A stretch of 64,000 nucleotides of DNA, from the IMG/VR virus record IMGVR_UViG_3300046812_000216, positions 3,738 to 67,737 of that record, one strand, 5' to 3'. Positions 1-64,000 of the stretch are shown here, piece by piece (within the stretch, counting starts at the first letter, position 1; every line of letters begins with the position of its first letter). A model generated the notes under the pieces. The model searched no databases and had not been told where the DNA came from. It was given only the letters and a program-made list of their open reading frames with translations. This DNA is from a virus. The position numbers were made by a program, and so were the translations under genes.

Positions 1-2
1 AG

Positions 3-590
3 AACCTGAACAAGAACCAACTCGACAAGATCCGCTTTGCGCCCAACTCACAATTCAACGAGGTCGCTTGGTATTATCCATCGGCAGGCAGCGTCGAAAA
101 CGATTCTTACGTCAAGTTCAACGTGACCCTTGGCGTGTGGGATTTCGGCAGGCTGGCGCGGTCGGCTTGGATCAATCAGAGCGTCCTCGGCCCGCCGATT
201 GGCGCTGACCCGGTGGCCCTGAAGATTTATCAGCACGAGACATCGACCGACGCGGCCGGACAGCCGATGGTGTCATGGTTCAAAACCGGATTTTTCGCCC
301 TCTCCGACGCCGATGTGAAGACCTTCATCGATGAAGTCTGGCCCGACATGAAGTGGGGCTATTATGGCGGGCAAGCGAGCGCCACCGTCAATCTGACCTT
401 CGGCGTCAAGGATTTTCCAAGTCAAAACGCCTTCCTCGTCGGCCCGTTCAGATTGACGCAGAGCGTCGATTTCATCTCGCCGCGCGTGCGCGGGCGGCTG
501 GTTCAGATTTCGCTCGAGAGTCACGACCTCGGCACCTTCTGGCGGACAGGAGGCATGCGCTACCGGGGGAGCCCCGATGGCCGGTATTAG
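3..590 (+). CDS. Tail tubular/stabilisation-type virion protein, C-terminal part (5' truncated)
   Basis: Frame is open from the window start (NLNKNQLDKIRFAPNSQFNEVAWYYPS...ENDSYVKFN...WDFGRLARSAWI). C-terminal SPRVRGRLVQI...WRTGGMRY...PDGRY is typical of podovirus-like tail proteins. Confidence 0.65.
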   Translation, partial: NLNKNQLDKIRFAPNSQFNEVAWYYPSAGSVENDSYVKFNVTLGVWDFGRLARSAWINQSVLGPPIGADPVALKIYQHETSTDAAGQPMVSWFKTGFFALSDADVKTFIDEVWPDMKWGYYGGQASATVNLTFGVKDFPSQNAFLVGPFRLTQSVDFISPRVRGRLVQISLESHDLGTFWRTGGMRYRGSPDGRY

Positions 591-675
591 TCATCACCTC
601 CTGCTCGACGCCTCCTTGGTGTGCATCGCTATCGTCCTGCTCATGTTCTTGTTCACGCAAAAAAGGGACTGATCG

Positions 676-1059
676 ATGGACGCATCGATGAATGACATGC
701 TCACGGCCATCAAGAACATCGTCACGGCGATCAATGATCAGTCGCGCCAGACGCTGTTGATTGCCGGTTCACAGGTCGCGGAAGGGCTGGCGTCCACCAC
801 GGGCGGCATGGTTCTCACCGGGTCCGGGCGGCTGGTCAACATCAGCGTCGTCACGGCAGGCTCCGGCGCGGGCGAAGTTCACGACACCAACGTCGCCACA
901 AACATGACCGGGTCAAACTTTCTTTGCGTCATCCCTGCGGCTGTCGGCATCTATGCCATCAACATGCCGTTCAATCTCGGCATTGCCGTGAAGACCGGAA
1001 CCGGACAGGTGATCGCCATCAGCTATTCCATCGGCAACGTCGCCAGAGGAGGGCAGTGA
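676..1059 (+). CDS. Hypothetical virion protein
   Basis: 127 aa beta-rich ORF in the structural operon; its stop overlaps the next start (TGATG). Confidence 0.6.
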   Translation: MDASMNDMLTAIKNIVTAINDQSRQTLLIAGSQVAEGLASTTGGMVLTGSGRLVNISVVTAGSGAGEVHDTNVATNMTGSNFLCVIPAAVGIYAINMPFNLGIAVKTGTGQVIAISYSIGNVARGGQ

Positions 1060-1751
1060 TGCCCCTGATCAAATCGGGCAGCAAGGCTGCGATCTCGAAC
1101 AATATCTCCGAGATGATCCACGCCGGTCATCCGCGCGATCAGGCGATTGCCGCCGCCATGGACACCGCGCGCCGCGCCACGCGCGATTTCGGCGGTTCAA
1201 TGCCGCTCGGCAAGCCGCGCGAGCTACAAGGCCTCCAGCAGCTTCAGAAACTGCCCGGCGCGCCCTCGGCGAAGGTTCACACCGGCCCAATCCATTCCAC
1301 CGTTTCTGGGCGCACTGACCACCTTCCTGTTCACGTTCCAAGCGGCTCCTACGTCATTCCGGCTGATGTAATTTCCGGCATGGGCGAAGGAAACACCATG
1401 GCCGGTTTCAAAATCCTGAAGCGGGTGTTTTCCGGCCTGCCCTATGGCGGCGGCAAGCAGCCCTACGGCGCCAAAGGAGGCCCATATGGGCGAGGAAGCA
1501 ATCCTTACGACAGCGACTTGGGAAAGCTGTATGGCTCATCAATCTCTGGTCACGCCAAGGGCGGAAAAACCGGGTCGGATGTCAAAGTCGTGGTTGCGGG
1601 CGGCGAATTCACGCTCACGCCTCAAGAGGTGCTGAAGGCTGGCGACGGCGACATGGATCGCGGTCATCGCGTCCTCGACGACTTCGTCAAGCAGATGCGA
1701 GGTCATATTGTTCGAACAATGAGCAAACTACCGGGGCCAAAACATGATTGA
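1059..1751 (+). CDS. Putative internal virion protein with two SD-IPA-LS-GE(F/Y)V-like modules
   Basis: Start MPLIKSG at the TGATG overlap. GPIHSTVSGRTDHLPVHVPSGSYVIPADVISGMG and VKVVVAGGEFTLTPQEV resemble the module found at tape-measure C-termini. Contains RDFGG and HAKGG. Confidence 0.6.
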   Translation: MPLIKSGSKAAISNNISEMIHAGHPRDQAIAAAMDTARRATRDFGGSMPLGKPRELQGLQQLQKLPGAPSAKVHTGPIHSTVSGRTDHLPVHVPSGSYVIPADVISGMGEGNTMAGFKILKRVFSGLPYGGGKQPYGAKGGPYGRGSNPYDSDLGKLYGSSISGHAKGGKTGSDVKVVVAGGEFTLTPQEVLKAGDGDMDRGHRVLDDFVKQMRGHIVRTMSKLPGPKHD

Positions 1752-1777
1752 GGGGAGCCGCGTGAACGACTCCCCTG
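1751..1777. terminator. Stem-loop AGGGGAG...CTCCCCT
   Basis: Inverted repeat directly after a stop codon and adjacent to the solo pentamer repeat; no clear U tract. Confidence 0.4.
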
Positions 1778-1780
1778 TTT

Positions 1781-1835
1781 GCCATGCCAAGCCCCGCCTT
1801 ACCACGCCCAACCAAGCCGTGCCACGCCAAGCCAT
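1781..1835 (-). ncRNA. Solo GGY-NN pentamer unit (candidate guide RNA)
   Basis: 11 perfect RCC-NN pentamers on +: gccAT gccAA gccCC gccTT accAC gccCA accAA gccGT gccAC gccAA gccAT. Intergenic and flanked by hairpins. Confidence 0.7.
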
Positions 1836-1878
1836 CCTCTCTTTGGATGCGGAATGAGACAAAAATGAGGATCAGATA

Positions 1879-2403
1879 GTGACTGAGATATATCAACCGC
1901 CAAAGAAGATTTTCCCTGTGCGGTACGGCGTCCCGGAAGATGTTCATAATTTCATGGACCTGTGCCTCTTATGCACACAAGAAAATGGTCTGGCTGAAAT
2001 GAACGTCACCAAGGTTCTCAGCGAAGTCTGGGCGTCGTTGCATCATGATCGCGGAATCATTGGCGTGATTGGAGATCCGGGCAAGATCGAGGGCGGCGTC
2101 ATGCTGCGCATCGATTCGCTTCCTTACTCGGATTCTCCTGTTCTGGCGGAAAGAGCAATTTTTGTTCATCCAGATTACCGCTGGTCAAAGGGTAGCGGCG
2201 TCGGCGGCGGCCGGGCGATGCGTCTTTGTGAGTTTGCCAAGAATTGTGCTAATTCTCTTGATCTACCGCTGTTGATTGGGGTTCTGAGCAACCACCGGAC
2301 AGCGGCCAAAATAAAATTTTATGAGCGGGTTTTTGGTCAGCCAAGCGGCGCATATTGGCTCGTTAATTCGAAGACGGGCCTTAAACATGAAGCGGCGGAG
2401 TAG
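1879..2403 (+). CDS. GNAT-fold acetyltransferase-like protein
   Basis: IFVHPDYR...GGRAMRLCEFAK...KIKFYER matches GNAT motif A/B; lies just before the ejection protein genes. Confidence 0.65.
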   Translation: MTEIYQPPKKIFPVRYGVPEDVHNFMDLCLLCTQENGLAEMNVTKVLSEVWASLHHDRGIIGVIGDPGKIEGGVMLRIDSLPYSDSPVLAERAIFVHPDYRWSKGSGVGGGRAMRLCEFAKNCANSLDLPLLIGVLSNHRTAAKIKFYERVFGQPSGAYWLVNSKTGLKHEAAE

Positions 2404-2408
2404 GTAAA

Positions 2409-5400
2409 ATGGGTGGCAAGACTCAGCAATCATCTTCGCAAGTCTCGATACCTCCTGAAGTGCTCGCTCGCTATAATAGCGTCAACGCTCAAGCTCAAAA
2501 TGTCGCTGCGACGCCGTTCCAGCAATATTCGTCAGATCCGAATGCTTTTGTCGCGCCGCTCACCACCGCGCAGCAGGCTGGCATCCAGCAGACGGGCCAG
2601 TACGCCAACGCCGCGCAGCCATGGCTCCAGCAGGCCGGAAACATGACGATGGCGGGGTCCGGGGCCGCGACGCCGGGCGCGCTCGGCGCTGACCAGATCA
2701 ACCAGTATATGTCGCCATACACAGCAGGCGTCACCAACCAGATGACGCAATTGATGAACCAGCAGGCCCAGACCGCGCAATCGGGTCAGATGGGCAACGC
2801 CATCAAGAGCGGAGCTTTCGGCGGCGACCGCGCTGGCGTGGCGGCGGCCAACCTTCAGGGCCAGAATGCGCTCGCCTACGGCAACGCTATGGCTCCGGTT
2901 TTGCAACAAGGTTATAACACCGCGCTCCAAACCGCAGGCCAGCAGCAGCAACTCGATTATGCGTCTCAGCAGGCCAACCTACAGCGCCAGATGGCGGGCG
3001 GCCAGCAGATGGCTGGCCTAGGCATGAACGCCCAGCAGGCGGGCCTCGCAGGCGCGCAGGCGATGATGGGCGCGGGTCAGATGCAGCAGCAGACCCAGCA
3101 GGCGGGCCAGAGCGCGCTCTACAACCAATATCAGCAGCAGCAGAGCTATCCCTTCCAAGTGATGTCGTTCCTAGCGAACATCGCGGAGGGGACCGGCGCG
3201 CTGTCGGGACAAACAACGAACACAACCCAGCCCGCGCCGTTCTTCTCCGACCGGCGCCTGAAGGAGAACGTCAAGAAGATCGGCACCGCCAAGAACGGCC
3301 TGCCGATTCATTCCTTCAACTACAAGGACGATCCGGACAAGCTCACCCGGCTCGGCTTCATGGCCGACGAGGTCGAGAAGAAGCACCCGGAGGCGGTGGG
3401 CCTCGCTGGCGGCTACAAGACGGTCGATTACAAGCGCGCGGCCAGATCTTACGGCGGCGGCCTTGTCCCCATCGAATCTTCCGGCGGCAGCGTCACCGAC
3501 TTCGATCAGGGCGCGGCCTATGATCGCGGCGGATATGGCGACGGCGGAGGTCCGAATATTCAGGATTTGCTCAAGCAGCAGTCCCAGTCATATGCCCCGA
3601 TTACCGGAGGCGAAGAGCGTGACGTGACCGCAGGCCTGCCCGGCAAAGCCAAGAAGGGGCTCGCCGCCGCGTCACAAGGCCAACCGCGTCAGCCGCTGAA
3701 GCCAGCACAGGCGCCGGGTCAGCAGCCAAGCGCCCTGTCACAGGTTTCTCAACTCGGCCAGCAGGCCAAGAGCCTAGTCGATACCGGCCAGAAGGGTTGG
3801 GCTGGCGCGCAGGCTCTCAACAAGAACTTGTCGCAAGACACGGCGCCACAGAAAGATGCTCCTGTCACCCCAGCCGCTCCGCCTTCGCAGGATGTTCCCA
3901 CTGCTGCGCCGCCCGCGCCCATTGTGAATCCAGACACGCCAGCGCCAGAGCTTGACAACGCGCGCGGCGGTCTGATCCCGCGCCACGGCTACGCCACCGA
4001 TGGCGAAGTCCAGCCGTCCGGCGTCCCGGCAATGGTGCAGACTTCCGTCCCGTCGAACCTGTTGGCTGAGACGAAGGAATATCAGCAGGGCCGCGACGAG
4101 GCCCAGCAGGCGCAAGTCCGCGCCAACAATGTGCAGGACCAGCAGCGCGCCAACCTCGCCTCGGCAGGCATCAGCGCCACGCCGGACATGACGCCCTTCG
4201 GCCAGATGATGGCGGCGCGCGGCTTGCAGAATTCAGCAAAGGTCTACGGCGCGCCCGGCGGCTATTACGACCCGACCAATGGCGGCTCGATGTTTGGCAG
4301 TCGCGGCGGCCTGATGGGCCGCAGCCATTTCGAAAGCGGCGGCGACGCTCCCTACGAGGGCGACACCGGCCCCGGCGGGCTCGACATCCCGGTCGATCAA
4401 AGCTGGCGCGAAGACAAAAAAGAAGAAGACGCCATGGCGCCCAAGCCTCCGCCCAGCAGCGGCGGCAGCGGAGCCAGCGATGCGCTTGGCGCGATCAAGG
4501 GAATCGCCGGACTCGCGACGATGTTTCTCGGCACTGGCGGCCTCGCTGGCCGCCGCAGGCGCGAGGACGGAGGCGAACTTAAATCCGATCTTCCCGGCCT
4601 GCCGCCAGATGAAGGCGGCCCTCCCGATTCTGTGGCGGCTCCGGCGGCTCCGCAGAATTCCGGAACGCCAGAGCGTAGCTGGTGGGATAATCTGTGGGGC
4701 GGCGGCGATCTTAAATACATTCCCCCAGCAGAGCAGCATGCTCCCAACGATGATCTTGACCCGCGCGGACCCGGTGGCGCATGGGCGCCATATGGCGCAA
4801 AAGAAACCCCTGCGCCATTGCCTCCGCCGCGTCCGGCCGGGCTGGTCGCCGCCCAGCCCCATGAACGCGCTGTCGCCACGGATATGCCTGAGCGCCAGCA
4901 CAAGGCGACTGGTGTGGCTCCGCGCGAGGCGCAGGCCAGAGCAGAACAACCGAGAGGACGCCAGCCCATCATGATGATGGCGGCGCCGGAAGGTGGAGAA
5001 AAACTCCAGCCCGGTTATCACGGCGACTTTTTTGAAAACTGGGGCCGCGCCGATGGCGGCCGGATCTATCGCGATGACGGCGGCGCCCTTCAGTCGGATC
5101 TTCCCGGCCTCCCGGAGGACGAGGGAGGCCCGCCAGCGCCCAAGGAGCCAGTCTCTGAGCCTGAGCGCCCCAACCTTAGAGATGCGCCTCTGCCGCCCGT
5201 TAAACCCGCTGGTCTGGTTCATACAGGCATGGGCAATGGCCCCTTCCAAGATGTCGATTCCGAAGGGAATGTGATCGACAACAAAAATCTTCCTGAAAGC
5301 CCGCGCGCGCCGCCGGTTCGCCCGAAGACGCTTGCCCAAGCCGCTTCCGCGCATCCGAATCCGCGCGAATTCACGGCCGAGACTTCCTCTGCTGGCGAGG

Positions 5401-8195
5401 GCGAACCTATCGCCTTGGAGAGCTTCAGCGGCATTGAAAATCAGCCTCGGCTGAAGCCTGCCGACATTCCGGCAAAAGTTCCGGAAGCGACCGGCGTCGT
5501 TCCTCCTGCCAAGGTAGAGCCTGTTGAGCCGGTAAAGGTCGAGCCTGTCAAGACTGCGCCCGTTGCTCCGACCGGCGTGGTCGCGCCTGTCAAGGCGGCT
5601 GCGCCTGTCGAGCCAGTCAAAACCGCGCCTGTCGCTCCGACCGGTGTGGTCGCTCCGGTTGCAAAAACTCCTCTCGATGTCAGCGTCCCCCTTGGCGCTG
5701 GCGTTCTGCCTCCGGGGCTGCACAAGGACGCCAGCGGCCACTTCGTCAATGACGCTGGCGGGGTCTATGACGAAAATTATTATAAGGATGGCGTCCAGTA
5801 CACGAACAAAAACGGCGTCTGGACGCGAGGCCCGGAAGCGAGGAAAGAGGAAGGAAAAAGCGCGCAGGAATATGCGGACGAGTCTGCCGCCAAGGCGCAA
5901 AAGCCCGAAGTCGCAGCGCCGGTCGCGCCTGCTGGCGGCGTTGTCCCTCCTGAATCCAAGCCGGTTGCACCCGAAGCCAAGACCGCTCCGGCCGTTGCTC
6001 CGCAGTCGGCGGCTCCGGCCAGCGACGAGGCTGAATCGTGGCGTCGCGGCATCAAGCACGTCGAGAGCAATGGCGGCAACTATACGATCTTGGGTCCGGT
6101 GATCACCAAAGGCATGTATAGGGGCGACCGCGCCTATGGCGCCTATCAGATGATGGGCCGGAATATTCCGTCATGGTCGAAGGAGGCTCTTGGCTATTCG
6201 CTCACGCCGCAGCAGCTTCTCGCTCGCCCGGATTTGCAGGACAAGATCTTCGACTTCCGCTTCGCGCGCGACGTGAAGAAATATGGAAGTCCGCAAGACG
6301 CGGCGTCGGTTTGGTTTACCGGACACCCCTTGAGCACCGCCGGAAACAGAAGCGACCAACTTGGGACGACTGCGCGCGGATATGCCGCCAAGTTTACCCA
6401 AGGCATGAACGGATCTTTCGTCGATCAGGCTGGCCGCGTGGTCAGGCGCGCCGGACGCGACCTCGCCACCAGCGCTGAAAATGTCGGCAGCACGGTCAAG
6501 AGCGGCGCCGAAAGCCTCGGCAGCGCCGTCAGGGGCGGTTTTGATGCGGTCGGCAACATTTTCGGTGGCGGTGGCGGTGGCGGAAAAGGCCAGCGTAATT
6601 TTCAAGCCAACGCGGCCGATCAGGGTCAAAGCGGGAAGGGCGGCGATCAGAACTGGGGCCAACAGGCCGGAAACTGGTTTGGGCAGAACCAAAACTGGAT
6701 GATTCCTCTCCTGACCGGCCTAGGCACGATGGCGTCGAGCAATTCGCGTTACCTCGGCTCCGCAGTCCTGCAAGGCCTCGGCGGCGGCGCGCAGGCTTAT
6801 GGCAAGCAGCAGGCCGATCAGGCTAACATCCAGAACGTGGCCGCCCACACCGCTTACACGAATGCGCAGCAGGGCAACCTCGATCAGGACACCGCCAACC
6901 GGATGATCGACAACCAGCGCAAGGCGATGACATCGACCTTTGGAACCATGGGTCAGGTTTATTGGACGCGCGACGAAAAGACGGGAGCCATGCAGCCAAT
7001 CCCGGTCGGGCAATACGAGGAAATGCAGCGGAAAGGCACCGCGCCTCAATTTGTCTCTCCGCCGCAAGTCGGCACCGCGAACACCGGGGCGTCGCCCGGC
7101 GTCCCAGCCGTCAACCCGCCTGTTATGGGACCGAATGGTCAACAGGTCTTTAGCGGCCACCCAGTCGCACCGGGCGCCGTAGCGCCCGGCGGAGCCGGGG
7201 CTCCCGCTCCTGTTCCTGCCGTGGCTGGCGCTGGGACTCCCGCCCCCGCTCCCGCTGCTGGGGCCGAAGAAAAACCTGTTGGCGCCGGGGCTCAAATCGA
7301 AACAGCCAAAGAGGCTCGCGAGACGGGTGCTGGCGGGGCTGGTGTTGGCGCCGCAGCCATTACAGGCAGGACAAGTGGGGTTGAGGCTCCTCCCCCGCCT
7401 CCGGCTGTGGAGATTGATCGTCAGGGGGTGAATTACTCTGGCGACACCAGCACCGCGTCGCATCGCTATAATCGGTTCGACCCGACTCAGAAGGTGTATA
7501 CCGATCAGGGAGACGCTGATTTTAAGAAGGTCGATCAGGCCGCCAATGACGCGCAAACTCGCGCCGGATTGCAGCAGAAGATGATGAAGGTGTCGTCTGA
7601 TGTCCTTCAGAATAGGGGCTGGATGAGGACTGGACTCGGAGAAAGCACGCGCCGGGATATTTTTGAACTGATCAATAGCGCTCCGACGCTTTGGGGAGGC
7701 GGCATCAGTGAAAAGGCCCAAAAGACCATCTCTGATCACCAGCTAATGGAAAAGCTCTCGACCATACAGGCGCAGCAGCAAACAGCGGGTCATCCCACCA
7801 ACGATATGTTCAACGCGATGAGACAGGTCGCTAACCCAAATCCCTCTCAACAGGGAAAGACCGTTGCCGATTTGGTTGCTAGTTCTATCGTGGAAGATAC
7901 AAAGAACAGAGACAAAAAGGCGTTCTATACCAAGTATGGGTCTGAGAACAGAGGAAGTTTCTATGGAGCTTCCGACCGATTTGCTAAAGACAATCCAGAA
8001 GGAAATTACAGCTTAATGAAAGAACATCTCTCAAAGTTGCTTGAAAAGCATCCTGAGAAGGTGGCTGAATATATCCTTCATGCTCCAAAAACTCCAAAAG
8101 AGAGCAAGGCATGGAGCGATAGCGTTTTCGGTAACCACGAAGGCCGGAAGACTAAATATGTTCCGGGATTTGGCCGCGTGTTCACGGGAGAATAA
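2409..8195 (+). CDS. Large DNA-ejection/internal virion protein with internal peptidase S74-like domain and lysozyme-like domain
   Basis: Gln/Ala-rich N-terminus; FSDRRLKENVKKIG...FNYK...GFMADEVE...VDY (S74-like) near aa 280; IKHVESNGGNY...AYGAYQMM...QDKIF...AASVWFTG (lysozyme/transglycosylase-like). Confidence 0.75.
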   Translation: MGGKTQQSSSQVSIPPEVLARYNSVNAQAQNVAATPFQQYSSDPNAFVAPLTTAQQAGIQQTGQYANAAQPWLQQAGNMTMAGSGAATPGALGADQINQYMSPYTAGVTNQMTQLMNQQAQTAQSGQMGNAIKSGAFGGDRAGVAAANLQGQNALAYGNAMAPVLQQGYNTALQTAGQQQQLDYASQQANLQRQMAGGQQMAGLGMNAQQAGLAGAQAMMGAGQMQQQTQQAGQSALYNQYQQQQSYPFQVMSFLANIAEGTGALSGQTTNTTQPAPFFSDRRLKENVKKIGTAKNGLPIHSFNYKDDPDKLTRLGFMADEVEKKHPEAVGLAGGYKTVDYKRAARSYGGGLVPIESSGGSVTDFDQGAAYDRGGYGDGGGPNIQDLLKQQSQSYAPITGGEERDVTAGLPGKAKKGLAAASQGQPRQPLKPAQAPGQQPSALSQVSQLGQQAKSLVDTGQKGWAGAQALNKNLSQDTAPQKDAPVTPAAPPSQDVPTAAPPAPIVNPDTPAPELDNARGGLIPRHGYATDGEVQPSGVPAMVQTSVPSNLLAETKEYQQGRDEAQQAQVRANNVQDQQRANLASAGISATPDMTPFGQMMAARGLQNSAKVYGAPGGYYDPTNGGSMFGSRGGLMGRSHFESGGDAPYEGDTGPGGLDIPVDQSWREDKKEEDAMAPKPPPSSGGSGASDALGAIKGIAGLATMFLGTGGLAGRRRREDGGELKSDLPGLPPDEGGPPDSVAAPAAPQNSGTPERSWWDNLWGGGDLKYIPPAEQHAPNDDLDPRGPGGAWAPYGAKETPAPLPPPRPAGLVAAQPHERAVATDMPERQHKATGVAPREAQARAEQPRGRQPIMMMAAPEGGEKLQPGYHGDFFENWGRADGGRIYRDDGGALQSDLPGLPEDEGGPPAPKEPVSEPERPNLRDAPLPPVKPAGLVHTGMGNGPFQDVDSEGNVIDNKNLPESPRAPPVRPKTLAQAASAHPNPREFTAETSSAGEGEPIALESFSGIENQPRLKPADIPAKVPEATGVVPPAKVEPVEPVKVEPVKTAPVAPTGVVAPVKAAAPVEPVKTAPVAPTGVVAPVAKTPLDVSVPLGAGVLPPGLHKDASGHFVNDAGGVYDENYYKDGVQYTNKNGVWTRGPEARKEEGKSAQEYADESAAKAQKPEVAAPVAPAGGVVPPESKPVAPEAKTAPAVAPQSAAPASDEAESWRRGIKHVESNGGNYTILGPVITKGMYRGDRAYGAYQMMGRNIPSWSKEALGYSLTPQQLLARPDLQDKIFDFRFARDVKKYGSPQDAASVWFTGHPLSTAGNRSDQLGTTARGYAAKFTQGMNGSFVDQAGRVVRRAGRDLATSAENVGSTVKSGAESLGSAVRGGFDAVGNIFGGGGGGGKGQRNFQANAADQGQSGKGGDQNWGQQAGNWFGQNQNWMIPLLTGLGTMASSNSRYLGSAVLQGLGGGAQAYGKQQADQANIQNVAAHTAYTNAQQGNLDQDTANRMIDNQRKAMTSTFGTMGQVYWTRDEKTGAMQPIPVGQYEEMQRKGTAPQFVSPPQVGTANTGASPGVPAVNPPVMGPNGQQVFSGHPVAPGAVAPGGAGAPAPVPAVAGAGTPAPAPAAGAEEKPVGAGAQIETAKEARETGAGGAGVGAAAITGRTSGVEAPPPPPAVEIDRQGVNYSGDTSTASHRYNRFDPTQKVYTDQGDADFKKVDQAANDAQTRAGLQQKMMKVSSDVLQNRGWMRTGLGESTRRDIFELINSAPTLWGGGISEKAQKTISDHQLMEKLSTIQAQQQTAGHPTNDMFNAMRQVANPNPSQQGKTVADLVASSIVEDTKNRDKKAFYTKYGSENRGSFYGASDRFAKDNPEGNYSLMKEHLSKLLEKHPEKVAEYILHAPKTPKESKAWSDSVFGNHEGRKTKYVPGFGRVFTGE

Positions 8196-8197
8196 AG

Positions 8198-10600
8198 ATG
8201 GGTGTCAACGATCCGGCCCCAGACCTCGATAGCGAGACGCCTGCGGTTGCGGCTCCTCCGAGAAAAGGCGCTCGCCCTGCCGCCCCGGTCGTCTCGAACG
8301 TCAACGCGCCCGCTCCGGATCTCGACAGCGAGGACGAGACTCCCGCAGCCAAGACAGCCCAATCGGGCGCGGAGCCGCAACACGGCTATGCGATGGATAT
8401 CGCGAAATCCGCAGGCAGCGGCGTGCTGAAGGGCGGAGCGGACATCGCTGGCCTGCCCGGCGCCGCATTGCAGGCGGAAGGATGGCTGGAGAAAAAGCTC
8501 GGCGGCGAGGGCCACGAGTACAGCCCGGATGAAAACTGGATCAAGGTCGGCGGCGTATGGGTGCCGACTATGAAAGGCGCGGAGGCCGGGCTCCAGAAAT
8601 ATGATCCGACCGGATTGTCTTCCTACGAATCGCAGACATTGCCCGGAACTCTCGCTGGTGGAGCCACACGCTTCGCGACCGGCGCAGCCCTGACCGGCGG
8701 CCTTGGCGAGGCTGCTGGAGCCGCCAGCGCGGGCGTGCGCGGCGCGCAGGCGCTCACCGCCGCGCAGAGGGCTGCAAAGGTAGGGCAGGCGATAAAGACC
8801 GGCGCTGTCTCTGGCGTCGGGTCTGAGGGGCTCGGCTATATCCCTGAGCACCTCGAAGGAACTCCGGAGTGGATGAAGACCGCAGCGCATGTCGCTGGCG
8901 CCGTGGCTGCGCCCATGGGGCTCAAGGCGGTAACTGGGAGAGGCGCAGCGGCAGCGTCCGGAGCCAATACATTCGGCAAAAATGTAGGCTCTGAAGTTCG
9001 TGGGAGCGCCAGCAATTTGAGCCAAGCTGAAATCGACATGGCTCACAGCGTCGGCCTAGAGCCGACGATGTACGACATCGCCGGGCCAAAAGGGCGGAAG
9101 GCTTTCGATCAGGCTGCGGCTAATTCGCCAGACGCGCGCGTCGTGGCTGACAAGATGGCGTCGGATATGGCTGATCGAGCGGCAAACGCCAAGCAGATCG
9201 TCGGCGACCATATCGAGGGGCTGAACGGCCGACCGCTGGATTCAGCATCGAGGCAGGCAGCTATCGAAGCTCAGGGCGACATCCAGAACAGCGCCAACTA
9301 CGGCGCCGCGCGCGCCCACCCGAATGCCGCTGATATGTCGCATCAGGGGCTGCACGATCTCGCGGATAACAGCCCGGCGCTGAGAGACGCAATCACCAAG
9401 GCGGAGGAGGCCGCGAAAGAGGTTCTCCCCATCGACAAGGCCACCGGCCTGCCCGATCAATCGAGGAAGATCATTCCGAGAAGCGCGGCGACGCCAGACA
9501 CACAAGTTCCGTCATCCATCATAGGTCCGGACGGAAAGCCGGTGATGAAGACGATTCCGGGAACACCGGCAGTCGGCGGAAATCTGAATTTCTGGCACAA
9601 CGTGAAGATGAATCTAGACAACCAGATCCAGAACGCCGTCAGGAGCGCGGACAAGCCTGTCATCAGCCAATTGATGGGCGTGAAAGAGCGCCTGCTCAAC
9701 CAGATGGACGCCGCCATCCCTGAATATCAAACAGCACGCAATGCTGCGGCTGAAACATTCGGAGCCTCAAACGCCATCGAGGCCGGTCATAATTCCATGG
9801 GGCTGGCGAAAAAGGCGTTCAACGTCCCCGACATGAATATCAATTATTCTTCCATGACTCCGGAGCAGAAATCGCTGTTTCGTGAGGGCATGCTTGGGCA
9901 TATGCACGATATCGCCACCAAAGACGGCCCGGCTGGCGTGGCGAAATTGCTGAACGATCCGAATGTCGCAAAGCATGTGAAGAATGTTCTCGGAGAGCCT
10001 GTTTTCAATCACATCAAGAACCATTCCGACATTTTGCAAAAGCTGATCAAAACCAAAGCGCCAGCATCTGAAGGCGTCCTTTCTCCTACAGTCAAGCACG
10101 AGGCTGGGAAGTGGGGCATTGGGGCCGGAGGAATTGGCGAGGCTATCGCGCTTATGCACGGCCTGCCTTTAACCGGACTCGCCGCTGGCGCGGCTGGCGC
10201 GATGGGAAGAAAAGGTTTTGAGCTTCTAAAGGACGCCAAGATCAGGCGAGAGGCAAAACGCATCGCTCCGGAAGCCGCCATGTCTCATCCAGCCACCGTG
10301 AGGCAGTATGTTCATGACGCCGCCACCAAGGCTCCAAGAGGTCTGGCGAGTCGAGCCGCCGGTCTGCCCGGAAAAGCCGCGCCATATGTCACACCAGCAT
10401 ATCAGGCAGGCAAAACGGAAGAAGTGAATCCTGAATATCAGCGCGGCGGTGCGGTGAGCGGGCATCAGCATCTGGTGGACAGGCTGTTCAGCGAGGTGGA
10501 AAAGGCCCGCAAGGCCGAGAAGGGCCGCACGTCGGTCTTGCTGCGCCAGCCGGACGAGCATATCGCCAAGGCGCTCAACATGGCGCAGGCGGCAATTTAA
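8198..10600 (+). CDS. Putative DNA-transfer/internal virion protein
   Basis: 800 aa Ala/Gly-rich helical ORF following the ejection protein; C-terminal YQRGG motif. Confidence 0.6.
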   Translation: MGVNDPAPDLDSETPAVAAPPRKGARPAAPVVSNVNAPAPDLDSEDETPAAKTAQSGAEPQHGYAMDIAKSAGSGVLKGGADIAGLPGAALQAEGWLEKKLGGEGHEYSPDENWIKVGGVWVPTMKGAEAGLQKYDPTGLSSYESQTLPGTLAGGATRFATGAALTGGLGEAAGAASAGVRGAQALTAAQRAAKVGQAIKTGAVSGVGSEGLGYIPEHLEGTPEWMKTAAHVAGAVAAPMGLKAVTGRGAAAASGANTFGKNVGSEVRGSASNLSQAEIDMAHSVGLEPTMYDIAGPKGRKAFDQAAANSPDARVVADKMASDMADRAANAKQIVGDHIEGLNGRPLDSASRQAAIEAQGDIQNSANYGAARAHPNAADMSHQGLHDLADNSPALRDAITKAEEAAKEVLPIDKATGLPDQSRKIIPRSAATPDTQVPSSIIGPDGKPVMKTIPGTPAVGGNLNFWHNVKMNLDNQIQNAVRSADKPVISQLMGVKERLLNQMDAAIPEYQTARNAAAETFGASNAIEAGHNSMGLAKKAFNVPDMNINYSSMTPEQKSLFREGMLGHMHDIATKDGPAGVAKLLNDPNVAKHVKNVLGEPVFNHIKNHSDILQKLIKTKAPASEGVLSPTVKHEAGKWGIGAGGIGEAIALMHGLPLTGLAAGAAGAMGRKGFELLKDAKIRREAKRIAPEAAMSHPATVRQYVHDAATKAPRGLASRAAGLPGKAAPYVTPAYQAGKTEEVNPEYQRGGAVSGHQHLVDRLFSEVEKARKAEKGRTSVLLRQPDEHIAKALNMAQAAI

Positions 10601-10611
10601 GGAGCCCGGCG

Positions 10612-11607
10612 ATGGTCAACAGCTTCACCTATACCACGAACAAAAGCATCGCCAAGCCTGCGTTCAACAACACTGGCTGGGATGTGCCGCTCAATCAAGA
10701 CTTCGACATGATCGACATGGCGATGGGCGGAACGCAGCCGATGAACCTGACAGGTTTTGCTGGCGGCGGAATTATGCTGACGCCGACATGGCCGATTGTC
10801 GGTAGTCCCCTCGGCAGCGCCAGCTACATCCCAAAGCGCCTAGGCGTCTCCGGAACAATGACCAACTACGCGGTCATTGTTGTCCCGACAGGCGTTGCTG
10901 GAGTGTGGATAGTAGGGAATTACACGAGCGGTAATTTCGCCCTCCTCATGCAAGGACAAGGTGGCGGAGCCTATGTTACTTGCCCGAAAAATCAAGAAAC
11001 ACTCGTCTATTGCGACGGAACTAATGCTATAATGGTAGGAACTAACACCGCGTCACTATTCGCTGTCGGAGATTATAAATATACAGCGTCGCCAAACGGG
11101 CAGGCTGGTTGGCTTATCTGCAACGGCCAGTCTCTTCCTATTTCATCATATACGGCGTTGTGGAACGCCATCGGCGGCTATTACGGTCAGGTTGATGGGT
11201 CGCATTTCAATGTGCCGAATTTGATCGGCCGCGTGCTCGCCCACGCCGACCAGAACCAAGGCGTCGTTCCGGGGCTCAATTTCGCGCAGTATGCTGGGGC
11301 GTGGTACAATGTTCTCGACATCAGCCAGATTCCGTCGCACAACCATGGCGGCGGCAACCACGGCCATGGCGCTTATGACAGAGGGCATCTGCATGGCATG
11401 GCCGGTCAGGTTCTAGTGCCTGTCGCCGGTCCCAATGCCGCTTTTGGCAATGGCTGGAAGTTCGACTACCCCACCACTGCCGTTGGGTACGCCGACATCG
11501 TGGTTAACGCCAGTGGCGATACTATCGGCTATCAGGGCGGCAATGCGGCCCACAACAACGTCCAGCCAAGCATGGGCTGCTACATCTTCATTTATGCCGG
11601 TGTCTGA
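10612..11607 (+). CDS. Tail collar-domain protein (short tail fibre)
   Basis: VGDYKY...GWLICNGQSL...YTALWNAIG...FNVPNLIGRV and SHNHG...AHNNVQP are tail-collar motifs; RBS AAGGAG. Confidence 0.85.
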   Translation: MVNSFTYTTNKSIAKPAFNNTGWDVPLNQDFDMIDMAMGGTQPMNLTGFAGGGIMLTPTWPIVGSPLGSASYIPKRLGVSGTMTNYAVIVVPTGVAGVWIVGNYTSGNFALLMQGQGGGAYVTCPKNQETLVYCDGTNAIMVGTNTASLFAVGDYKYTASPNGQAGWLICNGQSLPISSYTALWNAIGGYYGQVDGSHFNVPNLIGRVLAHADQNQGVVPGLNFAQYAGAWYNVLDISQIPSHNHGGGNHGHGAYDRGHLHGMAGQVLVPVAGPNAAFGNGWKFDYPTTAVGYADIVVNASGDTIGYQGGNAAHNNVQPSMGCYIFIYAGV

Positions 11608-12032
11608 AGGCTTCGCGGAACATAGGGCGAAATCGCCTTGAGGCGGTGCGCCTCGCAATAGACGCACCCCTTCGTGACCTTGGAGCCGCAGTAGGTCAGG
11701 CCTCCGGCTTGGCGCGGATCTCCGTAAGGCCACCGGCACGTCGTCCTCTTCAGGTCCATGATCGTGATCCTGCCCACCTCCGGCGGCGGAGGCGGAGGAG
11801 GCGTTATGAGCGCCTCCTCTCTCGCCGCTCTTGCCTCCTTTGATTTAACGCATTTTCTTTCGTCTTTCTCCCGACCCACATCGACGCCTTTGGCGCGCAG
11901 GCGGGCAAGAATGCCGCTGATGGTGCTCTTGGTCACGCCGAGATCAGCGCCAATCTGGGAGGTGGTTTTCCCATCCTTCCATTTGGCGATGATTTTCTTC
12001 TCGGTTTCGCGCAGACGGATTTCTTCGGTCAA
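11592..12032 (-). CDS. gcrA: GcrA-like cell-cycle regulator
   Basis: N-terminal HTH WKDGKTTSQIGADLGVTKSTISGILARL; C-terminal ITIMDLKRTTCRWPYGDP...YCG...YCEAH. TTG start overlapping the upstream stop is inferred. Confidence 0.9.
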   Translation of the reverse strand: MTEEIRLRETEKKIIAKWKDGKTTSQIGADLGVTKSTISGILARLRAKGVDVGREKDERKCVKSKEARAAREEALITPPPPPPPEVGRITIMDLKRTTCRWPYGDPRQAGGLTYCGSKVTKGCVYCEAHRLKAISPYVPRSLQTPA

Positions 12033-12580
12033 TAGCTCAAGGCTCCAGCCCACGGCACAATGGGCGACAGGTGCGGGCGCCGGGCGACGGAAAGCTTGCC
12101 AAACAGCAGCGAGTCGTCGGTGACGCCCAGCGCCATCGCCGTCACCTTGGTCAGGGCGTAGAGCGCCGGGCCGGACGCCTTGGGCGCCGCCGGGGCATAA
12201 GCCATCACCTTGGGAGTGGCGACATCCTGCCTTGCATAATGATGGCTGGGCCACGGCGACCAAGCATGGCGGCGGCGGTGGCGCGGCGCGACATCTTCAC
12301 GGGCGGCCATCCAGCGGTGAGCCCGAATCCGGTGATGCGCGTAGAGGGCCACAGGAGGCCGCTGGCGGGCATACGGCCTTGGCGGGTGCTGGGGTGGCCG
12401 GGTTGCCTTCCGAAGCTCCTGTTTGGCCTCGCTGTCGTAGCCAAACACGCGGGCAAAAGGGGGAGGGATAACCGCCGCCGCCTGCACGGCCGGGCGGGCC
12501 TGCCGATGCTGGTGATGAAGGCGCGCCTCGGCGGCGTTCGAAGCGAGCAGCAGGGCGAGGGCGATGATGATCTTTTTCAT
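12029..12580 (-). CDS. Hypothetical exported protein
   Basis: Signal-peptide-like MKKIIIALALLLASNAAEA. Confidence 0.55.
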   Translation of the reverse strand: MKKIIIALALLLASNAAEARLHHQHRQARPAVQAAAVIPPPFARVFGYDSEAKQELRKATRPPQHPPRPYARQRPPVALYAHHRIRAHRWMAAREDVAPRHRRRHAWSPWPSHHYARQDVATPKVMAYAPAAPKASGPALYALTKVTAMALGVTDDSLLFGKLSVARRPHLSPIVPWAGALSY

Positions 12581-12592
12581 GCGTTCGTTCCT

Positions 12593-12985
12593 TCAGATGG
12601 GGCCACAGGTGTCGAATTTGGTGAGATCGGGCTCGACCTCGACGGTATGATCCCCCATCGCGCGGCAGAAAGCGGCGAGGAGGGCGCGGGCGCGTTCGCT
12701 GTTGTTATGGCCGACGCCGATCACGTAGGGGACGCCGTCAGGGTCGATCTCGACCAAGGCTGCGCTCCAATAGCGATTATTGGGGTGCTGGGCAAGGTGA
12801 GGAGCCGCCTTGGGCAAGGCGTGCTTGATCAGCGCGAAGACCGCGTCGGTGGATTCGGTGTAATGCTCGTCGAGCATGGTCGAGTTGTAGACCGCCAAGG
12901 CGATCCGGTCGTCGAGAACCTTGTCGGGGTTGACCGCGATCTCGCACAGCGCGGCCATCTGCCGCCATTCAGCCTTTGTGGTCAT
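12593..12985 (-). CDS. Hypothetical protein
   Basis: RBS GGAGGA; phage-like codon usage. Confidence 0.65.
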   Translation of the reverse strand: MTTKAEWRQMAALCEIAVNPDKVLDDRIALAVYNSTMLDEHYTESTDAVFALIKHALPKAAPHLAQHPNNRYWSAALVEIDPDGVPYVIGVGHNNSERARALLAAFCRAMGDHTVEVEPDLTKFDTCGPI

Positions 12986-13193
12986 TGGTTTCCTCCTTGA
13001 GCAGGGCGTCGCGGTGGGCGGCGATCAGGCGTTCGCGGTAGTCGATCAAGGCCTTGAACACAAGGCTGTCGAGCGCAACCACATTGTTGGAGTGATGATT
13101 GACGGCCAGCCAGACATGCTCGCCGTCGAAGCTGGCGTAGACGCCGTCTCCGAGATAGTCCTGATAATCAGGCGGAGTAAATCTCTCTGTCAT
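12969..13193 (-). CDS. Hypothetical protein
   Basis: YLGDGVYASFDG motif; overlaps its neighbours in the operon. Confidence 0.65.
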   Translation of the reverse strand: MTERFTPPDYQDYLGDGVYASFDGEHVWLAVNHHSNNVVALDSLVFKALIDYRERLIAAHRDALLKEETNDHKG

Positions 13194-13557
13194 TTTCTGT
13201 GCTTTCGAGAAGAAGAGTGTCGTCAATATTGCGGTCGATATGCGCGAGGATCTCAGCGAATTCCTGCTGGACCTCCATGCGCAAGGCCTTGAGGGCGTCT
13301 GACTTGATGGCGAACCACGGGCCGCTGGATTCCTGCGTGTCGGTCTTGGTGGTGCTGCGGTTGCTGTGGCCGGTGCTGGTGAAGCAGCCCTGATAGACGT
13401 GGCGATTGTAGGTGTTGAAGGACCAGCCGACCTGAAGCTCGCCCAAGCGCGGGACCATCTTGGCCGGGAAGAACCGCTGGAAGCACAGGGCGCGGGCCTC
13501 GCGCACCATCTTCTCCAGCCTCGCCATTTTTGCCTGCTCGATCTTGGTCATCGCCAT
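13168..13557 (-). CDS. Hypothetical protein
   Basis: Operon-packed ORF with RBS AAGGA. Confidence 0.6.
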   Translation of the reverse strand: MAMTKIEQAKMARLEKMVREARALCFQRFFPAKMVPRLGELQVGWSFNTYNRHVYQGCFTSTGHSNRSTTKTDTQESSGPWFAIKSDALKALRMEVQQEFAEILAHIDRNIDDTLLLESTENDREIYSA

Positions 13558-13561
13558 GGCG

Positions 13562-13771
13562 TCAGTCCTTCTGGATGGAAAACGAGGGCAGCGTCACCTT
13601 GCGCGCCCGGCGGGTGGTTGATGCCTTGCCTGCGCTGAACGCGCGCTCCTGCTTTGACGGCTGGAGCGTCCACTGATGCGCCTTCCTGAATTCGGCCGCC
13701 TCCTGATGGACCTCGTGAAAGCGCTTATTGCGGTCTTCCTTGTATGGGTCGAATCCGTGGTGGATCATCAT
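13562..13771 (-). CDS. Hypothetical protein
   Basis: Small ORF with RBS GGGAGA. Confidence 0.5.
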   Translation of the reverse strand: MMIHHGFDPYKEDRNKRFHEVHQEAAEFRKAHQWTLQPSKQERAFSAGKASTTRRARKVTLPSFSIQKD

Positions 13772-14061
13772 TTTCTCCCTAGTGAGCGAAGGGGATGCCG
13801 TGTTTGTGGATGTACCAGAACGCCATGATCAGCAGCAGGAAAGCGATCACGAGCGGGGCGGAAAGGAAACCGACAAGGAATCCCATCCAGAATTCGTTCA
13901 TTTCGAAAGCTCCAGCAGCCAACCGGCGAAATGCCAGCCAAGATATCCAAAGATGGTCCCGACCAGCGCGAAGCTCAGGAAAACGCAAGCCCATGCAAAA
14001 CCCCTTCCGATTTTCCGCATGAGTTTCGCGCGCCGGACCTCGCGCTCGTCGGGGACCGGGA

Positions 14062-14517
14062 TCATCTCAGCCTCGTCTTGAAGCCAAGCTTCTCGCTGGT
14101 GGCGTTGAACTTTTCGAAGATTGCCAGATCCAACTCGATTCCGGACTTGATGGCGATCAGTGAGGTGTAGATCACCACATCGGCCAGTTCAGCGGCCAGA
14201 TCCGACTTGCTGGCCCGCGATCCTTTAAGGCTAAGGCGCTCGCGCTCCAGCTTCTTGATGATGTTGCAGGCCTCGCCGACTTCACCGGCCAGCGCGTTGC
14301 CGAAGTAGCAAAGGTCGAGCGTGTCGCCCCCATCCCATTCGCGCTGGCGGGCGGTGTTGGCCTGCTCCAGCGTGTCGTAATAGACGAGGGGCTGGGGCTC
14401 GACCTCGTGCATCTTCGCAAAGAGCACGTTCCTGATCTTGGCGGCGGCGTTGCTGGGGTCCATTCCGGCCTCGCGCGCCAGAAGGTTGGCGAGGGCGTTA
14501 ACCTGTTCTTCGGTCAT
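14062..14517 (-). CDS. MazG-like nucleotide pyrophosphohydrolase
   Basis: LAGEVGEACNIIKK...LAAELADVVIY is the all-alpha NTP-PPase motif. Confidence 0.85.
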   Translation of the reverse strand: MTEEQVNALANLLAREAGMDPSNAAAKIRNVLFAKMHEVEPQPLVYYDTLEQANTARQREWDGGDTLDLCYFGNALAGEVGEACNIIKKLERERLSLKGSRASKSDLAAELADVVIYTSLIAIKSGIELDLAIFEKFNATSEKLGFKTRLR

Positions 14518-14519
14518 GG

Positions 14520-14741
14520 TCAGTTCTTCCTTACTCTCGTGCGATAGATTTTCTGGCGCAGCACCGCGTGATCGTCGAATTCATCGATCAGCTTGGAGTT
14601 GCGATATTCCACCGGCAGATGCCTGCTGTAGGCCAGCATGCGGTGGAACCTGTTGTTGAGGCTCTGGTCGCTCAGGCGGACCAGAGCGTTGCTCAGGACG
14701 ATAATGACGGTTTCTTTTTCGAGGTAAGGGCTCATCGACAT
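14520..14741 (-). CDS. Hypothetical protein
   Basis: Operon-packed ORF (MSMSPYLEKE...). Confidence 0.5.
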   Translation of the reverse strand: MSMSPYLEKETVIIVLSNALVRLSDQSLNNRFHRMLAYSRHLPVEYRNSKLIDEFDDHAVLRQKIYRTRVRKN

Positions 14742-14745
14742 CGGA

Positions 14746-15159
14746 TCACTCCGCGACGAAGATTGGCTTGGCCGACAGGAGATTGGCGGTGACGAGGGCG
14801 TCGTCGAACAGTCCCTCGACCTCAACCATGCTAAAGCTGGATTTCCTGAAATCTTCTTTGGTGACGAAGCCGGAGCCGTCAGCCTTGTCGATCATGGCGA
14901 GGGCCAGACGGCGGATGCTGTCGTCGCGGTGGGTGCTGACGAATTTCTCGGCCGCGTTCTCGATCTTTTCGAGAGCCTCTTCGAAGGTGGCGGCATATTC
15001 GCACATCACCGACTTGCCGGTGACGCCTTGAGGATAGAGCGAGCAGAGGATCGGATTGTTGTCGGGGCGGCCGGTGGCGAAGCCGTAGCCGACATAGCAC
15101 TTGGGGCCAAACTTGGCGGCGATCTTGTTGATGCGGGTGTTGATCTCTGCGGGCGTCAT
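14746..15159 (-). CDS. Hypothetical protein
   Basis: RBS AAAGGA; upstream TTGACG-N18-TAAGAT promoter-like element. Confidence 0.6.
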   Translation of the reverse strand: MTPAEINTRINKIAAKFGPKCYVGYGFATGRPDNNPILCSLYPQGVTGKSVMCEYAATFEEALEKIENAAEKFVSTHRDDSIRRLALAMIDKADGSGFVTKEDFRKSSFSMVEVEGLFDDALVTANLLSAKPIFVAE

Positions 15160-15846
15160 GTGGTGTTTCCTTTCGTTCATACAGGCGGATCTTACCGTGG
15201 TTTATTTTGCACCGTCAACCGCTTTTTTGACCTCGTCGGCAAAGCGGCTGTTGATTTTCGCCAGTTCGATCATGGCGTGCTTGCGGTCGTAGCAGAAGCA
15301 GTCATTGGCGTGGTGATCGACATCGAGGTCGGCCAGACACATGCAGCGCGGGCTGGAGCAAGCGCCGATCTTCGCCAGAGCCTTCTTCCGCACCTCCAGC
15401 GCATAGATGATCCAGTCGATAGGGTCAGGCGTATTTGATTCGTCCACAGACATCCTCCTCATGGGTGCGCGGGAAAACCGTGCCGAAGGGCGTGGCATAG
15501 AGGCTTGGCGGCCGAATCAAGCAGTCGCCATAGAGCCCCTCGCTATCGACAATCTTGTCGCTGTCCACGATGTCGCGCGCGCCACGGCGCCAGTAAAAGC
15601 AGAATTTGCAGCAGCAATCCGGATCTTCGAAGATCTTCGACATCTACCTCTCCAAAACCTTGATGGCGCGGGTTACCCTCATGACCGGCTGAATTCTCTT
15701 GTCGTTGAGGTGCTCAAGCGCCAGCGCCACGCGCCGCGAGTTTTCGCTCTGGGCGGCCTGCGATTTCACCAGATCGTCCTGAAGCTCGTGGATCTTGTCG
15801 GTGAGGCGCTGGACGATGTCCAAGTGAAGCTTCTCCCTCGGCCCCA

Positions 15847-16113
15847 CTACGGTGTCGCCTTCGGCTGGTCCTTGATCAAATTGCATTTGGCGATGTCCGC
15901 AGTGTTGAGGATGATTTGCTTGTTGAAAACGACGACGGGCGTGACGTGTCCAGACGGGCGCTCATTGTAATATTCGTCCACGACGATGAATTTCGCCCGG
16001 CAAAGAGTGCCGCAGAGACTGTCGAGATCTTCCGCCGGGTGGTGGAAGATGACTGTGTGAACCAGATTGTTGTCTTTGGTCGCCACCTTCAGCGTAGCAA
16101 GAAACATCGCCAT
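15847..16113 (-). CDS. Hypothetical protein
   Basis: 88 aa ORF heading a run of small overlapping ORFs (15202-16113). Confidence 0.55.
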   Translation of the reverse strand: MAMFLATLKVATKDNNLVHTVIFHHPAEDLDSLCGTLCRAKFIVVDEYYNERPSGHVTPVVVFNKQIILNTADIAKCNLIKDQPKATP

Positions 16114-16164
16114 CTTGTGAACCTTCAGAGGAGACGGGGCGAACCCGCCTCCCCGCCTTGTCGA

Positions 16165-16815
16165 TCAGCCGAAATCGTCGGCGTCCGCTGTTTCATGCGT
16201 GACCTTTTTCGCCCCTGTTTCCGGAGGCGTCTTGCCCTGCTGCTGAGTCTGCTGCGGCTCAGGCTTTTTCTCCGGCGCCCAGTTGGAGACAAGATCTTCC
16301 GGCCGGTTGACCCACGCCGTGATCTTGAACTTGGGCCGGTAATTGGTGGACTTCTTCTCGCCGTTGCCGGACGTGACCGGCGTCGTGCTCTCGATGATCA
16401 CCACCGGAACCTTGCCCGGATTTGCCTTGACCTGAGCGTCATAGTCGTCGGTCAGTTCGTCGAACCCGCCAAGAATCGCATTGGAGTTGCCCGCGATTTC
16501 GCGAACAGATCCGCCGTGCTCCTTGTTGAGCTTGATCATGCAGCGCACGCCCTTCTTGAAGGCGGGCGACGGCCGATCCGGGAAAGGCGCAAAGCGCGGA
16601 GCCATGCGGAATTCCGGAGCCGATCCGGCCGAGAAATTGATCCAGCCGACCTCCATGTGGGCGATGTCGAACACCGCCTTGAAGTTGTGGATTTCGACCG
16701 ATTCGCTCACGCCGTCAGCGCGATCCACGCGGAAGATCCGCCCGGCGCGCGCGTCATATTTCACGATGTCGTTAAAGTCGCCGCCTTCGCTGCCATAGTC
16801 AAAACCAAGAGCCAT
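16165..16815 (-). CDS. Putative single-stranded DNA-binding protein
   Basis: Beta-rich core, Pro/Gln linker and acidic-aromatic tail (ADADDFG); next to a nuclease gene. Confidence 0.6.
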   Translation of the reverse strand: MALGFDYGSEGGDFNDIVKYDARAGRIFRVDRADGVSESVEIHNFKAVFDIAHMEVGWINFSAGSAPEFRMAPRFAPFPDRPSPAFKKGVRCMIKLNKEHGGSVREIAGNSNAILGGFDELTDDYDAQVKANPGKVPVVIIESTTPVTSGNGEKKSTNYRPKFKITAWVNRPEDLVSNWAPEKKPEPQQTQQQGKTPPETGAKKVTHETADADDFG

Positions 16816-16882
16816 GACCCTTTTCCTTCTCATGTTCCGGCAGTATGGCCCGCCGGTCGCCTTTTCCCGCTATCGGGAAACC

Positions 16883-17644
16883 TCAGATGCCCCACACCTC
16901 GAACGCCATCTGGCGGGTGACGGGGTCATTAAAATAGAAGCTGTCGATGTCCGGGACAACGAGCCCGGCAAGCTCCATCGGATCTTTCGACAGCGCGACG
17001 AAACGCTGGATGGTCGCCGCGATCTTGTTCAGCGCCAAGATGTGGCCCTTGACGTTCTCTAGCCGGTAGGTGGCGACCTTCTTGGGCGTGACGTAGGTCA
17101 CCCGCCCGTCGATATTGGTGTCGGCCTTGCCGCTCTTGGCGGCGCAATAGAAGGCGATCTGGCGGGCGTGGTTGATCTTGATCTCTGACGGCAGCGCCCA
17201 CGTCGTCTTCAGGTCGATGATCAGGCCGCGCTTTTCCCACTCGAAATCATAATAGCCGATCATCGGCACTGCGATGTCGTCGAACCTGTATTCCAGCAGG
17301 CCTTGCACGCTGCTGGGCGCGCCATAGGGGAGAAGCTCGCCCATGCCCATCATCACCATTTCCGGAACGCCTCCGGCTTCTTTGTCGGCGCGCGGGTCGG
17401 TGGTCATGGCGGTCAGGGTTTTGAATTGATCCATCGCCTTGGACTGGCAGTCGCGCAGCGCGGCCTTGCTGGTCAGACCATGGGCGACGCCGGTTTCTAC
17501 GGACGTGCCGCGATGGGCTGCGGCGCCAACGCTGGTTTTTTTCTTGAGGATTCGCTGAAGCACGAAAAGGGCTGGCGACCCAATAAACTGGGTGCAGGCC
17601 GATGGGGACAGGTGATCGATGTCGTGCGCTTCAAACGGGTTCAT
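16883..17644 (-). CDS. PD-(D/E)XK exonuclease (RecB/Cas4-like recombination nuclease)
   Basis: HLSPS...RGTSVE...IGYYDF...IIDLKTT...RQIAFY. Confidence 0.85.
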   Translation of the reverse strand: MNPFEAHDIDHLSPSACTQFIGSPALFVLQRILKKKTSVGAAAHRGTSVETGVAHGLTSKAALRDCQSKAMDQFKTLTAMTTDPRADKEAGGVPEMVMMGMGELLPYGAPSSVQGLLEYRFDDIAVPMIGYYDFEWEKRGLIIDLKTTWALPSEIKINHARQIAFYCAAKSGKADTNIDGRVTYVTPKKVATYRLENVKGHILALNKIAATIQRFVALSKDPMELAGLVVPDIDSFYFNDPVTRQMAFEVWGI

Positions 17645-17695
17645 GCGATCACTCCAAGAGGAAAACGCCGGGGACCGAAATCCCCGGCGAGTAGA

Positions 17696-18064
17696 TTAGT
17701 GACCGGCAGCGCCGCCGCCGACCGCGATCACGCTGGCTCCGCCCGACGTGGTCGAACCGGCGAGGCCGTTGCCCGAAGACGCGGCAAGCGTGCTGGAGGT
17801 GGACGAAGCCGTTCCGGCGCCGCCGCCGCCCGCGATGGAGCCGCCGAAGAAGCCGCCAGTGGCCGCCCCGCCGCCGCCCGCAACGCCGGTCGCGCTGGCG
17901 GTCGTGCCGCCGATGGCCGCAGCGTGGCCGAGCGAGCCCGTCAGCGTGCTGGAGTGGGTGTTGGTGATGACGACGCCGCCGCCGACGCCGAAGGCGTTGA
18001 CCTGAGCGAAAGCCGGAGCCGCAACCAGAGCCAGCGCGCTGGCGAGAACAAGGATCTTCTTCAT
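17696..18064 (-). CDS. Small secreted Gly/Ser/Ala-rich protein
   Basis: Signal peptide MKKILVLASALALVAAPAFA; the mature part has no Asp, Glu, Lys or Arg. Confidence 0.7.
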   Translation of the reverse strand: MKKILVLASALALVAAPAFAQVNAFGVGGGVVITNTHSSTLTGSLGHAAAIGGTTASATGVAGGGGAATGGFFGGSIAGGGGAGTASSTSSTLAASSGNGLAGSTTSGGASVIAVGGGAAGH

Positions 18065-18357
18065 GCTATTTTCCCTATAGGTTTGCCAAGGAACCGCCTT
18101 GGCGCGGATATCTTGAGCCACCGCCCACGCCCCCGAAACTGCGAAGGTCCAAAGCGTGGGCGGCGTTCAACTTGCTTTCGTGCCGCTCTGTCTGGGAGGC
18201 TTGGCACGCCCCGCTCTCCACGAGGGACGCAAGAACTTAATTCATGGTCGTCAGCAGCCGCCTGAACGGTAAAAGCCGACGACCAGCTTGCTTTCGTGAC
18301 TAGCTGATGAGCGCGTTTTGTCACGCCCGCGCCGTTGAGTTGCGCGGGGACGCAAGG

Positions 18358-19140
18358 TCAGTTGGAGGCCATCTTCACGCAGACGCCCGCATCGGCGGAC
18401 CTCTGCGCGCCCTTCGAACCGCAGGCGGCGACGACGAAGTGACGCCCCTTGCTATCTGAATAGTCGGCGGCCTTCAATTCACGCGATTTTTCGCCGGGAA
18501 TCTTGCCGTGGTACTCGCCCTTGAACACCGGGTGAGAACCATATTCCTCGCGATAGGCGACCGTCTGCACGGCATAGCGGCCGACGCGGCAGCGGATGCC
18601 GCCAGCCGTCATCGAGACGGCCAGTTCATCGTCCATGCAGAGAGTCTGCAATGCGGCGTCGCGCTGCCCAAAGTTCCACAGCGTGCGCGCATTCAACCGC
18701 TTGTTGCAGGGGCCGTCCTGCCACGGAAAACCCAGCGCTCCCCCTCCTCCCACAGCGGCGCCGCCCAGCGAGACAGAGCCGTTGCAGCTTTCGATGCCCG
18801 CAGCCGCCATGCCGGGCGCAAACACCGCCGGAGCCTGCCCGGTGGTCGTGCTGTTGAAGGTGTTGGTGTTGGCCGCGCCGGACTGGTTGGCGTTGACGGA
18901 GCGGACGCCGACCGTCTGCGCGCTGTTGATGCGCGAATTGACGTTCGAGTTGGAGTTGGACCGGGACTGCGAGGCCGAAGCGGCGTTCGCGGTGTTGCGG
19001 TTGTTCTGGACGGGAGCGGCCACGGCGGTCGAGCGCGAGCCCGAAGTGGCGATGCCGGTGCCGACGCCGATGGCGTTCTGTGCGAAGGCGGTGGTGGAAA
19101 GAAGGCCCAAACCAAGGGCGGCGACAATGATCTTCTGCAT
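18358..19140 (-). CDS. Secreted protein with Asn/Ser-rich region and Cys-containing domain
   Basis: Signal peptide MQKIIVAALGLGLLSTTAFA; SCNGSVSLGG...DGPC...AALQTLC. Confidence 0.7.
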   Translation of the reverse strand: MQKIIVAALGLGLLSTTAFAQNAIGVGTGIATSGSRSTAVAAPVQNNRNTANAASASQSRSNSNSNVNSRINSAQTVGVRSVNANQSGAANTNTFNSTTTGQAPAVFAPGMAAAGIESCNGSVSLGGAAVGGGGALGFPWQDGPCNKRLNARTLWNFGQRDAALQTLCMDDELAVSMTAGGIRCRVGRYAVQTVAYREEYGSHPVFKGEYHGKIPGEKSRELKAADYSDSKGRHFVVAACGSKGAQRSADAGVCVKMASN

Positions 19141-19155
19141 GCTACTGTTCTCCAA

Positions 19156-19374
19156 TTACCAGTTTTGCCATTTGACTTTGTTGCCGATGACCCAGCGGCC
19201 CTCGACCATTGCGGCGTCGAAGAAAGCCTTGACGACATCTTTCATGGCGATCTTGACGTGTTCAGGCATGCTTTCCGCAGGATACTGGCAGGCATCGAGC
19301 TTTTTCTTGCTGTAGACGAGCCAGAGTTCCTGATCGCCGTTGGTGCTCAACGGCTTCTGCACCTTGACGATCAT
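19156..19374 (-). CDS. Hypothetical protein
   Basis: 72 aa operon-packed ORF; RBS GGAGG. Confidence 0.6.
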   Translation of the reverse strand: MIVKVQKPLSTNGDQELWLVYSKKKLDACQYPAESMPEHVKIAMKDVVKAFFDAAMVEGRWVIGNKVKWQNW

Positions 19375-19598
19375 GGCGACACCGCCTCCCTGATCGTCTT
19401 TCTGGTCAGGGAGAGGAAGTTTTCCGCCGCCCGCCAGTCCGATGTCGTCTTTCCATAATAGAGCGGAGGCAGGCCGGGAGCCTTGATGCGAATATGCTTG
19501 CCCATGCTCACTTCAGCTTCATATCCGTTCGTTTTGAGAATTTCGATGGATTGTTTGACGGCGAGGGGAAGTCTCATCTTGATCGTCCTTACATTCAT
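19371..19598 (-). CDS. HicA-like small protein
   Basis: LKTNGY...GKHIRI...KTTSDWRAAENF resembles the HicA dsRBD fold with its GxH motif. Confidence 0.5.
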   Translation of the reverse strand: MNVRTIKMRLPLAVKQSIEILKTNGYEAEVSMGKHIRIKAPGLPPLYYGKTTSDWRAAENFLSLTRKTIREAVSP

Positions 19599-20119
19599 TC
19601 GACAGTGACGGTGACGGCCTCCTTGCCTTTCAATTCTGCGATGTGGGGGAAACCCTTGACGGCGGCGTCGTAGACGCTCTTGAGGTGATCGTGGCCGGAC
19701 TCGAACCAATTGACGCGGTCTTCCGGGAACTTGATTTCTCTTTTCTTGAAATCCTCGAAAGCGTCGAGGACGATCTTGTAAGAGTCGGCGGCCAGACCAA
19801 AAATCGCGCCGACATCGGACATCATCGGCAGGGCGCCGTCATGTTCTTCCTTGATGCTTTCCAGCGTCTCGATGTAGGAGTTTTTGGCGGCGATGTTGTC
19901 GAGCACCGCCTTGCCATATTCGACAAAGATCATGAGATCGCCATCGAGCTTGTCGCTGTTCTTGCTTGTGAGGTAAGTCTCGATCTTGACCTCAAGGGCG
20001 GCGATCTTCTCCATGCAGGCGATTTCTTTCTCGCAGCAGGAAATAAGCTCCGAGACACAGAGCCCCAGCAGCAGGCAATCGGAAATCACGTTTTTATGGA
20101 GGGCCATGGTTTTTTGCAT
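19595..20119 (-). CDS. Hypothetical protein
   Basis: 174 aa helical ORF. Confidence 0.6.
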   Translation of the reverse strand: MQKTMALHKNVISDCLLLGLCVSELISCCEKEIACMEKIAALEVKIETYLTSKNSDKLDGDLMIFVEYGKAVLDNIAAKNSYIETLESIKEEHDGALPMMSDVGAIFGLAADSYKIVLDAFEDFKKREIKFPEDRVNWFESGHDHLKSVYDAAVKGFPHIAELKGKEAVTVTVE

Positions 20120-20197
20120 TTCGTTCGTCCGTTCTTGGTGGTGAGGCCCGCATCTTCGGGCTGATTCGGGCCTCGTGTCAACAATGAAAAGCGAAAA

Positions 20198-20704
20198 TTA
20201 TTCGCCTTCCGAGATTTCGCGAATGTTCTGGATGGCGTCGCGAATTTTGGTCATTTTCGCCGTGTTTCTGGTTTTCTCCGATACCGGCGCGATGCGAAGC
20301 AAAAGAGCCACCGAATGCTCCAGATCGGCGATTTTCGAGAAAAACTCGCGAAGCGCAAGGTCAAACTGGTCCGGCTGGCCGATAAGCCTGACGGTGGGCG
20401 TGTAGACCGGATCTGAGGTTTCCGTGCGCGGAACGTGCGTCCACGCCTGAATTTCAACCGGATCTCCCTTGGCGTCATTGCAGACGACCGTGACCTGTCT
20501 GATCAGGCTCCGCGCCTGATGGACGCGGTGGGCCTCGCCCGCGACCGCATCGTCCCACTCGAAAGCCGGGTGGAGGACGGCGCCTTCCGGCCGGGATTCA
20601 TTCACGACATCTTTTGCGTGAAGGCCGCCTTTCTCTTCGTCGATGCGCTCAAGCTCCGTCTGGATCTTTTCGACCTCGACGCCTGCGATTGTCCGTTTAG
20701 TCAT
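20198..20704 (-). CDS. Conserved phage protein immediately downstream of the GGY-NN array (candidate accessory/effector)
   Basis: RBS GGAGA between the array end and the start codon; motif GLHAKDVVNESR...LHPAFEWDDAVAGEAHRVHQARSLIR. Confidence 0.75.
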   Translation of the reverse strand: MTKRTIAGVEVEKIQTELERIDEEKGGLHAKDVVNESRPEGAVLHPAFEWDDAVAGEAHRVHQARSLIRQVTVVCNDAKGDPVEIQAWTHVPRTETSDPVYTPTVRLIGQPDQFDLALREFFSKIADLEHSVALLLRIAPVSEKTRNTAKMTKIRDAIQNIREISEGE

Positions 20705-20724
20705 TTACTTTCTCCATGTTAATT

Positions 20725-22015
20725 GCCTGCCTTGCCAGACCGGGCGGAACCCCGCCTAGCCTTGCCGCGCCTTGCCTGCCGCGCCTTACCCCACCGCGCC
20801 TTGCCCCTCCAAACACTGCCGCGCCCTGCCTGCCTCGCCGAGCCCCGCCGCACCTGACCGGGCCTCGCCTGCCTTGCCCGGCCGAGCCGCGCGGCGCCGC
20901 GCCACGTATCGCCATGCCTGCCTTGCCTTGCCGCACCCAACCGTGCGCCGCCAAGCCTAGCGCTGCCTGCCTTGCCTATCCGCGCCAAGCCTTGCCTTGC
21001 CCGACCCAGCCTTGCCGAGCCTCGCCTGCCTGCCTTGCCGGGCCGTGCCATTCCTAGCCGGACCCCGCCTTGCCTGCCGCGCCCGGCCTGACCATGCCTT
21101 GCCATGCCGGGCCACACCACGCCTGCCGCGCCCCGCCTAGCCCCGCCTTGCCTAGACGTGCCTTGCCTCGCCGTGCCTGCCTTGCCTTGCCTTGCCGGGC
21201 CAGTCCTCGCCCCGCCTCGCCTTGCCACGCCTGCCTCGCCCCGCCAGACCGAGCCGCGCCCAGATCTGCCGCGCCGCGCCTGCCACGCCATGCCTAACCG
21301 TGCCGCGCCGAAACAAGCCATGCCATGCCTGCCGCGCCTCTCCATGCCAAGCCGCTCCCGGCCCGACCTTGCCTCGCCTGCCTCGCCGCGCCTCGCCACG
21401 CCTTGCCTCGCCACGCCTTGCCTGCCTTGCCTCGCCAGACCCCGCCCAGCCCTGCGTCGCCGCGCCAGCCGTTGCCTCGCCCCGCCTGCCTCGCCGAGCC
21501 GATCCGAGCCGAGCCCTGCCTTGCCAGACCGAGCCTGCCGAGCCAAGCCTGACCCTGCCCAGCCGTGCCTAGTCATGCCTGCCGTGCCGCGCCCCGCCTC
21601 GCCTCGCCGCTCCTTGCCTGCGTTGCCTGACCATACCCGGCCTTGCCACGCCGTGCCGTGCCTGCCGAGCCTTGCCGTGCCGCGCCGTACCCCGCCGCGC
21701 CAGTCCAGACCGGGACGGACCCAGCCTTGCCTTGCCTTGCCGCGCCTGCCGTGCCTGACCGTGACCAGCCTTGCCTTGCCTCGCCGCGCCTGCCGTGCCG
21801 TGCTATGCCGGGCCTCGCCATACCGAGCCGAGCCGCGCCACGCGCTGCCTGCCTTGCCCTGCCTGACCTGACCTAGCCACGCCTGACCGGACCAAGCCTT
21901 GCCCCGCCTGCCCTGCCCTGCCCCGCCGCGCCTTGCCTAGCCTAGCCGTGCCGGGCCTTGCCTGCCGTGCCACACCTTGCCGAGTCGCGCCGAGCCCAGC
22001 GTTGCCACGCCTGCG
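20725..22015 (-). ncRNA. Array of 25 GGY-NN pentamer units separated by GGCAGGC (candidate guide-RNA array, not a CRISPR)
   Basis: GCCTGC(C/G) separators on + start at 20725, 20774, 20828, 20867, 20916, 20965, 21024/21028, 21072, 21121, 21175, 21229, 21278, 21327, 21376, 21420, 21484, 21533, 21577, 21616, 21660, 21744, 21788, 21847, 21906, 21960, 22009. All unit lengths are 39/44/49/54/59/64/84, i.e. 5n+4. Confidence 0.85.
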
Positions 22016-22020
22016 GCGTT

Positions 22021-22048
22021 ATTGGCGCAGAGAGAACCCTACGCCAAT
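22021..22048 (-). promoter_or_regulatory. Leader hairpin between the RAMP-like gene and the array
   Basis: Minus-strand RNA AUUGGCGUAGGG-UUCU-CUCUGCGCCAAU forms a 12 bp stem; its two G-U pairs form only on the minus strand. Confidence 0.65.
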
Positions 22049-22056
22049 CTCTTGAT

Positions 22057-22686
22057 TTAGTTGACGATTTCGAAGGTTCCCCAGCCAAGACCGGCTGATT
22101 CTCGGCTGTCAGGACGACCTTCGCCAACGCCAACCTGTAACCCTGCTCTCAACAACAGATTGGTCACATCTGTCGCTGAAAACTGATCTGCATCAAACTT
22201 GACCTTGAGCGTCAGTCCCCACTCGCGCCACATCGGCCGGACGCGAACATCGGTCACGCCGGAGCTATTGCGGGCGTGCATTTTCAGCATTTCAGGCGCG
22301 CCGACATTGAGGCGCACCAGCGGAATTCCATCAACCCGATCCAGCCCATCGGCCAGAACAAAAACAGACATTTTTGCGACAGTCATCCGGAACCCAACCA
22401 GACGGCAGGCGCTGATCATCGCATTTCTAAATGCTGCGCAAGGAATTCCGATCCAGCCTTCGGTGCTGTAGTGGATGGCGCCGTCCATATCGGCGCTGAA
22501 GTTTCGCGGCTCGCGGATCTTCTTGGAGCGGGCGGTGGTGCCTTCCAGCATTTTGCCTTCCATCGCCTGCCGGGCCTTTTCGCTGAAGCGGGCCTGAACC
22601 AGAGGAGCAGTGCCGGAGAGCAGGAATTCGAGCGTCTGCACATTCGGCGCGGTGATGGCGACAACGGTCTTGATAGGAGCTTTCAT
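22057..22686 (-). CDS. Stand-alone Cas7/RAMP-like RNA-binding protein
   Basis: N-terminal strand LEFLLSGTAPLV; GIPCAAFRNAMISA (cf. the RAMP IPGSSLKGA helix); C-terminal Gly-rich loop AGLQVGVGEGRP...GLGWGTFEI. No other cas genes nearby. Confidence 0.75.
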   Translation of the reverse strand: MKAPIKTVVAITAPNVQTLEFLLSGTAPLVQARFSEKARQAMEGKMLEGTTARSKKIREPRNFSADMDGAIHYSTEGWIGIPCAAFRNAMISACRLVGFRMTVAKMSVFVLADGLDRVDGIPLVRLNVGAPEMLKMHARNSSGVTDVRVRPMWREWGLTLKVKFDADQFSATDVTNLLLRAGLQVGVGEGRPDSRESAGLGWGTFEIVN

Positions 22687-22739
22687 TTCGTTCGTTCTTT
22701 CTTTCGTTTGCGGGGGACGTTTTCCCCTCGACAATTTGC

Positions 22740-22767
22740 ACCATATCGTGTTTGATGGGTTCGTCAA
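22740..22767 (-). promoter_or_regulatory. Candidate promoter for the RAMP-array operon
   Basis: TTGACG-N16-TATGGT on the minus strand in a divergent intergenic gap. Confidence 0.4.
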
Positions 22768-22782
22768 GCACTAAAGGAGTTG

Positions 22783-22962
22783 ATGATGGCTAAAAATAAA
22801 TCCCCAAAGACTGAAGTGGTGAAGATGATCGCTTTTTCCATCCGGCTGCGGCCGGAGGTCGCCGTCAGGCTGCATCGACTGGCGGATAATGAAGAGCGAT
22901 CTGTCGCGTATATGGTCGGCAAGGCGGTCGATATGCTGCTGGCGGAGCGCGCCCGTGGATAA
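22783..22962 (+). CDS. Ribbon-helix-helix (Arc/CopG-like) regulator
   Basis: AFSIRLRPEVAVRLHRLADNEERSVAYMVGKAV; RBS AAGGAG; divergent from the RAMP-like gene. Confidence 0.75.
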   Translation: MMAKNKSPKTEVVKMIAFSIRLRPEVAVRLHRLADNEERSVAYMVGKAVDMLLAERARG

Positions 22963-23548
22963 GGCCAGCAAGAAGGAAAGGCGCGCCCAGCGAGAGGTCG
23001 AGCTTTCGGGCAAGATCCTCGCCCTGCCCGACAAACGCTATGGCGTGATCTATGCCGATCCTCCATGGCGGTTCGAGACATGGTCGGAAAACGGCATGGA
23101 TCGGTCGGCCGAGAACCATTATCCATGCATGAGCCTCGACGCCATCGCCAATATGCCGGTGCCGAAGATCATGGCTAGGGACTGCGCCCTGTTCATGTGG
23201 GCGACTGTCCCGATGCTGGTGAGCGCGCTCAACGTCATGCATTTATGGGGATTCACCTATAAGAGCCATGCGATCTGGGTGAAGCCAAACGCCATCACCG
23301 GCTATTGGTTCAGGAATCGGCACGAATTGCTGCTGGTCGGCACGCGCGGCCAGATCCCGGCGCCAGCGCTGGGGACGCAATTCGAATCGGTGTTTCTGGC
23401 GCCGACCAGCGTCCACAGCGCCAAGCCGGAAAAGGCGGCGCAGATGATCGAGCATTATTATCCCAACATTCCAAAAGTTGAATTGTTTTGCCGTGGTGCG
23501 CCGCGTCCCGGCTGGTCTGGCTGGGGTCAGGAGTGCGAAGGTGAATAA
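22955..23548 (+). CDS. MT-A70 family N6-adenine methyltransferase
   Basis: YGVIYADPPW, HYPCM, LFMWAT, GYWFRNRHELLLVGTRG, HSAKP, VELFCRG. Confidence 0.92.
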   Translation: MDKASKKERRAQREVELSGKILALPDKRYGVIYADPPWRFETWSENGMDRSAENHYPCMSLDAIANMPVPKIMARDCALFMWATVPMLVSALNVMHLWGFTYKSHAIWVKPNAITGYWFRNRHELLLVGTRGQIPAPALGTQFESVFLAPTSVHSAKPEKAAQMIEHYYPNIPKVELFCRGAPRPGWSGWGQECEGE

Positions 23549-23551
23549 TAA

Positions 23552-23612
23552 GGCAGGCTTGGCAAGGCGTGGCACGGTGTAGCAAGGCCCGGCAGGGTTT
23601 GGCATGGCAGGC
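23552..23612 (+). ncRNA. Solo complete GGY-NN unit flanked by GGCAGGC at both ends (candidate guide RNA)
   Basis: ggca ggcTT ggcAA ggcGT ggcAC ggtGT agcAA ggcCC ggcAG ggtTT ggcAT ggcaggc. Separator spacing is 54 = 5x10+4, the same grammar as the main array. Confidence 0.8.
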
Positions 23613-23646
23613 ATGGAAGGGAATCAAGATGGATAGGAGATTTGAA

Positions 23647-23856
23647 ATGCCGGGCGACGACGAAGAAGACCTCAAAATGATGCCGATCAGTGTAAATTTT
23701 GTGCTGCCGGTCGGCATGATTCGCGCCATCGAGGGCGCGGCGCGCGCCGAAAACCTCGCCCCTGCCGACTGGATCGTTCAGGTCATGTCGGAGAAACTCG
23801 GCTTCACAGTATTTTTCAACCCGCCGGAAGCGCCACCCCGCAACGAGCTTAACTGA
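23647..23856 (+). CDS. Small RHH-like protein
   Basis: RBS AGGAGA; beta-alpha-alpha pattern ISVNFVLPVGMIRAIEGAARAENLAPADWIVQVMSEKL. Confidence 0.55.
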   Translation: MPGDDEEDLKMMPISVNFVLPVGMIRAIEGAARAENLAPADWIVQVMSEKLGFTVFFNPPEAPPRNELN

Positions 23857-23868
23857 AGGAACGCACGC

Positions 23869-24384
23869 ATGGCTTATTACATCGGCATCGATCCCGGCAT
23901 CCACGGGGCCATCGCCATCCTCGATTCGCAGGGCAGGCTCATGCACGTCGAGGACATCCCCATCCTGTCGGACGGCGCCAAGAGCCGCTCGACCATCAAC
24001 GCGCCGCTGCTGGTCGATCTGATTCGCAAGACATACGCCGTCGAGGCTTACGTCGAACTGGTGGGCGTCCGGCCGGGCGAGGGCGCAGTCGGCGCTTTCG
24101 CCTTCGGCCGGTGCCGGGGCGTGATCGAGGGCGCGCTGGCGGGCTGCGGCATCCCGATGACGCTGATCGCGCCGCCGACGTGGAAAAAGATCTGCGGCAT
24201 CCCGGCGGGCAAGCTTGGCGCGAAGGATGCGGCGCGCAGCAAGGCCATCGGCCGCTGGCCGGACAAGGCGCCGGACTTCAAGCGGGTCAAAGACGCCGAC
24301 CGGGCCGAAGCGGCGCTGATCGCCTACGCCGGTCTGGTGCGCTTCGGCAAGCTGGAGAAGGTGAGCGCCGACGACGACTTCTGA
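23869..24384 (+). CDS. RuvC-like Holliday junction resolvase
   Basis: YIGIDPGIHGAIA, AYVE, AFAFG, PPTWKK, DRAEAALIA. Confidence 0.88.
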   Translation: MAYYIGIDPGIHGAIAILDSQGRLMHVEDIPILSDGAKSRSTINAPLLVDLIRKTYAVEAYVELVGVRPGEGAVGAFAFGRCRGVIEGALAGCGIPMTLIAPPTWKKICGIPAGKLGAKDAARSKAIGRWPDKAPDFKRVKDADRAEAALIAYAGLVRFGKLEKVSADDDF

Positions 24385-24448
24385 GTCTTAAAAAGTCGAT
24401 TGAGTTTTTTAGACTCAATTAAAATCAAGTAAGAACGGACGAACGGAC

Positions 24449-25012
24449 ATGACGATGGCGCTCAATATCGAAAAAGTGAAAAAAATCCTCCGCCTGCTGG
24501 AAAGCCAGCATGACGGCGAGCGCGCCAACGCCGCCGCCATGCTCCACCGCATCGCGGAGGCCGAGCGGATGAACCTCGATGAGTTGATGAGGATCGTCTA
24601 CAGCGGCGGCCCGCAGGCGAAAGAGGCTCCCAAGCCTAAGTCCAGCGGGTTCTGGGGCGGAGATCCGCCGCCGTGGGAGCGCGACGCGCGCGAAGAAACC
24701 CATCGCCGCAGGCAAAGAGAGCAGGAAAGGGAAGAGCGCGAGCGCCGCGAGCGCGAGGCCCAGCCAATGTGGCAAGACGCCAAAACCAAGTCGGGGATCG
24801 CCTTCGCCGCGATGGGCGACGACGAGCTTCTGAAGACGATGAAGCGCTTTCATGAAGAGATTGGCGAGTCGATGCTGACGCCGTGGGAGCGCGAATTCAC
24901 CACCGACATCACCAACCGGAAATTCGCTTTCCTTAACCTGAGCGACAAGCAGCGCGCGGTGATTTTGCGCATCCTCAAAAAGTATGAGGCTTACGGAAAC
25001 GCGACGTTCTGA
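24449..25012 (+). CDS. Hypothetical protein
   Basis: N-terminal KILRLLESQHDGERANAA; C-terminal LTPWEREF...LSDKQRAVILRI. Confidence 0.65.
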   Translation: MTMALNIEKVKKILRLLESQHDGERANAAAMLHRIAEAERMNLDELMRIVYSGGPQAKEAPKPKSSGFWGGDPPPWERDAREETHRRRQREQEREERERREREAQPMWQDAKTKSGIAFAAMGDDELLKTMKRFHEEIGESMLTPWEREFTTDITNRKFAFLNLSDKQRAVILRILKKYEAYGNATF

Positions 25013-25047
25013 GATTCGCTTTGGGGGTCGGTTTGGGATTATGCTGC

Positions 25048-25078
25048 AAAAAAGAAGGGGCGCCCGAAAGCGCCCCCT
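25048..25078 (-). terminator. Hairpin with A-tract (intrinsic terminator-like)
   Basis: A-run then GGGGCGC-CCGAAA-GCGCCCC. Confidence 0.4.
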
Positions 25079-25320
25079 CGATCCACCCCCGGTAACCAGC
25101 CGGAGATGTGTCACCACCACCCAAGACCAAAAGGCTAGAAAGGAGAACCTGTTCAATCCACCACAGATCGTTTGGCTCTATCCCATCAGGCGTTTGGCTG
25201 TTCCAGATATAGCGGTTTCCTCTCCTGTCCGCAATGTCTGCCTAGCCTGCGCCTCGCAAAATTGAGGCATGATATGTCGAATGTAGGAACAATTTTCCCT
25301 TTCCAGAAAGCGATTCGGCC

Positions 25321-27576
25321 ATGAGCTATCCCTTCGGGAAGGTCGATCTGGAATTCGCAGCCGTGTCCAATTACGCGGCCTATTACAAAGAGAAGGGGCT
25401 GGCCCCGATCCCGTCCTTCACCCCGGACGAAGTGGGGTGGATCAAGAACATCGCCGGTCACTGGCAAGCTCCGCCCAACCCGACAAAAACCCAGCTTTCA
25501 TGGAAGCGTCCGGTGCCGAAGTGGCGCGATCTGCCGCCGGTCCTGACGGAAGAAATTTTCCACAAGTGGTTTGGCAAGGGCGGGCTCTATGTCTCGCGCA
25601 AGCACCAGCTTGGACATCTGACATTTCGTTCCGCCGACCGCGTTTTCGTGATCGACCTCGACACCCACAAGACGCCGGAGGCGGCGATCTGGTGGCAGTT
25701 GATGGAGGAGATGCAGCAGAAGGGCGGTGAGCTTGAGGCGCCGGAAATCATTACCGGCGGCGGCGGGCGCCAGCTTCTGTTTCGCGCTCCGCCCGGCTGG
25801 ACGCCGCCGACCAACAAGACGAACTACGGCGTCGATATCAGGGGTAAGGGCGGGTTTGCCGTCCTGCCGCCATCCGTCCACGAATCCGGCCGCCTGTACG
25901 AATGGAAAGACGGACTGGCCCTCGATGACTTCAAGGTCATCCCGGAGGCTCCGGCTTGGCTCTGCGAGCAGATCGACCAGCTTGTCGCCGAATCCGGCGG
26001 AGGTCCGGCGCCGCGCGATCATGTCCACACGGCTACGCCGCACGACGGCGCGGAAAACATCTTCGGCCGCAAGATCGACGGGCGCGAGTGGGAGGCGACC
26101 AAGATCGCCTTCCGCACCGTGGTCAACGCCTATCGCGAATGCCCGATCAGCCCGTCGTTGTCCGAGATCGAGAAGATGGTCAATTCCGGCTTCACGGTCT
26201 ACCTCGACCGCTGCAAGAGCCGCCTGCCGATAGGCGATCCGGGCTCCAACGCCGAGAGGCTGGAGCGCGAGGGTCGCGGCTACACCATGTTCCAGCGCAA
26301 GATCCTCGACCTGATGCCGCGATGGGCCACATTCGTCGCGACAGAGGCCGCGAAGCCCAACCCTTTCGAAGAGGCCTCCCCGAATAAAGATCCGTTCGAG
26401 GAGGCGCGCAAGGAGCAGCAGCAAGAGCAGGAGCCGCCCCAGCAGGCCGCTGGAGGCGATTCGTCGCCACCGCCGCCCCCACCCCCGCCGCCACCGGACG
26501 AGGAGGCGGAATTCTCCGGCGCAGCCCAGCCGAAGCAGGAGGCCAAGAGCAAGATCATGCTCTACGACCTCGACCAGATCGAGGCCATGCGCGACCCGGT
26601 CTATCTGGTCGATGGCGTGATCGCGGAGGACGCCCTTGGATTTGTCTTTGGCGCGCCGGGCTGCGGAAAATCCTTCCTAGCGTTAAGCCTCGCGCTCGCC
26701 ATCGCCTTTGGCATGAAAGAGTGGTTTGGCAAGGGAATCGCCAAGAACGGGCCGGTGGTCTACATTTCGTCAGAAGGCCAGTCCGACATGAAAAACCGCA
26801 TTCGGGCGTGGAAGAAAAAGTTCAAGTTCGACCACAACGACGCCCCCTTCCGCCTCATCATCGCCCCGCTCAATTTCATGCAGCCGGAAGACGTGATCGC
26901 CCTCCAGAAGGCGGTGTCGGCCGCCGTGGCGGGCATGGGCGGCAAGCCGGTGATGTTCGTGGTCGATACCGTGTCGCGCGTCCTGCCGGGCGCCGACGAG
27001 AACCTCCAGAAAGACATGACGCTGTTCGTCCGGGCCTGCGACTTCCTGCGCACCAGCTTCGGCGCGGCGGTGATGGGCGTCCACCACACCTCGCGCAATG
27101 GCAACATGCGCGGCTCCAGCGTGTTCGACGGCGCGGCCGACTTCATGCTCCAGATCGAGCGCGAGAAGCAGGCGCAGATCGGCCTGATGACTGCCGCCAA
27201 GATCAAGACGGCGATGGACGGCTGGGAGCTTGAGTTCGAGCTTGAGCAGATCGAGGTCCGGCCATTGACCGGCGCCACCTCGCTCGTCGCCATCCCGGTC
27301 AGCAAAGATGCGCCTAAAAAGCTGACGCCGGATCTGGCGCGAAAAATCCGGCAGGCGATCCATGACGCATGGCAGATGAAGAACCCGTGGTCGAGCGCGA
27401 TCCAGACCCGCGCCACCGGCCGCTATGCCATCGACCACATGGTCCGCGACTTTGGCCTGCCGGTGGTCGAGGCGGAACAGTTGCTCAAGGACTGGCTCTT
27501 CAACGGCGTTCTCAAGGTCGAAATGGTCAGCATCGACACCAAGCAAAAGGGGCTCAAGGTCATGCTTTGGGACTGA
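25321..27576 (+). CDS. Bifunctional primase-polymerase fused to RecA-like (AAA_25) helicase
   Basis: VFVIDLDTH, TGGGGRQLLFR, VDIRGKGGFAVLPPSVH (Prim-Pol); GAPGCGKS Walker A, FVVDT Walker B, VHHTSR..MRGSS. Confidence 0.92.
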   Translation: MSYPFGKVDLEFAAVSNYAAYYKEKGLAPIPSFTPDEVGWIKNIAGHWQAPPNPTKTQLSWKRPVPKWRDLPPVLTEEIFHKWFGKGGLYVSRKHQLGHLTFRSADRVFVIDLDTHKTPEAAIWWQLMEEMQQKGGELEAPEIITGGGGRQLLFRAPPGWTPPTNKTNYGVDIRGKGGFAVLPPSVHESGRLYEWKDGLALDDFKVIPEAPAWLCEQIDQLVAESGGGPAPRDHVHTATPHDGAENIFGRKIDGREWEATKIAFRTVVNAYRECPISPSLSEIEKMVNSGFTVYLDRCKSRLPIGDPGSNAERLEREGRGYTMFQRKILDLMPRWATFVATEAAKPNPFEEASPNKDPFEEARKEQQQEQEPPQQAAGGDSSPPPPPPPPPPDEEAEFSGAAQPKQEAKSKIMLYDLDQIEAMRDPVYLVDGVIAEDALGFVFGAPGCGKSFLALSLALAIAFGMKEWFGKGIAKNGPVVYISSEGQSDMKNRIRAWKKKFKFDHNDAPFRLIIAPLNFMQPEDVIALQKAVSAAVAGMGGKPVMFVVDTVSRVLPGADENLQKDMTLFVRACDFLRTSFGAAVMGVHHTSRNGNMRGSSVFDGAADFMLQIEREKQAQIGLMTAAKIKTAMDGWELEFELEQIEVRPLTGATSLVAIPVSKDAPKKLTPDLARKIRQAIHDAWQMKNPWSSAIQTRATGRYAIDHMVRDFGLPVVEAEQLLKDWLFNGVLKVEMVSIDTKQKGLKVMLWD

Positions 27577-27582
27577 GCAATT

Positions 27583-27895
27583 CCCGGAAGTCGATTTTGG
27601 AGACTTCCGGTCAATGAAATCAACAGGTTACGGGCTAAAAACCCGGATTTTCCGGAAGTCTCCGGAAGTCCAGCCCTCAGACCTCCGGAGACTTCCGGAG
27701 AACAGTAAACCCAGCAAAAACAAGGAGTTAACATGAAAGCACGGAAGTTTCACGGAAGTCGGCCGGAAGTCGCACGGAAGTCCCACAAAAAACCCAATGA
27801 AATCAACGGTTTAGACTTCCGGCGGACTTCCGTCGCGCGTACATACACGCGAGCGCGCGCGTGCGCCCCCCTTCGGGGGGAGGGGGACTTCCGTA
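27583..27895. repeat. Iteron-like repeat cluster (putative replication origin)
   Basis: About 12 copies of CGGAAGT/ACTTCCG in both orientations plus 2 x CAATGAAATCAAC, directly after the primase-helicase. Confidence 0.65.
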
Positions 27896-27999
27896 CCCCC
27901 ATCCAACCATCCCCCTTGGACGCGGAGGCTCGCTCCTATGGTCGCGACCTCCGCTGAAGAGGATGGGACGATGAAACGGCAGAACGAAAGGATGAAACA

Positions 28000-28275
28000 G
28001 TGAGGTTCAAGGTTGGTGGAGATATTGTCGAGGCGACGGTGATCGCGGAGGAGGGCGGCAAGATCCTGATCGAGCTTCCCATCGACAAGGCGGTGCGACG
28101 CTTCAGGGTCAGGCGCGGGGCAGGCAAGTGGCGTCCGCTGTCGATCAACAAGGCTGGCGCGATCTACGAGACGAAAAGCGCCAAGGCGCTGCTCGATGAA
28201 GACAGGCCGCTGTTCGACTGGGCGCAGGGCCGGATATGGATGAACGAAGGGAAGGTTGAAAATGGCAAGGGTTAA
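28000..28275 (+). CDS. Hypothetical protein
   Basis: 91 aa operon-packed ORF with GTG start. Confidence 0.55.
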   Translation: MRFKVGGDIVEATVIAEEGGKILIELPIDKAVRRFRVRRGAGKWRPLSINKAGAIYETKSAKALLDEDRPLFDWAQGRIWMNEGKVENGKG

Positions 28276-28894
28276 GATCGGACAGAAGTTGGCGTGGGCT
28301 CCGGGGCGACCGGCGCCGTGGACATCGACGGCGGGAAGCTATGTCAGCGGGCGGGCGCAGTTGGACGAGATGGACCTCGTTGCAATCGAGATGGAGCGCA
28401 AGTGGGGCGCGGATCGTCTCCGGCTGCTGGTAGATCCGGAATGGCGCGAGAAGTTCGACCGCCAGCGCTTCAATGTGAACAAGGCGGTGACGAGCGGAGA
28501 GCTTGGCGAGGTGATCGAGCAGGCGAAACGGATGATCGCGGCGTGGCGCAAGCTCGACGCGCTGGCGGAAGGATCGAGCAGGGCGAAGCTGCCTCCGACC
28601 GTGTGGGAGATCGCGCTCAATGACGGAACCGTGGTGCAGATCGTGCGCGAGGCGGAGATGGCGGACAAGCTGGCGAGGGAGGATTCGGCCGGGCGGAAAA
28701 AGATCGTGTTCACACTCGACGAGATCGCGAAGCTGCTGGGCGGGGCCAAGGCGATCAGGGAGGCGAAAATGAACTGGCCCGGCGCGGAGGTCACGGCGGT
28801 CAGGGAGAAGATCCATGACCCCCTGATGAACGTCCACGACACTTATCAGGGGCTCGACGATCCGATCCCGGAATTCGACGGAGGCGCGATATGA
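28262..28894 (+). CDS. Hypothetical protein
   Basis: About 210 aa ORF (MERKWGADRL...) with phage-like codon usage. Confidence 0.7.
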   Translation: MARVKIGQKLAWAPGRPAPWTSTAGSYVSGRAQLDEMDLVAIEMERKWGADRLRLLVDPEWREKFDRQRFNVNKAVTSGELGEVIEQAKRMIAAWRKLDALAEGSSRAKLPPTVWEIALNDGTVVQIVREAEMADKLAREDSAGRKKIVFTLDEIAKLLGGAKAIREAKMNWPGAEVTAVREKIHDPLMNVHDTYQGLDDPIPEFDGGAI

Positions 28895-29123
28895 GAAAGC
28901 GACTAGTCGGCAAGTGGGTCGCGTACCGGGCCGCAGGCATGACGATAAACGGCTGCACGGTGTGCGGACGCAATTCTTTCGACAAGGAAGGCTATCTGCT
29001 GCGCCGGATCGGATATGGCTGGCTCCTGTGCCGGGGAGGGCGGCACAGGGATCGACAGAAACCGGGGCAGGAGGCGCAAGGAGCCCTCTGCCCGCTACCT
29101 ACCCACCTGAAACGGAGAGAACC

Positions 29124-29411
29124 ATGTTCCTGAAGCCTTCTGTGATCGCCTTCCGCCGACTGCGCGAGCGCATCGGCCTGTCGCTGATCGACATCGCCAT
29201 GATCACCGGGCATAGCCCGCGAGCCGTCAGCTATTGGCTGGAGGGAAAGCGCCCTGTGCCTTTCCACGTCGTCATGATCCTGCGGGCCTATGAGGAAGGC
29301 TTCCTCGAACGACAATGGATCGAGGCGGAGGCGGAGGAATTCGAAACAAAAAAAACCCCGCGCAAGGCGGGGTCAGTCAAGGGGAGCGAAGAGGCTATCC
29401 CCCGGTGTTGA
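29124..29411 (+). CDS. XRE-family HTH protein
   Basis: LRERIGLSLIDIAMITGHSPRAVSYWLEGKRPVP; RBS GGAGA. Confidence 0.75.
   Translation: MFLKPSVIAFRRLRERIGLSLIDIAMITGHSPRAVSYWLEGKRPVPFHVVMILRAYEEGFLERQWIEAEAEEFETKKTPRKAGSVKGSEEAIPRC
29348..29373 (-). terminator. Intrinsic terminator for the minus-strand early region
   Basis: On minus: ACCCCGC-loop-GCGGGGT followed by a T run, just after the last early gene. Confidence 0.65.
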
Positions 29412-29607
29412 TCTTATCCAAGATCCACGACGGCTTCAACAGGCCTTCCTGAACCGCGCGCAGCAGGATGACGATGGGCAGGGGCGGCTTGGTCACCCCT
29501 TGCTCCCAGTTGCGCACGGCCTTGGTGGTGCAGGAGCCGATCACGGCGAGGTCGCGCTGGGTCACGCCGACCTCGATCATCAGTTGCTTAAACTCGTCGC
29601 CGCGCAT
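29395..29607 (-). CDS. XRE/Cro-like HTH protein
   Basis: GVTQRDLAVIGSCTTKAVRNWEQG. Confidence 0.8.
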   Translation of the reverse strand: MRGDEFKQLMIEVGVTQRDLAVIGSCTTKAVRNWEQGVTKPPLPIVILLRAVQEGLLKPSWILDKINTGG

Positions 29608-29840
29608 GGCTCTGTCCTTTCGACGTAATTCAGTATTTTGTAGGCGAAAATGCTCAATGCGTTTTCAACGTCGATGATCACGTCGTCTCTTTCCGAAACG
29701 ACTTTAGCTCCGAAGTGAGAGAATGCCGTCTCTTTGAATTCTTCCCGCTCTTCATTTGTGGCGAAAGAGGCGGTGTGCTCGCTTTTGATCAAGGGCGAAG
29801 AGATGGAGACGGTGACGGAAAACACTCTCTGCATCATGGC

Positions 29841-30107
29841 TTATCCCTTCTCGTTTTCTTTGATCCACGCCTCGGAGGCGGCGTAGGAGCGCACGACGCA
29901 GTCGCCGACATCAGCGACGAGCAAGTCCGGCGTGTTGCTTTTCATGCCGTTGAGGGCGGCGACGAGCAGCAGGATGGCGATGTTGACCAGCATGTCGGGC
30001 TCGCGGTTGTCATGTTCAGCGACGACGTGGATGGCGGTCATGGTGGCCTTGATCTTGTCGAGGGCGGTCATGTTTCCGTAGAGGGTCGGCTGGAGGAGCT
30101 TGTTCAT
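29841..30107 (-). CDS. Hypothetical early protein
   Basis: RBS AAGGA; operon-packed. Confidence 0.55.
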   Translation of the reverse strand: MNKLLQPTLYGNMTALDKIKATMTAIHVVAEHDNREPDMLVNIAILLLVAALNGMKSNTPDLLVADVGDCVVRSYAASEAWIKENEKG

Positions 30108-30608
30108 TGCTTGCTTCCTTTCAGGATGAAGGCGGTGATGGTCGCGGTGGCGGCCAGCGCGGCAAGGGAAGCCTTGGGAGCGCTGACGACGAGGAGGATG
30201 GCGAAAAAGGCGAGGGTCAATGGTGTTGTCCGTTGCTGATCGCCACGACGATGGCGATGAAGGCGAGAAGGAAGATCCAGCCCATGACGCGGGGGAACAC
30301 GCCCCACAAGATCACGAAAATGGCGAAGCCGATCATGAAGTGCATGGCGAAGTCCCCCGCGACAAATCAATAGCAGTTGGTGTAGCAAGTGCGCTGGTTG
30401 CCGTACTGCTGGCACGTCGTGGTGCATGTCCCGGCGTGGGCCTTGGCGACGTAGGCGCCGACGCTGCCGATGACGATGGCGGCGAGCATGGCGGCGATTA
30501 TGGCGGTCTTTTTCATGCGTGTTGTTTCCTTGAAGAGATGCTGATGGTCATCATCAGGCCGGGCCTCACCCGACTATGCCGATTACGAAGGACCGGCATT
30601 TCGACCTG

Positions 30609-30929
30609 TTACTGGCCTTCCTTCTCGATCAGCCCGCGTTCGAACGCGCACCACTTCTTGAGGCCGCGCTTGGCGGAGGCTTCGCGGGCGATGCGCTGCC
30701 CGATGCTGATGTCGAAGCCTCCCTCCTCCTTGATCATTTTCTTGGTGACGCCGACCTTGGCGGCGAGGGTTCCGACCAGTTTCTCCGGGAAGGGAATCGC
30801 GCAGGCGTCGGCGGCATAATCGATCACGCCGAGAAAGGCGTAGAATTTCTTGGGCGAGTCGATGCCGTCCGCATGAGCCGGGGCGGCGATGGCCGCGAGC
30901 ATGGCGAGGGCGATGAGCGTCTTTTTCAT
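30609..30929 (-). CDS. Hypothetical secreted protein
   Basis: Signal peptide MKKTLIALAMLAAIAAPAHA; RBS AGGAG. Confidence 0.7.
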   Translation of the reverse strand: MKKTLIALAMLAAIAAPAHADGIDSPKKFYAFLGVIDYAADACAIPFPEKLVGTLAAKVGVTKKMIKEEGGFDISIGQRIAREASAKRGLKKWCAFERGLIEKEGQ

Positions 30930-30941
30930 GGACTTCTCCTG

Positions 30942-31193
30942 TTAGCTGGCGCTGGGGCTGTAGCGCCCGGCGGCGATTTCGTTGCAGCGGATCTGCTCGT
31001 TCTCAAGCTCACGCATGCCCTCGGCCGCCGTCATGACGTGATCGAGGTTGGAGGCGACGCGCTTGGCGCCGAGCCTGTCGGCCGCGTCCTGCTCGAACCG
31101 CATGCGCTCCTCCATGTTGGCGAACCAGAAGGTGCGCTGGGTGCGGAAGAGGTCGGTCTGGATCTCGACGGTGATCGTGTAGATGGTTTTCAT
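30942..31193 (-). CDS. Hypothetical early protein
   Basis: ATGA overlap with the upstream gene. Confidence 0.6.
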   Translation of the reverse strand: MKTIYTITVEIQTDLFRTQRTFWFANMEERMRFEQDAADRLGAKRVASNLDHVMTAAEGMRELENEQIRCNEIAAGRYSPSAS

Positions 31194-31384
31194 TTCAGCA
31201 GATCCTTGTGGTTGATGAGGAATTCAGCGACGGCGCACTGGATGATCTCGGAGACGCTGCCGAATTCGGGGCGGCGCTTCCAGATCTGGTTGACCGCCTT
31301 TTTCTGGGCGTCGTCGATGCGGAAGGTCGCGACGCGCTTGGCGCCGGTCGAGGGGATGAAGGGCGGAATGTAACGCTGGTCCAT
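31190..31384 (-). CDS. RHH-like DNA-binding protein
   Basis: VATFRIDDAQKKAV...SVSEIIQCAVAEFL. Confidence 0.6.
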   Translation of the reverse strand: MDQRYIPPFIPSTGAKRVATFRIDDAQKKAVNQIWKRRPEFGSVSEIIQCAVAEFLINHKDLLK

Positions 31385-31608
31385 GGCTGCGGTCCTTTAG
31401 CTGAAGACGACGCCGGTATCGACGGCGTGTGAATAGCAATCGACGAGGTCGATGCCGAGATAGACTTGGTCGAGCCCGGCCGCGAGGCGGGCGGATTCGC
31501 GGGCGGCGTAGTTGGCGAGGGAGATGTTGAGCTTGAGGCTGGTGAACATTTTTGCGAATCCCGTTTGGGGCTGGGTGAAACGGGAGGCCCGGAGGCCTCC
31601 CTTGTGAA

Positions 31609-31911
31609 TTACTCGGCGGCGGCGGCGAGGAGCGCCGGGACTTTGGCCTTGACGGTCAGAGTGTTGGAGAACGTGGTTTCGGTGCAGGCCTTGATCTGGG
31701 CCGGGGTCAGGAGCTTCTTGGCCTTGTCGGCCTTGAAGATATCCTTGCCGACAGTCTTGACGGTGACGACGCAGAATTCGCCTTCGATCTCGGAGAGGCC
31801 GAGATCCTTGAGTTGGGCCTTCAGGTCGTCGGCGATCTTCTGCGCGGCCTTAGCGGCGGCGTCGGCGGCGAAGAACTGGTCGGCGAGGGAGAGGTTGGAG
31901 AGGGTGGTCAT
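31609..31911 (-). CDS. Hypothetical early protein
   Basis: Behind a promoter at 31949-31977; RBS GAGGA; strong codon bias. Confidence 0.7.
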   Translation of the reverse strand: MTTLSNLSLADQFFAADAAAKAAQKIADDLKAQLKDLGLSEIEGEFCVVTVKTVGKDIFKADKAKKLLTPAQIKACTETTFSNTLTVKAKVPALLAAAAE

Positions 31912-31948
31912 GTGCGCAGTTCCTCGTGGTGCGTGGTCAACGAAGATA

Positions 31949-31977
31949 GGTTTAAACGGTTCGCTTTAAACCGTCAA
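31949..31977 (-). promoter_or_regulatory. Early promoter TTGACG-N17-TAAACC
   Basis: Member of the repeated promoter family; overlaps the inverted repeat GGTTTAAA..TTTAAACC. Confidence 0.65.
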
Positions 31978-32352
31978 CCCACTTTCTGAAAAAACTTTCT
32001 TCACGGCAAAAAAACCCTTGCCGGTGCGGACGATGTCGCCGTCGCGGACGAGGCGCGAGCAGGCCGGGTGGGTGCTCTTGGCCTTGAGGTTGTTCTTCTG
32101 AAGCTCGACGCCGATCTCGAATGCGCTCACCGGCCGGTCCAAGGCCTTCAGCAGGCCGATGATGAGCTTCCCGACCACCTGATCGCGGGCGGCGCGAGGA
32201 TTGGACGGGCGCGGCCCTACAGGCTTGTCCGGAGCCGCCGGGATGGGTGAGCCCGCGTCAGTGACCAGAAACAGGCTGTGCGGGCCTGCGGCGGCCCTGA
32301 TGGCGTCGGCGTGCTTGAGGTTGGGGACGACGATGGTGATGCGATACGGCAT
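31966..32352 (-). CDS. Winged-helix-like protein
   Basis: PVSAFEIGVEL...THPACSRLVRDGDIVRTGKGFF. Confidence 0.5.
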   Translation of the reverse strand: MPYRITIVVPNLKHADAIRAAAGPHSLFLVTDAGSPIPAAPDKPVGPRPSNPRAARDQVVGKLIIGLLKALDRPVSAFEIGVELQKNNLKAKSTHPACSRLVRDGDIVRTGKGFFAVKKVFSESGLTV

Positions 32353-32923
32353 TGGAATGCTCCATGGAGGGTTGAGTCGAAGGGGCTGGATGGTCAGTCG
32401 CCGATGGAAAGGAAGGCCATTACGCCGATGAACAGGAAGAAAAGGGCGAGGCAGTGCATGGTTTAAAGCTCCGAGATCATGGCGATGAAGATGGCGTAGG
32501 CGAGGAAGCAGGAAGTGAATTCAAGAACCGTGTGCATGGGTCAGAAGTCCCGGTCGAAGGTCATGGCGATGGCGATGGCGATGATGACGATGATGGCGAA
32601 GGTTCCTGCGACGGCGTGGAGATGCATGGCTATTCCCCGATCAGGTTGAGGATGAGGATGATGGCGCCCACGGCGCAGGCGAACCAGAAGGCGTCGATGG
32701 CGAAGGGGCCGGGCTGGGACATGGTTTTTCCTTTTTCAGATCATGACGATGCCGAGCGATTCGCCGGTCTTGGGGTCGATCACCTCGATGCGCCAACTGG
32801 CGTTGGAGCGGGAGGATGACCTGACCGGGCGGTGGAGCCGTCCGGGGTGTTTTTCGTCGAGGTTTCGGGAAATCCGGAGGGCGTCGGCCCTCCGGGGGAT
32901 TTTGTATTCCACCGGGCCGGGCA

Positions 32924-33841
32924 TCAGAGGATGGCCGGGCGGGTCACGACGGTCTGCTTGGTGTCGTTGTAGACGCTGTGGTCGCTGACGGTGGCCTTGA
33001 AGGTCACCTTGTCGCCCTTGGCGATGCCGGTGAAGATGCCGGAGCCCTTGTGGACGAGGACGTTGCCGTCCGCGTCCTTCATGCCGGTGACATGCTTGGT
33101 TCCGAAGGCGGTGTCGAACGAGGTGCGGTAGATCACCGTGGCGGTGAAGTCGCGACGCTGCTTGATGGCCCCCACGAAGCCGCTGGCGGCGTTCTCGGCC
33201 TTGCGGGCGGCTGCGATGGCCGCGCGGTTGGAAATGCGCTCCAGCAGGCTCCGCACGAAGCTGGTCTGCTTCTCGGAGATTTCGCCGTACTGCACGACGC
33301 GGCCGACGATGTCGTAGATGCGGTCTTCCTCGTAGCCCGTGAACGGGCTGGCGGCCTGATCGTCGGGCTCGACGCCGTTCTTGAGATCCTGTTCGCGGCT
33401 CTTGTAGAAGGCCAAGATGGCGACGCGCAGATCCCAAGCGGCCGACAGGCCTGCCTCGGCGAGGATCTTCTGGGCTTTGGCCTTGCCCGCGATGGCGGCG
33501 AGGCCGCCCTTGACCTCTTTCTTGAAGGCGTTGACCAAGCCGTTGTCGATGGCAAGCTCCATCTTTTCGGCGCAGTCGAGGCCGGTGCGGATGTAGACGT
33601 TGCTGGGGACGTGGTGGAAGATGGCGGTGTACATGCAGCCCGCGCCGCAGATGTGGCAGGAGCCGCCGTGCTCGTGGCGCGACCACTGGCCGCCTGTACA
33701 GGCGAAGTGGCGGGCAAGCTGCTCGCGGCGGGCGATGGCGCCCTGCCAGTCTTGGTCGCCAAGATAGCCGAAGGTCACGAAGTCATAGTCGGCGGGGACG
33801 AGGGCGGAGGGGCGATGGGCGTCGGTGCGGAGGAGAGCCAT
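32924..33841 (-). CDS. Hypothetical protein with CxxC motif and C-terminal OB-fold-like region
   Basis: CHICG...GLDC; FVGAIKQRRDFTATV...KGDKVTFKATVSDHSVYNDTKQTVVTRP. Confidence 0.7.
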   Translation of the reverse strand: MALLRTDAHRPSALVPADYDFVTFGYLGDQDWQGAIARREQLARHFACTGGQWSRHEHGGSCHICGAGCMYTAIFHHVPSNVYIRTGLDCAEKMELAIDNGLVNAFKKEVKGGLAAIAGKAKAQKILAEAGLSAAWDLRVAILAFYKSREQDLKNGVEPDDQAASPFTGYEEDRIYDIVGRVVQYGEISEKQTSFVRSLLERISNRAAIAAARKAENAASGFVGAIKQRRDFTATVIYRTSFDTAFGTKHVTGMKDADGNVLVHKGSGIFTGIAKGDKVTFKATVSDHSVYNDTKQTVVTRPAIL

Positions 33842-33881
33842 GTGGGTAGATCCGTTCGTTCGTTCGTTGCTTACAAGGGAG

Positions 33882-33910
33882 AACTTATTTCCCCCTTGCC
33901 GCAATGTCAA
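33882..33910 (-). promoter_or_regulatory. Early promoter TTGACA-N17-TAAGTT
   Basis: Canonical -35 and 17 nt spacer upstream of the 33841 start. Confidence 0.65.
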
Positions 33911-33953
33911 CACACAAAGGGAAGTTTTTTCCCTGTTTCGGGAAACTTTGTGT

Positions 33954-34166
33954 TCAAGGCGATCCGATCTCAAGGCCATCGGCCTGCATGCCCTCGATCA
34001 ATTCCCAGACGAACCGGGGTTCGACCGCGAGAGATCCGGCGAACCAGTCCATGTGGCCGGTGATGTTGTCGTCGAGCCACGTCTTGGCGGCCGGGGTGAT
34101 CGGGTCGATCAGCCAGATCGAGCCGTGGTCTTCGAAGGTGGCGTCGAGAAGGGATTTGTTTTTCAT
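33954..34166 (-). CDS. Hypothetical early protein
   Basis: DHGSIWLIDPITPAAKTWL...LAVEPRF; RBS GAGGA. Confidence 0.65.
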   Translation of the reverse strand: MKNKSLLDATFEDHGSIWLIDPITPAAKTWLDDNITGHMDWFAGSLAVEPRFVWELIEGMQADGLEIGSP

Positions 34167-34176
34167 GGTTTTGTCC

Positions 34177-34443
34177 TCAGAGGTAAGCTTGAGGCCCGAA
34201 GGCTTCGCGGAGTAGGCAACCAAGGCGGCGGTAGCCTTCGGGGCTGGCGGCGGCGAATTCCGACTGCGCGTGCATTTCCTTGACCACGGCGTGGTAAACG
34301 TCGCTCTCGGACATCCCGGCGTTGACCGCCTTGAGAAAGGCGGCGTTGAGCGACAGGGCGGCGCGGACGCGCCCCATCTTGGCGGAAAGACCCCAGTTGT
34401 CGGCGGTGGGATCTTTGATTTCCTTGGTGACGTGGATTTTCAT
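34177..34443 (-). CDS. Hypothetical early protein
   Basis: RBS GGAGGA. Confidence 0.6.
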   Translation of the reverse strand: MKIHVTKEIKDPTADNWGLSAKMGRVRAALSLNAAFLKAVNAGMSESDVYHAVVKEMHAQSEFAAASPEGYRRLGCLLREAFGPQAYL

Positions 34444-34453
34444 GCCTTCCTCC

Positions 34454-34759
34454 TTACAGGGGCAGCATCTTGAGGGCGTGGAACCAGTTTTCGAGGTGCT
34501 CCGGGCAGCGGTCCTCCGCGTCGCATTGGTCGCGGATCTCTTCGGCGATCTGGATGGTCACGTCCTTGCTGGTCCCGGCGGCGAGGTCGATCTCGACGAT
34601 CTGGCAGATGTCGTCGTCGTACTGGCCGTCCTTGATGTCCTTGACCAGCGTGGCGCGGACCATGTCGTTGGAGGTCACTTCGCGGGTCCAGTCGCCCGCG
34701 TCCTTGGCGCTGTAGGGGCCGCGCATGATGGGGAGGTAGATCTTGGTCGAGATGGTCAT
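34454..34759 (-). CDS. Hypothetical early protein
   Basis: RBS GAGGA; start MTISTK. Confidence 0.6.
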   Translation of the reverse strand: MTISTKIYLPIMRGPYSAKDAGDWTREVTSNDMVRATLVKDIKDGQYDDDICQIVEIDLAAGTSKDVTIQIAEEIRDQCDAEDRCPEHLENWFHALKMLPL

Positions 34760-34964
34760 GGTGGCTATCCTCAGAAGTTGTGGGGCTGGGCGCCGCGCGC
34801 CTTGCAGATCGCGCGGGCCTCGCGCTTGCCGGAGACGACGATCATCTCGGCGTTGGCGAATTCCGGGCCGTTGCAGGGGCGCGCGCACAGGCGAAGCTCC
34901 CAAGTCTGGTTCCGGCCTTTGTGGAGATATGCGGTCATTGGGGCGCTCCGTTTCAACTGATTTG

Positions 34965-34993
34965 GTTTTAAACGGTGCGCCCCGGTGTGTCAA
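34965..34993 (-). promoter_or_regulatory. Early promoter TTGACA-N17-TAAAAC
   Basis: Member of the repeated promoter family. Confidence 0.7.
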
Positions 34994-35331
34994 TTGGGCA
35001 TGGGCGAGATTCTTTCCACATTGCGCACAATGTGGTTTTTCATCAGGAAACCCCGGTTGATCAGGAAGCGCAGGGCGTCCTTGTCGCTCTTGGCGCGCAC
35101 GTCGAAGGTGGCGTCGGTGCCGGTGATCTTGCTGTGGAGGGTCACCGCGTAGAGCGGGACTTCCGGCGATTCGAAGATGCGCGACTGCTGGGCGATCAGC
35201 CCCTCGATTAGGCCGCGAAGGTAGTTGGCGTTGTCGTCGAACATTGCGCGGTTCTTGTTGACGGCGCTCGCCTTGAGGTGGCGGACGCTCTGGGCGAGTT
35301 CAGAGAGGCTGATGTCGGTTTTGCTGGTCAT
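34990..35331 (-). CDS. Hypothetical early protein
   Basis: 113 aa operon-packed ORF. Confidence 0.6.
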   Translation of the reverse strand: MTSKTDISLSELAQSVRHLKASAVNKNRAMFDDNANYLRGLIEGLIAQQSRIFESPEVPLYAVTLHSKITGTDATFDVRAKSDKDALRFLINRGFLMKNHIVRNVERISPMPN

Positions 35332-35540
35332 GGTTCAGGCTTTCTTGGAGAGGGTTGCAGAGAGCGTCCGACCGGCGCGCAGGGCGCTGGCTTTGGTCTT
35401 GTAGGCCCGGACCTCGCGGGCCGGGGCGCAGTAGGCGTGGGCCACGACCCACGTCCAGTAGGTCTGGCCCTCCCAATGCTCCACGGTGACGCCGTGGGGC
35501 AGGGCGAGGAGGATCTTGCGGTTGTGGTACATGGCGGGCC

Positions 35541-36038
35541 TCAGAGGTCGATCTTGGCGCGGTAGGCGTCGCGGATCATGTTGTAGAGGTTGGGCGACAG
35601 GGCGGCCTTGGCGGCGTTCAGGGCCGAATTGACCTTGTTGTAGCCCAGCGTGATGCGGTTCGAATCGCCGGAGGCCTTGGCCTCGGCAAGCTCGTCGGCC
35701 AGCGCGCGGATGGTTTCGATGCCCGCGTCGATGGTCTGGCGGTTGCGCTGATATTCCTGATGGGATTCGCGGGCGACGGCGAGCATGGTGCGCTCGTCGT
35801 GCTTGGAGTAGCAGCCGCCTTGGAGGTTTTCGAGCAGGAAGTCGCAGCCGTCCGGGGTCAGGGTCATGCCGCCGCCGTTCACCTCGATCAGGATCGGGCC
35901 GTAATAATTGGCCTCGTTTTCGAAGCGATTGTGGCAGTAGCGGACGTTGCCGCGCTTGTCGAATTCGAGGTCGCCAACGGCGCCGCAGATCAGGATGGAG
36001 GAGAGGCGGGCGTGCTGGGCGGGGGAGAGAGCGGTCAT
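35541..36038 (-). CDS. Hypothetical early protein
   Basis: First gene behind the 36073-36101 promoter; RBS GAAGGA. Confidence 0.65.
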   Translation of the reverse strand: MTALSPAQHARLSSILICGAVGDLEFDKRGNVRYCHNRFENEANYYGPILIEVNGGGMTLTPDGCDFLLENLQGGCYSKHDERTMLAVARESHQEYQRNRQTIDAGIETIRALADELAEAKASGDSNRITLGYNKVNSALNAAKAALSPNLYNMIRDAYRAKIDL

Positions 36039-36039
36039 C

Positions 36040-36103
36040 GGTGCGTTCCTTCGTGCGGGATCAACTAAAGCGGTTTTAAACGGTGCGCTCAGGTGTGTCA
36101 ATC
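36040..36103 (-). promoter_or_regulatory. Promoter + RBS cassette, copy 1 (TTGACA-N17-TAAAAC)
   Basis: 64 bp, one mismatch from 36636-36699. Confidence 0.8.
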
Positions 36104-36114
36104 GCGTCTGGCGA

Positions 36115-36336
36115 TTATTTTGAAAAATAATTATTGACCATCGCGACCGCTCCGGCCGCGTCATTGTGCAGCGCGTGGCCTTCGAAGTCGTCGGTATCGA
36201 CGCTGAAGCCTTGGGCGCGAAGCTCGATGGCGGCGTCCTGAGCGGCGCTGAAGCGCGAGAAGCGCAGAACCAGCGGCAGGACGCCGTGGACGCCCTTGGG
36301 GGCGACGAGGAGCGTGTAGAGGGCGTTCTTTTTCAT
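36115..36336 (-). CDS. Hypothetical early protein
   Basis: Lies between the two 64 bp repeats. Confidence 0.55.
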   Translation of the reverse strand: MKKNALYTLLVAPKGVHGVLPLVLRFSRFSAAQDAAIELRAQGFSVDTDDFEGHALHNDAAGAVAMVNNYFSK

Positions 36337-36339
36337 GGT

Positions 36340-36633
36340 TCAGGCTTTCGGCTTGAGGGAGATGGCGAGAGCTTTTCCGGCTTCGGTGATCTGCCAGACG
36401 GTTTCGGTGCAGTGCATGGCTCCCATGCGGTGGCAAAGCTGATCGATGCTGTGATGGCTGCGCAGGAAGACGAACAGGCCGGAGTCGCGCAGGGTTTGGG
36501 CCGCGTCGCTGCCGCGACCGCCGAAGCATCCGGCCTTGCGGCTGGTGACGTGGCCGAAATAGGTGGCGACGACGCCCATGCAGTGACGATTGGCCTCAAG
36601 CAGCAGAGCGGTCTGGGTCTTGGTCAGCTTCAT
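36340..36633 (-). CDS. Hypothetical early protein
   Basis: First gene behind cassette copy 2. Confidence 0.6.
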   Translation of the reverse strand: MKLTKTQTALLLEANRHCMGVVATYFGHVTSRKAGCFGGRGSDAAQTLRDSGLFVFLRSHHSIDQLCHRMGAMHCTETVWQITEAGKALAISLKPKA

Positions 36634-36635
36634 CA

Positions 36636-36699
36636 GGTGCGTTCCTTCGTGCGGGATCAACTAAAGCGGTTTTAAACGGTGCGCTCAGGTGGGTCAATC
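36636..36699 (-). promoter_or_regulatory. Promoter + RBS cassette, copy 2 (TTGACC-N17-TAAAAC)
   Basis: Direct repeat of 36040-36103. Confidence 0.8.
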
Positions 36700-36721
36700 C
36701 CTCCTGAGCGATTTTTCGAAA

Positions 36722-36934
36722 TTATTTTACGAGCTTGTCCCACATGCGCGAGGCTGCGCAGAAGTTGACCGCCTCGCGGTAGCAGCGCGCCCAGATCTCG
36801 GCATGTTTTTTGGTGTGGAAATGCTGGGTGATCGCGTCTTCGCCGGTCACGGTCCAGCGCAGCGGCTTGTCGTGCCAGTCGCCGGAGCGAATCGGCGGAT
36901 CGAGCGGGGCGACGGTGAGGATGCGGCGGTTCAT
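36722..36934 (-). CDS. Hypothetical early protein
   Basis: RBS GAAGGA. Confidence 0.55.
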   Translation of the reverse strand: MNRRILTVAPLDPPIRSGDWHDKPLRWTVTGEDAITQHFHTKKHAEIWARCYREAVNFCAASRMWDKLVK

Positions 36935-36987
36935 TGATTCGTTCCTTCATGTGGGAGGGGTGAGGGGCCGGAGCCCCTCGTTGGTGG

Positions 36988-37554
36988 TCAGAGATCGACG
37001 ATCTCGATCTTGCAGGCGGCGCGCCACGCCGCCCGGCGGATCTCGGCGTCGGCGTTGTAGGCCTTGCGGTCGGCGAATCCGTGGTCCTTGGCGATCTTGG
37101 CAAAATAAGCCGCCGCCGCCGGGGTGACGATGTCGCGGCCACGGGTGCCGCTCATCTTGAGGAGGTGAGGCGCGCCGGTCATGGCGTTGCCCTCGGCGGT
37201 CTTCTGCGCCGTGTCGCGGTCATAGCTGTGGCCGGAGATGATCTTGCCGTTAGGCAGCGTGACCATCCAAGCGGCCTTCACGTCGCGCTTGCCTTTGTAG
37301 ACATCGACGAGGCCATTGGAGAAGGTGGCGACTTTCTTGGCCTTCTTGGCTTTCTTGGCGGCGGGAGCCGGGGCGACGTAGGTGAAACCGGCGTAGAATT
37401 GCGCGACGGCGGCGTCGCGGGTGGAGCGCAGGCCGTAGTGGCATCCGAAGTGGGCGATGGGGTCGCCGTTGGCCTTGGAAAGCTGACCGGCTTCGAAATA
37501 CTTGCCATCGGCCTTGAGGGTTTCGACGTTGTGGCGGAGGGAGAGAGTGGTCAT
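36988..37554 (-). CDS. Hypothetical early protein
   Basis: First gene behind the 37589-37617 promoter; RBS GAGGA. Confidence 0.65.
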   Translation of the reverse strand: MTTLSLRHNVETLKADGKYFEAGQLSKANGDPIAHFGCHYGLRSTRDAAVAQFYAGFTYVAPAPAAKKAKKAKKVATFSNGLVDVYKGKRDVKAAWMVTLPNGKIISGHSYDRDTAQKTAEGNAMTGAPHLLKMSGTRGRDIVTPAAAAYFAKIAKDHGFADRKAYNADAEIRRAAWRAACKIEIVDL

Positions 37555-37588
37555 TGCGGTGGTCCTCGGTGCGGGTTCAACTAAGTTG

Positions 37589-37617
37589 GTTTTAAATGAA
37601 CCTTTCATGCCGGTCAA
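37589..37617 (-). promoter_or_regulatory. Early promoter TTGACC-N17-TAAAAC
   Basis: Member of the repeated family, at the early/late divergence point. Confidence 0.7.
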
Positions 37618-37679
37618 TGGGCAAATTGACGTTTTATCGTCGAAGTGCGAAATTATTTCGCCGTCAACGGAGATCCCTC

Positions 37680-37967
37680 ATGCCAAATAACCACAAGCTT
37701 CGCGCCTACATGGAGCGCCTCGAACACCTCGATGACGAGAAGGTCGCCATCGGCAAGGACATCAGCGAGTTGCTCAAGGAGGCCAAGGGCGAAGGATATG
37801 TCCCGGCTATCCTGAAAAAGCTGTTGAAGATCAAAAAGGTGGGCTCCGTCGCCTATGACGAGGAGATCGCGATGATCGAGGCCTATCGCGCCGAATGCGG
37901 CATGTTTGAGAGCACGCCGATGGGCGCCTACATGAAGGAACAGGACAAGGGCAAGGCTCCAAGCTGA
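37680..37967 (+). CDS. GapR-like (DUF2312) nucleoid-associated protein
   Basis: LRAYMERLEHLDDEKVAIGKDISELLKEAKGEGYVPAILKKLLKIKK...EIAMIEAYRAECGM. Confidence 0.88.
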   Translation: MPNNHKLRAYMERLEHLDDEKVAIGKDISELLKEAKGEGYVPAILKKLLKIKKVGSVAYDEEIAMIEAYRAECGMFESTPMGAYMKEQDKGKAPS

Positions 37968-38434
37968 TGGGCAAGAAGATCGGTCGGCCGATCAAGGCCG
38001 AGATGACTGAAGCCAGCGAGGAGATCATCCTTGAGGCGCTGGCCGAAGGCCTGACGTGGGATGAAATCTGCGCGCTGCCCGACATGCCGTCGTGGCGGAT
38101 GGTATGTAAATATCGTCGCGACAACGAGGCGTTTGGTATCAATTGCAAGCGCGCGCGCGCGGATTATGCTGAAAAGGAGTTCGACCGCATCAAAGTATTG
38201 GCCGACAAATGTAATTCAGGCAACGTAGATTCGACGCGAGTTAAGCTATCGGCATTACAGTGGCGCATCCCCAGAATGAACCGCGATTACGCTGATAAAA
38301 CTCTAACAGAGAATTCGACTACAGTGAGCGTCACCATGACCAAGCAGATCGACGTGTCGTCGCTCGATGTCGATGAGATGCTGGCGCTGGAGAAGGCCTT
38401 GGTCAAAACCATCGAGCACGATCCGGAGGAGTGA
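37967..38434 (+). CDS. terS: Terminase small subunit
   Basis: GRP...ILEALAEGLTWDEICALPDMPSWRMV...RVKLSALQWRI; upstream of the large subunit. Confidence 0.8.
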   Translation: MGKKIGRPIKAEMTEASEEIILEALAEGLTWDEICALPDMPSWRMVCKYRRDNEAFGINCKRARADYAEKEFDRIKVLADKCNSGNVDSTRVKLSALQWRIPRMNRDYADKTLTENSTTVSVTMTKQIDVSSLDVDEMLALEKALVKTIEHDPEE

Positions 38435-38815
38435 TGGACGACAGCGCGGCGGTCTACCTGATCTGCGACGCCTATAGGGGCGACGCGCTGCCCATTGGCA
38501 TCGAGCGACTCGATGGCGTCTGGCAGATCCAATTTATTCCTGTCGGCGCGGATGAGCCGTCGTTCTATGTTCCTGTCCGGGAGATCCGCGCATGGATCGA
38601 GGTCTGACATGCGGCTGATTCGGCTTATCCTCGACTGGGCGGCGGCGCGCGGCCGGGCGCTCGACATCCGCTTCCTGTGGCCCAGCCTCAAGGTGCAGGC
38701 CGAGACAGTGGAGATGGCGCGCCACGCCTTCCTGCTGCACGCCCTGCGCGACCCGGCGTGGCGGCGCATCGGCGAAGAGGAAGCGATTCGCATCATTGGA
38801 GATCTCGATTGAGCC

Positions 38816-40453
38816 ATGGGGCTGATTGACCTTCCCAAGAGCATTGACAAGGCGGGCTATCTGCGCGCGCTGGACAAGCGCCTGTGCGAGGAATCGCTGG
38901 CCGAGTTCGTCAAGCGCTCATGGCACGCGGTAGAGCCCCTCCAGCCCTACAAGCACGGCTGGCACATAGATTTCATCTGCGAGCATCTGGAGGCCATCAC
39001 CGCAGGCGAGATCGTCGATGGCGAGCCCTATAACCGCCTGCTGATCAACGTGCCGCCCGGCACCATGAAGAGCCTGCTGGTCAACGTGTTCTGGCCCGCA
39101 TGGGAGTGGGGGCCGAAGAACATGCCCGGCCTGCGCTACGTCTGCGCCAGCCACAGCCTCGCCCTCGCCATCCGCGACTCGATGCGGATGCGGCGCCTGA
39201 TCGCGAGCGACTGGTATGTCCGGCACTGGGGCGACCGCGTCATCATCCGCGACGACCAGAACGCCAAGGGCAAGTTCGAAACCACACAAGCCGGATGGCG
39301 CGAGGCCATCGCCGCCGAGTCGATCACCGGCGCCCGTGGCGACCGGGTGATCATCGACGACGCCCTGTCGGTCGATGACGCCAACAGCGACACGGTGCGC
39401 GAGGGCGTCAACCAATGGTTCCGCGAGGCGGTGCCGACCCGGCTCAACAATCCCGACACCTCGGCGATCATCGTCATCATGCAGCGGCTGCACGAGTCGG
39501 ACCTGTCTGGCCTGATCTTAGACCAAGGAATGCAATATGATCACGTCATGCTGCCCATGCGCTATGACCCCGACCGGGCGGCGCCCACGCGCCTCGGCCT
39601 GATGGACATCAGGACCACGGCCGACGAGCTTCTATTTCCGGCGCGCTTCCCGCTGTCGGTCGTCGTGCGCGATGAAACCATCATGGGGCCGTTCGCCACC
39701 GCCGGGCAATTCCAGCAGAGCCCGACCCCGCGCGGCGGCGGCGTCATCAAGGACGCGTGGTGGCAGCTATGGACGGAACCGACCTTCCCGCCGGTAGACT
39801 TCATCGTCGCCAGCCTCGACACCGCCTACGGGCTCAAGGAAGAGAATGACTATTCGGCCCTGACCGTCTGGGGCGTGTTTACCGGCGATCCGGGCGTGCG
39901 CGCCACCCGCATGGTGGATCGATACGGTCGGCCGAAAGAGGCCTATCAGGGCGCTGCCAGCACCATGCTCGACGCGGTTCCTCACGTCATCCTGATGTCG
40001 GCGTGGATGGAGCGCCTGCCGGTCCACGAGCTAATCGTCAAGGTCGCGGCTTCATGTCGCGAATTGAAGGTTGACCGGCTGCTGATCGAGAACAAGGCCA
40101 GCGGCATCAGCGTGGCGCAGGAGATGCGCCGCCTGTTTGGGTTTGAGCCGTGGGCCGTCCACCTGATTGATCCTAAGTCCATCGACAAGCTGTCGCGGCT
40201 CTATAGCGTCCAACACCTGTTCGCCGAAAGCATGATCTACGCGCCAGACCGCGACTGGGCCGAGATGGTGATTCGCCAGTGCTCGACCTTCCCCAAGGGC
40301 AAGCATGACGATCTGGTGGACACCGTCAGCCAAGCTCTCAAGCATATGCGCGAGTGCGGCCTGCTGACCCGGTCGATAGAACGGCTTGCCGAAATTGATC
40401 GCGCTGTTCAGTTTGATAACGTCCGCACGCCACCGCCGCTCTACGACGCATGA
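38816..40453 (+). CDS. terL: Terminase large subunit
   Basis: LLINVPPGTMKS, ITGARGDRVIIDD, IMQRLHESD, SLDTA, IENKASG, FPKGKHDDLVD. Confidence 0.95.
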   Translation: MGLIDLPKSIDKAGYLRALDKRLCEESLAEFVKRSWHAVEPLQPYKHGWHIDFICEHLEAITAGEIVDGEPYNRLLINVPPGTMKSLLVNVFWPAWEWGPKNMPGLRYVCASHSLALAIRDSMRMRRLIASDWYVRHWGDRVIIRDDQNAKGKFETTQAGWREAIAAESITGARGDRVIIDDALSVDDANSDTVREGVNQWFREAVPTRLNNPDTSAIIVIMQRLHESDLSGLILDQGMQYDHVMLPMRYDPDRAAPTRLGLMDIRTTADELLFPARFPLSVVVRDETIMGPFATAGQFQQSPTPRGGGVIKDAWWQLWTEPTFPPVDFIVASLDTAYGLKEENDYSALTVWGVFTGDPGVRATRMVDRYGRPKEAYQGAASTMLDAVPHVILMSAWMERLPVHELIVKVAASCRELKVDRLLIENKASGISVAQEMRRLFGFEPWAVHLIDPKSIDKLSRLYSVQHLFAESMIYAPDRDWAEMVIRQCSTFPKGKHDDLVDTVSQALKHMRECGLLTRSIERLAEIDRAVQFDNVRTPPPLYDA

Positions 40454-40586
40454 TTGCTTGCATGATCCGGGCTCGCGTCGTTAAGATGATCGCGCCGACG
40501 CAGGGCGCCGCGTGGTCAGGATTGGCGAGGCAAGGCGCCAGAGGGCGAGGCGTAAAAACTTCGCCCTCACTTCCACAGGAGATCTC

Positions 40587-41330
40587 ATGCCCCGCATCCC
40601 CATGAAACCATCCATCGCCAAGGCTCTCGACGAGACGCACCCGACAGGGCCAGACCTCAATCCCGGCGGCTATGGCGTCGGCCGATTCGGAGCGTCGCCG
40701 GGCGATGACGACATCGGCGCGGATATCGGCCATAGCGAGGCGAAGCTCGATCTGCCCAAGCAGGCGCCCTCCAAGTTTCCGCCGTTCGACTTCCCGCCGC
40801 CGCCGCTGCCGCAACAGCAGCAGGGCGAGCCGACCGCCTTCACCGGCCAGCAGCAGACGGTGAGCGACGCCATGCTCTACGGCGTGGGATTCACTCGCAT
40901 CGCCAGCGGCAATGAAGGCGTCGAGGTGACCAATGTCCCGGCGGACGAGGTTCTCTCGCATGGCGAGGATCTCCTGCCCGGCGGCATGGGCAATGACATC
41001 CGTGAGACGCGCCTGCCGGTGCAGGATGTCCTCGTCAGCCACCTCGCCTTTGGCGACGCCATCCGCGCCATGGAAACCGGCCTCAAGGTCCAGCGCGAGG
41101 GATGGAACGGCAAAGGCATGTGGATCGCGCTGTCTGGCCTTGAGGGGGCGCGAGAGGTGCAGGCGGCCGACCTGTGGTCGGTTCACGCCCGCATCCACGC
41201 CCGCGAGCAGGGCGGATCGGCCAAGGTGCTGCCGTGCATCATCATGAAGACCGCGACCGGCGAGATCCTGATGGGCTGGCTGGCGAGCCAGAGCGACATG
41301 CTGGCGAAGGACTGGAGGATTGTGTCATGA
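40587..41330 (+). CDS. DUF2829 (Tad2-like) domain protein with long N-terminal extension
   Basis: FGDAIRAMETGLKVQREGWNGKGMWI...GWLASQSDMLAKDW. Confidence 0.8.
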   Translation: MPRIPMKPSIAKALDETHPTGPDLNPGGYGVGRFGASPGDDDIGADIGHSEAKLDLPKQAPSKFPPFDFPPPPLPQQQQGEPTAFTGQQQTVSDAMLYGVGFTRIASGNEGVEVTNVPADEVLSHGEDLLPGGMGNDIRETRLPVQDVLVSHLAFGDAIRAMETGLKVQREGWNGKGMWIALSGLEGAREVQAADLWSVHARIHAREQGGSAKVLPCIIMKTATGEILMGWLASQSDMLAKDWRIVS

Positions 41331-41681
41331 GCCGCGAAAAGGAAGAGAAACACTTTGTGCCGCAGCCTGAGCCCCGGCGCCGCGATCCGGAGCCCGATCC
41401 CCGGCATCGATATCCGGAGCCGCCGCCCAAGCGCGAGAGGGTAGAGCGCGAGCATGAGGTCGAGGCCAAGGCAGTCGAGCCGCCGCCGGTCGCGACCACC
41501 CGCGAGGTCAAGGACGGCTCGTGGATCAGCAACAGGTTCCGGCGATGAGCGGCGGCGATGTCCCGCGCCTGAAGGTGGTCCCCAAGACCACCGTCAAGGA
41601 CTGGCGCAAGAGGGAATTGAAATACAACATCCGGCTGCTGAAGTCGGCGCTGAAGGTGCTTGAGAAGGAACTGAAGGAACG

Positions 41682-41990
41682 ATGACCGACTCCCCCGCCC
41701 AACGCCCGGTAACCACACCCAAGGTCGCCCCCATCACCGGCCTGCCCATCGAGACGGCCAAGACGCTGTGGTGTCCCTTCGTCAGTCTCGTTGCGGTGCC
41801 GCCGGTCGGCGGCGTCGAGCAGATCTCCAACAATCGCGGCATGCGCCTGCACTACGGCGCGACCGACACGGACGTGCAGAAGAACATGAACTGCATCGCC
41901 ACGCGCTGCATGTCATGGATTCCCGACTCCGTCGCGCCGACCACGCACGGCACTTGTCGATTGATCACCGGGGCGGGAGTGAAGGTATGA
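41682..41990 (+). CDS. Hypothetical Cys-containing protein
   Basis: WCPF...CIATRCMSW...GTC. Confidence 0.6.
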   Translation: MTDSPAQRPVTTPKVAPITGLPIETAKTLWCPFVSLVAVPPVGGVEQISNNRGMRLHYGATDTDVQKNMNCIATRCMSWIPDSVAPTTHGTCRLITGAGVKV

Positions 41991-42472
41991 GCGACAACAT
42001 CTTCAACGGCCGGTGCGTCGGCGGCCCGTACAACGGCAAGGGTCTGACCCACGACAGGCCGACCAAGCTGCTGATCGCGATGAATCACGACAGCCAAGGC
42101 GGCGAATATCGCTACATCAACGACAATGAGTGGCTGTGGCATCCGGAACAGAAGGAAGAGCCCGTGAGCAGACTAGCCGAAGAACAGATCGAGATGCAGA
42201 TCCGCGAGAACCACAAGACCGCGCCGCGCATCACGCCTGAGATTATCGACCAGCGCATCCGGCTGGTGAAATACCATCGATTCCCCGACAGCACGCTGAT
42301 GGTCTGCGCCATCGAATTGATGAACGGCTATCACGTCGTCGGCGAGGCTGGCTGCTCGTCGCCGATGACCTTCGACGAAACCATCGCCAAGCGCATCGCC
42401 TTCGACGACGCCCGCCGCAAGATCTGGGCGCTGGAAGGATACGTTCTTCGCAATGTGCTGGCAGGGCTCTGA
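41987..42472 (+). CDS. N4 Gp49/Sf6 Gp66-like protein (possible internal GTG start at 42164)
   Basis: TAPRITPEIID...TLMVCAIELMNGYHVVGEAGCSSPMTFDETIAKRIAFDDARRKIWALEGY. Confidence 0.8.
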   Translation: MSDNIFNGRCVGGPYNGKGLTHDRPTKLLIAMNHDSQGGEYRYINDNEWLWHPEQKEEPVSRLAEEQIEMQIRENHKTAPRITPEIIDQRIRLVKYHRFPDSTLMVCAIELMNGYHVVGEAGCSSPMTFDETIAKRIAFDDARRKIWALEGYVLRNVLAGL

Positions 42473-42510
42473 CAAGCCCGTTCCCGTTCTGTTCACAGAG
42501 GACTGACGCC

Positions 42511-42774
42511 ATGCTGATCAAAGCTCCGATCCTCTGCTCCGCCACGGTCGATTGGGTTCGCCTCGGCGAATCCAGAGGCCTGCCGTTCAATCGCAACAAA
42601 TGGCGCGTTACGGTGCTCGGCAGGCCGCCATATGCCAAGACGCGGATCTATGACATTATCGCGCGCAGCGACGACGAAGCCGCCCGCGAGGGCATGAGCA
42701 TGTTCGTCGCCGACATGGAAGGCGAAGACGATGCCGCTTGTCCCCGGAGCCAACTCGAACATCCGACTGCATGA
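42511..42774 (+). CDS. Hypothetical protein
   Basis: RBS GAGGA; sits before the portal gene. Confidence 0.55.
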   Translation: MLIKAPILCSATVDWVRLGESRGLPFNRNKWRVTVLGRPPYAKTRIYDIIARSDDEAAREGMSMFVADMEGEDDAACPRSQLEHPTA

Positions 42775-45244
42775 CGCGGAGCCGGGCGCCGTCAAGCCGC
42801 GCCTGTCCATCGTCCATTCCGAGTCCGACAACGAGCCCGACGACTCGCCCCAGTTCGACGACAAGGGCGCAATCCTCCGCATCGAGCACCCCGATGGCTC
42901 TATCACCGTCAGCCTCGACGGGCGGCCCATTGAGGAGCCGCGCAAGGCGAAGTCCGGCTGGTTCGCCAACCTCGTGGACGACATCGACCCGCTCGAACTG
43001 GCGCGCATCGCCGACGACCTGATCCGGGGCGTCGAGGACGATCTCCAGTCCCGGCAGGAGTGGATCGAGGAGCGCGCCCAAGGCATCAAGCTCCTAGGCT
43101 TCAAGATCGAGATCCCCAACATCCAAGGCGCGGCCGATGGCGCGCCGGTCGAGGGCATGTCCAAGGTCCGCCACCCGATCCTGCAAGAGGCGGTGCTGCG
43201 CTTCCAAGCCAACGCCCGGTCGGAGTTCCTGCCCACCGATGGCCCGGTCAAGATCCGCGACGACGCCAACGGCTCCGACCTCCAGCGCGACCAGCAGGCC
43301 AATGCGCTGGAGAAAGACCTCAATCACTATCTCACGACGACCGCGACCGAATTCGTGCCGGACACCGACAAGATGTTCCTGATGCTCGGCTTCGGCGGCA
43401 CCAGCTTCAAGAAGGTCTACAACTGCCCGCTGCGCAACCGCCCGGTCAGCGAGACGGTGGACGCCAACGATCTGATCGTCAACGACTCGGCGACCGACCT
43501 AGCCAACGCCAAGCGCATCACCCACCGCAACATGATGAAGCCATCGACCGTCCGGCGCATGCAGATCCTCGGCGCCTACAAGGACATCGACCTCTCGACG
43601 CCCAAGCAGCAGACGCTCGACGCGGCGCAGGAGGCGGCGAAGGCGCAGCAGGGCGTGACGCCATCGACCATGCGGCCGGAAGATCGTGATCGCCAGATCT
43701 ACGAGTGCTATTGCGAACTGGACATCAAGGGATATGAGCACAAGTACAAAGGCAAGATTTCAGGGCTAGAAATCCCGTATAGAGTGACAATCGATGAGTC
43801 CAGCAGAGAAATTCTTTCCATCGTCAGGAATTACGACGAAGACACCAAAGAACTCCCTGTGGCCCGCGACAACTTTATAAAATACACATACATTCCCGGC
43901 TTTGGTTTCTACGATATCGGACTGCTCCATATCCTCGGCAACACGACCAACGCGATCACGGCAGCATGGCGAGAGCTTTTAGACGCTGGAATGTTCAACA
44001 ATTTCCCCGGCTTCCTGATGGCGGACACGGGGGCGCGGCAGAACACGAACATCTTCCGAGTCCCGCCGGGCGGCGGCGCCTTGGTAAAGACCGGCGGCCT
44101 ACCCATAAATCAGGCCATCATGCCCTTGCCCTACCAGCCGCCGAGTCAGGCGCTGATGGCGCTGGTGCAGGACATGGCGCAGACGGGCCAGCGGGTCGGC
44201 GGCACCAGCGAGCAGCCGGTCGGCGAGGGCAAGGCCGATTCCCCGGTCGGCACCACGCTGGCGCTGATCGAGCAGGCCACCAAGATCCTCAACAGCGTCC
44301 ACAAGCGCATGCATGCCGCGCAGTCGCGCGAGCTTGAACTGATCGTCCGCTGCTTCAAGGAGAACCCGACCGCCTTCTGGCAGAAGAACAAGACCCCGGC
44401 CTTGCCGTGGGACCAAGCGACCTTCCTCAAGGCGCTGGATGACGCCAACCTTGTCCCGGTGGCCGACCCCAACACCTCCAGCCACATCCAGCGGGTGATG
44501 AAGATCATGGCGCTGAAGCAGCTACAGGGCGCGAGCCCGGCGCTTTATGATCCAATAGCAATTGATATTGCAGCTTTGCAAGCATTAGGCTTCAACAACC
44601 CGCAACAATTCATGGCTCCTCCGCAAGCGCAGGCCGCGCCGCCGCCAGAACTACTTAAACAGCAGGCTGAAACTCAAGCTAAAACTATGACTGCTCAAGC
44701 AACGATGCTTAAAGCTCAAGCCGACGCCGAGAAATCAAAGGCGGAAGTCGGCGCGATCAACGCCGGGGCCGGGCAGACCGATGGTTCCGGCCAGCAGATC
44801 GACACGCCCGTCGATCACCACCTCGCCGAAACCAAGAGGCTGGAGGCGGAAACCAAGCAGACGACGGCGCAGCACAACCTGACGCTGGCGCAGGCTAAAG
44901 TTCAGGCTGAACTGATGAATTCCCAAACGCGCGCCCAAGAGTTGCAACTCAAAGTTGCTGGGACGCACATGGACGACGCCCACCATCAGGAGGAGCTACA
45001 GGCCAAGCAGCGCGAAAGCACCATGAACCTCGCCAAGGAGGTCATGCAGAGCAAGGCCGAAAACCACCGCACGCTGGCGATTGAGGGCGCGGCGCACGAG
45101 CACGACCAAGCCATGCAGGCCCGCGATCACGCCCACGATCACAAGATCGAGACGGTGAAGCAGAACACCGCTGTCCGGGTCGCCAAGGCGCGGCCGAAAC
45201 CCGTTGCCAAGGCTCCCGCCAAACCCAAGCCGAAGGCCAAGTGA
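42731..45244 (+). CDS. Portal protein (P22-like, long C-terminal coiled coil)
   Basis: Position after terL; FANLVD...HPILQEAVLRFQA...GFGFYDIGLLH...PVGTTLALIE...SVHKRMH; Gln-rich helical tail. Confidence 0.88.
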   Translation: MPLVPGANSNIRLHDAEPGAVKPRLSIVHSESDNEPDDSPQFDDKGAILRIEHPDGSITVSLDGRPIEEPRKAKSGWFANLVDDIDPLELARIADDLIRGVEDDLQSRQEWIEERAQGIKLLGFKIEIPNIQGAADGAPVEGMSKVRHPILQEAVLRFQANARSEFLPTDGPVKIRDDANGSDLQRDQQANALEKDLNHYLTTTATEFVPDTDKMFLMLGFGGTSFKKVYNCPLRNRPVSETVDANDLIVNDSATDLANAKRITHRNMMKPSTVRRMQILGAYKDIDLSTPKQQTLDAAQEAAKAQQGVTPSTMRPEDRDRQIYECYCELDIKGYEHKYKGKISGLEIPYRVTIDESSREILSIVRNYDEDTKELPVARDNFIKYTYIPGFGFYDIGLLHILGNTTNAITAAWRELLDAGMFNNFPGFLMADTGARQNTNIFRVPPGGGALVKTGGLPINQAIMPLPYQPPSQALMALVQDMAQTGQRVGGTSEQPVGEGKADSPVGTTLALIEQATKILNSVHKRMHAAQSRELELIVRCFKENPTAFWQKNKTPALPWDQATFLKALDDANLVPVADPNTSSHIQRVMKIMALKQLQGASPALYDPIAIDIAALQALGFNNPQQFMAPPQAQAAPPPELLKQQAETQAKTMTAQATMLKAQADAEKSKAEVGAINAGAGQTDGSGQQIDTPVDHHLAETKRLEAETKQTTAQHNLTLAQAKVQAELMNSQTRAQELQLKVAGTHMDDAHHQEELQAKQRESTMNLAKEVMQSKAENHRTLAIEGAAHEHDQAMQARDHAHDHKIETVKQNTAVRVAKARPKPVAKAPAKPKPKAK

Positions 45245-45245
45245 G

Positions 45246-48200
45246 ATGGACAAAGCCGCTCGCGCCGCGCTGTTGACCGCCAAGGCGCTCTACAAGCACG
45301 TCCCGCACGTCGTCGGCGGCAACGCGCCGATGAAGAGCGGAGGCCGCGTCGGCCGCGACCTAGGCGGCGGCGCGCCGTCGATCATCCAGCCGCCCAAGCC
45401 GCAGATCATCAAGCCGCCGGTTCCGGACCTCACCGGCTACAAGGATGCGCCGACCAAGAAGATCGAGGATATGCCGTGGCGCCCGCTGGCCGACGTTCAC
45501 GCCGACCTCGGACACATCAGCGAGATCCCGTCGCACGTTCAGCACTTCGGCCGCTTCATGGACGAAACCTCGGAGCGCGCCGCACGCACCGGCCTGACGC
45601 CGCGCGACCTCCTTAAAGCCTACAGCATCACCAGAGCGTCCATCGGACGCGGAGCCCTGCCGCGCACGACTCTCGAGAAATACGGCTGGGAATTGCCGGG
45701 CGGCGTTGATTCGCTGCGGCCGGAAGGCGCAATGGGCGAGTGGCTGCACACGTCCGCCGGGCAGGCCTATCTGCACCACGCGCTCAAGGGCAGCACCGAT
45801 CACCCCGAATATCGCGCCGCCATCCAAGACGCCGTGCGCAAGTTCACGCCCTTCGGCAAGCAGAACGACACCGAAGGCAAGGCGCTGCATTGGGGCGCCC
45901 AGAACCTCCCCGGCATGGAGGGCCACGTCTCCAAGATGATCGCGATGGCGCGCAAGGTCGGCGCTGACCCGCGCGAGTGGCGCGAATTCATCAAGAAGAT
46001 CCCCGGCGTCGATACCGCCAAGGCCGGGTTCCTCGGCTCGATGATGGGCATGGGCAACCAGCCCACGCTCGACGCCCGCCAGATCGTGCTCAACACCGGC
46101 CTGCCGGTGGACGCCACCACGAACCAGCGCAGGCGCGTGGGCGCTGGCGCGGAGGCCGTGGACAGGCTGGCCGCCCGGCAGAGCGCCATGGACCTCAAAG
46201 GCCTGCCGGAGGAGCTTCAGCCCTATTACCAGCACCTCACCCACCACACCATCTGGGACAAGACCGCCAATGAGCAGACCACTCATCAGGATCTGATAAA
46301 CGCCATGCGCCATGCGGCGACCGGAGGGCTCATCGAGGCCAGCCCGCTGGTCGATCACCCGGTGGCGCGCGGCATGAGGATGGCGGGCCTGCCGGGCCTG
46401 CGAGAGGGCGCGCGCGACGGGTTCAAGAAGGGAGGCAAGGCGCAAGCCAAGGCGCATATCGATCCGGAATACAGCGCATGGGACCAAGTCCCGACCCTCA
46501 ACCCCGACCATCTGGTCGGCCACAGCGTGTTTCCGATCTTTGCTGACCTGACGCGCGCCGGAGGTCATTACCACGGCATCGATTCCAGCCGACTCGACGA
46601 TCCGGAGAAGATGATGGGCGGACCCGGTTACCCCCTCCTGCCCGAAAGCCTGCTCCATCAACTGGCGTGGGCGGTGCAGGGCAAGGGGCGCGGCACCATG
46701 AAGCTCAACAAGGCGGCGAAATACATTCTCGTCTCGGCCATGGAGCACGACACCCACCGTTCGAACACCTCATTCGGCAACGCCCTGACCAAAACCATGC
46801 AGGCCTATGGCCGCGACAAGCGCCTGTCGCCGGAACAGTTCGCCGCGCTCGATGAAATGGTCCGGAGGCCCAGCGCGCAGAAAGAATTGAGCCAATTGCC
46901 CAATTTCCCCGGCTTCAGCCACCCGGATTCGCCAAAATTCATCGATAAATTGAGCTTTGAGGCGCGCAAACGCATCGCAGACATCCTTGGATCGGCCGAA
47001 GGGCAGGCCCACGGCGCGCCAAACCTCGAAAAAGTCACCCGCGAGACGCTCGATCCTCACTTTGCCGGGATTCCCAGCCGCCACGGCATGTTCCTGATGG
47101 AGCTTGCGCCGGGAAAGGCGGAAGACAACCTCGTCGATCTCAAGGAATCGGGCCTGCCGGTCCATCCCAGCTACAAATACGGCGTCAAGGGCCGCGTCGT
47201 CGGCAAATTTCACTCGTCCGTCGCCCCGGAGATCATGTTCCCGGACTTTTTCAAGAAGGCCAACGCCGCCGCCAAGGAGAAAATAGCGCGCGGAGAGACG
47301 CCCAACGTCCGGCGCGCCTTCGATATGTCCGCCCCAGTCCAGAAGATCACGCAGGACATCGCCGACAAGCTCCCACGGCGCCCGCAGGACATCCAATCGG
47401 CCAAGGCCGCCCAATTGGCGCTCAACGCCGCCAACGACCACTGGGAAACCAGCGACACGCCGGTCGGCAAGGGCGGCGTCGGCCCGGCGGAATTCGCGCA
47501 GGCCGCAGCCGCTTCCGACGCCTCGGCCGCCCACCCGCAATACACCAAGGAGGGGCTCGCCAAGACCCTGAAGGCTAAGAAGATGAAGCTCCATCGCATG
47601 CGCGACGGCAAGGTCTACTTCGCCTTGGAGCACGGCAAGGATTACAAGAAAGAGCACGGGTTCGAACATCCGGAACTTGGCCCCAACGAGACGGCTTTCC
47701 ACAGCTATATCGACAACCAGCCCGGCGCTCATGGCATCGGAAGGTCGTCTGCCGTGTTGAAAGCGGTTCAAAGTGGTGCTACAGTGGCTGACGACTACGC
47801 GGTCCCAACCGAAGAGTATCCCCACGGACAAGCGCCCGACTTCCTGAGAACCCACGGGTTCGAGGAGCTAGGCCGCGTCCCGTTCGACGAGAAGAAAATA
47901 AGAGATCCAAAGCACGGCGGCAGCGAGGCCCGCTATCAGGACTTGCTGCACCATTGGAGAGAGAGCGGTTGGGACGAATCGCGCGGCATGCCGTCGCGCG
48001 TGATCATGAAGTGGAGAGGCAACGATGCAGATCGACCCAACGCAGTACAAAATTATCTCAGAACGGGCAGTGAGGCTGCTGGGCCATCAACTGATCGACC
48101 AGATGTCAGATCCACAAGCGGGTCACTTCAATCTGGCGCTCAAGCGAGTAGTGGACCGGGCGGGCTCGGCGGACAAGGTGACGGACAAGGAGATCGAGGG

Positions 48201-48461
48201 AGCCTACAAGCTGATCGTCCACCACGCCCTGCCGACCGGCTCTCACGAACACTTGGCTCCGTCTTCGGGATGAACCCAAGCGAGGCCACGCATTACGGCG
48301 TGGACCCCGCCGACATCGCCTCCGCACGACAGAGAATTCAAGCGCCCGTGGCTCCGGCTCCGGGCGCTGTCAGTGCTGTGCCTAAAACGCCTGTGACACC
48401 AGCGCCACAGGATGATATCGTTAAAAAGGCGCTTCGCCTTACGGCTCCGGGAGCAGTCTAA
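45246..48461 (+). CDS. Large multidomain (polyvalent-type) protein with HhH-like and GNAT-like regions
   Basis: IKKIPGVDTAKAGF...PTLDARQI (HhH-GPD-like); HGIGRSSAVLKAVQSGAT...FLRTHGFEELGRVPFD (GNAT-like); GG motifs in the linkers. Confidence 0.6.
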   Translation: MDKAARAALLTAKALYKHVPHVVGGNAPMKSGGRVGRDLGGGAPSIIQPPKPQIIKPPVPDLTGYKDAPTKKIEDMPWRPLADVHADLGHISEIPSHVQHFGRFMDETSERAARTGLTPRDLLKAYSITRASIGRGALPRTTLEKYGWELPGGVDSLRPEGAMGEWLHTSAGQAYLHHALKGSTDHPEYRAAIQDAVRKFTPFGKQNDTEGKALHWGAQNLPGMEGHVSKMIAMARKVGADPREWREFIKKIPGVDTAKAGFLGSMMGMGNQPTLDARQIVLNTGLPVDATTNQRRRVGAGAEAVDRLAARQSAMDLKGLPEELQPYYQHLTHHTIWDKTANEQTTHQDLINAMRHAATGGLIEASPLVDHPVARGMRMAGLPGLREGARDGFKKGGKAQAKAHIDPEYSAWDQVPTLNPDHLVGHSVFPIFADLTRAGGHYHGIDSSRLDDPEKMMGGPGYPLLPESLLHQLAWAVQGKGRGTMKLNKAAKYILVSAMEHDTHRSNTSFGNALTKTMQAYGRDKRLSPEQFAALDEMVRRPSAQKELSQLPNFPGFSHPDSPKFIDKLSFEARKRIADILGSAEGQAHGAPNLEKVTRETLDPHFAGIPSRHGMFLMELAPGKAEDNLVDLKESGLPVHPSYKYGVKGRVVGKFHSSVAPEIMFPDFFKKANAAAKEKIARGETPNVRRAFDMSAPVQKITQDIADKLPRRPQDIQSAKAAQLALNAANDHWETSDTPVGKGGVGPAEFAQAAAASDASAAHPQYTKEGLAKTLKAKKMKLHRMRDGKVYFALEHGKDYKKEHGFEHPELGPNETAFHSYIDNQPGAHGIGRSSAVLKAVQSGATVADDYAVPTEEYPHGQAPDFLRTHGFEELGRVPFDEKKIRDPKHGGSEARYQDLLHHWRESGWDESRGMPSRVIMKWRGNDADRPNAVQNYLRTGSEAAGPSTDRPDVRSTSGSLQSGAQASSGPGGLGGQGDGQGDRGSLQADRPPRPADRLSRTLGSVFGMNPSEATHYGVDPADIASARQRIQAPVAPAPGAVSAVPKTPVTPAPQDDIVKKALRLTAPGAV

Positions 48462-48715
48462 TGTGCTTTTCACTCGCATGGCTTGAGAATTTGCTCATCT
48501 GGGTCGTCATTGTCGGCGCTCTAATCGCTATTCTCCAACTATTCGTGCCGTGGGTGCTGGCCCAAGTCGGCGATCTGGGCGGCGCTGTCGGCGTTGTGCT
48601 GCAAATCGTCAAGATTATCATCTGGGCGATTATTGTCATCTTTGTCATCTATATTGTATTCGATCTTATTCAGTGCTTGATGTCGTCTGGCTCACTGAAG
48701 TTGCCCAGACCATAA
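48461..48715 (+). CDS. Two-TM membrane protein (possible holin)
   Basis: Two long hydrophobic helices, 84 aa. Confidence 0.55.
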   Translation: MCFSLAWLENLLIWVVIVGALIAILQLFVPWVLAQVGDLGGAVGVVLQIVKIIIWAIIVIFVIYIVFDLIQCLMSSGSLKLPRP

Positions 48716-48758
48716 CCCCGCGCACCGTGTGCGCTAAACACGAGAAGGGACTACCCTG

Positions 48759-50003
48759 ATGTCTGAGGACAGCAAGCGATTCCGCGCCGCGATGAAGGCA
48801 AAAGCCAACGAACGCGGCAACCGGAAGCCTGAAGCGAAGGTTGACGCCTCCAGTTTTGGCTCGGCGGAGCAGAGCGATCCGCTCAACGCCGAATTCAAGA
48901 CCGGGCTGCGGCCGGTCAGCAAGCGCGCCTTCAAGCGCGGAGGATTCGTCAGCGGCGGTCTGGCGCTCAAACACGGCGGGCGAGCGGCGCGCAAGGAAGG
49001 CGGCTCCGCCAAGAAGATCGCCGACGAAATCTCAATGAACAACATCAAGGACGCCAGCAAGAGCATCTACGGCTCCAAGCACATTGGCGGCGTCAAGGGC
49101 GGCGGCCGGATCAAGAAGGAAGTCGGCGGCTCCGGCGGCGGACCTCTGGGCGGCTTCACCACGGTGAGCAGCCCGCAGCAGGCGGCTGGCGAGGCCCAAG
49201 GAAAGTTCAATCCCGCCAACGTCGGCACCATCAGCCTGCCCGGCAAGCCGACCGGCGGCAGCATGCTTCACGCCAAGAGGGGCGGCAAGGCTGGCGGCGG
49301 GCCGATGCCGATGCCTCCGCCCCAAAGCGGCGACGATGGCGGCGACGCCGTCAAGACGGCGCTGCTGGAGGCCTTGATGAAGGCCCACAAGAAACCCAAG
49401 AAGAACAAGCTGCCTCCTCCCCCGGACAGCGCTCTCGGCGCGGCGCCCGATCCGGACTCCATGCCTCCTCCGGGCCTCGGCGCAAAGCGCGGCGGCAAGA
49501 AGCGCGCCGATGGCGGCGAGCTTCACGGCTATGCCGAAGACAAGACCCCGACAAAGCGCGACAGCGAAGGCACGAGCGGCCCCGGCCGCCTGTATGGAAC
49601 AGGCGAAAGTGGCGGCGATACGCCGAAGAAGTGCGGCGGTCGCGCCCACCGCGCCCTTGGCGGCAAGACCATGAAGACCGGCAAGGGCAAAACCAACATC
49701 AACATCATCATCGGGCCGCAGGGAGCGCCCGCTGGCGGCGATCAGCCCGGAGCGCCTCCGGGAGCCCCGCCGATGGCGAGGCCCATCCCTGTGCCTCCTC
49801 CGCCACCTCCGGGCGGCATGCCTCCGGGCGGTCCTCCTCCGGGCGCTGGCGGGCCTCCTCCGGGGCCGCCTATGCCTCCTCCGGGGATGCCTCCTCCGGG
49901 CATGGGCCGCGCGCGCGGCGGCCGGGCCTACCCGATTAAGCATGCGGCAGGCGGCGGCAAGGGCCGTCTGGAGAAAATCAAAGCCTATGGAGAGAAGCCG
50001 TGA
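48759..50003 (+). CDS. Low-complexity Gly/Pro/Lys-rich protein with many xxGG motifs
   Basis: FKRGG, LKHGG, RKEGG, KEVGG, AKRGG x2, RADGG, KKCGG, RALGG, RARGG, HAAGG. Confidence 0.75.
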   Translation: MSEDSKRFRAAMKAKANERGNRKPEAKVDASSFGSAEQSDPLNAEFKTGLRPVSKRAFKRGGFVSGGLALKHGGRAARKEGGSAKKIADEISMNNIKDASKSIYGSKHIGGVKGGGRIKKEVGGSGGGPLGGFTTVSSPQQAAGEAQGKFNPANVGTISLPGKPTGGSMLHAKRGGKAGGGPMPMPPPQSGDDGGDAVKTALLEALMKAHKKPKKNKLPPPPDSALGAAPDPDSMPPPGLGAKRGGKKRADGGELHGYAEDKTPTKRDSEGTSGPGRLYGTGESGGDTPKKCGGRAHRALGGKTMKTGKGKTNINIIIGPQGAPAGGDQPGAPPGAPPMARPIPVPPPPPPGGMPPGGPPPGAGGPPPGPPMPPPGMPPPGMGRARGGRAYPIKHAAGGGKGRLEKIKAYGEKP

Positions 50004-50278
50004 GTTTCGAGAAGTTCGTCGCCGATCATGCTGTCGCCATTTCATTGGCCTTTCTCGCGACGATCTTTCTCGTCGCGGCATTTCTCCTCGTGGCGCCAGC
50101 CCGATCTCAGTCCATCGAGGTCGGGCCGGGCGGCATCGCGGTGAACCCATTGCCCAGTCATCATCGCAACTGGGGCCGGACATGCGAGGAGCTTCGCCTC
50201 GCCTGTGAATACAAGTCTGAACGTGGTGAAGAGGGCATGGGAAACTGCCGTCGCTACCGCCAAACATGCCAATATTGA
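50000..50278 (+). CDS. Small exported/membrane Cys-containing protein
   Basis: N-terminal hydrophobic segment; four Cys. Confidence 0.6.
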   Translation: MSFEKFVADHAVAISLAFLATIFLVAAFLLVAPARSQSIEVGPGGIAVNPLPSHHRNWGRTCEELRLACEYKSERGEEGMGNCRRYRQTCQY

Positions 50279-50288
50279 TAGGAGATGA

Positions 50289-51017
50289 ATGATGGTTTTT
50301 CGTCGTGTTGTAATTCGCGGAGTGGCCGAAATCGGCGAAGTGGACGTGACTGGTCCCGTCGATCCCGGCTTTGGCCGCCCCGGTGGCGGCGGTCGTCCGG
50401 ATCAGGGTCTGCCCGGCTACGGTCACCCGGATCAGGATCTGCCGGGCTATGGTCACCCGGATCAGGGACTGCCCGGCTATGGTCACCCCGATCAGGGTCT
50501 GCCCGGCAGGCGCCCGCACCCCGATCAAGGCCTTCCCGGCTATGGTCATCCGGATCAGGGTCTTCCGGGCTATGGTCATCCCGACCACGGCTTGCCCGGC
50601 TATGGTCATCCGGATCAGGGTCTGCCCGGCCTGCCGGTCTACCCCAGTCAGGGACCGATCCTTCCCGCCGCCCCCGGCCATCCGATTCCAGTGCCGCGCA
50701 TCCCGGTGGTCAGCGTCATCCCGCTGCCCGAAGGCGAAGTGCTCCCGACTGAACCGCCGCACCGGCCCGGTAGGATCGCCGTGGTCGTCGATGGCGAAAC
50801 CAAGGCTGTCGGCTGGCTTCAGGGCTCCGACGACCTTCCGGTCGCCGCGCCCAAGGGCGAAGCGCCGGTCCCCGGCGGCCACTGGGTGGCGGTCGAAGTC
50901 AATCCGCAGGCAAGGCCCAAGAAATGCGGCGACGGCAGCGATGGCGTCGGCAAGACCGGCTTTGCGTGGGTGTTCGAGGTGAAGCCCGACTGGGGAACGG
51001 AGCCGACCCCGGTCTAA
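50289..51017 (+). CDS. PDQGLPGYGH tandem-repeat protein
   Basis: About 8 decapeptide repeats; RBS AGGAG; hairpin terminator downstream. Confidence 0.7.
   Translation: MMVFRRVVIRGVAEIGEVDVTGPVDPGFGRPGGGGRPDQGLPGYGHPDQDLPGYGHPDQGLPGYGHPDQGLPGRRPHPDQGLPGYGHPDQGLPGYGHPDHGLPGYGHPDQGLPGLPVYPSQGPILPAAPGHPIPVPRIPVVSVIPLPEGEVLPTEPPHRPGRIAVVVDGETKAVGWLQGSDDLPVAAPKGEAPVPGGHWVAVEVNPQARPKKCGDGSDGVGKTGFAWVFEVKPDWGTEPTPV
50397..50630 (+). repeat. 30 bp coding tandem repeat
   Basis: ccggatcagggtctgcccggctayggtcay, about 8 copies with synonymous variation. Confidence 0.9.
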
Positions 51018-51025
51018 AAACAACG

Positions 51026-51066
51026 AAAAAGGCCGCCCCGCGTACATCCGGCGTGGGCGGCCTTCC
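51026..51066. terminator. Hairpin terminator
   Basis: AAAAAGGCCGCCC...GGGCGGCCTT. Confidence 0.5.
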
Positions 51067-51285
51067 TCTCGTCGGCCTCAGTCGTCACGGCCTCCTGAAC
51101 AGTGACATACCTCACGCCCAAGCTATGATCAAGAGCATTCGCCATGATTTCATGGGTGAAATACGTCAAGCATGCCGAAAAAGAGCAGCACGAGGCGTTG
51201 GGATGGGTCGCAAATGGCGATATGGGGCCGATCTACGGCCATTTTCGCATCCTGATGGAATGGACCGGCGACGGAGATCCACCCA

Positions 51286-51498
51286 ATGTTGACGACCAAG
51301 AATGTGCTGGCTCAGGAAATGAGAAAACTGCTGATCGAGCGCATTGAGGTTGAGAAAAACAACCTCGCCTATGGCGCGTCGATCAAGAGTTTCGAGGCCT
51401 ATCGCGAAATGGTCGGCATGATCAGAGGCCTGCATGAGGCGATAGACATGCTCGACGACGCCGAGACAAAGGCCAGCGAGCGCGAGCGCGGCGTATAA
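51286..51498 (+). CDS. Hypothetical protein
   Basis: LAYGASIKSFEAYREMVGMIRGL; small gene upstream of the GroES-like gene. Confidence 0.65.
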   Translation: MLTTKNVLAQEMRKLLIERIEVEKNNLAYGASIKSFEAYREMVGMIRGLHEAIDMLDDAETKASERERGV

Positions 51499-51569
51499 GG
51501 GCTCTGACAGTCCGCTTGCTATAAAAATCAATTAGTGAGAAGTTATTTCGCTCTTGACAGGAGAGCGAT

Positions 51570-51959
51570 ATGGCATTTGCCGAAATGGCGTTCGACATAA
51601 ACCCCCGCGAAGAGATCGCAGCAGCCCTAGGAAACATCGAAGGCGTCGAGATTTTCGCCAATCAGGTGCTGGCGGCGATCTACATTCGGCCGGAGAAGAC
51701 CAAGTCCGGCATCTTCCTCACCCAGCAGACGCTCGGCGAGGACAGATATCAGGGCAAGGTCGGCCTGATCGTCAAGCAAGGCCCGCAGGCCTTCGTCAAT
51801 GACGCAAACTGGACCTTCGCAAACAACATCGGCGTCGGCGACTGGATCATCATGCGCCCGACCGATGGCTGGGCGATCACTGTCAACGGCGTCCTGTGCC
51901 GCGTCTTGTCCGACACGTCGGTCAGAGGCCGCATTTCCTCCCCCGATCAGGTGTGGTGA
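51570..51959 (+). CDS. GroES/Cpn10-like co-chaperonin
   Basis: RPEKTKSGIFL...VGLIVKQGPQAF...VGDWII...CRVLSDTSVRG. Confidence 0.8.
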   Translation: MAFAEMAFDINPREEIAAALGNIEGVEIFANQVLAAIYIRPEKTKSGIFLTQQTLGEDRYQGKVGLIVKQGPQAFVNDANWTFANNIGVGDWIIMRPTDGWAITVNGVLCRVLSDTSVRGRISSPDQVW

Positions 51960-52825
51960 TGACAAAACCGAAGGGCGAAGCGCCCAAAAACCCCGAAGAA
52001 GAGCTTGAGATCGACGACTCGGCCATCAAAAATCCGCCGAAGGTCGAGGAACCGCCGCACGACGAGCCAGATCCGCTCGCCGAATTGCGCGCGCAACTCG
52101 ATCAGGAGCGCGCCGCGCGCGTTTCGGCTGAACAGCGCGCCAATGAAGCCTCCCAGCAGGCCTATCAGGCGCGAAGCGAGGCAGGCGACAGCCAGATGAA
52201 CGTCGTCATCGGCGCCCTAGAGCGCGTCAAGGAGATGCAGGGCAACCTGAAGGAGGCTTTCAAGGCCGCCATCGCCGCCGACGACACCGATGCGCAGGCC
52301 GAGATCCAAATCGAGATCTCGAACAACGCCGCGCGGCTGCTTCAACTGGAAAACGGCCTCGAATCGATGAAGCAGCAGCCGAAACCGGCTCCGCCTCGCA
52401 TGATTCAGTCCGATCCGGTCGAATCTTTTGCCGCGCAACTGACGCCGCGCGCCGCCTCGTGGATTCGGCGGCATCCGGAGTGCGTCACCGACCAAAAACT
52501 GTTCCAGAAGATGGTCGCGGCGCACAATATCGCGGTCGCCGACGACATCGAACTGGATTCCGACGAATATTTCCGCACCGTCGAGGGCTTGCTGTTCAAA
52601 AAGCACAAAGCGCCGGTCCAAGACGACGAGGAATATGAAGATCCGACCGCTCAGGCCGCCCGGCGCGCTCCGCCTCCCGCCGCGCCTGTCGGCCGCACCT
52701 CCGGCAACGGGCGCACGGCCCAACTGTCGCCGGAAGAGCGCGAAATCGCTGAAAATTCCGGCCAGACCTACGAGGAATATGCCCGCAACAAGCAGGCGCT
52801 CAAGAAAGAGGGGAGGCTGCATTGA
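51959..52825 (+). CDS. Putative capsid scaffolding protein
   Basis: Acidic N-terminus, coiled coil, C-terminal LSPEEREIAENSGQTYEEYARNK; upstream of the capsid genes. Confidence 0.7.
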   Translation: MTKPKGEAPKNPEEELEIDDSAIKNPPKVEEPPHDEPDPLAELRAQLDQERAARVSAEQRANEASQQAYQARSEAGDSQMNVVIGALERVKEMQGNLKEAFKAAIAADDTDAQAEIQIEISNNAARLLQLENGLESMKQQPKPAPPRMIQSDPVESFAAQLTPRAASWIRRHPECVTDQKLFQKMVAAHNIAVADDIELDSDEYFRTVEGLLFKKHKAPVQDDEEYEDPTAQAARRAPPPAAPVGRTSGNGRTAQLSPEEREIAENSGQTYEEYARNKQALKKEGRLH

Positions 52826-53433
52826 CCAGCATGAAACGACCGCATCAGAGCATCTTCTCCAAGCCAGACCCGGAAGAGGAGCCCTTGCAGAACTACACCG
52901 ACAGGAATCTCGAGGAAATCGCCGCGCGAGACAGCGCCGCGCCGCGTCCGCCGATGCGCGAGGCCAAGGCGTCCTCGGTCGAGAGAGCCAAGACCCGCGC
53001 CAAACAGGTGCGCGAGCACATCGTCTCGATGGACGAAGGCATCGACGAATTCTTCATCGATCCCGCCGTCATTCCGGAAGGCTGGGGCTACGAATGGAAG
53101 ACCCAGTTCGTCATGGGCAAGGAGGAGCCCGCATATGCCGTGGCGCTGGCCCGCAAGGGCTGGGAGCCGGTTCCGGCCTCCAGACACCCGGAACTGATGC
53201 CGCGCGGCTCCAAGGACGTTTACGTGACCCGCAAGGGCATGATCCTGATGGAGCGCCCGCAGGAGCTTATCGACGAGGCTCGCGCCATCGAGGCGCGCCG
53301 CGCCAAACTTCAGGTGCGCAACAAGGAGGAGCAGCTTTCCGCCGCTCCGGCCGGTCAGTTCGAGCGGTCGAACAAGGATGAGCCGCTGACAAAACTCAGG
53401 AAGAGCTTCGAAGCGATGCCTATTCCGGAGTAA
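52822..53433 (+). CDS. Hypothetical head-associated protein
   Basis: IPEGWGYEW...GWEPV...GMILMERP. Confidence 0.65.
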   Translation: MTSMKRPHQSIFSKPDPEEEPLQNYTDRNLEEIAARDSAAPRPPMREAKASSVERAKTRAKQVREHIVSMDEGIDEFFIDPAVIPEGWGYEWKTQFVMGKEEPAYAVALARKGWEPVPASRHPELMPRGSKDVYVTRKGMILMERPQELIDEARAIEARRAKLQVRNKEEQLSAAPAGQFERSNKDEPLTKLRKSFEAMPIPE

Positions 53434-53603
53434 GTGGGAAATATCTTCCCACTGTTATCAGGGGTCTGACTGGCCCCTGTTTACTTTCGCAAAAACGAGA
53501 CTATTATCCGGCCAGAGCCTCCCCGGCGGAGGCGGATAAATTCCCCCGGTTTCTGAATCGCCCCGGCGCGCGATGATGGGCCTCCTGCAAAGGAGTTCGC
53601 ATC

Positions 53604-54209
53604 ATGGCGAACATTAATGCTCCATTCGGATTCCGTCAGTCCGCCGGTCTTGGCTCCGCCCCGACCTACGAGCAAATCACCGCTTTCATCACGGCTGGCG
53701 CAGGCGCGATCTATTACGGCGACCCTGTCACGCCGTTGGCCGATGGCTCGGTCGCTCAGGCGATCACCTCCGGCGCGACGCCCAACCTCACCACCAATCT
53801 GGTCAGCGGCATCTTTCAGGGCTGCAAATACCTTTCCACCTCGCAGAAACGCACCGTCTGGTCGAACTACTATCCCGGCGGCGGCGACCCGGTCGCGGGC
53901 TCCATCGAAGCCTATGTCGTCAACGACCCCAACGCCCAGTTCATCGTCCAGACCGATTCGACCGGCGCGACCCTTGCCGACATCAACGCCACCTACGGCT
54001 TCAACATCGGCACCGGCAACGCGGCCAACGGCCTGTCTGGAGCTTATCTGGTCATCGCCAACGGCAATGTCGCCAATATGCAATTCCGCGTCACTGGCGT
54101 TGTTAATTTCCCGCCCAGCGCGCCGGGGACGCTGGCGAACGGCCAGCCCTATGACTGGGTCACCGTCGCCTTCAGCGCCGTCCAGAGCAGAAATTTCACG
54201 GGCGTGTAA
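53604..54209 (+). CDS. Putative capsid decoration/cement protein
   Basis: MANINAPFGFR...IYYGDPV...GIFQGCKY...VVNDPN; directly before the major capsid gene. Confidence 0.65.
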   Translation: MANINAPFGFRQSAGLGSAPTYEQITAFITAGAGAIYYGDPVTPLADGSVAQAITSGATPNLTTNLVSGIFQGCKYLSTSQKRTVWSNYYPGGGDPVAGSIEAYVVNDPNAQFIVQTDSTGATLADINATYGFNIGTGNAANGLSGAYLVIANGNVANMQFRVTGVVNFPPSAPGTLANGQPYDWVTVAFSAVQSRNFTGV

Positions 54210-54264
54210 TCACGGTCAAGGGCGCGCGAGCGCCTAAAGGAACCTTTTTCAGGAGTGAACCAAA

Positions 54265-55179
54265 ATGGCCGTCAATCTGTCCGCCATCAAAGACCTTCTC
54301 CTCCCCGGCCTGCGCGGGATTGAAGGCAAATACGAGATGATCCCGTCGCAATACGACAAGATCTTCACCAAGCACAATTCGAAGCTGGCGCTGGAGCGCA
54401 CGGCCGAGATGCGCTACCTCGGCCTCGCCCAGTTGAAGACTGAGGGCGGCCAGACCTCGTTCGACAACGGCGCTGGCGAGCGCTACGTCTACAATCAGGA
54501 GCACACCGAAATCGGCCTCGGCTATGCGATCACCCGCAAGGCCATCGACGACAACCTCTACAAGACCCAATTCCACCCGTCGAACCTCGGCCTGATCGAA
54601 TCCTTCCAGCAGACCAAGGAAATCTACGGCGCCAACATCCTGAACACAGCGACGACCTACAACGCCAACATCGGCGGCGACGGCAAGGCGCTCTGCGACC
54701 CGTCCCACCCCATCGACGGCAATACGGTCGGCAACATGCCCGCCGTTCAGGTCGATATCAACGAGGCGACATTGCTCAACAGCATGATCGCCGTCCGCAC
54801 CAACTTCCGCGATCAGGCCGGATTGAAGGTGTTCGCGCGCGCCAAGAAGCTGATCGTGCCGCCCCAGTTGGAGCCGGTCGCAATCCGCCTCACCAAGACG
54901 GAGCTTCGGCCCGGCACAGCAGATAATGATGTCAACGCAATTTTGACCACGGCCGGAGGGCTCCCCGAAGGCTATTTGGTCAATGATTTCTTGACCTCGA
55001 TGTTCGCTTGGTTCCTTCTCACCAATATTGACGGCCTGTCATTCATGGAGAGAATTAAGTTCGAAACGGATATGCAAGTCGATTTCGTTACAGACAACTT
55101 GCTGGTCAAGGGATATGAGCGTTATAGCTTCGGTTATTACAACTGGAGATCTATCTACGGCAACTTCCCGACCTCGTAA
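54265..55179 (+). CDS. Major capsid protein
   Basis: LLPGL...KTEGG...GLGYAITRKAIDDNLY...GGDGKAL...KLIVPPQLE...ERYSFGYYNWRSIYG; strong RBS and codon bias. Confidence 0.9.
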   Translation: MAVNLSAIKDLLLPGLRGIEGKYEMIPSQYDKIFTKHNSKLALERTAEMRYLGLAQLKTEGGQTSFDNGAGERYVYNQEHTEIGLGYAITRKAIDDNLYKTQFHPSNLGLIESFQQTKEIYGANILNTATTYNANIGGDGKALCDPSHPIDGNTVGNMPAVQVDINEATLLNSMIAVRTNFRDQAGLKVFARAKKLIVPPQLEPVAIRLTKTELRPGTADNDVNAILTTAGGLPEGYLVNDFLTSMFAWFLLTNIDGLSFMERIKFETDMQVDFVTDNLLVKGYERYSFGYYNWRSIYGNFPTS

Positions 55180-55200
55180 TACTGGCTCAGGAGACAGCAC

Positions 55201-55668
55201 ATGGGTGCGACACACTTCACGGGGCCGGTTATCACGGGCGACCTTTCCCAAGGTCAGGTAGGCGGTCCAAATCAAGGCTTCATCGAGTCCTATCAGGATA
55301 TCATCATCCTGAACCCCGGACCCGGCAATCAGGACTACGTGCTCAACATCCCGGCTGGCTCGGTGATCATGGGCTTCGAAGTTGCGACGTTCACGGCTTG
55401 GAACAACGCCACTTCCGCCACGATGCTTCTTGGAAAGACAGTCGGTGGCTCGGAATATGCCACCGTCACCGACCTGAAAGCGGCGGCTCCGTTCCCGGCG
55501 ATGGTTCAGAACGCTGCGCAGATTGCCGCCCAGCGCGGATACACAGCGCTTGGCGTGGCTGCGCCGGTCACTGGGCCGATCAATATTCGCGTCACTTCCG
55601 TTGGCGCTGGCACCGCTGGTTCAGCGCTGGTGTCCGTCCACTATGTCCAGACCACGTCATCGAGCTAA
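55201..55668 (+). CDS. Virion structural protein
   Basis: MGATHFTGPV start; beta-rich. Confidence 0.65.
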   Translation: MGATHFTGPVITGDLSQGQVGGPNQGFIESYQDIIILNPGPGNQDYVLNIPAGSVIMGFEVATFTAWNNATSATMLLGKTVGGSEYATVTDLKAAAPFPAMVQNAAQIAAQRGYTALGVAAPVTGPINIRVTSVGAGTAGSALVSVHYVQTTSSS

Positions 55669-55680
55669 GGGGCGCCTGAC

Positions 55681-55986
55681 ATGAAAACAACTGCACGCAA
55701 ATTCGGCGGCCCGACCAAGGGCGACGAGGTCGAGAAGAAAGACATGAAAAACAAGGAAATGTCTCACTCCGAGAAGGAGAGCGAGATCCACGGCGAAGCC
55801 GACGCCATGAGCGCCAAGAAGGGCAAGAAGAAACAGGTCGGAGGCCCGGTTGGCGCGACAGCGCGCAAGCATGGCGGCCGGGCGGCGAGAGCCAGCGGCG
55901 GCGGATGCGAGTCGAACCCGTTCACCTCGGCGCGAGCCGGGACTGCGGCGCCGGGCAGGAAGCTGCAAAAGACCACGATGGACTAA
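55681..55986 (+). CDS. Small basic protein with xxGG motifs
   Basis: RKFGG, KQVGG, RKHGG, RASGG. Confidence 0.65.
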   Translation: MKTTARKFGGPTKGDEVEKKDMKNKEMSHSEKESEIHGEADAMSAKKGKKKQVGGPVGATARKHGGRAARASGGGCESNPFTSARAGTAAPGRKLQKTTMD

Positions 55987-56045
55987 GCAGTCCGGTCTGA
56001 AAACAGGGGCCGAAGTGGCCCCTGAACCTTATTTGGGAGCACGCC

Positions 56046-56708
56046 ATGGGCCGTCCGATTGTCGTCACCGCCGCGCCGCTCGCCGCAGCCGTCGCCAATG
56101 GCATCGTCCTATCGACGGCTCCGCCGCTTGGTGTCGTGCCTCTGACAGGCTCCAAGGTGGTCAATGGCGTCGCCGTGCTCGATCAGGCCCGCCAGATCGC
56201 CTTCGCCTCCACCGGCAACAATTCCAACACCACCTTCACGATCACCGGCACTGACGCCTTTGGCGCGCCGCAGAGCGAGGCCGTGGTCGGCGGCAACATC
56301 GCCACGGTCGTCACCACCAAGAATTACAAGACGGTCACTTCGATCACCAGTTCAGCCGCGAGCGTCGCGGGCCTGACGGTCGGCACCAACTCCAGCCCGG
56401 CGATCACATCGTCCGGCTGGGTGCGCTTCGACACTTGGAACATGGCTGGCGTCGCCCTTCAGGTGACCGCCAACGGCACCGTCAATTACACGGTGCAGCA
56501 GACCCTCGACGACCCCAACAGCCCGACTGATCCAGTCCTCCCGGCGAACGTGACGTGGGTGGCGCATCCCGACGCCACGCTGGTCGGCGCGACAACATCG
56601 CTACAAGGCAATTATGCCTACACGCCGACCTTCGCGCGCGTGCTGCTCAACAGCGGCACCGGCACGGTCACCGCGACCTTCATCCAGCCAGACAGCGGAA
56701 ACTACTGA
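56046..56708 (+). CDS. Virion structural protein
   Basis: Thr/Val-rich beta protein in the head-tail region. Confidence 0.65.
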   Translation: MGRPIVVTAAPLAAAVANGIVLSTAPPLGVVPLTGSKVVNGVAVLDQARQIAFASTGNNSNTTFTITGTDAFGAPQSEAVVGGNIATVVTTKNYKTVTSITSSAASVAGLTVGTNSSPAITSSGWVRFDTWNMAGVALQVTANGTVNYTVQQTLDDPNSPTDPVLPANVTWVAHPDATLVGATTSLQGNYAYTPTFARVLLNSGTGTVTATFIQPDSGNY

Positions 56709-56867
56709 TGGCGAACCAAGGGCTCTCGAACGGTAAGCACAAGCTGGCCTCGTCGCCCGGCCTCGCGAGCTTCAAGGGATTGGGCAACAGCATAGGGTTT
56801 GGAAGCCTCGTTCTGGTTCCTGCGGAAAAATCCGTTACTATGAAAACGGAACCAAAAGGAGCGCACG

Positions 56868-57563
56868 ATGCCCCTCGGCGGAAACAGTGGAACATATAGC
56901 TACGCGCCCGGCCTAGGCGACATCGTCCTCTATTCCTACGGCCTCTGCGGCGTCAGGCGCACCCAGATCCTCCAAGAGCACATGCAGGACGCCCACATGG
57001 CGTCGAACCTGTTGCTGGCCGACTGGAGCCTCAAGGGCATCAATCTCTGGCAAGTGGACAAGATCGAGATCGACCTCGTCGAGGGCCAATCCACCTACAA
57101 CCTCGATCCCGACATCGTCGTCATGCTGGACACCTACGTGACGACTGGCGCGCCCGAAGCTCTGATCGACCGCATCATCTTGCCGGTCGGCCGCACAGAA
57201 TATGCCAGCTATCCCAACAAGGAGCAGCAGGGCTTCCCCACCGTCTTCTGGATGAACCGCCAGCTTGCGCCCACCGTGAGCCTGTGGCCGGTCCCCAACG
57301 GCGAGCAGCCGACCATGGTGTCCTATGTGCTGCGGCAGGCGCAGGACGCCGATTTTGACAACGCCCAGACCCCGGCGATCCCCAATGTCTGGCTCAACGC
57401 CTTTGCTGTCGGCCTTGCCGAGAAGCTGGCGATGTCGTGGGCGCCGGAGCGCCTCGCCTTCCTGTCCGGCGCAGCCAAGGCGGCCTATGACGCCGCAGCC
57501 GCCAACAACGTCGAAACCGCGCAGCAATACATCGCGCCGCAACTCGGCGGCTATTACAGGTGA
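56868..57563 (+). CDS. Head-tail adaptor/tail tubular protein
   Basis: NLLLADWSLKGINLW...EYASYPNKEQQGFP...LWPVP...GLAEKLA. Confidence 0.7.
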   Translation: MPLGGNSGTYSYAPGLGDIVLYSYGLCGVRRTQILQEHMQDAHMASNLLLADWSLKGINLWQVDKIEIDLVEGQSTYNLDPDIVVMLDTYVTTGAPEALIDRIILPVGRTEYASYPNKEQQGFPTVFWMNRQLAPTVSLWPVPNGEQPTMVSYVLRQAQDADFDNAQTPAIPNVWLNAFAVGLAEKLAMSWAPERLAFLSGAAKAAYDAAAANNVETAQQYIAPQLGGYYR

Positions 57564-57573
57564 GGATCGAGCC

Positions 57574-58077
57574 GTGGGCTATGCGTCAAAGCTCGGCAGA
57601 GCCAAGATCAGTTCCAAGAGCCCGCAGGCCGCAGCCGTATGCGACCGCTGCGGCGGCGTCTTCAACCACGTCGATCTCCAATGGCAGATGGACTGGGCAG
57701 GCGCGGCGCTGATCAACAAGCGCCTGCTGGTCTGCCACGCCTGCCTCGACGACCCCCAGCAGCAATTGCGCGCCATTGTCGTTCCGGCCGACCCGATGCC
57801 GATCATGAACCCGCGCGTGCAGGACTATCGACTGGCGGAAAGGAACGCCCGGCAGGCCAGCGGCTACAACACGGTCGATAAGCGCACCGGAATTCCGATC
57901 CCCGGCGGGCCGACCCGCACCACGCAAGTTGACGACACCCGCGTCACGCAGCAGACCGGCGAGCCGCCGGGCGGCCTGAATCAACGTCCCGGCACCGATC
58001 CAAATGCGCCGGGCAATAGCGATCCGGGCCTGCCCTACGACAATGTGGATGTTCCAAACACGGGGCCGCTCAAATAA
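57574..58077 (+). CDS. Hypothetical Zn-finger-like virion-associated protein
   Basis: CDRCG...[13 protein letters not shown]. Confidence 0.65.
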
Positions 58078-59900
58078 TGGCAAACGTCCAAATCCCCAAC
58101 CTCCCCGTCGCCTTGTCGCTTTCCGGCGACGAATCAATCGAGATTGTGCAGGGCGGCGCCTCGATGCGCGCCACCACGCAGCAAATGGCCGACTTGTCCA
58201 CGAAAGGTCCGGTAGGCCCGCCGGGGCCGACAGGACCAACGGGGCCGACAGGACCAACGGGGCCGACAGGACCGCAAGGCGCGCCGGGCGCCGCAGGCAA
58301 TCCCGGCGGAACGGCTGGTCAGGTCCAATACAACAATGCTGGCACTTTCGCCGGATTTACGATGAGCGGCGATGGCACGCTGGTCGCTTCGACCGGCGTC
58401 ATCACGGTCACCAAGACCGGCGGCGTGAATTTCGGCCCCTACGCCACGGCGCTGACGCTCCCTGTGTTCACCAGCGGCGCGGCTGGCGTGGTCCCTGCGT
58501 CAGGCGGCGGCACCGCCAACTTCATGCGCGCGGATGGCGCGTGGGCTCCTCCTTCGGCCTCGACGGCGGCTGGCGGCACCAATGGGCAGATTCAGGTTAA
58601 CAGTTCCGGCTCGTTGGCTGGCGTGACGCAAAATGGAACGGGCCAGCCGGTCGGTTCTAACGGTGCTGCGAGCGTGGTTTTCGGGACGCCCGCCACCGTC
58701 AGCAGCGCCTCCGCCAACGCCGTGTTTTTTCTCGCCAAGTCCACGGGCGCGTTCAGCAATCTGGTGACAGGCCTTTCGAACAGCAATCCGCGCTGGAGCA
58801 CGGTTCTTGGCGACTCCACGGCGGAATCCGGCTCCAACACCGGGTCTAATTTCGCCCTCACGCGCTATACCGATGCTGGCGGCGTCATCGACAACCCAAT
58901 TTCAGTCAACCGCGCCACCGGGCAGGCGACATTCGCGCAGCCGATCAATGCGCCCGGTCTGGACATGCGCAACCGGCTGATAAACGGTGATTTTCGTTTT
59001 GATCAGCGCAATAACTACGGAACAGTAACCCCCGTGGACGGAAATTTTGTAGCCGATAGGTGGAAGTTCAGCGCGTCACAGGCCAGCAAGCTTTCCTCGG
59101 CAGCAGTGAACAACAGCGGCCTTGCCTTGATTGGCGGCGAATTCCAGACTTATCTCGAAATGACGGTGCTGTCTGCGGCCACGATTGTCACTGGCGATCA
59201 CTTCGGCCTCTTCCAAATCATCGAAGGGGTTTACTGGTACGACCTTGGCTTTGGCTTGTCTGGCGCGAAGCCGGTAGCGTTCTCTTTCTGGGTCAACACC
59301 ACCGTTACCGGCACGCATTCCGGGTCGATTCGGAATGATGACGCTTCCAGATCATACCCGTTCACATTTTCGGTTCCGACAGCCAATGTATGGACAAAGA
59401 TCGTCGTTCCCATAGCAGGGGATACCGGCTCGACATGGCAGGGGTTCACCAACGGGGCGGCGGCCATCTTTGCAATCAACCTCGGAGCCGGAGCGACATA
59501 TCAAGCCCCAGCAGGCTTCTGGGGGAACGGCAACTACGTCGCGGCATCCGGCTCCGTCAACGTGGTGGCGAATGCGGCTGCGAAGTTCAGGATCACGGGT
59601 CTTCAAATTGAGCAGGGTTTGACAGCGACGGCGTTCGAAAGAAGGCCATATGCAGAAGAATTGCGGATGTGCCAAAGGTACTACCAACAAGTTGTGTTCC
59701 TTATTTTTAATGGAGCGTGGCCTACAGCACTTAACATACTATCTCTTAAAGTTACCATGCGCGTCCCACCTAATGTAACGGTATCTGCATTAGGTTCTGG
59801 CAGCGGGGCGGCGTTTGGTGTTAGTTCGGAATACATATACCAGAACGCAGCCAACTCCGTACCAACTACTGCAACACTGTTAATAAGCTCGGAGATGTGA
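58077..59900 (+). CDS. Tail fibre protein 1 (collagen-like segment, C-terminal receptor-binding-type domain)
   Basis: GPT repeats; RNRLINGDF...[17 protein letters not shown]. Confidence 0.8.
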
Positions 59901-59901
59901 C

Positions 59902-60612
59902 ATGGATGCCGCAGACATCCTCAATCTCCCGGTCGCCACCTCCCTGTCCGGCGACGAATTCATCGAGGTGGTTCAGGCCGGAACCCTTCACCGCGCCACG
60001 GTCAAGCATTTCAGCAAAAGGCTGCTTGAAGCCAACGGCCCTCTTCCGGGGGTTATTCTTCTGGACGGCCGGGAAGGCCCGCAGGGAGGCACAGGACCGG
60101 CAGGACCACCCGGCCCGCTAGGTCCACACGGGCCGCCCGGCGGCCCCGGCCCGCAGGGCGTCGCTGGCCCTCCGGGGCCAACTTTCATTCCGGCCTCCGG
60201 CGCCGTGATCCGCTCATGGTCGGTCTACGACAGCAATCGGCATTTGTTCAAGGAGCGCTATTTTTTGGGCTCCGATTACCAGAAGAAAAATTTCTACCCG
60301 CAACTGATGCTCGCGCCTGCCGTGTCGGCCATTGGCAACCGGTTGCGGCTGCGGGCCAAGATCTGGTGCAGCGGCACGGACACCGATTGCGTCATCAATG
60401 GCGGCTTGTTCCTGAACGGAACAAAGGCGGTGAGCGTTGCGCGCGCCTTCGCTGACGCGCCGCTGCTGTTCGACTATGAAATCATCCCGACCGTCATGAC
60501 GCCGCAGATGTTCTCTTTCTGCGTCGGCACGGCTGAGAGCGGCGCTGATTGCATTGTCAATGTGCCGCACCTAGTCCAGAGTTGCCTCGTGATCGAGGAG
60601 ATACAAGCGTGA
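59902..60612 (+). CDS. Tail fibre-associated collagen-like protein
   Basis: GPP repeats; N-terminal module shared with its neighbours. Confidence 0.7.
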
Positions 60613-63600
60613 GCGATGTCCAGATCCCAAACCTTCCCGCCGCGTCTTCCTTGTCAGGCCAAGAGCAGATCGAAGTCGTGCAGGATGGCGTCTCGGTGCG
60701 CGCATCGACATCGCAGATGCTTGACCTGTTCACTCTTCCTCTCGCCTCCGACGTTCTGCCGTCAATGGATGGAACGGCGAATGCGGGCGGCAGCATAAAT
60801 TACGCGCGCGGCGACCATGTTCACCCGTCCGACACCTCGCGCTATGCCGCCAGCAACCCGGCGGGATATCAGACGGCGGCGCAAGTCACCGCCACGCTGG
60901 TCCCCTACGCCAAGATCGACTCGCAGATATTCACCGGCACGCCGTCTCTGCCAACCGGGACCGCCGCCGTCACGCAGGCGCCGGGCGATAGCTCTGCCAA
61001 GATCGCCACCACCGCTTTCGTCGGCGCAGCGACCGGGGCGCTCGGCCTCGGCACGATGGCGACCCAAAACGCCAATAGCGTCGCGATCACGGGCGGCGCG
61101 ATCAACGGCACGACGGTCGGCGCGACCACGGCGAGCACGGGCGCCTTCACCACATTGAGCGCCACCACCAGCGCCAATTTCACCACGTCCGGCACAGTCA
61201 CCATCAATCCGGCAACGCTCGGCGCGATGAACAATGTGACCATTGGCGCAACCACGCCTGCGGCTGGCACTTTCACCAACCTAACCGCGTCCGGCACGGT
61301 TTCCGGCGCCGGATTCACCACGCTGCTCTCGACCTACGCCAAGATCGACTCGCAGGCCTTCACCGGCACGCCTAGCCTGCCGACTGGCACGACCGGCATC
61401 ACGCAGGCGACGGCCGACAACTCGACCAAGCTGGCGACCACGGCCTACGTCAAGGCGCAGGGCTACGCGACCACCGCGTCCCTTGGCACCATGTCCACCC
61501 AGAACGCTAATGCCGTCGCCATCACCGGAGGCGCGATAGACGGCACGCCTATCGGGGCCACGACGCGCAGCAGCGGCGCTTTCACCACGCTGGCGGCCAA
61601 TGGCGCAGCCACGTTCACAAACTCGCTGACGGCCTCGCCAGCCAACGCCAACGTCACGTTCTCACCTACCGGCACCGGCACGGTCACCGTCAATCCGGCC
61701 ACGCTCGGCCACGTCGATAACACGGCAGTTGGCGCGACGACGCCCAGCACGGGCGCCTTCACCACGCTGGTCGCCACCTCGATCAACAGCACGCCCATTG
61801 GAGCCACGACGCCCAGCACGGGCGCTTTCACCACTTTGAGCGCCACCAGCACGGCGACGTTCACGGGCGCGTTGACGGCCTCGCCAGCTAACCTGTCGGT
61901 CACCTTCTCGCCCACCGGCACCGGCACGGTCACCATCAATCCGGCGACGACCGGCAACATCAACAATATGACCATCGGCGCGACCACGGCGGCGGCTGGC
62001 ACCTTTACCAATTTGACCGCGACCGGCACGGTGGGCGGCGCTGGCTTCACCACGCTGCTGACGCCCTACGCGCTGGTCAATTCTCAGGTCTTCACCGGGA
62101 CGCCCAGCCTGCCGACAGGCACCATTGGCGTCACGCAGGCGGCTGCCACCAATAACACGACGCTGGCGACCACGGCTTATGTGAAGTCGCAGAACTACCT
62201 GACCGCCAACCAGACCATCACGCTTTCGGGCGATGTCACCGGATCTGGCGCTGCGGCCATCGCGGCGACGGTTGTGCAGCTTCAGGGCCGACCGCTGTCG
62301 GCTTCTCTGCCCGCCACCGGCAACCTGATGGGCTGGAACGGCACGACGTGGGGTCCGGTCGCGGCTGGCGCGGCTGCGGCGGGCGGCACCGCCAACCAGA
62401 TCCAGTACAACAATGGCGGCGTCCTCGGCGGCCTTCCCACCACTGGCACGTTCGCTGGCAGCAATGTGGTGTTGAGCATCGCTCCCCTTATCTCAAACAG
62501 CCTGAATATCACCAGCGCCGCTGGCACCGCCTCGCTTACGATGAGCAAGTTTACCGGCGCCTTCAGCAACATGATCCTCGGCAGGACAAACGCGCTCAAT
62601 CGGTGGGCGCTCGGCGTCGGCAACAACACCGCTGAAACCGGATCAGCCAATGTCGGCACGGATTTCACGCTCGACCGCTACGATGATGCAGGCAACTTTA
62701 TCGACCGCCCGCTCTCGATCTACAGGACCGATGGACACGCCAACTTCTCCGTAAACGCCACGTTCCCGGCAGGCATCACCGCCGGTAGCTCCACTTTCAA
62801 CAACGCCTTCACAATAGCTCCTTCGGGCGCCACCAGCGCCATTCTCACGCTGAACAAGTCGTCTGGCAGCACCGGGGTTATAGCTGCCGTTGAGGGGCAG
62901 ACTGTCGGGTCGCGGCGCTGGCTGACGATACTGGGCAACGGCACCACGGAAGGCGGCAGCAATGCTGGCTCCGATTTCCTGATCAATCGCTATTCTGACA
63001 CGGCGGTGTTCATCGACACGCCCTTCCAGATTATCCGCTCGACCGGCGTCGCCACCTTTTCTAAAACGATAATATCCGCCGGGGTAACAATCACCAGCCC
63101 AGCGGCGACCGACGCCATCCTGATTCTCAACAAGCCGGTCGCGACCCAGAACAACGTCATATACGGCCAGAAAGCTGGCGCGGCCCGGTGGGGCATGGCG
63201 CTCGGCAACGCCACGGCGGAAAGCGGCAGCGACAAGGGCAGCGATTTCGCCATCAACAACTGGTCTGACGCCGGGGCGATCCTCGGCACCCCGCTACAGA
63301 TACTCCGCACTGGCGGCTACACCTATCTGAACGGTAACGGCGCGACGCTGATTTCCAACACTTTTGAAGTTGCGCCTTACGGCCACACCGCCCTGCGTAT
63401 GAACAAGGCCGGGTCAGGCAAGACCAATGTCATCTCCGGCATGAACAACGGCCTATCTCGCTGGAACATGGAGCTAGGCGACAGCACGACGGAAAGCGCC
63501 GGTAGCGGGTCTGATTTTATCATATCGCGCTGCAACGACGCCGGAACATTGCTTGACACCGCGTTCAAGATCGCCCGCTCGACCGCACAAGCCAACTTTT

Positions 63601-64000
63601 CGGGCGCGATAGTCACCACCGCCGGAATTGCAACCCTCGCGCCCCCGACTGGCGACGCCGCCCTCTACTTGGCTAAATCAGGGTCCGCCAAAACCAACCT
63701 CGTTGTCGGGCAAACCGGCGCATTTAATCGCTGGTTCATGGCGATGGGCGACAATACAGCGGAAAGCGGCGGCAACGCCGGTTCTAACTTTGCTCTGTCC
63801 CGCTTCAATGACGCTGGAGTTTACATAGACACCCCATTTTTTATTAACCGCAATGATGCCACTGTTGGATTTTCCAGCACTGTTACGGCTAATGCTTTCA
63901 AAGCAAGCGGTCCTTACGCGTTACAGGTTACTGGTCTGGAAGTTGGCTCCGGGCCAACGTCCTACACTCAGTACCCCGCTATATGTAATCCATCTTATGG
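60609..64000 (+). CDS. Long tail fibre protein (3' truncated; absent from the ORF track)
   Basis: GTG start [27 protein letters not shown]; the frame appears open to the window end. [11 protein letters not shown] and IGATT repeats, then five RW..LG..TAESG...GS.F...RY.DAG modules. Confidence 0.85.

What the first reader, a model, noticed from the sequence alone, without database searches (positions are those of the whole stretch)
21960..22203. First array unit decodes to a gapped near-match of the RAMP gene itself, skipping wobble positions
The unit nearest the gene (21960-22009) has + strand NNs GT AC TT GA GC GA CA TT AC. The RAMP gene at 22203-22177 reads GTc AAg TTt GAt GCa GAt CAg TTt TCa (VKFDADQFS). 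That is 16/18 identity at codon positions 1-2 with position 3 skipped. The minus-strand RNA would be antisense to the coding strand. A perfect target would encode something like V-T-F-D-A-D-Q-F-T, i.e. a homologue of this gene in a rival phage, with two mismatches protecting self. Weak autoregulation is an alternative. The match implies a rule of pair 2, skip 1, which is blind to most synonymous escape mutations.
Basis: partly seen in the sequence, partly recalled or inferred. Interest (0 to 1): 0.9.

Follow-up and report, generated by a model that had tools for sequence, protein, structure and literature searches.

The report
VIPR guide RNA matching its own gene
This soil phage carries a VIPR system, a CRISPR-like RNA-guided DNA silencer first described in 2026, and the first guide of its 25-guide array really does spell a stretch of the system's own protein gene with two misses, probably to hit rival phages' copies.

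Summary
The first array unit (21967-22011) decodes to GT AC TT GA GC GA CA TT AC. Read as pair 2, skip 1, it matches 22203-22178 of the upstream gene at 16/18, in codon register.

The expected number of such hits per random guide is 3e-5 in that gene and 4e-3 in the whole 67.7-kb phage genome. It is the only outlier among 275 guides tested against 96 homologous genes.

The system is already in print. It is a VIPR locus (bioRxiv 10.64898/2026.04.26.720920, .720927 and 2026.10.15.759431), made of a Vipr RAMP protein, GGY/NN vrRNAs, the "1 nt skip rule" with the wobble base skipped, and a "staggered" array. Guides aimed at vipr genes are also published.

No perfect target was found. Of 100 distinct homologous sites, 5 score 17/18 and none 18/18. 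The one exact hit in IMG/VR lies in an unrelated gene, out of codon phase. The phage's own copy (16/18) matches better than 83 of the 100, so self-protection by two mismatches is unproven and autoregulation remains open.

A second, solo guide also near-matches its neighbouring gene (16/20). This scan has noted similar cases in other genomes.

Verdict: a new member of a known kind.

The parts
22740..22767 (-). Promoter-like site (TTGACG, 16-nt spacer, TATGGT) upstream of vipr
   Evidence: Consensus scan. It was the only such site in 19900-23100. This is a pattern match only.
22057..22686 (-). vipr gene: a 209-aa RAMP (Cas7-like) protein, the effector of the VIPR system
   Evidence: Pfam and NCBIfam give nothing; phrog_4652 has unknown function. 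At least 4809 homologues were found. The family profile hits PDB 36pp 'SUSP1 Vipr protein' at E 9.5e-5. The pairwise alignment puts the invariant R150 on the published thumb residue R138, and GVGEGRP on the G-loop GVGDWRP. The AF2 model has pLDDT 80.8. Foldseek's top hits are Csm3/Cas7 at E about 2e-5.
22178..22203 (-). Near-target of guide 1 inside vipr (codons V162-S170, VKFDADQFS)
   Evidence: 16/18 at gap 1 in codon phase. No variant letters were seen here in the metagenome contigs that cover it.
22021..22048 (-). 12-bp hairpin between the vipr stop codon and the array
   Evidence: RNA fold. Both stem changes in a variant haplotype (22023, 22041) keep pairing. A hairpin sits at the same place in L088.
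21963..22015 (-). vrRNA unit 1: 9 GGY/NN pentamers between a CGCA and a GGCA junction. RNA-sense NN string is GT AA TG TC GC TC AA GT AC.
   Evidence: 7 of 9 scaffold triplets are GGY (the others are CGC and GAC). The only population variant in the unit is 21974, which changes GGU to GGC in the RNA and so keeps the Y.
20727..22015 (-). Staggered vrRNA array: 25 units of 7-16 (mostly 8-11) GGY/NN pentamers, separated by 4-mer GGCA junctions (a 1-nt overlap, GGCA|GGC)
   Evidence: 209 of 242 parsed triplets are GGY. There are 26 GGCA junctions and 1 CGCA. The architecture fits the legend of fig. S18 in 10.64898/2026.04.26.720920.
20198..20704 (-). Candidate vap (vipr-accessory) gene, 168 aa
   Evidence: phrog_15946, unknown function. 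Homologues lie downstream of vipr in most related loci; 82 loci besides the window gave a tblastn hit. The AF2 model has pLDDT 85.3. The best fold matches are weak (E 0.08 or worse) and are winged-helix regulators.
23552..23609 (+). Solo vrRNA unit (GGCA, 10 pentamers, GGCA) in the 5' leader of the next gene
   Evidence: Its best match in the genome at gap 1 is 16/20.
23791..23819 (+). Near-target of the solo unit inside the adjacent 75-aa gene (EKLGFTVFFN), in codon phase
   Evidence: Permuted guides reach 16/20 or more anywhere in the genome in 48 of 2000 tries. Here the hit lies in the neighbouring gene.

Best explanation
The region is the first guide (vrRNA 1) of a 25-unit staggered VIPR array. 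The array is probably transcribed with the vipr gene from a promoter near 22740-22767.

By the published mechanism, one Vipr protomer binds each GGY triplet. The exposed NN dinucleotides pair with a DNA strand, skipping every third base, and the filament blocks transcription.

Guide 1 is a vipr-directed guide. Its code spells the V-x-F-D-A-D-Q-F-T segment in the last quarter of vipr genes. Most likely it is aimed at the vipr genes of related phages that meet this phage in the same host. Binding there would stop transcription before the G-loop codons and before the rival's array and vap gene. The phage's own copy differs at two codon-defining bases, both amino-acid changes (Lys163 where the guide reads Thr, Ser170 where the guide reads Thr).

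Shown here: the identity of the system, the match, and its non-randomness. Inferred: expression and processing of unit 1, that a rival with a better site exists, and that two mismatches weaken binding to the own copy.
For: System identity: RAMP fold, similarity to the solved Vipr; GGY/NN units; published rule, mechanism and staggered arrays.

Non-chance. Among 275 distinct guides from all loci scored against 96 distinct vipr genes, the mismatch distribution equals the shuffled null except for this one guide. Its best hit has 1 mismatch; the null minimum is 3.

Direction towards relatives:
- The guide's AC at codon 170 is the family's commonest state (49% of homologues, against 23% for the own TC).
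- Thr at that position is found in 100 of 119 family proteins.
- Five distinct homologous sites score 17/18, above self: VRFDADQFT in L023 and VTFDADLFT in L051, L127, L129 and L131.
- Both self mismatches are non-synonymous, which is the only way to escape a wobble-blind code.

Precedent: vrRNAs that target other VIPR systems, and vipr near its 3' end, are described in the preprints.

Unit 1's NN letters and the own site are unchanged in a haplotype that differs at 21 of 200 neighbouring bases.
Against: - No 18/18 site was found among 100 distinct homologous sites or in a vipr gene in IMG/VR.
- The own copy (16/18, 0.89) passes the published cut-off of 80% or more for calling a natural target. 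It beats 83 of the 100 homologous sites.
- The nearest relatives known as proteins read VKFDADQFS (98% and 91% identical, the same as self), IQFDADQFT and VRFDADQFT. By my own reading of their codons, those are 16, 15 and 16-17 of 18.
- The targeted window ranks only 56th of 201 for conservation. The G-loop window would be a broader target.
- Vipr-directed guides are not a habit of this clade: 1 of 275.
- Mismatch tolerance of VIPR is not given in the main texts I read.
- No expression data exist for this phage.
Confidence: 0.5

Rival explanations
1. Autoregulation. The Vipr-vrRNA 1 filament binds the phage's own vipr at 22178-22203, with partial complementarity tuning the strength. It acts as a roadblock about 480 nt into the gene. 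This lowers full-length vipr, the array (including vrRNA 1 itself) and vap, giving negative feedback. The solo guide would likewise control the neighbouring 75-aa gene.
For: - The self match of 0.89 passes the published target cut-off of 80% or more.
- The guide matches self better than 83 of 100 homologous sites.
- Guide and site are both invariant in a haplotype whose neighbouring 200 bases differ at 21 places.
- A second guide has its best genome-wide match (16/20, codon phase) in its own adjacent gene.
- Two such local matches never arose in 3000 shuffles.
- No terminator-like site lies between vipr and the array.
- Published VIPR silences rather than cuts in the type studied, so self-binding need not be lethal.
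Against: - It is not conserved. 244 guides in 64 related loci show no excess of matches to their own locus (3 at p of 0.01 or less, 2.4 expected).
- None of 54 guide units from 12 related loci (two pairs are duplicates) matches its own vipr comparably.
- The two mismatches sit where relatives carry the guide's letters, which autoregulation does not predict.
- The preprints report no self-targeting hits in the clades they screened.
- 'autoregul' occurs nowhere in the October preprint. The matching look-up in the discovery paper failed on a syntax error and was not redone.
Confidence: 0.27
2. Relic. Unit 1 was once a perfect guide, against an ancestral or rival vipr. Guide or site has since drifted, and the unit no longer does anything.
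For: - Two of its nine scaffold triplets are not GGY.
- No perfect target was found.
- Array-end units are the ones least reshuffled in the population data, so an old unit could persist there.
Against: - The NN letters are unchanged across haplotypes, and the only change in the unit keeps GGY.
- The share of non-GGY scaffolds in unit 1 (2 of 9) is close to the array average (33 of 242).
Confidence: 0.18
3. Pure coincidence between a short degenerate code and a coding sequence.
For: Genome-wide, about 25 guides give roughly a 0.1 chance of one 16/18 hit somewhere.
Against: - The expectation in the gene is 3e-5 per guide.
- This guide is the unique outlier among 275 guides against 96 genes.
- The match is in codon phase.
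- A second local match exists.
Confidence: 0.04

Closest known systems
VIPR systems (Viral Interference Programmable Repeat); experimental exemplars are the type II systems of Escherichia phage SUSP1 and a Pseudomonas fulva prophage (bioRxiv 10.64898/2026.04.26.720920 and .720927; Results, Discussion and some Methods read)
   Same: A phage-borne lone RAMP protein of about 20 kDa, GGY/NN pentamer guide RNAs, a neighbouring accessory gene, a 1-nt skip code with the wobble base skipped, and targets in competing mobile elements.
   Different: The protein is only distantly similar (profile E 9.5e-5 over about 50 residues). The G-loop reads GEGRP where SUSP1 has GDWRP. There are 25 units with no structured 3' tail between them, where SUSP1 has 4 vrRNAs each with a pseudoknot tail. 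The accessory gene has no recognisable family. Nothing here is tested experimentally.
[quoted passage not shown]
   Same: [quoted passage not shown] Here that is the GGCA|GGC junction, found 26 times.
   Different: I could not see which VIPR type or which genomes the figure shows, so membership of that exact clade is unverified.
vipr-targeting vrRNAs: P. fulva-clade guides against other VIPR systems, and solo vrRNAs of VIPR-null SUSP1-like phages (10.64898/2026.10.15.759431, section 8 read)
   Same: [quoted passage not shown]
   Different: There the carriers have lost vipr, or (for the vrRNA-targeting guides) the self-match is reported as lower than the non-self match. Here the carrier keeps vipr, and its own copy matches at 0.89, better than most relatives.
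Class 1 CRISPR Cas7 backbones (Csm3, type VII Cas7)
   Same: The fold (Foldseek E about 2e-5). According to the preprints, a thumb that flips bases periodically.
   Different: There are no CRISPR repeats or spacers and no other cas genes. The guide is read 2 of every 5 bases, and the target 2 of every 3.
Guide-RNA autoregulation of CRISPR-Cas by partly matching natural guides (long tracrRNA of Cas9; CreR-type RNAs). Recalled, not looked up here.
   Same: A natural guide with incomplete complementarity to its own effector operon would give negative feedback.
   Different: This is an analogy for the rival reading only. No evidence for it was obtained here.

Membership tests
VIPR system | Vipr protein: stand-alone RAMP with RRM core, G-loop and thumb | tested here: met
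   Family profile against PDB hits 36pp 'SUSP1 Vipr protein' at E 9.5e-5. R150 aligns to the thumb residue R138 and E189/R191 to the G-loop residues D177/R179. Foldseek's best hits are Csm3/Cas7.
VIPR system | Tandem GGY/NN pentamer repeats, about 9-16 per vrRNA, next to vipr | tested here: met
   25 units of 7-16 pentamers; 209 of 242 triplets are GGY. Like arrays flank the homologue in all 12 related loci parsed.
VIPR system | Accessory (vap) gene in the locus | tested here: inconclusive
   A conserved 168-aa gene follows vipr or the array in most related loci. Its fold matches are weak (E 0.08 or worse, winged-helix regulators). It could not be equated with any of the published vap1-6.
VIPR system | Carried by a virus or provirus | tested here: met
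   The record is a 67,737-bp virus record. Its neighbours are phage genes.
VIPR system | Target recognition with one skipped base per dinucleotide | tested here: met
   This is indirect. Only gap 1 gives the outlier matches: unit 1 scores 13, 16, 13, 14 of 18 and the solo unit 14, 16, 14, 13 of 20 at gaps 0-3. Both matches are in codon phase.
VIPR system | vrRNAs are expressed, processed and bound by Vipr | not testable with these tools
   None of the 24 listed runs is on record as RNA. This needs small-RNA sequencing or a pull-down.
Anti-vipr vrRNA with self-avoidance (as in 10.64898/2026.10.15.759431) | Identity score of 0.8 or more to a vipr coding sequence | tested here: met
   Self scores 0.89. 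39 of 100 distinct homologous sites score 15/18 or more.
Anti-vipr vrRNA with self-avoidance (as in 10.64898/2026.10.15.759431) | Self-match lower than the match to rivals | tested here: inconclusive
   5 of 100 distinct sites beat self (17/18), 12 tie and 83 are lower. None is perfect. DNA of the closest relatives (76-98% identical proteins) could not be fetched.

The most novel reading that the evidence does not exclude
In this phage, VIPR guides have been turned inward. vrRNA 1 throttles its own vipr-array-vap operon, and the solo guide throttles the neighbouring small gene, each through deliberately imperfect matches. VIPR would then serve as the phage's own programmable gene-regulation circuit, not only as a weapon.
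Probability: 0.25. Interest if true: 0.7.

Novelty: new member of a known kind. Interest (0 to 1): 0.35.

Why it matters
The locus independently recovers the VIPR code from sequence alone. In this distant, staggered-array branch, only a one-base skip gives the outlier matches.

It also gives a concrete test case for two open points: how many mismatches VIPR tolerates, and whether a phage that keeps vipr can carry a guide that matches its own vipr at 89%. The discovery preprint reports no self-targeting at 80% or more in the clades it screened.

If the own site is bound, VIPR would have a regulatory role as well as a competitive one. If it is not, the two amino-acid changes would be an example of escape from a wobble-blind guide.

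Tried and rejected
Early ideas, dropped once the system was identified:
- a ring protein binding triplet repeats, like TRAP;
- two-layer G-quadruplexes;
- Rho loading sites on the antisense strand;
- a repetitive coding sequence. The long ORFs across the array follow from the repeat's lack of stop codons.

Searches and checks that gave nothing:
- Rfam gave no family in the window, and there are no tRNAs.
- Pfam and NCBIfam gave nothing for vipr, the vap candidate or the 75-aa gene.
- No near-identical phage was found in GenBank phages, and no homologue of the 75-aa gene in phages or in the related loci.
- Exact patterns for three long guides (11, 11 and 10 dinucleotides) and for the solo guide had 0 hits in IMG/VR.
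- The other 23 array guides have no match above the shuffled level in about 607 kb of related loci.
- 326 foreign guides do not match this phage genome above the null.
- The orphan unit at about 1775-1836 has no notable self match (14/22, below the permuted median).
- A 7-dinucleotide unit (+ strand 20835) scores 12/14 in vipr with a permutation p of about 0.01-0.02. It is too short to weigh.
- L088's first guide scores 16/20 at the end of its own vipr. Among 244 guides tested that level is expected by chance.

Limits:
- No RNA holder is listed among the 24 runs that hold the stretch, so expression is untested.
- Joints inside the array in Logan contigs may be assembly effects of the repeat. 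I use them only as a hint that unit content varies.
- The fold search for the vap candidate found nothing at E of 0.001 or less.
They hold the type assignments, the self-targeting scores and fig. S18 itself, and they may already cover this clade or this kind of self match.
Full report
**What is in the sequence.** From about 20727 to 22015 the + strand is a run of NNGCC pentamers. On the minus strand these read GGC/GGT plus two variable bases. The run is cut every 7-16 (mostly 8-11) pentamers by a 4-mer, TGCC on the + strand and GGCA on the minus strand. I count 25 units, 26 GGCA junctions and one CGCA. 209 of 242 parsed triplets are GGY.

On the minus strand the order is as follows.
- A promoter-like site at 22767-22740.
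- A 209-aa gene at 22686-22057.
- A 12-bp hairpin at 22048-22021.
- The array.
- A 168-aa gene at 20704-20198.

No terminator-like site lies between the first gene and the array. The window is a virus record; its genome is one contig of 67,737 bases.

**The observation.** The gene's coding strand at 22203-22178 matches it at 16 of 18 positions when every third base is skipped. The skipped base is the codon's third position. The misses are at codon 163 (AA where the guide reads AC) and codon 170 (TC where the guide reads AC). The RNA made from the minus strand would be complementary to the gene's coding strand.

**Chance.**
- For this unit the best match in the window is 13, 16, 13 and 14 of 18 at gaps 0, 1, 2 and 3.
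- Random guides drawn from the array's own dinucleotide pool reach 16/18 somewhere in the window in 6 of 1500 draws. Permutations of the unit do so in 3 of 1000.
- The analytic expectation per guide is 3.0e-5 in the gene and 4.2e-3 in the whole genome.
- With about 25 guides, a hit somewhere in the genome has a chance near 0.1, and a hit in this gene near 7e-4.
- In 3000 pooled shuffles of all guides, a match with 2 or fewer mismatches within 700 bp of the array arose once.
- 275 distinct guides called in the window and in related loci were scored against 96 distinct homologous genes. The distribution of best-hit mismatches equals that of shuffled guides except for this one guide, which has 1 mismatch against a null minimum of 3.

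The match is real.

**What it is.** The protein has no Pfam or NCBIfam family. It belongs to phrog_4652 (unknown function) and to a family with at least 4809 members in the protein collection.
- A profile of 27 members hits one solved structure, chain 36pp_D 'SUSP1 Vipr protein', at E 9.5e-5. A single-sequence search gives E 0.011.
- The AlphaFold model (pLDDT 80.8) is most like Csm3 and Cas7 of type III and type VII CRISPR complexes (E about 2e-5).
- That name led to three 2026 preprints.
- The first one (10.64898/2026.04.26.720920; Results, Discussion and several Methods sections read) describes VIPR systems.
  - They comprise a phage-borne RAMP protein, vrRNAs of 9-16 repeats alternating GGY and NN, and a "1 nt skip rule". 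The rule was found by the same kind of gap 0-3 search and confirmed by binding and GFP repression.
  - The skipped base falls on the wobble position, and the targets lie in competing phages and satellites.
  - The paper defines seven types, among them "staggered arrays with overlapping vrRNAs", whose legend says neighbouring vrRNAs overlap by 1 nt.
- The GGCA|GGC junction here fits that description.
- The second preprint (.720927; Results and Discussion read) gives the structures. One protomer binds each repeat, the GGY bases are held by the G-loop and thumb, the NN bases pair with the target, and the R-loop forms from the 3' to the 5' end of the vrRNA.
- In the pairwise alignment, the invariant R150 of this family lies on the published thumb residue R138, and GVGEGRP lies on the G-loop GVGDWRP.

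**Relatives.** All 12 related loci I parsed carry GGCA-punctuated GGY/NN arrays directly after the homologue, before it, or after the next gene. These were eleven viral contigs whose protein is 51-68% identical, plus the record named Cyanophage Cy-LDV1. A homologue of the 168-aa gene lies downstream of vipr in most loci; 82 loci besides the window gave a hit. Its model (pLDDT 85.3) has only weak fold matches, led by winged-helix regulators at E 0.08. It is the likely accessory gene, but I cannot equate it with a published vap.

**Rival targets or self?** The guide's perfect target would encode V-T-F-D-A-D-Q-F-T.
- An exact scan of IMG/VR found one site. It lies in an RNA-polymerase-like gene of a 112-kb contig, with the skip base at codon position 1. 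By my hand estimate, that fits the 1-2 hits expected by chance for 18 fixed bases.
- At the homologous site of 127 loci (100 distinct sequences), the guide scores as follows:

| Score of 18 | Distinct sites |
|---|---|
| 9-12 | 18 |
| 13 | 29 |
| 14 | 14 |
| 15 | 22 |
| 16 | 12 |
| 17 | 5 |
| 18 | 0 |

- The own copy, at 16, therefore equals or beats 95 of 100.
- The five better sites are VRFDADQFT (L023) and VTFDADLFT (L051, L127, L129, L131).
- In favour of an outward aim, the guide's AC at codon 170 is the family's commonest state (49%, against 23% for the own TC), and Thr stands there in 100 of 119 family proteins.
- Thr at codon 163 exists in a sub-clade.
- Both self mismatches are amino-acid changes, the only escape from a wobble-blind code.
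- Against it, the window ranks 56th of 201 for conservation.
- The closest relatives known as proteins read the same as self (98% and 91% identical), or would give 15 to 17 of 18 by my reading of their codons.
A second try through viral contigs did not find them.
- The discovery preprint calls hits of 80% or more natural targets. It reports no self-targeting at that level in the clades it screened. Here the self match is 89%.

**A second case in the same phage.** A solo unit at 23552-23609 (+ strand, 10 dinucleotides) lies in the leader of a 75-aa gene. Its best genome-wide match at gap 1 is 16/20 at 23791-23819, inside that very gene and in codon phase. Permuted guides reach 16/20 somewhere in the genome in 48 of 2000 tries, so what stands out is that the hit is next door. 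Two guides with a local match of 80% or more never arose in 3000 shuffles. No perfect target for it exists in IMG/VR, and no homologue of the gene was found.

This habit is not general in the clade. 244 guides in 64 related loci show no excess of matches to their own locus: 3 at p of 0.01 or less against 2.4 expected, and 11 at 0.05 or less against 12.2 expected.

**Population data.** 24 soil and rhizosphere metagenome runs hold the stretch; none is on record as RNA. Contigs of four of them were laid on 20150-22800.
- A variant haplotype seen in three runs differs at 21 of 200 bases between 22023 and 22162. That stretch covers the hairpin, the spacer and the last 35 codons of vipr.
- It has no change at any NN position of unit 1 and none in 22178-22203.
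- The one change inside unit 1 (21974) turns GGU into GGC in the RNA, which the GGY rule allows.
- The two changes in the hairpin stem keep pairing.
- Contigs join unit 1 to different neighbouring units at the 21962 junction, so the array's content seems to vary while unit 1 stays. Joints in a repeat may be assembly effects.

**Reading.**
- I hold the identity (a VIPR staggered array; a vipr-directed first guide) as near certain.
- For function I put 0.5 on a guide aimed at relatives' vipr genes, with the own copy carrying two escape changes.
- I put 0.27 on real binding of the own gene as feedback, 0.18 on a relic, and 0.04 on coincidence.
- The first two are not exclusive.
- The mismatches lie at the vrRNA's 5'-most repeat and at repeat 8 of 9. 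In SUSP1 the R-loop starts at the 3' end, so the second mismatch could matter more. No mismatch data were found in the main texts.

**Earlier notes of this scan.** Notes on other genomes report VIPR loci in at least 387 genomes. Several describe a first guide that nearly matches the system's own vipr or a neighbouring own gene, mostly read as weapons against siblings. I treat them as leads. They made me weigh the outward reading somewhat higher, and I did not test them.

**Novelty.** The system, the code, the staggered architecture and vipr-directed guides are all published as preprints. This is a new member. The modest new point is that a phage which keeps vipr carries a guide matching its own vipr above the published target cut-off, beside a second guide with the same relation to its neighbour.

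Noticed in passing
window 23552-23609 and 23791-23819: A solo vrRNA unit (10 dinucleotides) in the leader of a 75-aa gene has its best genome-wide gap-1 match (16/20, codon phase) inside that same gene. No perfect target exists in IMG/VR.
   Followed up: yes
window 1775-1836: An orphan run of about 11 NN(G/A)CC pentamers lies between virion genes, flanked by hairpins and without GGCA junctions. It has no notable match in the phage genome (best 14/22).
   Followed up: partly
window 22021-22048: A 12-bp hairpin lies between the vipr stop codon and the array. Two stem changes in a variant haplotype keep pairing. A hairpin sits at the same place in L088 (about 3060-3090). It could be a processing or boundary signal.
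   Followed up: partly
window 22064-22162: There is a mosaic patch. In three metagenome runs the last 35 or so codons of vipr differ at 18 bases, while the gene upstream of 22163 is identical. This suggests recombination within vipr.
   Followed up: no
window 20727-21962: Metagenome contigs show many skips and replacements at unit boundaries inside the array (for example 21294 to 21380 and 21451 to 21580 in all four runs). Unit content probably differs between populations, though assembly effects in repeats are possible.
   Followed up: partly
L114 (Mycobacterium phage Donkeykong) 2061-2400: A GGY/NN pentamer array lies directly upstream of gp49, a homologue about 31% identical to this Vipr. 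The array is annotated as the protein-coding gene gp48. Cheoctovirus mycobacteriophages and some Gordonia phages seem to carry unannotated VIPR loci.
   Followed up: partly
window 20198-20704: The 168-aa gene after the array is conserved downstream of vipr in most related loci. It has an invariant LH..F.W motif and a long C-terminal helical hairpin. Its fold matches are weak (winged-helix regulators).
   Followed up: partly
window 22780-22962 and 22889-23548: Divergent from vipr lie an Arc/CopG-type ribbon-helix-helix gene and an MT-A70 DNA methyltransferase gene. The 75-aa gene after the solo guide also looks ribbon-helix-helix-like by eye.
   Followed up: no
window 20835-20869: A short unit (7 dinucleotides) scores 12/14 inside vipr (permutation p about 0.01-0.02). 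It is too short to judge.
   Followed up: partly

What the first reader, a model, noticed from the sequence alone, without database searches (positions are those of the whole stretch)
20725..21960. Decoded target strings of the remaining 24 units: a possible record of competitors
Plus-strand NN strings (predicted target strand, one skipped base between pairs), left to right: TT AG GG GA CC TA TT GC TT; GC TT CC GC TT CC AA CT GC CT; TC GA CC GC TG GG TC; TT CG GA GC GC GC AC TC AT; TT TT GC CA GT CC AA TA CT; TT TA GC AA TT TT CG CA TT GA TC; TT GG GT AT TA GG CC TT; GC CG TG AT TT AT GG AC AC; GC CC TA CC TT TA GT TT TC GT; TT TT TT GG AG TC CC TC TT AC; TC CC AG GA GC CA CT GC GC; AC AT TA GT GC GA AA AT AT; GC TC AT AA GC CG CG TT TC; TC GC TC AC TT TC AC TT; TT TC AG CC CA CT TC GC AG TT TC CC; TC GA GA GA GA CT TT AG GA; GA AA TG CT CA GT TA AT; GT GC CC TC TC GC TT; TT TG AT CG TT AC GT GT; GA TT GT GC GT CC GC AG AG GG GG CA TT TT TT GC; GT TG GT CA TT TT TC GC; GT GT AT GG TC AT GA GA GC AC CT; TT CT TG TG TA AC TG GG AA TT CC; CT CT CC GC TT TA TA GT GG TT. 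No two are the same. I found no convincing in-window target for these by eye, though that scan was not exhaustive. No integrase or reverse transcriptase that could write new units is visible, so how units diversify is open.
Basis: partly seen in the sequence, partly recalled or inferred. Interest (0 to 1): 0.75.

Follow-up and report, generated by a model that had tools for sequence, protein, structure and literature searches.

The report
Phage VIPR guide-RNA array, partly decoded
This stretch is a very long array of guide RNAs of the recently described phage VIPR system, and at least one of its 24 units exactly matches an essential gene of related soil phages, so it does appear to list rivals.

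Summary
Window 20725-22013 holds 25 tandem units of 7-16 pentamers (GCC+NN on +, NN+GGC on the transcribed minus strand), separated by a 4-nt GCCT.

The locus is a VIPR system as described in 2026 preprints. It has a Cas7-like Vipr gene (22686..22060), the array, and a conserved accessory gene (20704..20201). The array fits the 'staggered' type.

No unit has a target in the phage's own genome. In about 4.4 Mb of related viral DNA, matches exceed shuffled controls only in the 1-nt-skip register.
- Unit 10 matches 20/20, in codon register, an Enc34/Gp2.5-type ssDNA-binding gene. The match occurs in three IMG/VR records of related, vipr-less phages. Expected by chance: 5.5e-7.
- Units 9 and 19 match conserved large-terminase (TerL, 17/20) and portal (14/16) motifs of the same relatives better than the phage's own alleles (10/20, 12/16).
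- Unit 25, outside the finding, resembles vipr genes.
- The other 21 units have no target.

Metagenome contigs show unit-scale indels and pentamer slippage.

Verdict: a new, unusually large member of a known kind. The 'record of competitors' reading is partly supported.

The parts
22060..22686 (-). vipr gene: 209-aa small RAMP (Cas7-like) protein that would coat the repeat RNA
   Evidence: phrog_4652 at 8.3e-16, no Pfam family. AF2 model pLDDT 81.2. 19 Foldseek PDB matches at E<=1e-3; the listed ones are Csm3 (type III-A), Cmr (III-B), type VII Cas7 and Cas7-11 chains. The family profile hits PDB 36pp_D 'SUSP1 Vipr protein' at E 3e-4, with thumb Arg and G-loop Arg aligned.
22740..22767 (-). 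weak sigma-70-like promoter match upstream of vipr
   Evidence: 9 of 12 consensus positions. 1 site found against 0.8 expected in shuffles, so this is not evidence by itself.
20725..22013 (-). vrRNA array: 25 units of (NN-GGY)n, joined by a 4-nt AGGC (GGCAGGC junctions), between vipr and vap
   Evidence: Arrays of the same kind lie on the vipr strand in 78 of 101 relatives' loci and on the other strand in 3.
21179..21228 (-). unit 10 (10 NN): guide with an exact natural target
   Evidence: 20/20 at skip 1, in codon register, in an Enc34/Gp2.5-like ssDNA-binding gene at G407:6677 (L355), G409:32347 and L388:10253. 18/20 at five further places. Expected by composition 5.5e-7. The gene was not found in the phage's own genome with this query.
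21125..21174 (-). unit 9 (10 NN): candidate guide against the large terminase gene of relatives
   Evidence: 17/20 in register at the TerL nuclease-motif region in G403, G404 and L337-339. 0 of 100 shuffles reach this. Own TerL allele scores 10/20.
21620..21659 (-). unit 19 (8 NN): candidate guide against the portal gene of relatives
   Evidence: 14/16 in register at a conserved portal motif, in 12 loci of the 3.0 Mb set (0 of 60 and 1 of 200 shuffles reach 12 loci) and in 16 further loci. Own portal allele scores 12/16. The best score alone is not significant (P 0.49).
21964..22013 (-). unit 25 (10 NN, outside the finding): resembles the DADQF-motif region of vipr genes
   Evidence: 16/20 to own vipr at 22175-22203, in register (1 of 200 shuffles). 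17-18/20 in 11 other vipr loci (0 of 200 shuffles reach that many loci).
20201..20704 (-). vap-like accessory gene (168 aa)
   Evidence: phrog_15946 at 2.6e-16. A homologue lies within 2.5 kb downstream on the same strand in 82 of 103 vipr loci with enough sequence. AF2 pLDDT 73.5; only weak fold matches to winged-helix-type regulators (best E 0.1).
23559..23608 (+). solo vrRNA-like unit (10 pentamers, flanked by AGGC) after the MT-A70 methylase gene
   Evidence: scaffold 8 of 10 GGC/GGT. No target found (best 0.80, P 0.31).
1781..1835 (-). solo vrRNA-like unit (11 pentamers), followed in the RNA by a hairpin at about 1750-1775
   Evidence: 19/22 in register in a 1118-1543-aa open frame of six related records (0 of 100 shuffles).

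Best explanation
The stretch is the guide-RNA (vrRNA) array of a phage-borne VIPR system.

How it would work. The minus strand is transcribed with vipr and vap. The transcript is a chain of NN-GGY pentamers. The 4-nt AGGC junctions mark unit boundaries, in the way the preprint describes for 'staggered' arrays whose neighbouring vrRNAs overlap by one base. Vipr protomers, one per pentamer, would hold each GGY and present the NN pairs. The NN pairs then base-pair with double-stranded DNA while skipping every third base, so they read codon positions 1 and 2 and ignore the wobble base. Binding silences the target gene.

What the units aim at. Each unit is a separate guide. At least unit 10 is aimed at an essential replication gene, an ssDNA-binding protein, of related vipr-less phages from the same kind of samples. 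Units 9 and 19 probably aim at the terminase and portal genes of the same phages. Unit 25 resembles vipr genes of other VIPR phages. The phage's own alleles score lower or are absent, which would spare self.

Shown here: the anatomy, the protein fold and its homology to a solved Vipr, the gene-array linkage across relatives, and the skip-1 in-register matches.

Inferred from the literature and not tested here: transcription, processing at the junctions, RNP assembly, and silencing.
For: - Protein. The fold is Cas7-like. The family profile matches the solved SUSP1 Vipr at E 3e-4, with R138, D177 and R179 aligned to the family-invariant R150, E189 and R191. Residue roles are from 10.64898/2026.04.26.720927, section 5 read.
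- Repeat. 209 of 237 pentamers are GGY, with about 1.9 bits of entropy at each N. Unit sizes are 7-16, against the published 9-16.
- Linkage. Arrays lie on the vipr strand in 78 of 101 loci, totalling 11,376 nt against 82 nt on the other strand. vap lies downstream in 82 of 103 loci. Cyanophage Cy-LDV1 has the same order.
- Composition. NN composition fits codon positions 1-2 (log-likelihood -645) better than positions 2-3 (-679), positions 3-1 (-722) or a uniform model (-657). NN GC content is 0.48, against 0.55, 0.61 and 0.69 for the three codon phases of the phage's own genes. The strand that this model predicts agrees with the actual hit for units 9, 10, 19 and 25.
- Targets. Unit 10 matches 20/20 in three records; 5.5e-7 is expected.
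- Register specificity. At skip 1 the multi-locus test gives units 25, 19 and 13 a shuffle P of 0.017 or less. At skips 0, 2 and 3 no unit falls below 0.025. In the relatives' genomes mean best identity is 0.807 against 0.786 +/- 0.006 (0 of 100 shuffles).
- Codon phase. The hits of units 9, 10, 19 and 27 all lie in wobble-phased open frames of 250-1543 aa.
- Co-occurrence. The contig names of a window-identical fragment (L299) and of a targeted relative (L337) share one IMG/VR sample prefix.
Against: - 21 of the 24 units have no candidate target in about 4.4 Mb scanned.
- At the literature's 0.8 threshold the array is not above shuffles (10 of 24 against 8.75, P 0.29).
- Unit 19's best score alone is ordinary (P 0.49; P 0.2).
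- Unit 9's three mismatches fall on conserved TerL residues, so no terminase is likely to match it perfectly.
- 130 guides parsed from relatives' arrays showed no clear enrichment in 1.3 Mb.
- No conserved 3' tail or pseudoknot separates the units, unlike the characterised type II vrRNAs.
- By the preprint's own text, staggered arrays were not among the architectures confirmed by sRNA-seq.
- Units 3 and 18 have only 7 pentamers, below the published range.
Confidence: 0.85

Rival explanations
1. It is a VIPR array, but most of the unmapped units aim at something other than competing phages. Candidates are the host chromosome (regulation or decoy sites), satellites or plasmids.
For: 21 of 24 units have no hit in viral DNA related by Vipr, TerL, portal or tail fibre. 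Lopez et al. (10.64898/2026.10.15.759431; abstract and sections 8 and 17 read) report vrRNAs aimed at host repeat elements and at satellites. The host of this phage is unknown: the best TerL identity among 401 alphaproteobacterial genomes sampled was 56%.
Against: The four units with candidates all hit phage genes. No host genome could be scanned, so there is no positive evidence for host targets.
Confidence: 0.25
2. Most units are relics. A few are kept by selection, and the rest drift or are by-products of pentamer slippage and recombination, so the array is not a faithful record.
For: Natural variants lose or gain two units or one (88-nt and 54-nt skips) and gain two pentamers by slippage. 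There is an empty unit (doubled GCCT at 21024-21031). 28 of 237 pentamers are degenerate.
Against: In one strain pair the array carries 1 difference in 703 nt, against 10 in the 1225 nt to its left (X13 contig), which points to constraint. NN composition is codon-like. Units are not derived from each other.
Confidence: 0.15
3. It is not a guide array at all. Instead it is a G-rich transcript or DNA element acting through structure (R-loop, two-tetrad G-quadruplexes, a Rho-resistant spacer) or as a lattice for a TRAP-like RNA-binding ring.
For: There is strong strand asymmetry: GC skew is -0.30 on the plus strand over 21001-22000. GG runs recur every 5 nt. This was my reading before the literature search.
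Against: A structural role does not explain hypervariable NN beside invariant GGY, the linkage to a Cas7-like protein homologous to a solved Vipr, or a 20/20 skip-1 in-frame match.
Confidence: 0.02

Closest known systems
VIPR systems (Vipr + vrRNA), bioRxiv 10.64898/2026.04.26.720920. Structures in 10.64898/2026.04.26.720927; biology in 10.64898/2026.10.15.759431.
   Same: A small RAMP protein; GGY/NN pentamer RNA; a two-gene vipr-vap operon in a phage; the 1-nt-skip code aligned to codon wobble; targets in rival phages, including vipr genes; no self-target.
   Different: 25 units in one tandem array of about 1.29 kb, where the characterised SUSP1 locus has 1+3 vrRNAs of about 100 nt. There is no conserved 3' tail or pseudoknot between units, only a 4-nt junction. 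The Vipr is only remotely similar in sequence to SUSP1 Vipr (E 3e-4 by profile). Which of the seven types this is cannot be told here, because the figures and data files are not held.
'Staggered vrRNA arrays' (legend of fig. S18 in the same preprint; legend read, figure not held)
   Same: Neighbouring units share one base. GGC-AG overlapping GGC-NN gives the GGCAGGC junction seen 26 times here.
   Different: That this is the same architecture is my inference from the legend. By the text, staggered arrays were not among the architectures confirmed by sRNA-seq.
CRISPR arrays with Class 1 (Cas7) effectors
   Same: A tandem array of distinct guides next to a Cas7-fold protein; guides match rival mobile elements; arrays vary by loss or gain of whole units.
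   Different: There are no 20-40-nt repeats or contiguous spacers. No cas1 or cas2 (or other cas) annotation was seen among the 78 window ORFs scanned. The guide information is interleaved in 2-nt pieces and so cannot be a copied protospacer. The carrier is a phage.

Membership tests
VIPR system | Vipr protein: small RAMP with RRM core, thumb and glycine-rich loop | tested here: met
   AF2 pLDDT 81.2. 19 Foldseek PDB matches at E<=1e-3; the listed ones are Csm3, Cmr, type VII Cas7 and Cas7-11 chains. The family profile hits the solved SUSP1 Vipr (36pp_D) at E 3e-4 over the thumb-to-G-loop region.
VIPR system | vrRNA of tandem GGY/NN pentamers, with conserved GGY and hypervariable NN, about 9-16 repeats | tested here: met
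   209 of 237 pentamers are GGY. NN entropy is 1.91 and 1.92 bits. Unit sizes are 7-16, with 23 of 25 units at 8 or more.
VIPR system | Array in the intergenic DNA flanking vipr, with a vap accessory gene | tested here: met
   Arrays lie on the vipr strand in 78 of 101 loci. A vap homologue lies downstream in 82 of 103 loci.
VIPR system | Natural targets obey the 1-nt skip rule, aligned to codon wobble, in competing mobile elements, with no self-target | tested here: met
   Unit 10 matches 20/20 in register in a rival phage's ssDNA-binding gene. The excess over shuffles is specific to skip 1. No self-target for units 1-24. Met for 1 unit firmly and 3 more tentatively, out of 27.
VIPR system | vrRNAs are expressed, processed and bound by Vipr; the complex silences DNA targets | not testable with these tools
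   No RNA run holds the stretch; all 24 runs are DNA contigs.
VIPR type II (SUSP1-like) architecture | Each vrRNA ends in a conserved, structured 3' tail of about 40 nt (pseudoknot) | tested here: not met
   Units are separated by only 4 nt. This locus is therefore not filed as type II. One solo unit (1781-1835) is followed by a hairpin.
CRISPR-Cas | Repeat-spacer array with contiguous spacers, plus adaptation genes (cas1/cas2) | tested here: not met
   The period is 5 nt, not 60-79 nt. No cas annotation among 78 ORFs. No CRISPR family in the Rfam scan of 15000-28000.

The most novel reading that the evidence does not exclude
The 25-unit array is a heritable memory that can be updated one unit at a time, and new units are written by a dedicated mechanism that is still unknown. 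That mechanism would turn a rival's coding sequence into pentamer-interleaved guides, a functional analogue of CRISPR adaptation without Cas1.

Three points leave this open. A guide whose information sits in 2-nt pieces between GGY cannot be copied directly from a target. The units are unrelated to each other. The arrays of near-identical strains differ by whole units, with breakpoints at or near the junctions.
Probability: 0.07. Interest if true: 0.9.

Novelty: new member of a known kind. Interest (0 to 1): 0.5.

Why it matters
VIPR was described only in 2026, and its natural targets have been mapped mainly for Enterobacteria and Pseudomonas phages.

This locus is a complete 67.7-kb soil/rhizosphere phage carrying 25 tandem guides plus 2 solo guides. 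That is the longest array among the 149 related loci fetched with the Vipr protein here; the next longest run seen among the 101 scanned for array length is 781 nt. The array is of the 'staggered' kind, which has not been confirmed experimentally.

It now has a concrete, testable guide-target pair: unit 10 against an Enc34-type ssDNA-binding gene of co-occurring vipr-less relatives. It also shows a pattern of guides that match rivals' alleles of terminase, portal and vipr better than the phage's own.

That makes it a good system for three questions: how staggered arrays are processed, how much mismatch VIPR tolerates, and how guide repertoires turn over in nature.

Tried and rejected
**Readings considered and dropped**
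- Before the literature search I considered a TRAP-like RNA lattice, R-loop or G4 DNA, a Rho-insulating spacer, and a pentapeptide-repeat ORF. ORFs across the array are artefacts, because only TAG can arise in this repeat. All were dropped.
- Rfam: nothing in the array.

**Target searches with no result**
- Self-targets: none for units 1-24.
- Family-level test: 130 guides from relatives' arrays against 1.3 Mb gave no clear excess.
- Test restricted to vipr genes (197 guides, 75 kb): only unit 25 reaches 0.9; 3 or fewer of 30 shuffles do so.
- Window units are not shared with 230 guides from other loci.
- Unit 13's 4-locus hit is one lineage, and the site lies in an uncertain frame, so I treat it as chance.
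- Hits of units 14 and 17 lie in short frames, so I treat them as chance.
- Three units converge on locus L046 (0 of 40 shuffles). I keep this only as a lead, because that record has GC 0.50 and one of its three hits is out of any gene.
- Solo vrRNAs in 17 related records, which might counter-target this phage: none of 7 or more pentamers parsed.

**Relatives and host**
- Close relatives of the array for unit-by-unit alignment could not be obtained. The best Vipr identity was 68% in IMG/VR and 70% in metagenome contigs.
- Host search: TerL in 401 alphaproteobacterial genomes gave a best identity of 56%.
- megablast of 24 kb against phage records: no match.

**Other negatives**
- No RNA holder is listed among the 24 runs.
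- vap fold: no PDB match at E<=1e-3.

**Not done**
- A collection-wide gapped-pattern scan of units 1-24 was not done.

Full report
**1. What is in the sequence**

Between two minus-strand genes lies a run of about 1.29 kb with a strict 5-nt period.
- GCC occurs 207 times in 20701-22040. The spacing is 5 nt 135 times, 10 nt 32 times and 4 nt 26 times.
- A dynamic-programming tiling gives 25 units of 7-16 pentamers (mean 9.5) from 20729 to 22013. Each pair of units is separated by the 4-mer GCCT, which is doubled once at 21024-21031.
- On the minus strand, which is the sense strand of the flanking genes, the repeat reads NN-GGY. 209 of 237 pentamers are GGC or GGT. Entropy is 1.91 and 1.92 bits at the N positions and 0.37, 0.25 and 0.83 at the scaffold positions.
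- All 25 units differ, and they are not more alike than shuffled arrays.
- Long ORFs across the array are artefacts of a repeat in which only TAG can arise as a stop.

**2. What it is**

*The upstream gene.* The gene at 22686..22060 encodes 209 aa. It has no Pfam family but matches phrog_4652, and it belongs to a family of more than 5,000 proteins. Its AF2 model (pLDDT 81.2) matches Cas7-family chains: Csm3, Cmr, type VII Cas7 and Cas7-11 (19 matches at E<=1e-3). A profile of the family hits the solved 'SUSP1 Vipr protein' (PDB 36pp_D) at E 3e-4 over the thumb-to-G-loop region.

*The literature.* A literature search led to the preprint that defines VIPR systems. They consist of a small RAMP (Vipr), RNAs of 9-16 GGY/NN pentamers (vrRNAs), and a 1-nt-skip code for double-stranded DNA. 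Their targets lie in competing phages and satellites, and there are seven types. The described array forms include 'staggered arrays' whose vrRNAs overlap by one base (Results, Discussion, Methods and legends read; figures and data files not held). Companion preprints give:
- the filament and triplex structures, with the residues that hold GGY;
- the satellite conflict, vipr-targeting vrRNAs, and self-match scores lower than non-self scores;
- a language-model survey that recovered 99 VIPR-like clusters.

*Linkage across relatives.* The link between gene and array is general.
- In 101 loci fetched with the Vipr protein, runs of four or more GGC-phased pentamers lie on the vipr strand in 78 and on the other strand in 3. 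The totals are 11,376 nt against 82 nt.
- A homologue of the 168-aa downstream gene (phrog_15946) follows vipr on the same strand in 82 of 103 loci. The gap ranges from 2 to about 2,000 nt.
- Cyanophage Cy-LDV1 shows vipr, array, vap and a second array in that order.

*Features particular to this array.*
- The longest such run among those 101 loci is 781 nt; the window's array is about 1,290 nt.
- The junction GGCAGGC is what a GGC-AG repeat overlapping the next GGC-NN by one base would give. I therefore read this as the staggered architecture. That is an inference from a figure legend.
- There is no conserved tail between units, so it is not the characterised type II layout.

*The phage.* The window is most of a complete 67,737-bp phage record with terminal repeats. 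It encodes terminase, portal, head, tail-fibre, primase-helicase, an MT-A70 methylase and a RuvC-like resolvase. Twenty-four soil or rhizosphere metagenome runs from 24 studies hold the stretch, 4 of them possible sources.

**3. Do the strings point at anything?**

*Own genome.* No. Mean best identity is 0.747 against 0.738 +/- 0.007 for shuffles. In codon register only unit 25, which is outside the finding, stands out. It scores 16/20 on the phage's own vipr at 22175-22203 (1 of 200 shuffles).

*NN composition.* It fits codon positions 1-2 of the phage's genes (log-likelihood -645) better than positions 2-3 (-679), positions 3-1 (-722) or a uniform model (-657).

*Related DNA, first rounds.* I fetched DNA with Vipr, TerL and tail-fibre baits, about 3.0 Mb in 289 loci.
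- There were no perfect hits.
- With a fixed 85% threshold and the number of loci hit as the statistic, three units beat their shuffles at skip 1. Unit 25 hit 11 loci (0 of 60 shuffles). Unit 19 hit 12 loci (0 of 60). Unit 13 hit 4 loci, which are one lineage (1 of 60). At skips 0, 2 and 3 no unit fell below P 0.025.
- Unit 19 reads a conserved portal motif in register at 14/16. The phage's own portal differs in one codon and scores 12/16.
- Unit 19's best score alone is ordinary (P 0.49).

*Closer relatives.* A portal bait then brought closer relatives: portal 68-76% identical, GC 0.61, 72-74% nucleotide identity over 9-22 kb of the window. I laid 18 of their records, 0.85 Mb in all. The five searched for vipr lack it with this query.

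| Unit | Target gene in relatives | Best match | Where | Own allele | Shuffle control |
|---|---|---|---|---|---|
| 10 (21179-21228) | Enc34/Gp2.5-type ssDNA-binding protein, 248 aa | 20/20, in codon register; 18/20 at five further places | G407:6677, G409:32347, L388:10253 | gene not found with this query | 5.5e-7 expected by composition |
| 9 | TerL nuclease-motif region | 17/20 | two lineages | 10/20 | 0 of 100 shuffles |
| Solo unit 1781-1835 | large open frame (1118-1543 aa) | 19/22 | six records | not determined | 0 of 100 shuffles |

The target of unit 10 is assigned as follows: PF10991 at 28.5 bits against a cut-off of 26, and phrog_112 at 6e-4.

*Overall in this set.* Mean best identity is 0.807 against 0.786 +/- 0.006 (0 of 100 shuffles). 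8 of 27 units reach 0.85 or more at skip 1, against 3 each at skips 0, 2 and 3. For units 1-24 in wobble phase, 6 of 24 reach 0.85 or more, against 3.2 (maximum 5) in shuffles. At 0.80 the count is 10 against 8.75 (P 0.29). The published 0.8 cut-off therefore does not discriminate in a set of this size and GC content.

*Summary of targets.* One of the 24 units has a certain target. Two have plausible ones in the same rival phages, with the phage's own alleles scoring lower. Twenty-one have none in what I could scan. A window-identical fragment (L299) and a targeted relative (L337) carry the same IMG/VR sample prefix.

**4. How units change**

Logan contigs of four runs were laid on 19500-23500.
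- A 1,360-nt contig has only 4 other letters but skips 21029-21116. That is 88 nt, or units 7 and 8 less one pentamer.
- A 10-nt insertion adds two TT pentamers in unit 20.
- A short divergent contig skips 54 nt around unit 21.
- Many contigs leave the window's sequence at or near junctions (20920, 21280, 21377/81, 21745, 21962) and run on into different GCC-phased sequence.
- A 2,367-nt contig carries 10 differences in the 1,225 nt left of the array but 1 in the first 703 nt of the array, and that one is an NN base of unit 4.

These are contigs, not reads, so rare variants and exact breakpoints are uncertain. They fit turnover by recombination or slippage on the repeated scaffold, with constraint on the NN content. 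They do not show how a new guide is first made.

**5. What remains open**

- Transcription, processing and silencing were not testable; no RNA run is listed.
- The VIPR type could not be assigned.
- The vap fold is uncertain (pLDDT 73.5; best PDB match E 0.1 to a transcriptional regulator).
- The host is unknown.
- A collection-wide gapped scan, which is the decisive computation, could not be run here.

Noticed in passing
window 1781-1835 (minus-sense) with hairpin at about 1750-1775: A solo vrRNA-like unit of 11 pentamers lies far from vipr and antisense to its neighbouring genes. In the RNA it is followed by a GC-rich hairpin. It matches 19/22, in codon register, a large open frame (1118-1543 aa) in six related phage records (0 of 100 shuffles).
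   Followed up: partly
window 23559-23608 (+): A second solo unit (10 pentamers, flanked by AGGC) sits on the opposite strand to vipr, between the MT-A70 methylase gene and the next ORF. No target was found.
   Followed up: partly
window 21964-22013 and 22175-22203: The unit nearest vipr (unit 25) matches the phage's own vipr at 16/20 and other phages' vipr at 17-18/20, at the conserved DADQF motif near the 3' part of the gene. This echoes the published vipr-targeting vrRNAs whose self-match is lower than their non-self match.
   Followed up: yes
window 21024-21031: A doubled junction (GCCT GCCT), in effect an empty unit, lies exactly where a natural variant contig (run X8) deletes the next 88 nt. 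It may be a scar of unit loss.
   Followed up: partly
G407 (IMG/VR record of 138,254 nt; L355-L361): The record holds two related phage genomes in tandem. It has two portal copies, and ssDNA-binding-gene alleles 100% and 86% identical to the query. Unit 10 matches one allele 20/20 and the other 18/20. The record may be a chimeric assembly.
   Followed up: no
L337-L339, TerL site (e.g. L338 7144): All three mismatches between unit 9 and this terminase allele would be G.T or U.G wobble pairs between the RNA and the template strand. Whether VIPR tolerates such pairs is not addressed in the passages I read.
   Followed up: no
window 22780-22962 (+): A ribbon-helix-helix gene (Antitox_RHH, 2.8e-6) lies head-to-head with vipr. 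It is a possible regulator of the divergent promoters.
   Followed up: no
X13 contig of 8,106 nt: An abundant contig (depth 36) shares only 21930-21962 (part of unit 24) with the window and then leaves the array. A related phage may carry a different array that lacks unit 25.
   Followed up: no

Follow-up and report, generated by a model that had tools for sequence, protein, structure and literature searches.

A solo guide unit encoded in the replication region of a soil phage nearly matches the gene beside it, and rare alleles of that gene would match better than the resident copy does. Our preferred reading, held tentatively and at slightly under even confidence, is that this solo vrRNA is aimed at rival alleles of the adjacent gene, the resident copy being both spared by its mismatches and linked to the guide. 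The evidence from alleles of the target gene is new here. The sequence analysed, hereafter the window, comprises 64 kb (~61% G+C) of a 67,737-bp viral contig, and all coordinates refer to the window.

A VIPR relative with a staggered array

On its minus strand, between 22686 and 20198, the window carries, in this order, a 209-aa gene (vipr, 22057–22686), a ~1.3-kb array of GGC/GGT-NN pentamers (20725–22015) and, directly after the array, a 168-aa gene (20198–20704; phrog_15946) that is a candidate vap accessory gene. VIPR systems combine phage-borne RAMP proteins, Vipr, with vrRNAs of 9–16 GGY/NN repeats, in which the NN dinucleotides pair with a DNA target while every third base, mostly a wobble position, is skipped; both strands are targeted, without a PAM, and the outcome is transcriptional silencing (10.64898/2026.04.26.720920). 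Searched with phmmer, the 209-aa protein matched PDB 36pp_D (‘SUSP1 Vipr protein’, E = 0.011), and a profile of 25 relatives matched 36pp at E = 6.4e-4 (residues 148–192 against 136–180) in the G-loop region, where GVGDWRP aligns to GIGEGRP. Its AF2 model (pLDDT 79) matches Csm3/Cas7 RAMPs (E = 4.6e-5). The similarity is weak but collinear, and the protein is a minimal RAMP related to Vipr, a class defined by an RRM core, a glycine-rich loop and a thumb. The Vipr family comprises 4809 proteins at E ≤ 0.001. In related IMG/VR loci, GGYNN runs occupy three positions, ahead of vipr, between it and the candidate accessory gene, and beyond the latter; each of these runs is on the vipr strand, and GGCAGGC separators are common to the relatives' arrays; the 20198–20704 protein lies beside vipr in 10/13 vipr-carrying related loci (tblastn, 14 loci examined).

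The array is strictly 5-nt periodic and contains 25 GGCAGGC separators and 22 regular units (7–16 NN each), with its leading unit at 21967–22008. GGCAGGC amounts to a four-base unit, GGCA, followed by GGC, and moves the pentamer register by one. Units abut through this separator, and a structured 3′ tail (pseudoknot) is absent from them. The lack of a tail indicates that this is not a type II architecture, the exemplars of which (SUSP1 and P. fulva) possess a conserved 3′ tail with a pseudoknot, and fits instead the ‘staggered arrays’ included among the seven VIPR types, in which vrRNAs overlap by 1 nt (fig. S18 legend, 10.64898/2026.04.26.720920). In common with staggered-array VIPRs as described there, a Vipr-like RAMP lies beside GGY/NN pentamers with a one-base register shift, a candidate accessory gene follows the array, the 1-nt skip is in codon phase and the system is phage-borne. 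Tandem GGY/NN repeats with variable NN are present in both the array and the solo unit, and the 1-nt skip in codon phase appears as near matches in the same genome, not as perfect foreign targets. As judged from these sequence features, we are dealing with a VIPR relative whose array is staggered and tail-less, and the unit described below is a solo vrRNA on a vipr-carrying phage. The ‘skip-1 code’ of the original prediction is therefore real, being the VIPR 1-nt-skip rule, published and established by experiment (10.64898/2026.04.26.720920); that the near-match described below independently supports the code is also true, but moot for a rule that has already been published. We also considered a TRAP-like protein-binding RNA array and dropped it in favour of VIPR on the published VIPR descriptions.

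Anatomy of the solo unit

The solo unit (23552–23612, plus strand) occupies the 98-nt interval that separates the stop codon of an MT-A70 DNA methyltransferase ORF (22889–23548, plus strand; the true start may be further downstream) from a 69-aa ribbon-helix-helix (RHH)-like gene (23647–23856, plus strand); translated from an alternative start, at 23629, this gene yields the 75-aa P0001. The unit starts 3 nt past the methyltransferase stop and ends 34 nt before the ATG of the 69-aa gene. The complete, GGCAGGC-bounded unit first noted after the methyltransferase is confirmed in the sequence. The unit lies 866 nt beyond the start of vipr and on the opposite strand, and is thus separate from the vipr-vap operon. 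The array is likewise on the opposite strand, as had been stated, although at a distance of ~1.6 kb (the nearest array separator being 21960–21966) and not 1.5 kb. Downstream, also on the plus strand, follow a RuvC-like Holliday junction resolvase gene (23869–24384) and, after it, a primase/helicase gene (25321–27576).

The two separators (23552–23558 and 23606–23612) have a spacing of 54, which is 4 mod 5, as are 23/24 of the separator spacings in the array. Between them lie 47 nt, with the NNs TT AA GT AC GT AA CC AG TT AT; the count of ten given originally is correct for the NN dinucleotides, but strictly there are nine internal triplets between them and not ten pentamers. These triplets are GGC (six), GGT (two) and AGC (one), or 8/9 GGY, compared with 166/190 (87%) in the array. 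In spacing, in number of NNs (10, compared with 7–16) and in GGY conformity, it is confirmed that the solo unit is built like the array units. Such structures are rare by chance: runs of at least 10 GGYNN units outside the array number two (the solo unit and 1779–1833), where 0.01 were expected, and any such run occurred in only 2/200 Markov surrogates. The first NN of the solo unit, TT, is atypical, 21/22 array units starting with a purine. The AGC triplet is a further peculiarity, and one that speaks against the preferred reading, although the array itself contains 24/190 non-GGY triplets; in SUSP1, GGY>AGY substitution abolished silencing (fig. S12 legend, 10.64898/2026.04.26.720920).

The predicted RNA fold of the solo region was no better than that of shuffled sequences (z = −0.24). 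Searches revealed no sigma-70-like promoter for the solo unit and no promoter or terminator near it, only two sub-threshold matches in Rfam, and no RNA datasets listed as containing this stretch. A protein search with the antisense ORF that spans the unit (23243–23614, minus strand) returned nothing.

The solo guide nearly matches the adjacent gene

Decoded as its reverse complement with one skipped base, the solo guide reads AT.AA.CT.GG.TT.AC.GT.AC.TT.AA. The site at 23791–23819 (plus strand), at the 3′ end of the 69-aa gene and 50 nt ahead of the resolvase gene, which is the first gene downstream of it, reads GA.AA.CT.GG.TT.AC.GT.TT.TT.AA. The two share 16/20 nt and 8/10 dinucleotides, with numbers 2–7 forming an unbroken run of six; on recomputation these values were the same as those first reported, as was the NN reading. 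Throughout the ten codons concerned, E49–N58 (EKLGFTVFFN), the skipped bases are codon position 3. Mismatches fall at 23791–92 (GA against AT) and 23812–13 (TT against AC), the latter within codon 56 (23812–23814, plus strand), which in the resident allele is TTT (Phe). Guide and site are 179 bp apart.

This site is the single best match of the guide in the window (the next best scores 14), and also the best in the 67.7-kb genome. When the order of the NNs was shuffled 6000 times and each shuffle compared with the 67,737-bp genome, a score of at least 16/20 was reached in 126 shuffles and at least 8/10 dinucleotides in two; within ±300 nt of the solo unit, 1.9e-4 sites scoring at least 16 would be expected. 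Alternative codes, skip-0 and skip-2, top out at 14, and appending the separator's own AG to the guide added no match. Altogether 25 guides were put through the same near-self test, and the genome-wide, nucleotide-level figure of ~2%, which chance alone would give for the best among 25, therefore does not by itself survive correction. The number of guides tested does not undo the figure at the level of dinucleotides, nor the adjacency, nor the evidence from alleles. It may be noted here that no allele seen matches the guide at its 3′-terminal NN (AT), which is an observation against the preferred reading.

Two of the 25 guides stood out in the near-self test: the solo guide (6/400 shuffles, nucleotide level) and the leading guide of the array (0/400). 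For both, the best match is ~200–225 nt away, in the adjacent gene and in codon phase. The other 23 were unremarkable, their best matches lying 1.2 to 34 kb from the guide. Chance does not predict this overall pattern of two standouts that both nearly match adjacent genes in codon phase.

The leading guide (21967–22008) matches 22178–22203 (minus strand), inside vipr, at 16/18 nt and 7/9 dinucleotides, in codon phase (0/500 shuffles). Both guides are complementary to the coding strand and in phase, so that the same polarity and codon phase claimed for the two matches was borne out. Translated, the leading guide specifies V-T-F/L-D/E-A-D/E-H/Q-F/L-T, and the resident Vipr has VKFDADQFS. The last position is T in 103/120 Vipr relatives and S in the resident protein; 10/120 relatives are compatible with the guide at 8/9 positions, and none at 9/9. 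The leading guide shows, on sequence comparison, the same pattern as the solo guide, with a near-match in the adjacent gene and relatives that fit better. Guides with targets at the end of vipr have been proposed to exert a blocking effect (10.64898/2026.10.15.759431).

Searches for targets elsewhere gave little. The full 10-dinucleotide pattern, and the 9-dinucleotide pattern extended by the next codons, had no matches in viral_contigs, and a pattern derived from the Thr-allele peptide had none in metagenome_contigs. The 9-dinucleotide pattern (18 fixed bases) had 15 matches in genome_contigs, spread over unrelated taxa, compared with ~17 estimated by chance; these were accordingly judged to be chance matches and were rejected as targets. 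Four of the 15 come from four GC-rich bacterial assemblies and represent a single conserved ...AVKLGFTVTFNTNG... gene. The window's 24 guides, compared with 80 distant loci, gave nothing beyond shuffles, and among 83 relatives' guides compared with the phage genome the smallest p was 0.01, as chance would give for 83 tests.

Rare alleles of the target gene restore the guide's dinucleotide

In a collection of 5.8 billion proteins, the 69-aa protein formed one cluster of five distinct sequences with only two variable residues. The resident, Phe56 allele accounts for two of the sequences, which differ in start call and were found in 15 and 28 contigs. The remaining three (P0003, P0004 and P0005, one contig each) carry F56T, one of them together with V19I, so that the T allele is rare (3 contigs compared with 43). 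All Thr codons are ACN, Thr being the only residue with codons that begin AC, and AC is what the guide specifies at this position; the Thr56 alleles should therefore match the guide at 9/10 dinucleotides (18/20), a figure inferred from protein sequences, in which the residues are otherwise unchanged at the site, and assuming that positions 1 and 2 are unaltered in the remaining nine codons. F56T is a two-base change in one codon, and it falls on one of the two mismatched codons among 69. By a rough estimate, the odds that it coincides by chance with the residue specified by the guide are a few in a thousand.

Position 56 follows helix 2 of the predicted structure and is Glu in both distant homologues, which together suggest a tolerant site. 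These homologues are 55% and 39% identical to the 69-aa protein and were the two usable ones among four proteins recovered in a full HMMER search; a word-based protein search recovered the protein's own cluster only. No relatives of the gene were confirmed in viral_contigs, metagenome_contigs or genome_contigs, tblastn of the HMMER-recovered proteins against 91 relative loci gave nothing below E = 0.4, and the only blastn match to GenBank phages was one of 121 nt in the resolvase, to Caulobacter phages. No Pfam or PHROG family was found for the 69-aa protein. Its AF2 model, built from four sequences (pLDDT 79), has an extended segment followed by helices at 22–34 and 39–51. Among the Foldseek matches listed, nearly all were RHH proteins (Arc, CopG, PutA, AmrZ, VapB/MazE/ParD), with TM scores up to 0.85 on the target, at E values of 0.3–3 and none ≤0.001. 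The model thus suggests an RHH-like protein, an assignment that is not proven.

Natural copies of the locus

Natural copies, all of them contigs, were compared in 4 of the 24 sequencing runs listed as containing the region. A 15,976-nt contig from run X4 had 3 differences over 20109–24500, with unit and site identical. Run X8 also had an identical unit, with one difference, at 23703, across 23185–23752. A 1692-nt Logan contig from run X12 had six differences over 23384–24500 and aligned gaplessly across the solo region. This contig is probably of the T allele, since its length, 1692 nt, and its source are those of the only contig of P0005; if so, two of its differences must be the codon change and one lies at 23892, which leaves at most three for the guide. 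Finally, a 1964-nt contig from run X24 aligned over 22163–23467 and 23630–24018, with ~270 other letters in place of 23468–23629. Such replacement of the solo locus indicates that it is dispensable or exchangeable. The array itself varies among runs, by whole-pentamer insertions and unit-scale skips.

The T-allele sequences bear further on the unit. P0004 has an N-terminal extension, LAWQAW, that corresponds to the translation of the solo unit's last pentamers and separator, and this extension, together with the gapless X12 contig, indicates that T-allele phages are not guide-less. The original prediction placed the guide beside a gene whose competing allele it targets. In this it has gained independent support from the three Thr56 alleles; its simple version, however, by which the unit should be missing from relatives that carry the sensitive allele, is contradicted by the P0004 extension and the gapless X12 contig.

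A solo guide proposed to act against rival alleles

According to the preferred reading, the solo unit would be transcribed in sense with the methyltransferase/RHH/resolvase/primase operon and released, in the fashion of array units, at its two GGCAGGC register-shift separators. Vipr protomers would then coat the unit, burying each GGY and presenting the ten NNs, which by the 1-nt-skip rule would specify 29 bp in codon phase, at the 3′ terminus of the RHH-like gene. The cognate target would be not the resident allele (0.80 identity) but the Thr56 allele of near-identical rival phages (0.90 identity, 9/10), in which a Vipr filament would keep transcription from proceeding into the resolvase and primase/helicase genes. 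A two-base change in a single tolerant codon, together with the terminal mismatch, would protect the resident copy. Guide and spared allele, being 179 bp apart, would be inherited together. The anatomy of the unit, its match with the associated statistics, the polymorphism of the target gene, the kinship with Vipr and the parallel guide against vipr are observed directly; that the unit is transcribed, processed and loaded, that 8/10 and 9/10 matches are told apart, and that silencing results, we infer. Also counting against the reading are the rarity of the T allele, the presence of the unit in T-allele phages, the failure to find a 10/10 target in viral_contigs and the failure to find the 69-aa gene in any of the relative loci examined. 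‘Homing’, which the original prediction had also entertained, is not borne out: no nuclease was seen, and VIPRs of this kind, as published, silence and do not cut.

Solo vrRNAs have been described in satellites and in VIPR-null SUSP1-like phages, where likewise a single vrRNA lies away from the vipr-vap operon, some target relatives' genes, and the self-match is below the rival match (section 8, 10.64898/2026.10.15.759431), as it is here (16/20 compared with 18/20). Our solo unit differs from these in that the phage carrying it also encodes vipr, together with a 25-separator array, whereas the published carriers borrow Vipr; that it is on the opposite strand, inside a replication-gene operon; that it has a near-cognate site in the next gene of its own genome, at the published 0.8 threshold; and that the better-matching allele belongs to near-identical phages. 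In the available text of the VIPR preprints, no guide encoded beside its own near-cognate site was found, although any self-targeting data in the supplements may bear on this.

Two other systems offer parallels. Archaeal viruses carry mini-CRISPR arrays in which a guide is directed against a gene of kin viruses, the carrier's own copy differing at the protospacer, and which mediate inter-virus interference; they use a different effector and a contiguous pairing code, in contrast to the VIPR rule here. In the marker exclusion of T-even phages, homing endonucleases are encoded beside a resistant allele, and weapon and allele spread together in mixed infections. There the agent is a nuclease and repair copies the cassette; the phage described here shows no nuclease, and its guide would be expected to act by blocking transcription.

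Alternative readings

Of the alternatives, autoregulation, which the original prediction also allowed for, survives best, although we consider it unlikely. Here the imperfect guide would be meant for the resident gene, and a Vipr filament would throttle the very operon that encodes the guide, from the RHH-like gene into resolvase and primase; in a variant, the solo guide would pair in cis with the same mRNA. The leading guide would likewise feed back on vipr. Both near-self guides do lie in the same transcription unit as their sites, and their complementarity to the coding strand makes them complementary also to the mRNA. RNA targets can be bound, according to the structural account of VIPR, although binding to ssRNA gave mostly incomplete filaments (10.64898/2026.04.26.720927). 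Moreover, in the contig that is probably of the T allele the unit has retained its length, giving a 9/10 self-match if its NNs are unchanged, and a T-allele phage with an identical guide would, by virtue of that self-match, favour autoregulation. However, VIPR acts in trans, so that the adjacency of guide and site is left unexplained. The mismatches of both guides, furthermore, fall at positions where relatives or other alleles fit the guide, as self-sparing predicts, and no self-hit with at least 80% NN match is reported for the clades analysed by the authors who described VIPR (methods, 10.64898/2026.04.26.720920).

It is quite improbable that the solo unit is a relic, that is, an array unit translocated or inverted into the gap, which once targeted the gene family but has ceased to be expressed or loaded. 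The failure to find a sigma-70-like promoter is consistent with such decay, as are the atypical first NN, the one AGC triplet and the replacement of 23468–23629 in run X24. Nevertheless both separators are intact, GGY conformity equals that of the array (8/9 compared with 87%), the unit is identical in runs X4 and X8, and, lying in sense inside an operon, it would not need a promoter of its own.

That the guide is real but its match here fortuitous, the true target being carried by, for instance, the host, a satellite or some unsampled rival, is very improbable. In favour of chance, ~2% of shuffled guides score 16/20 somewhere in the genome, 25 guides entered the comparison, no allele fits the terminal dinucleotide, and the 9-dinucleotide pattern also occurs in the conserved gene of four bacterial assemblies. 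Against it, 8/10 dinucleotides were reached in only 2/6000 shuffles; the match, 179 nt from the guide, keeps codon phase; a polymorphism among alleles independently restores the very dinucleotide that the guide specifies; and the 15 genome_contigs matches equal the ~17 that chance would supply.

Possible implications for phage competition

The preferred reading of a guide aimed at rival alleles can be extended, in a form that we regard as distinctly unlikely, to a linked ‘weapon plus immunity’ cassette, with which a Phe56 phage would silence the replication operon of its Thr56 kin and thereby bring about allele exclusion in mixed infections. Were this the case, kin could escape only by recombining in the 179-bp-linked cassette, which would spread like a nuclease-free marker-exclusion or gene-drive element. 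T-allele phages might then carry a reciprocal guide, and the leading, vipr-adjacent guide would constitute a second cassette. If the linkage is adaptive, RNA-guided silencing would serve competition between phages within a species, beyond its use against satellites and prophages.

VIPR was described in 2026, and natural targets are known for few of its clades. No mismatch-tolerance data were found in the available text of the VIPR preprints; the Phe56 (8/10) and Thr56 (9/10) allele pair could provide a measure of such tolerance, and of how self-silencing is avoided. The two near-self guides of this phage, with self-matches of 0.80 (solo) and 0.89 (leading), also qualify the published statement, made for the clades analysed, that no self-hit has at least 80% NN match (10.64898/2026.04.26.720920).

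Array variation and unit ends

Natural copies of the vrRNA array (20725–22015, minus strand) recovered from sequencing runs X4, X8, X12 and X24 differed by insertions of whole pentamers (of 5 and 10 nt in X4, for example), and many skips and rejoinings on the scale of units also set them apart, a pattern that is consistent with fast turnover of guides. Composition at the ends of the array units (20725–21966, minus strand) was skewed: a purine began the first NN dinucleotide in 21/22 units, and AA was the last NN in 8/22, compared with 15% among the inner NNs. The terminal NNs may serve in part as scaffold or as a processing signal, and this could account for the 3′-terminal NN of the solo guide never matching.

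A leading guide resembling the adjoining vipr

The leading array unit (21967–22015, minus strand), preceded by a degenerate separator (cGCAGGC), has a near-self site within the adjoining vipr gene (22178–22203, minus strand, encoding VKFDADQFS), which it matches in codon phase at 16/18 nt, a score equalled by 0/500 shuffles. At the residue where the guide reads AC and the resident vipr encodes S, 103/120 Vipr relatives have T.

Stand-alone guides

In run X24, from soil, the 3′ end of the methyltransferase gene and the solo unit (23468–23629) are replaced in a 1964-nt contig by approximately 270 letters that could not be aligned, with flanks that align at about 97–98%; the locus of the solo unit may be a cassette that can be exchanged. 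Among bacterial assemblies (genome_contigs), one gene encoding AVKLGFTVTFNTNGWLL, common to four GC-rich assemblies (L093, L095, L099 and L100), matched 9/10 solo-guide dinucleotides. As a target of the solo guide it was judged a chance match, because 15 matches were found against approximately 17 estimated for 18 fixed bases, and because all four represent one conserved gene. Between structural genes (1779–1833, minus strand), 11 GGYNN pentamers that lack GGCAGGC separators form a second stand-alone run. It is real as a periodic run (0.01 expected); its decoded guide had no notable match in the genome, 358/400 shuffles scoring as well.

Promoter and flanking genes

Just upstream of vipr, and facing the vipr–array–vap row, is the only sigma-70-like promoter match within 21900–24500 (22740–22767, minus strand), the count of such matches in that interval being not above that in shuffles. 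Immediately upstream of the methyltransferase gene, an ORF of 59 aa with a ribosome-binding site (22783–22962, plus strand) matched Pfam Antitox_RHH above cut-off (E = 2.9e-6). Since this ORF overlaps the 5′ part of the methyltransferase ORF beginning at 22889, the true methyltransferase start is probably later; given such a start, the operon would contain two small RHH-type genes.
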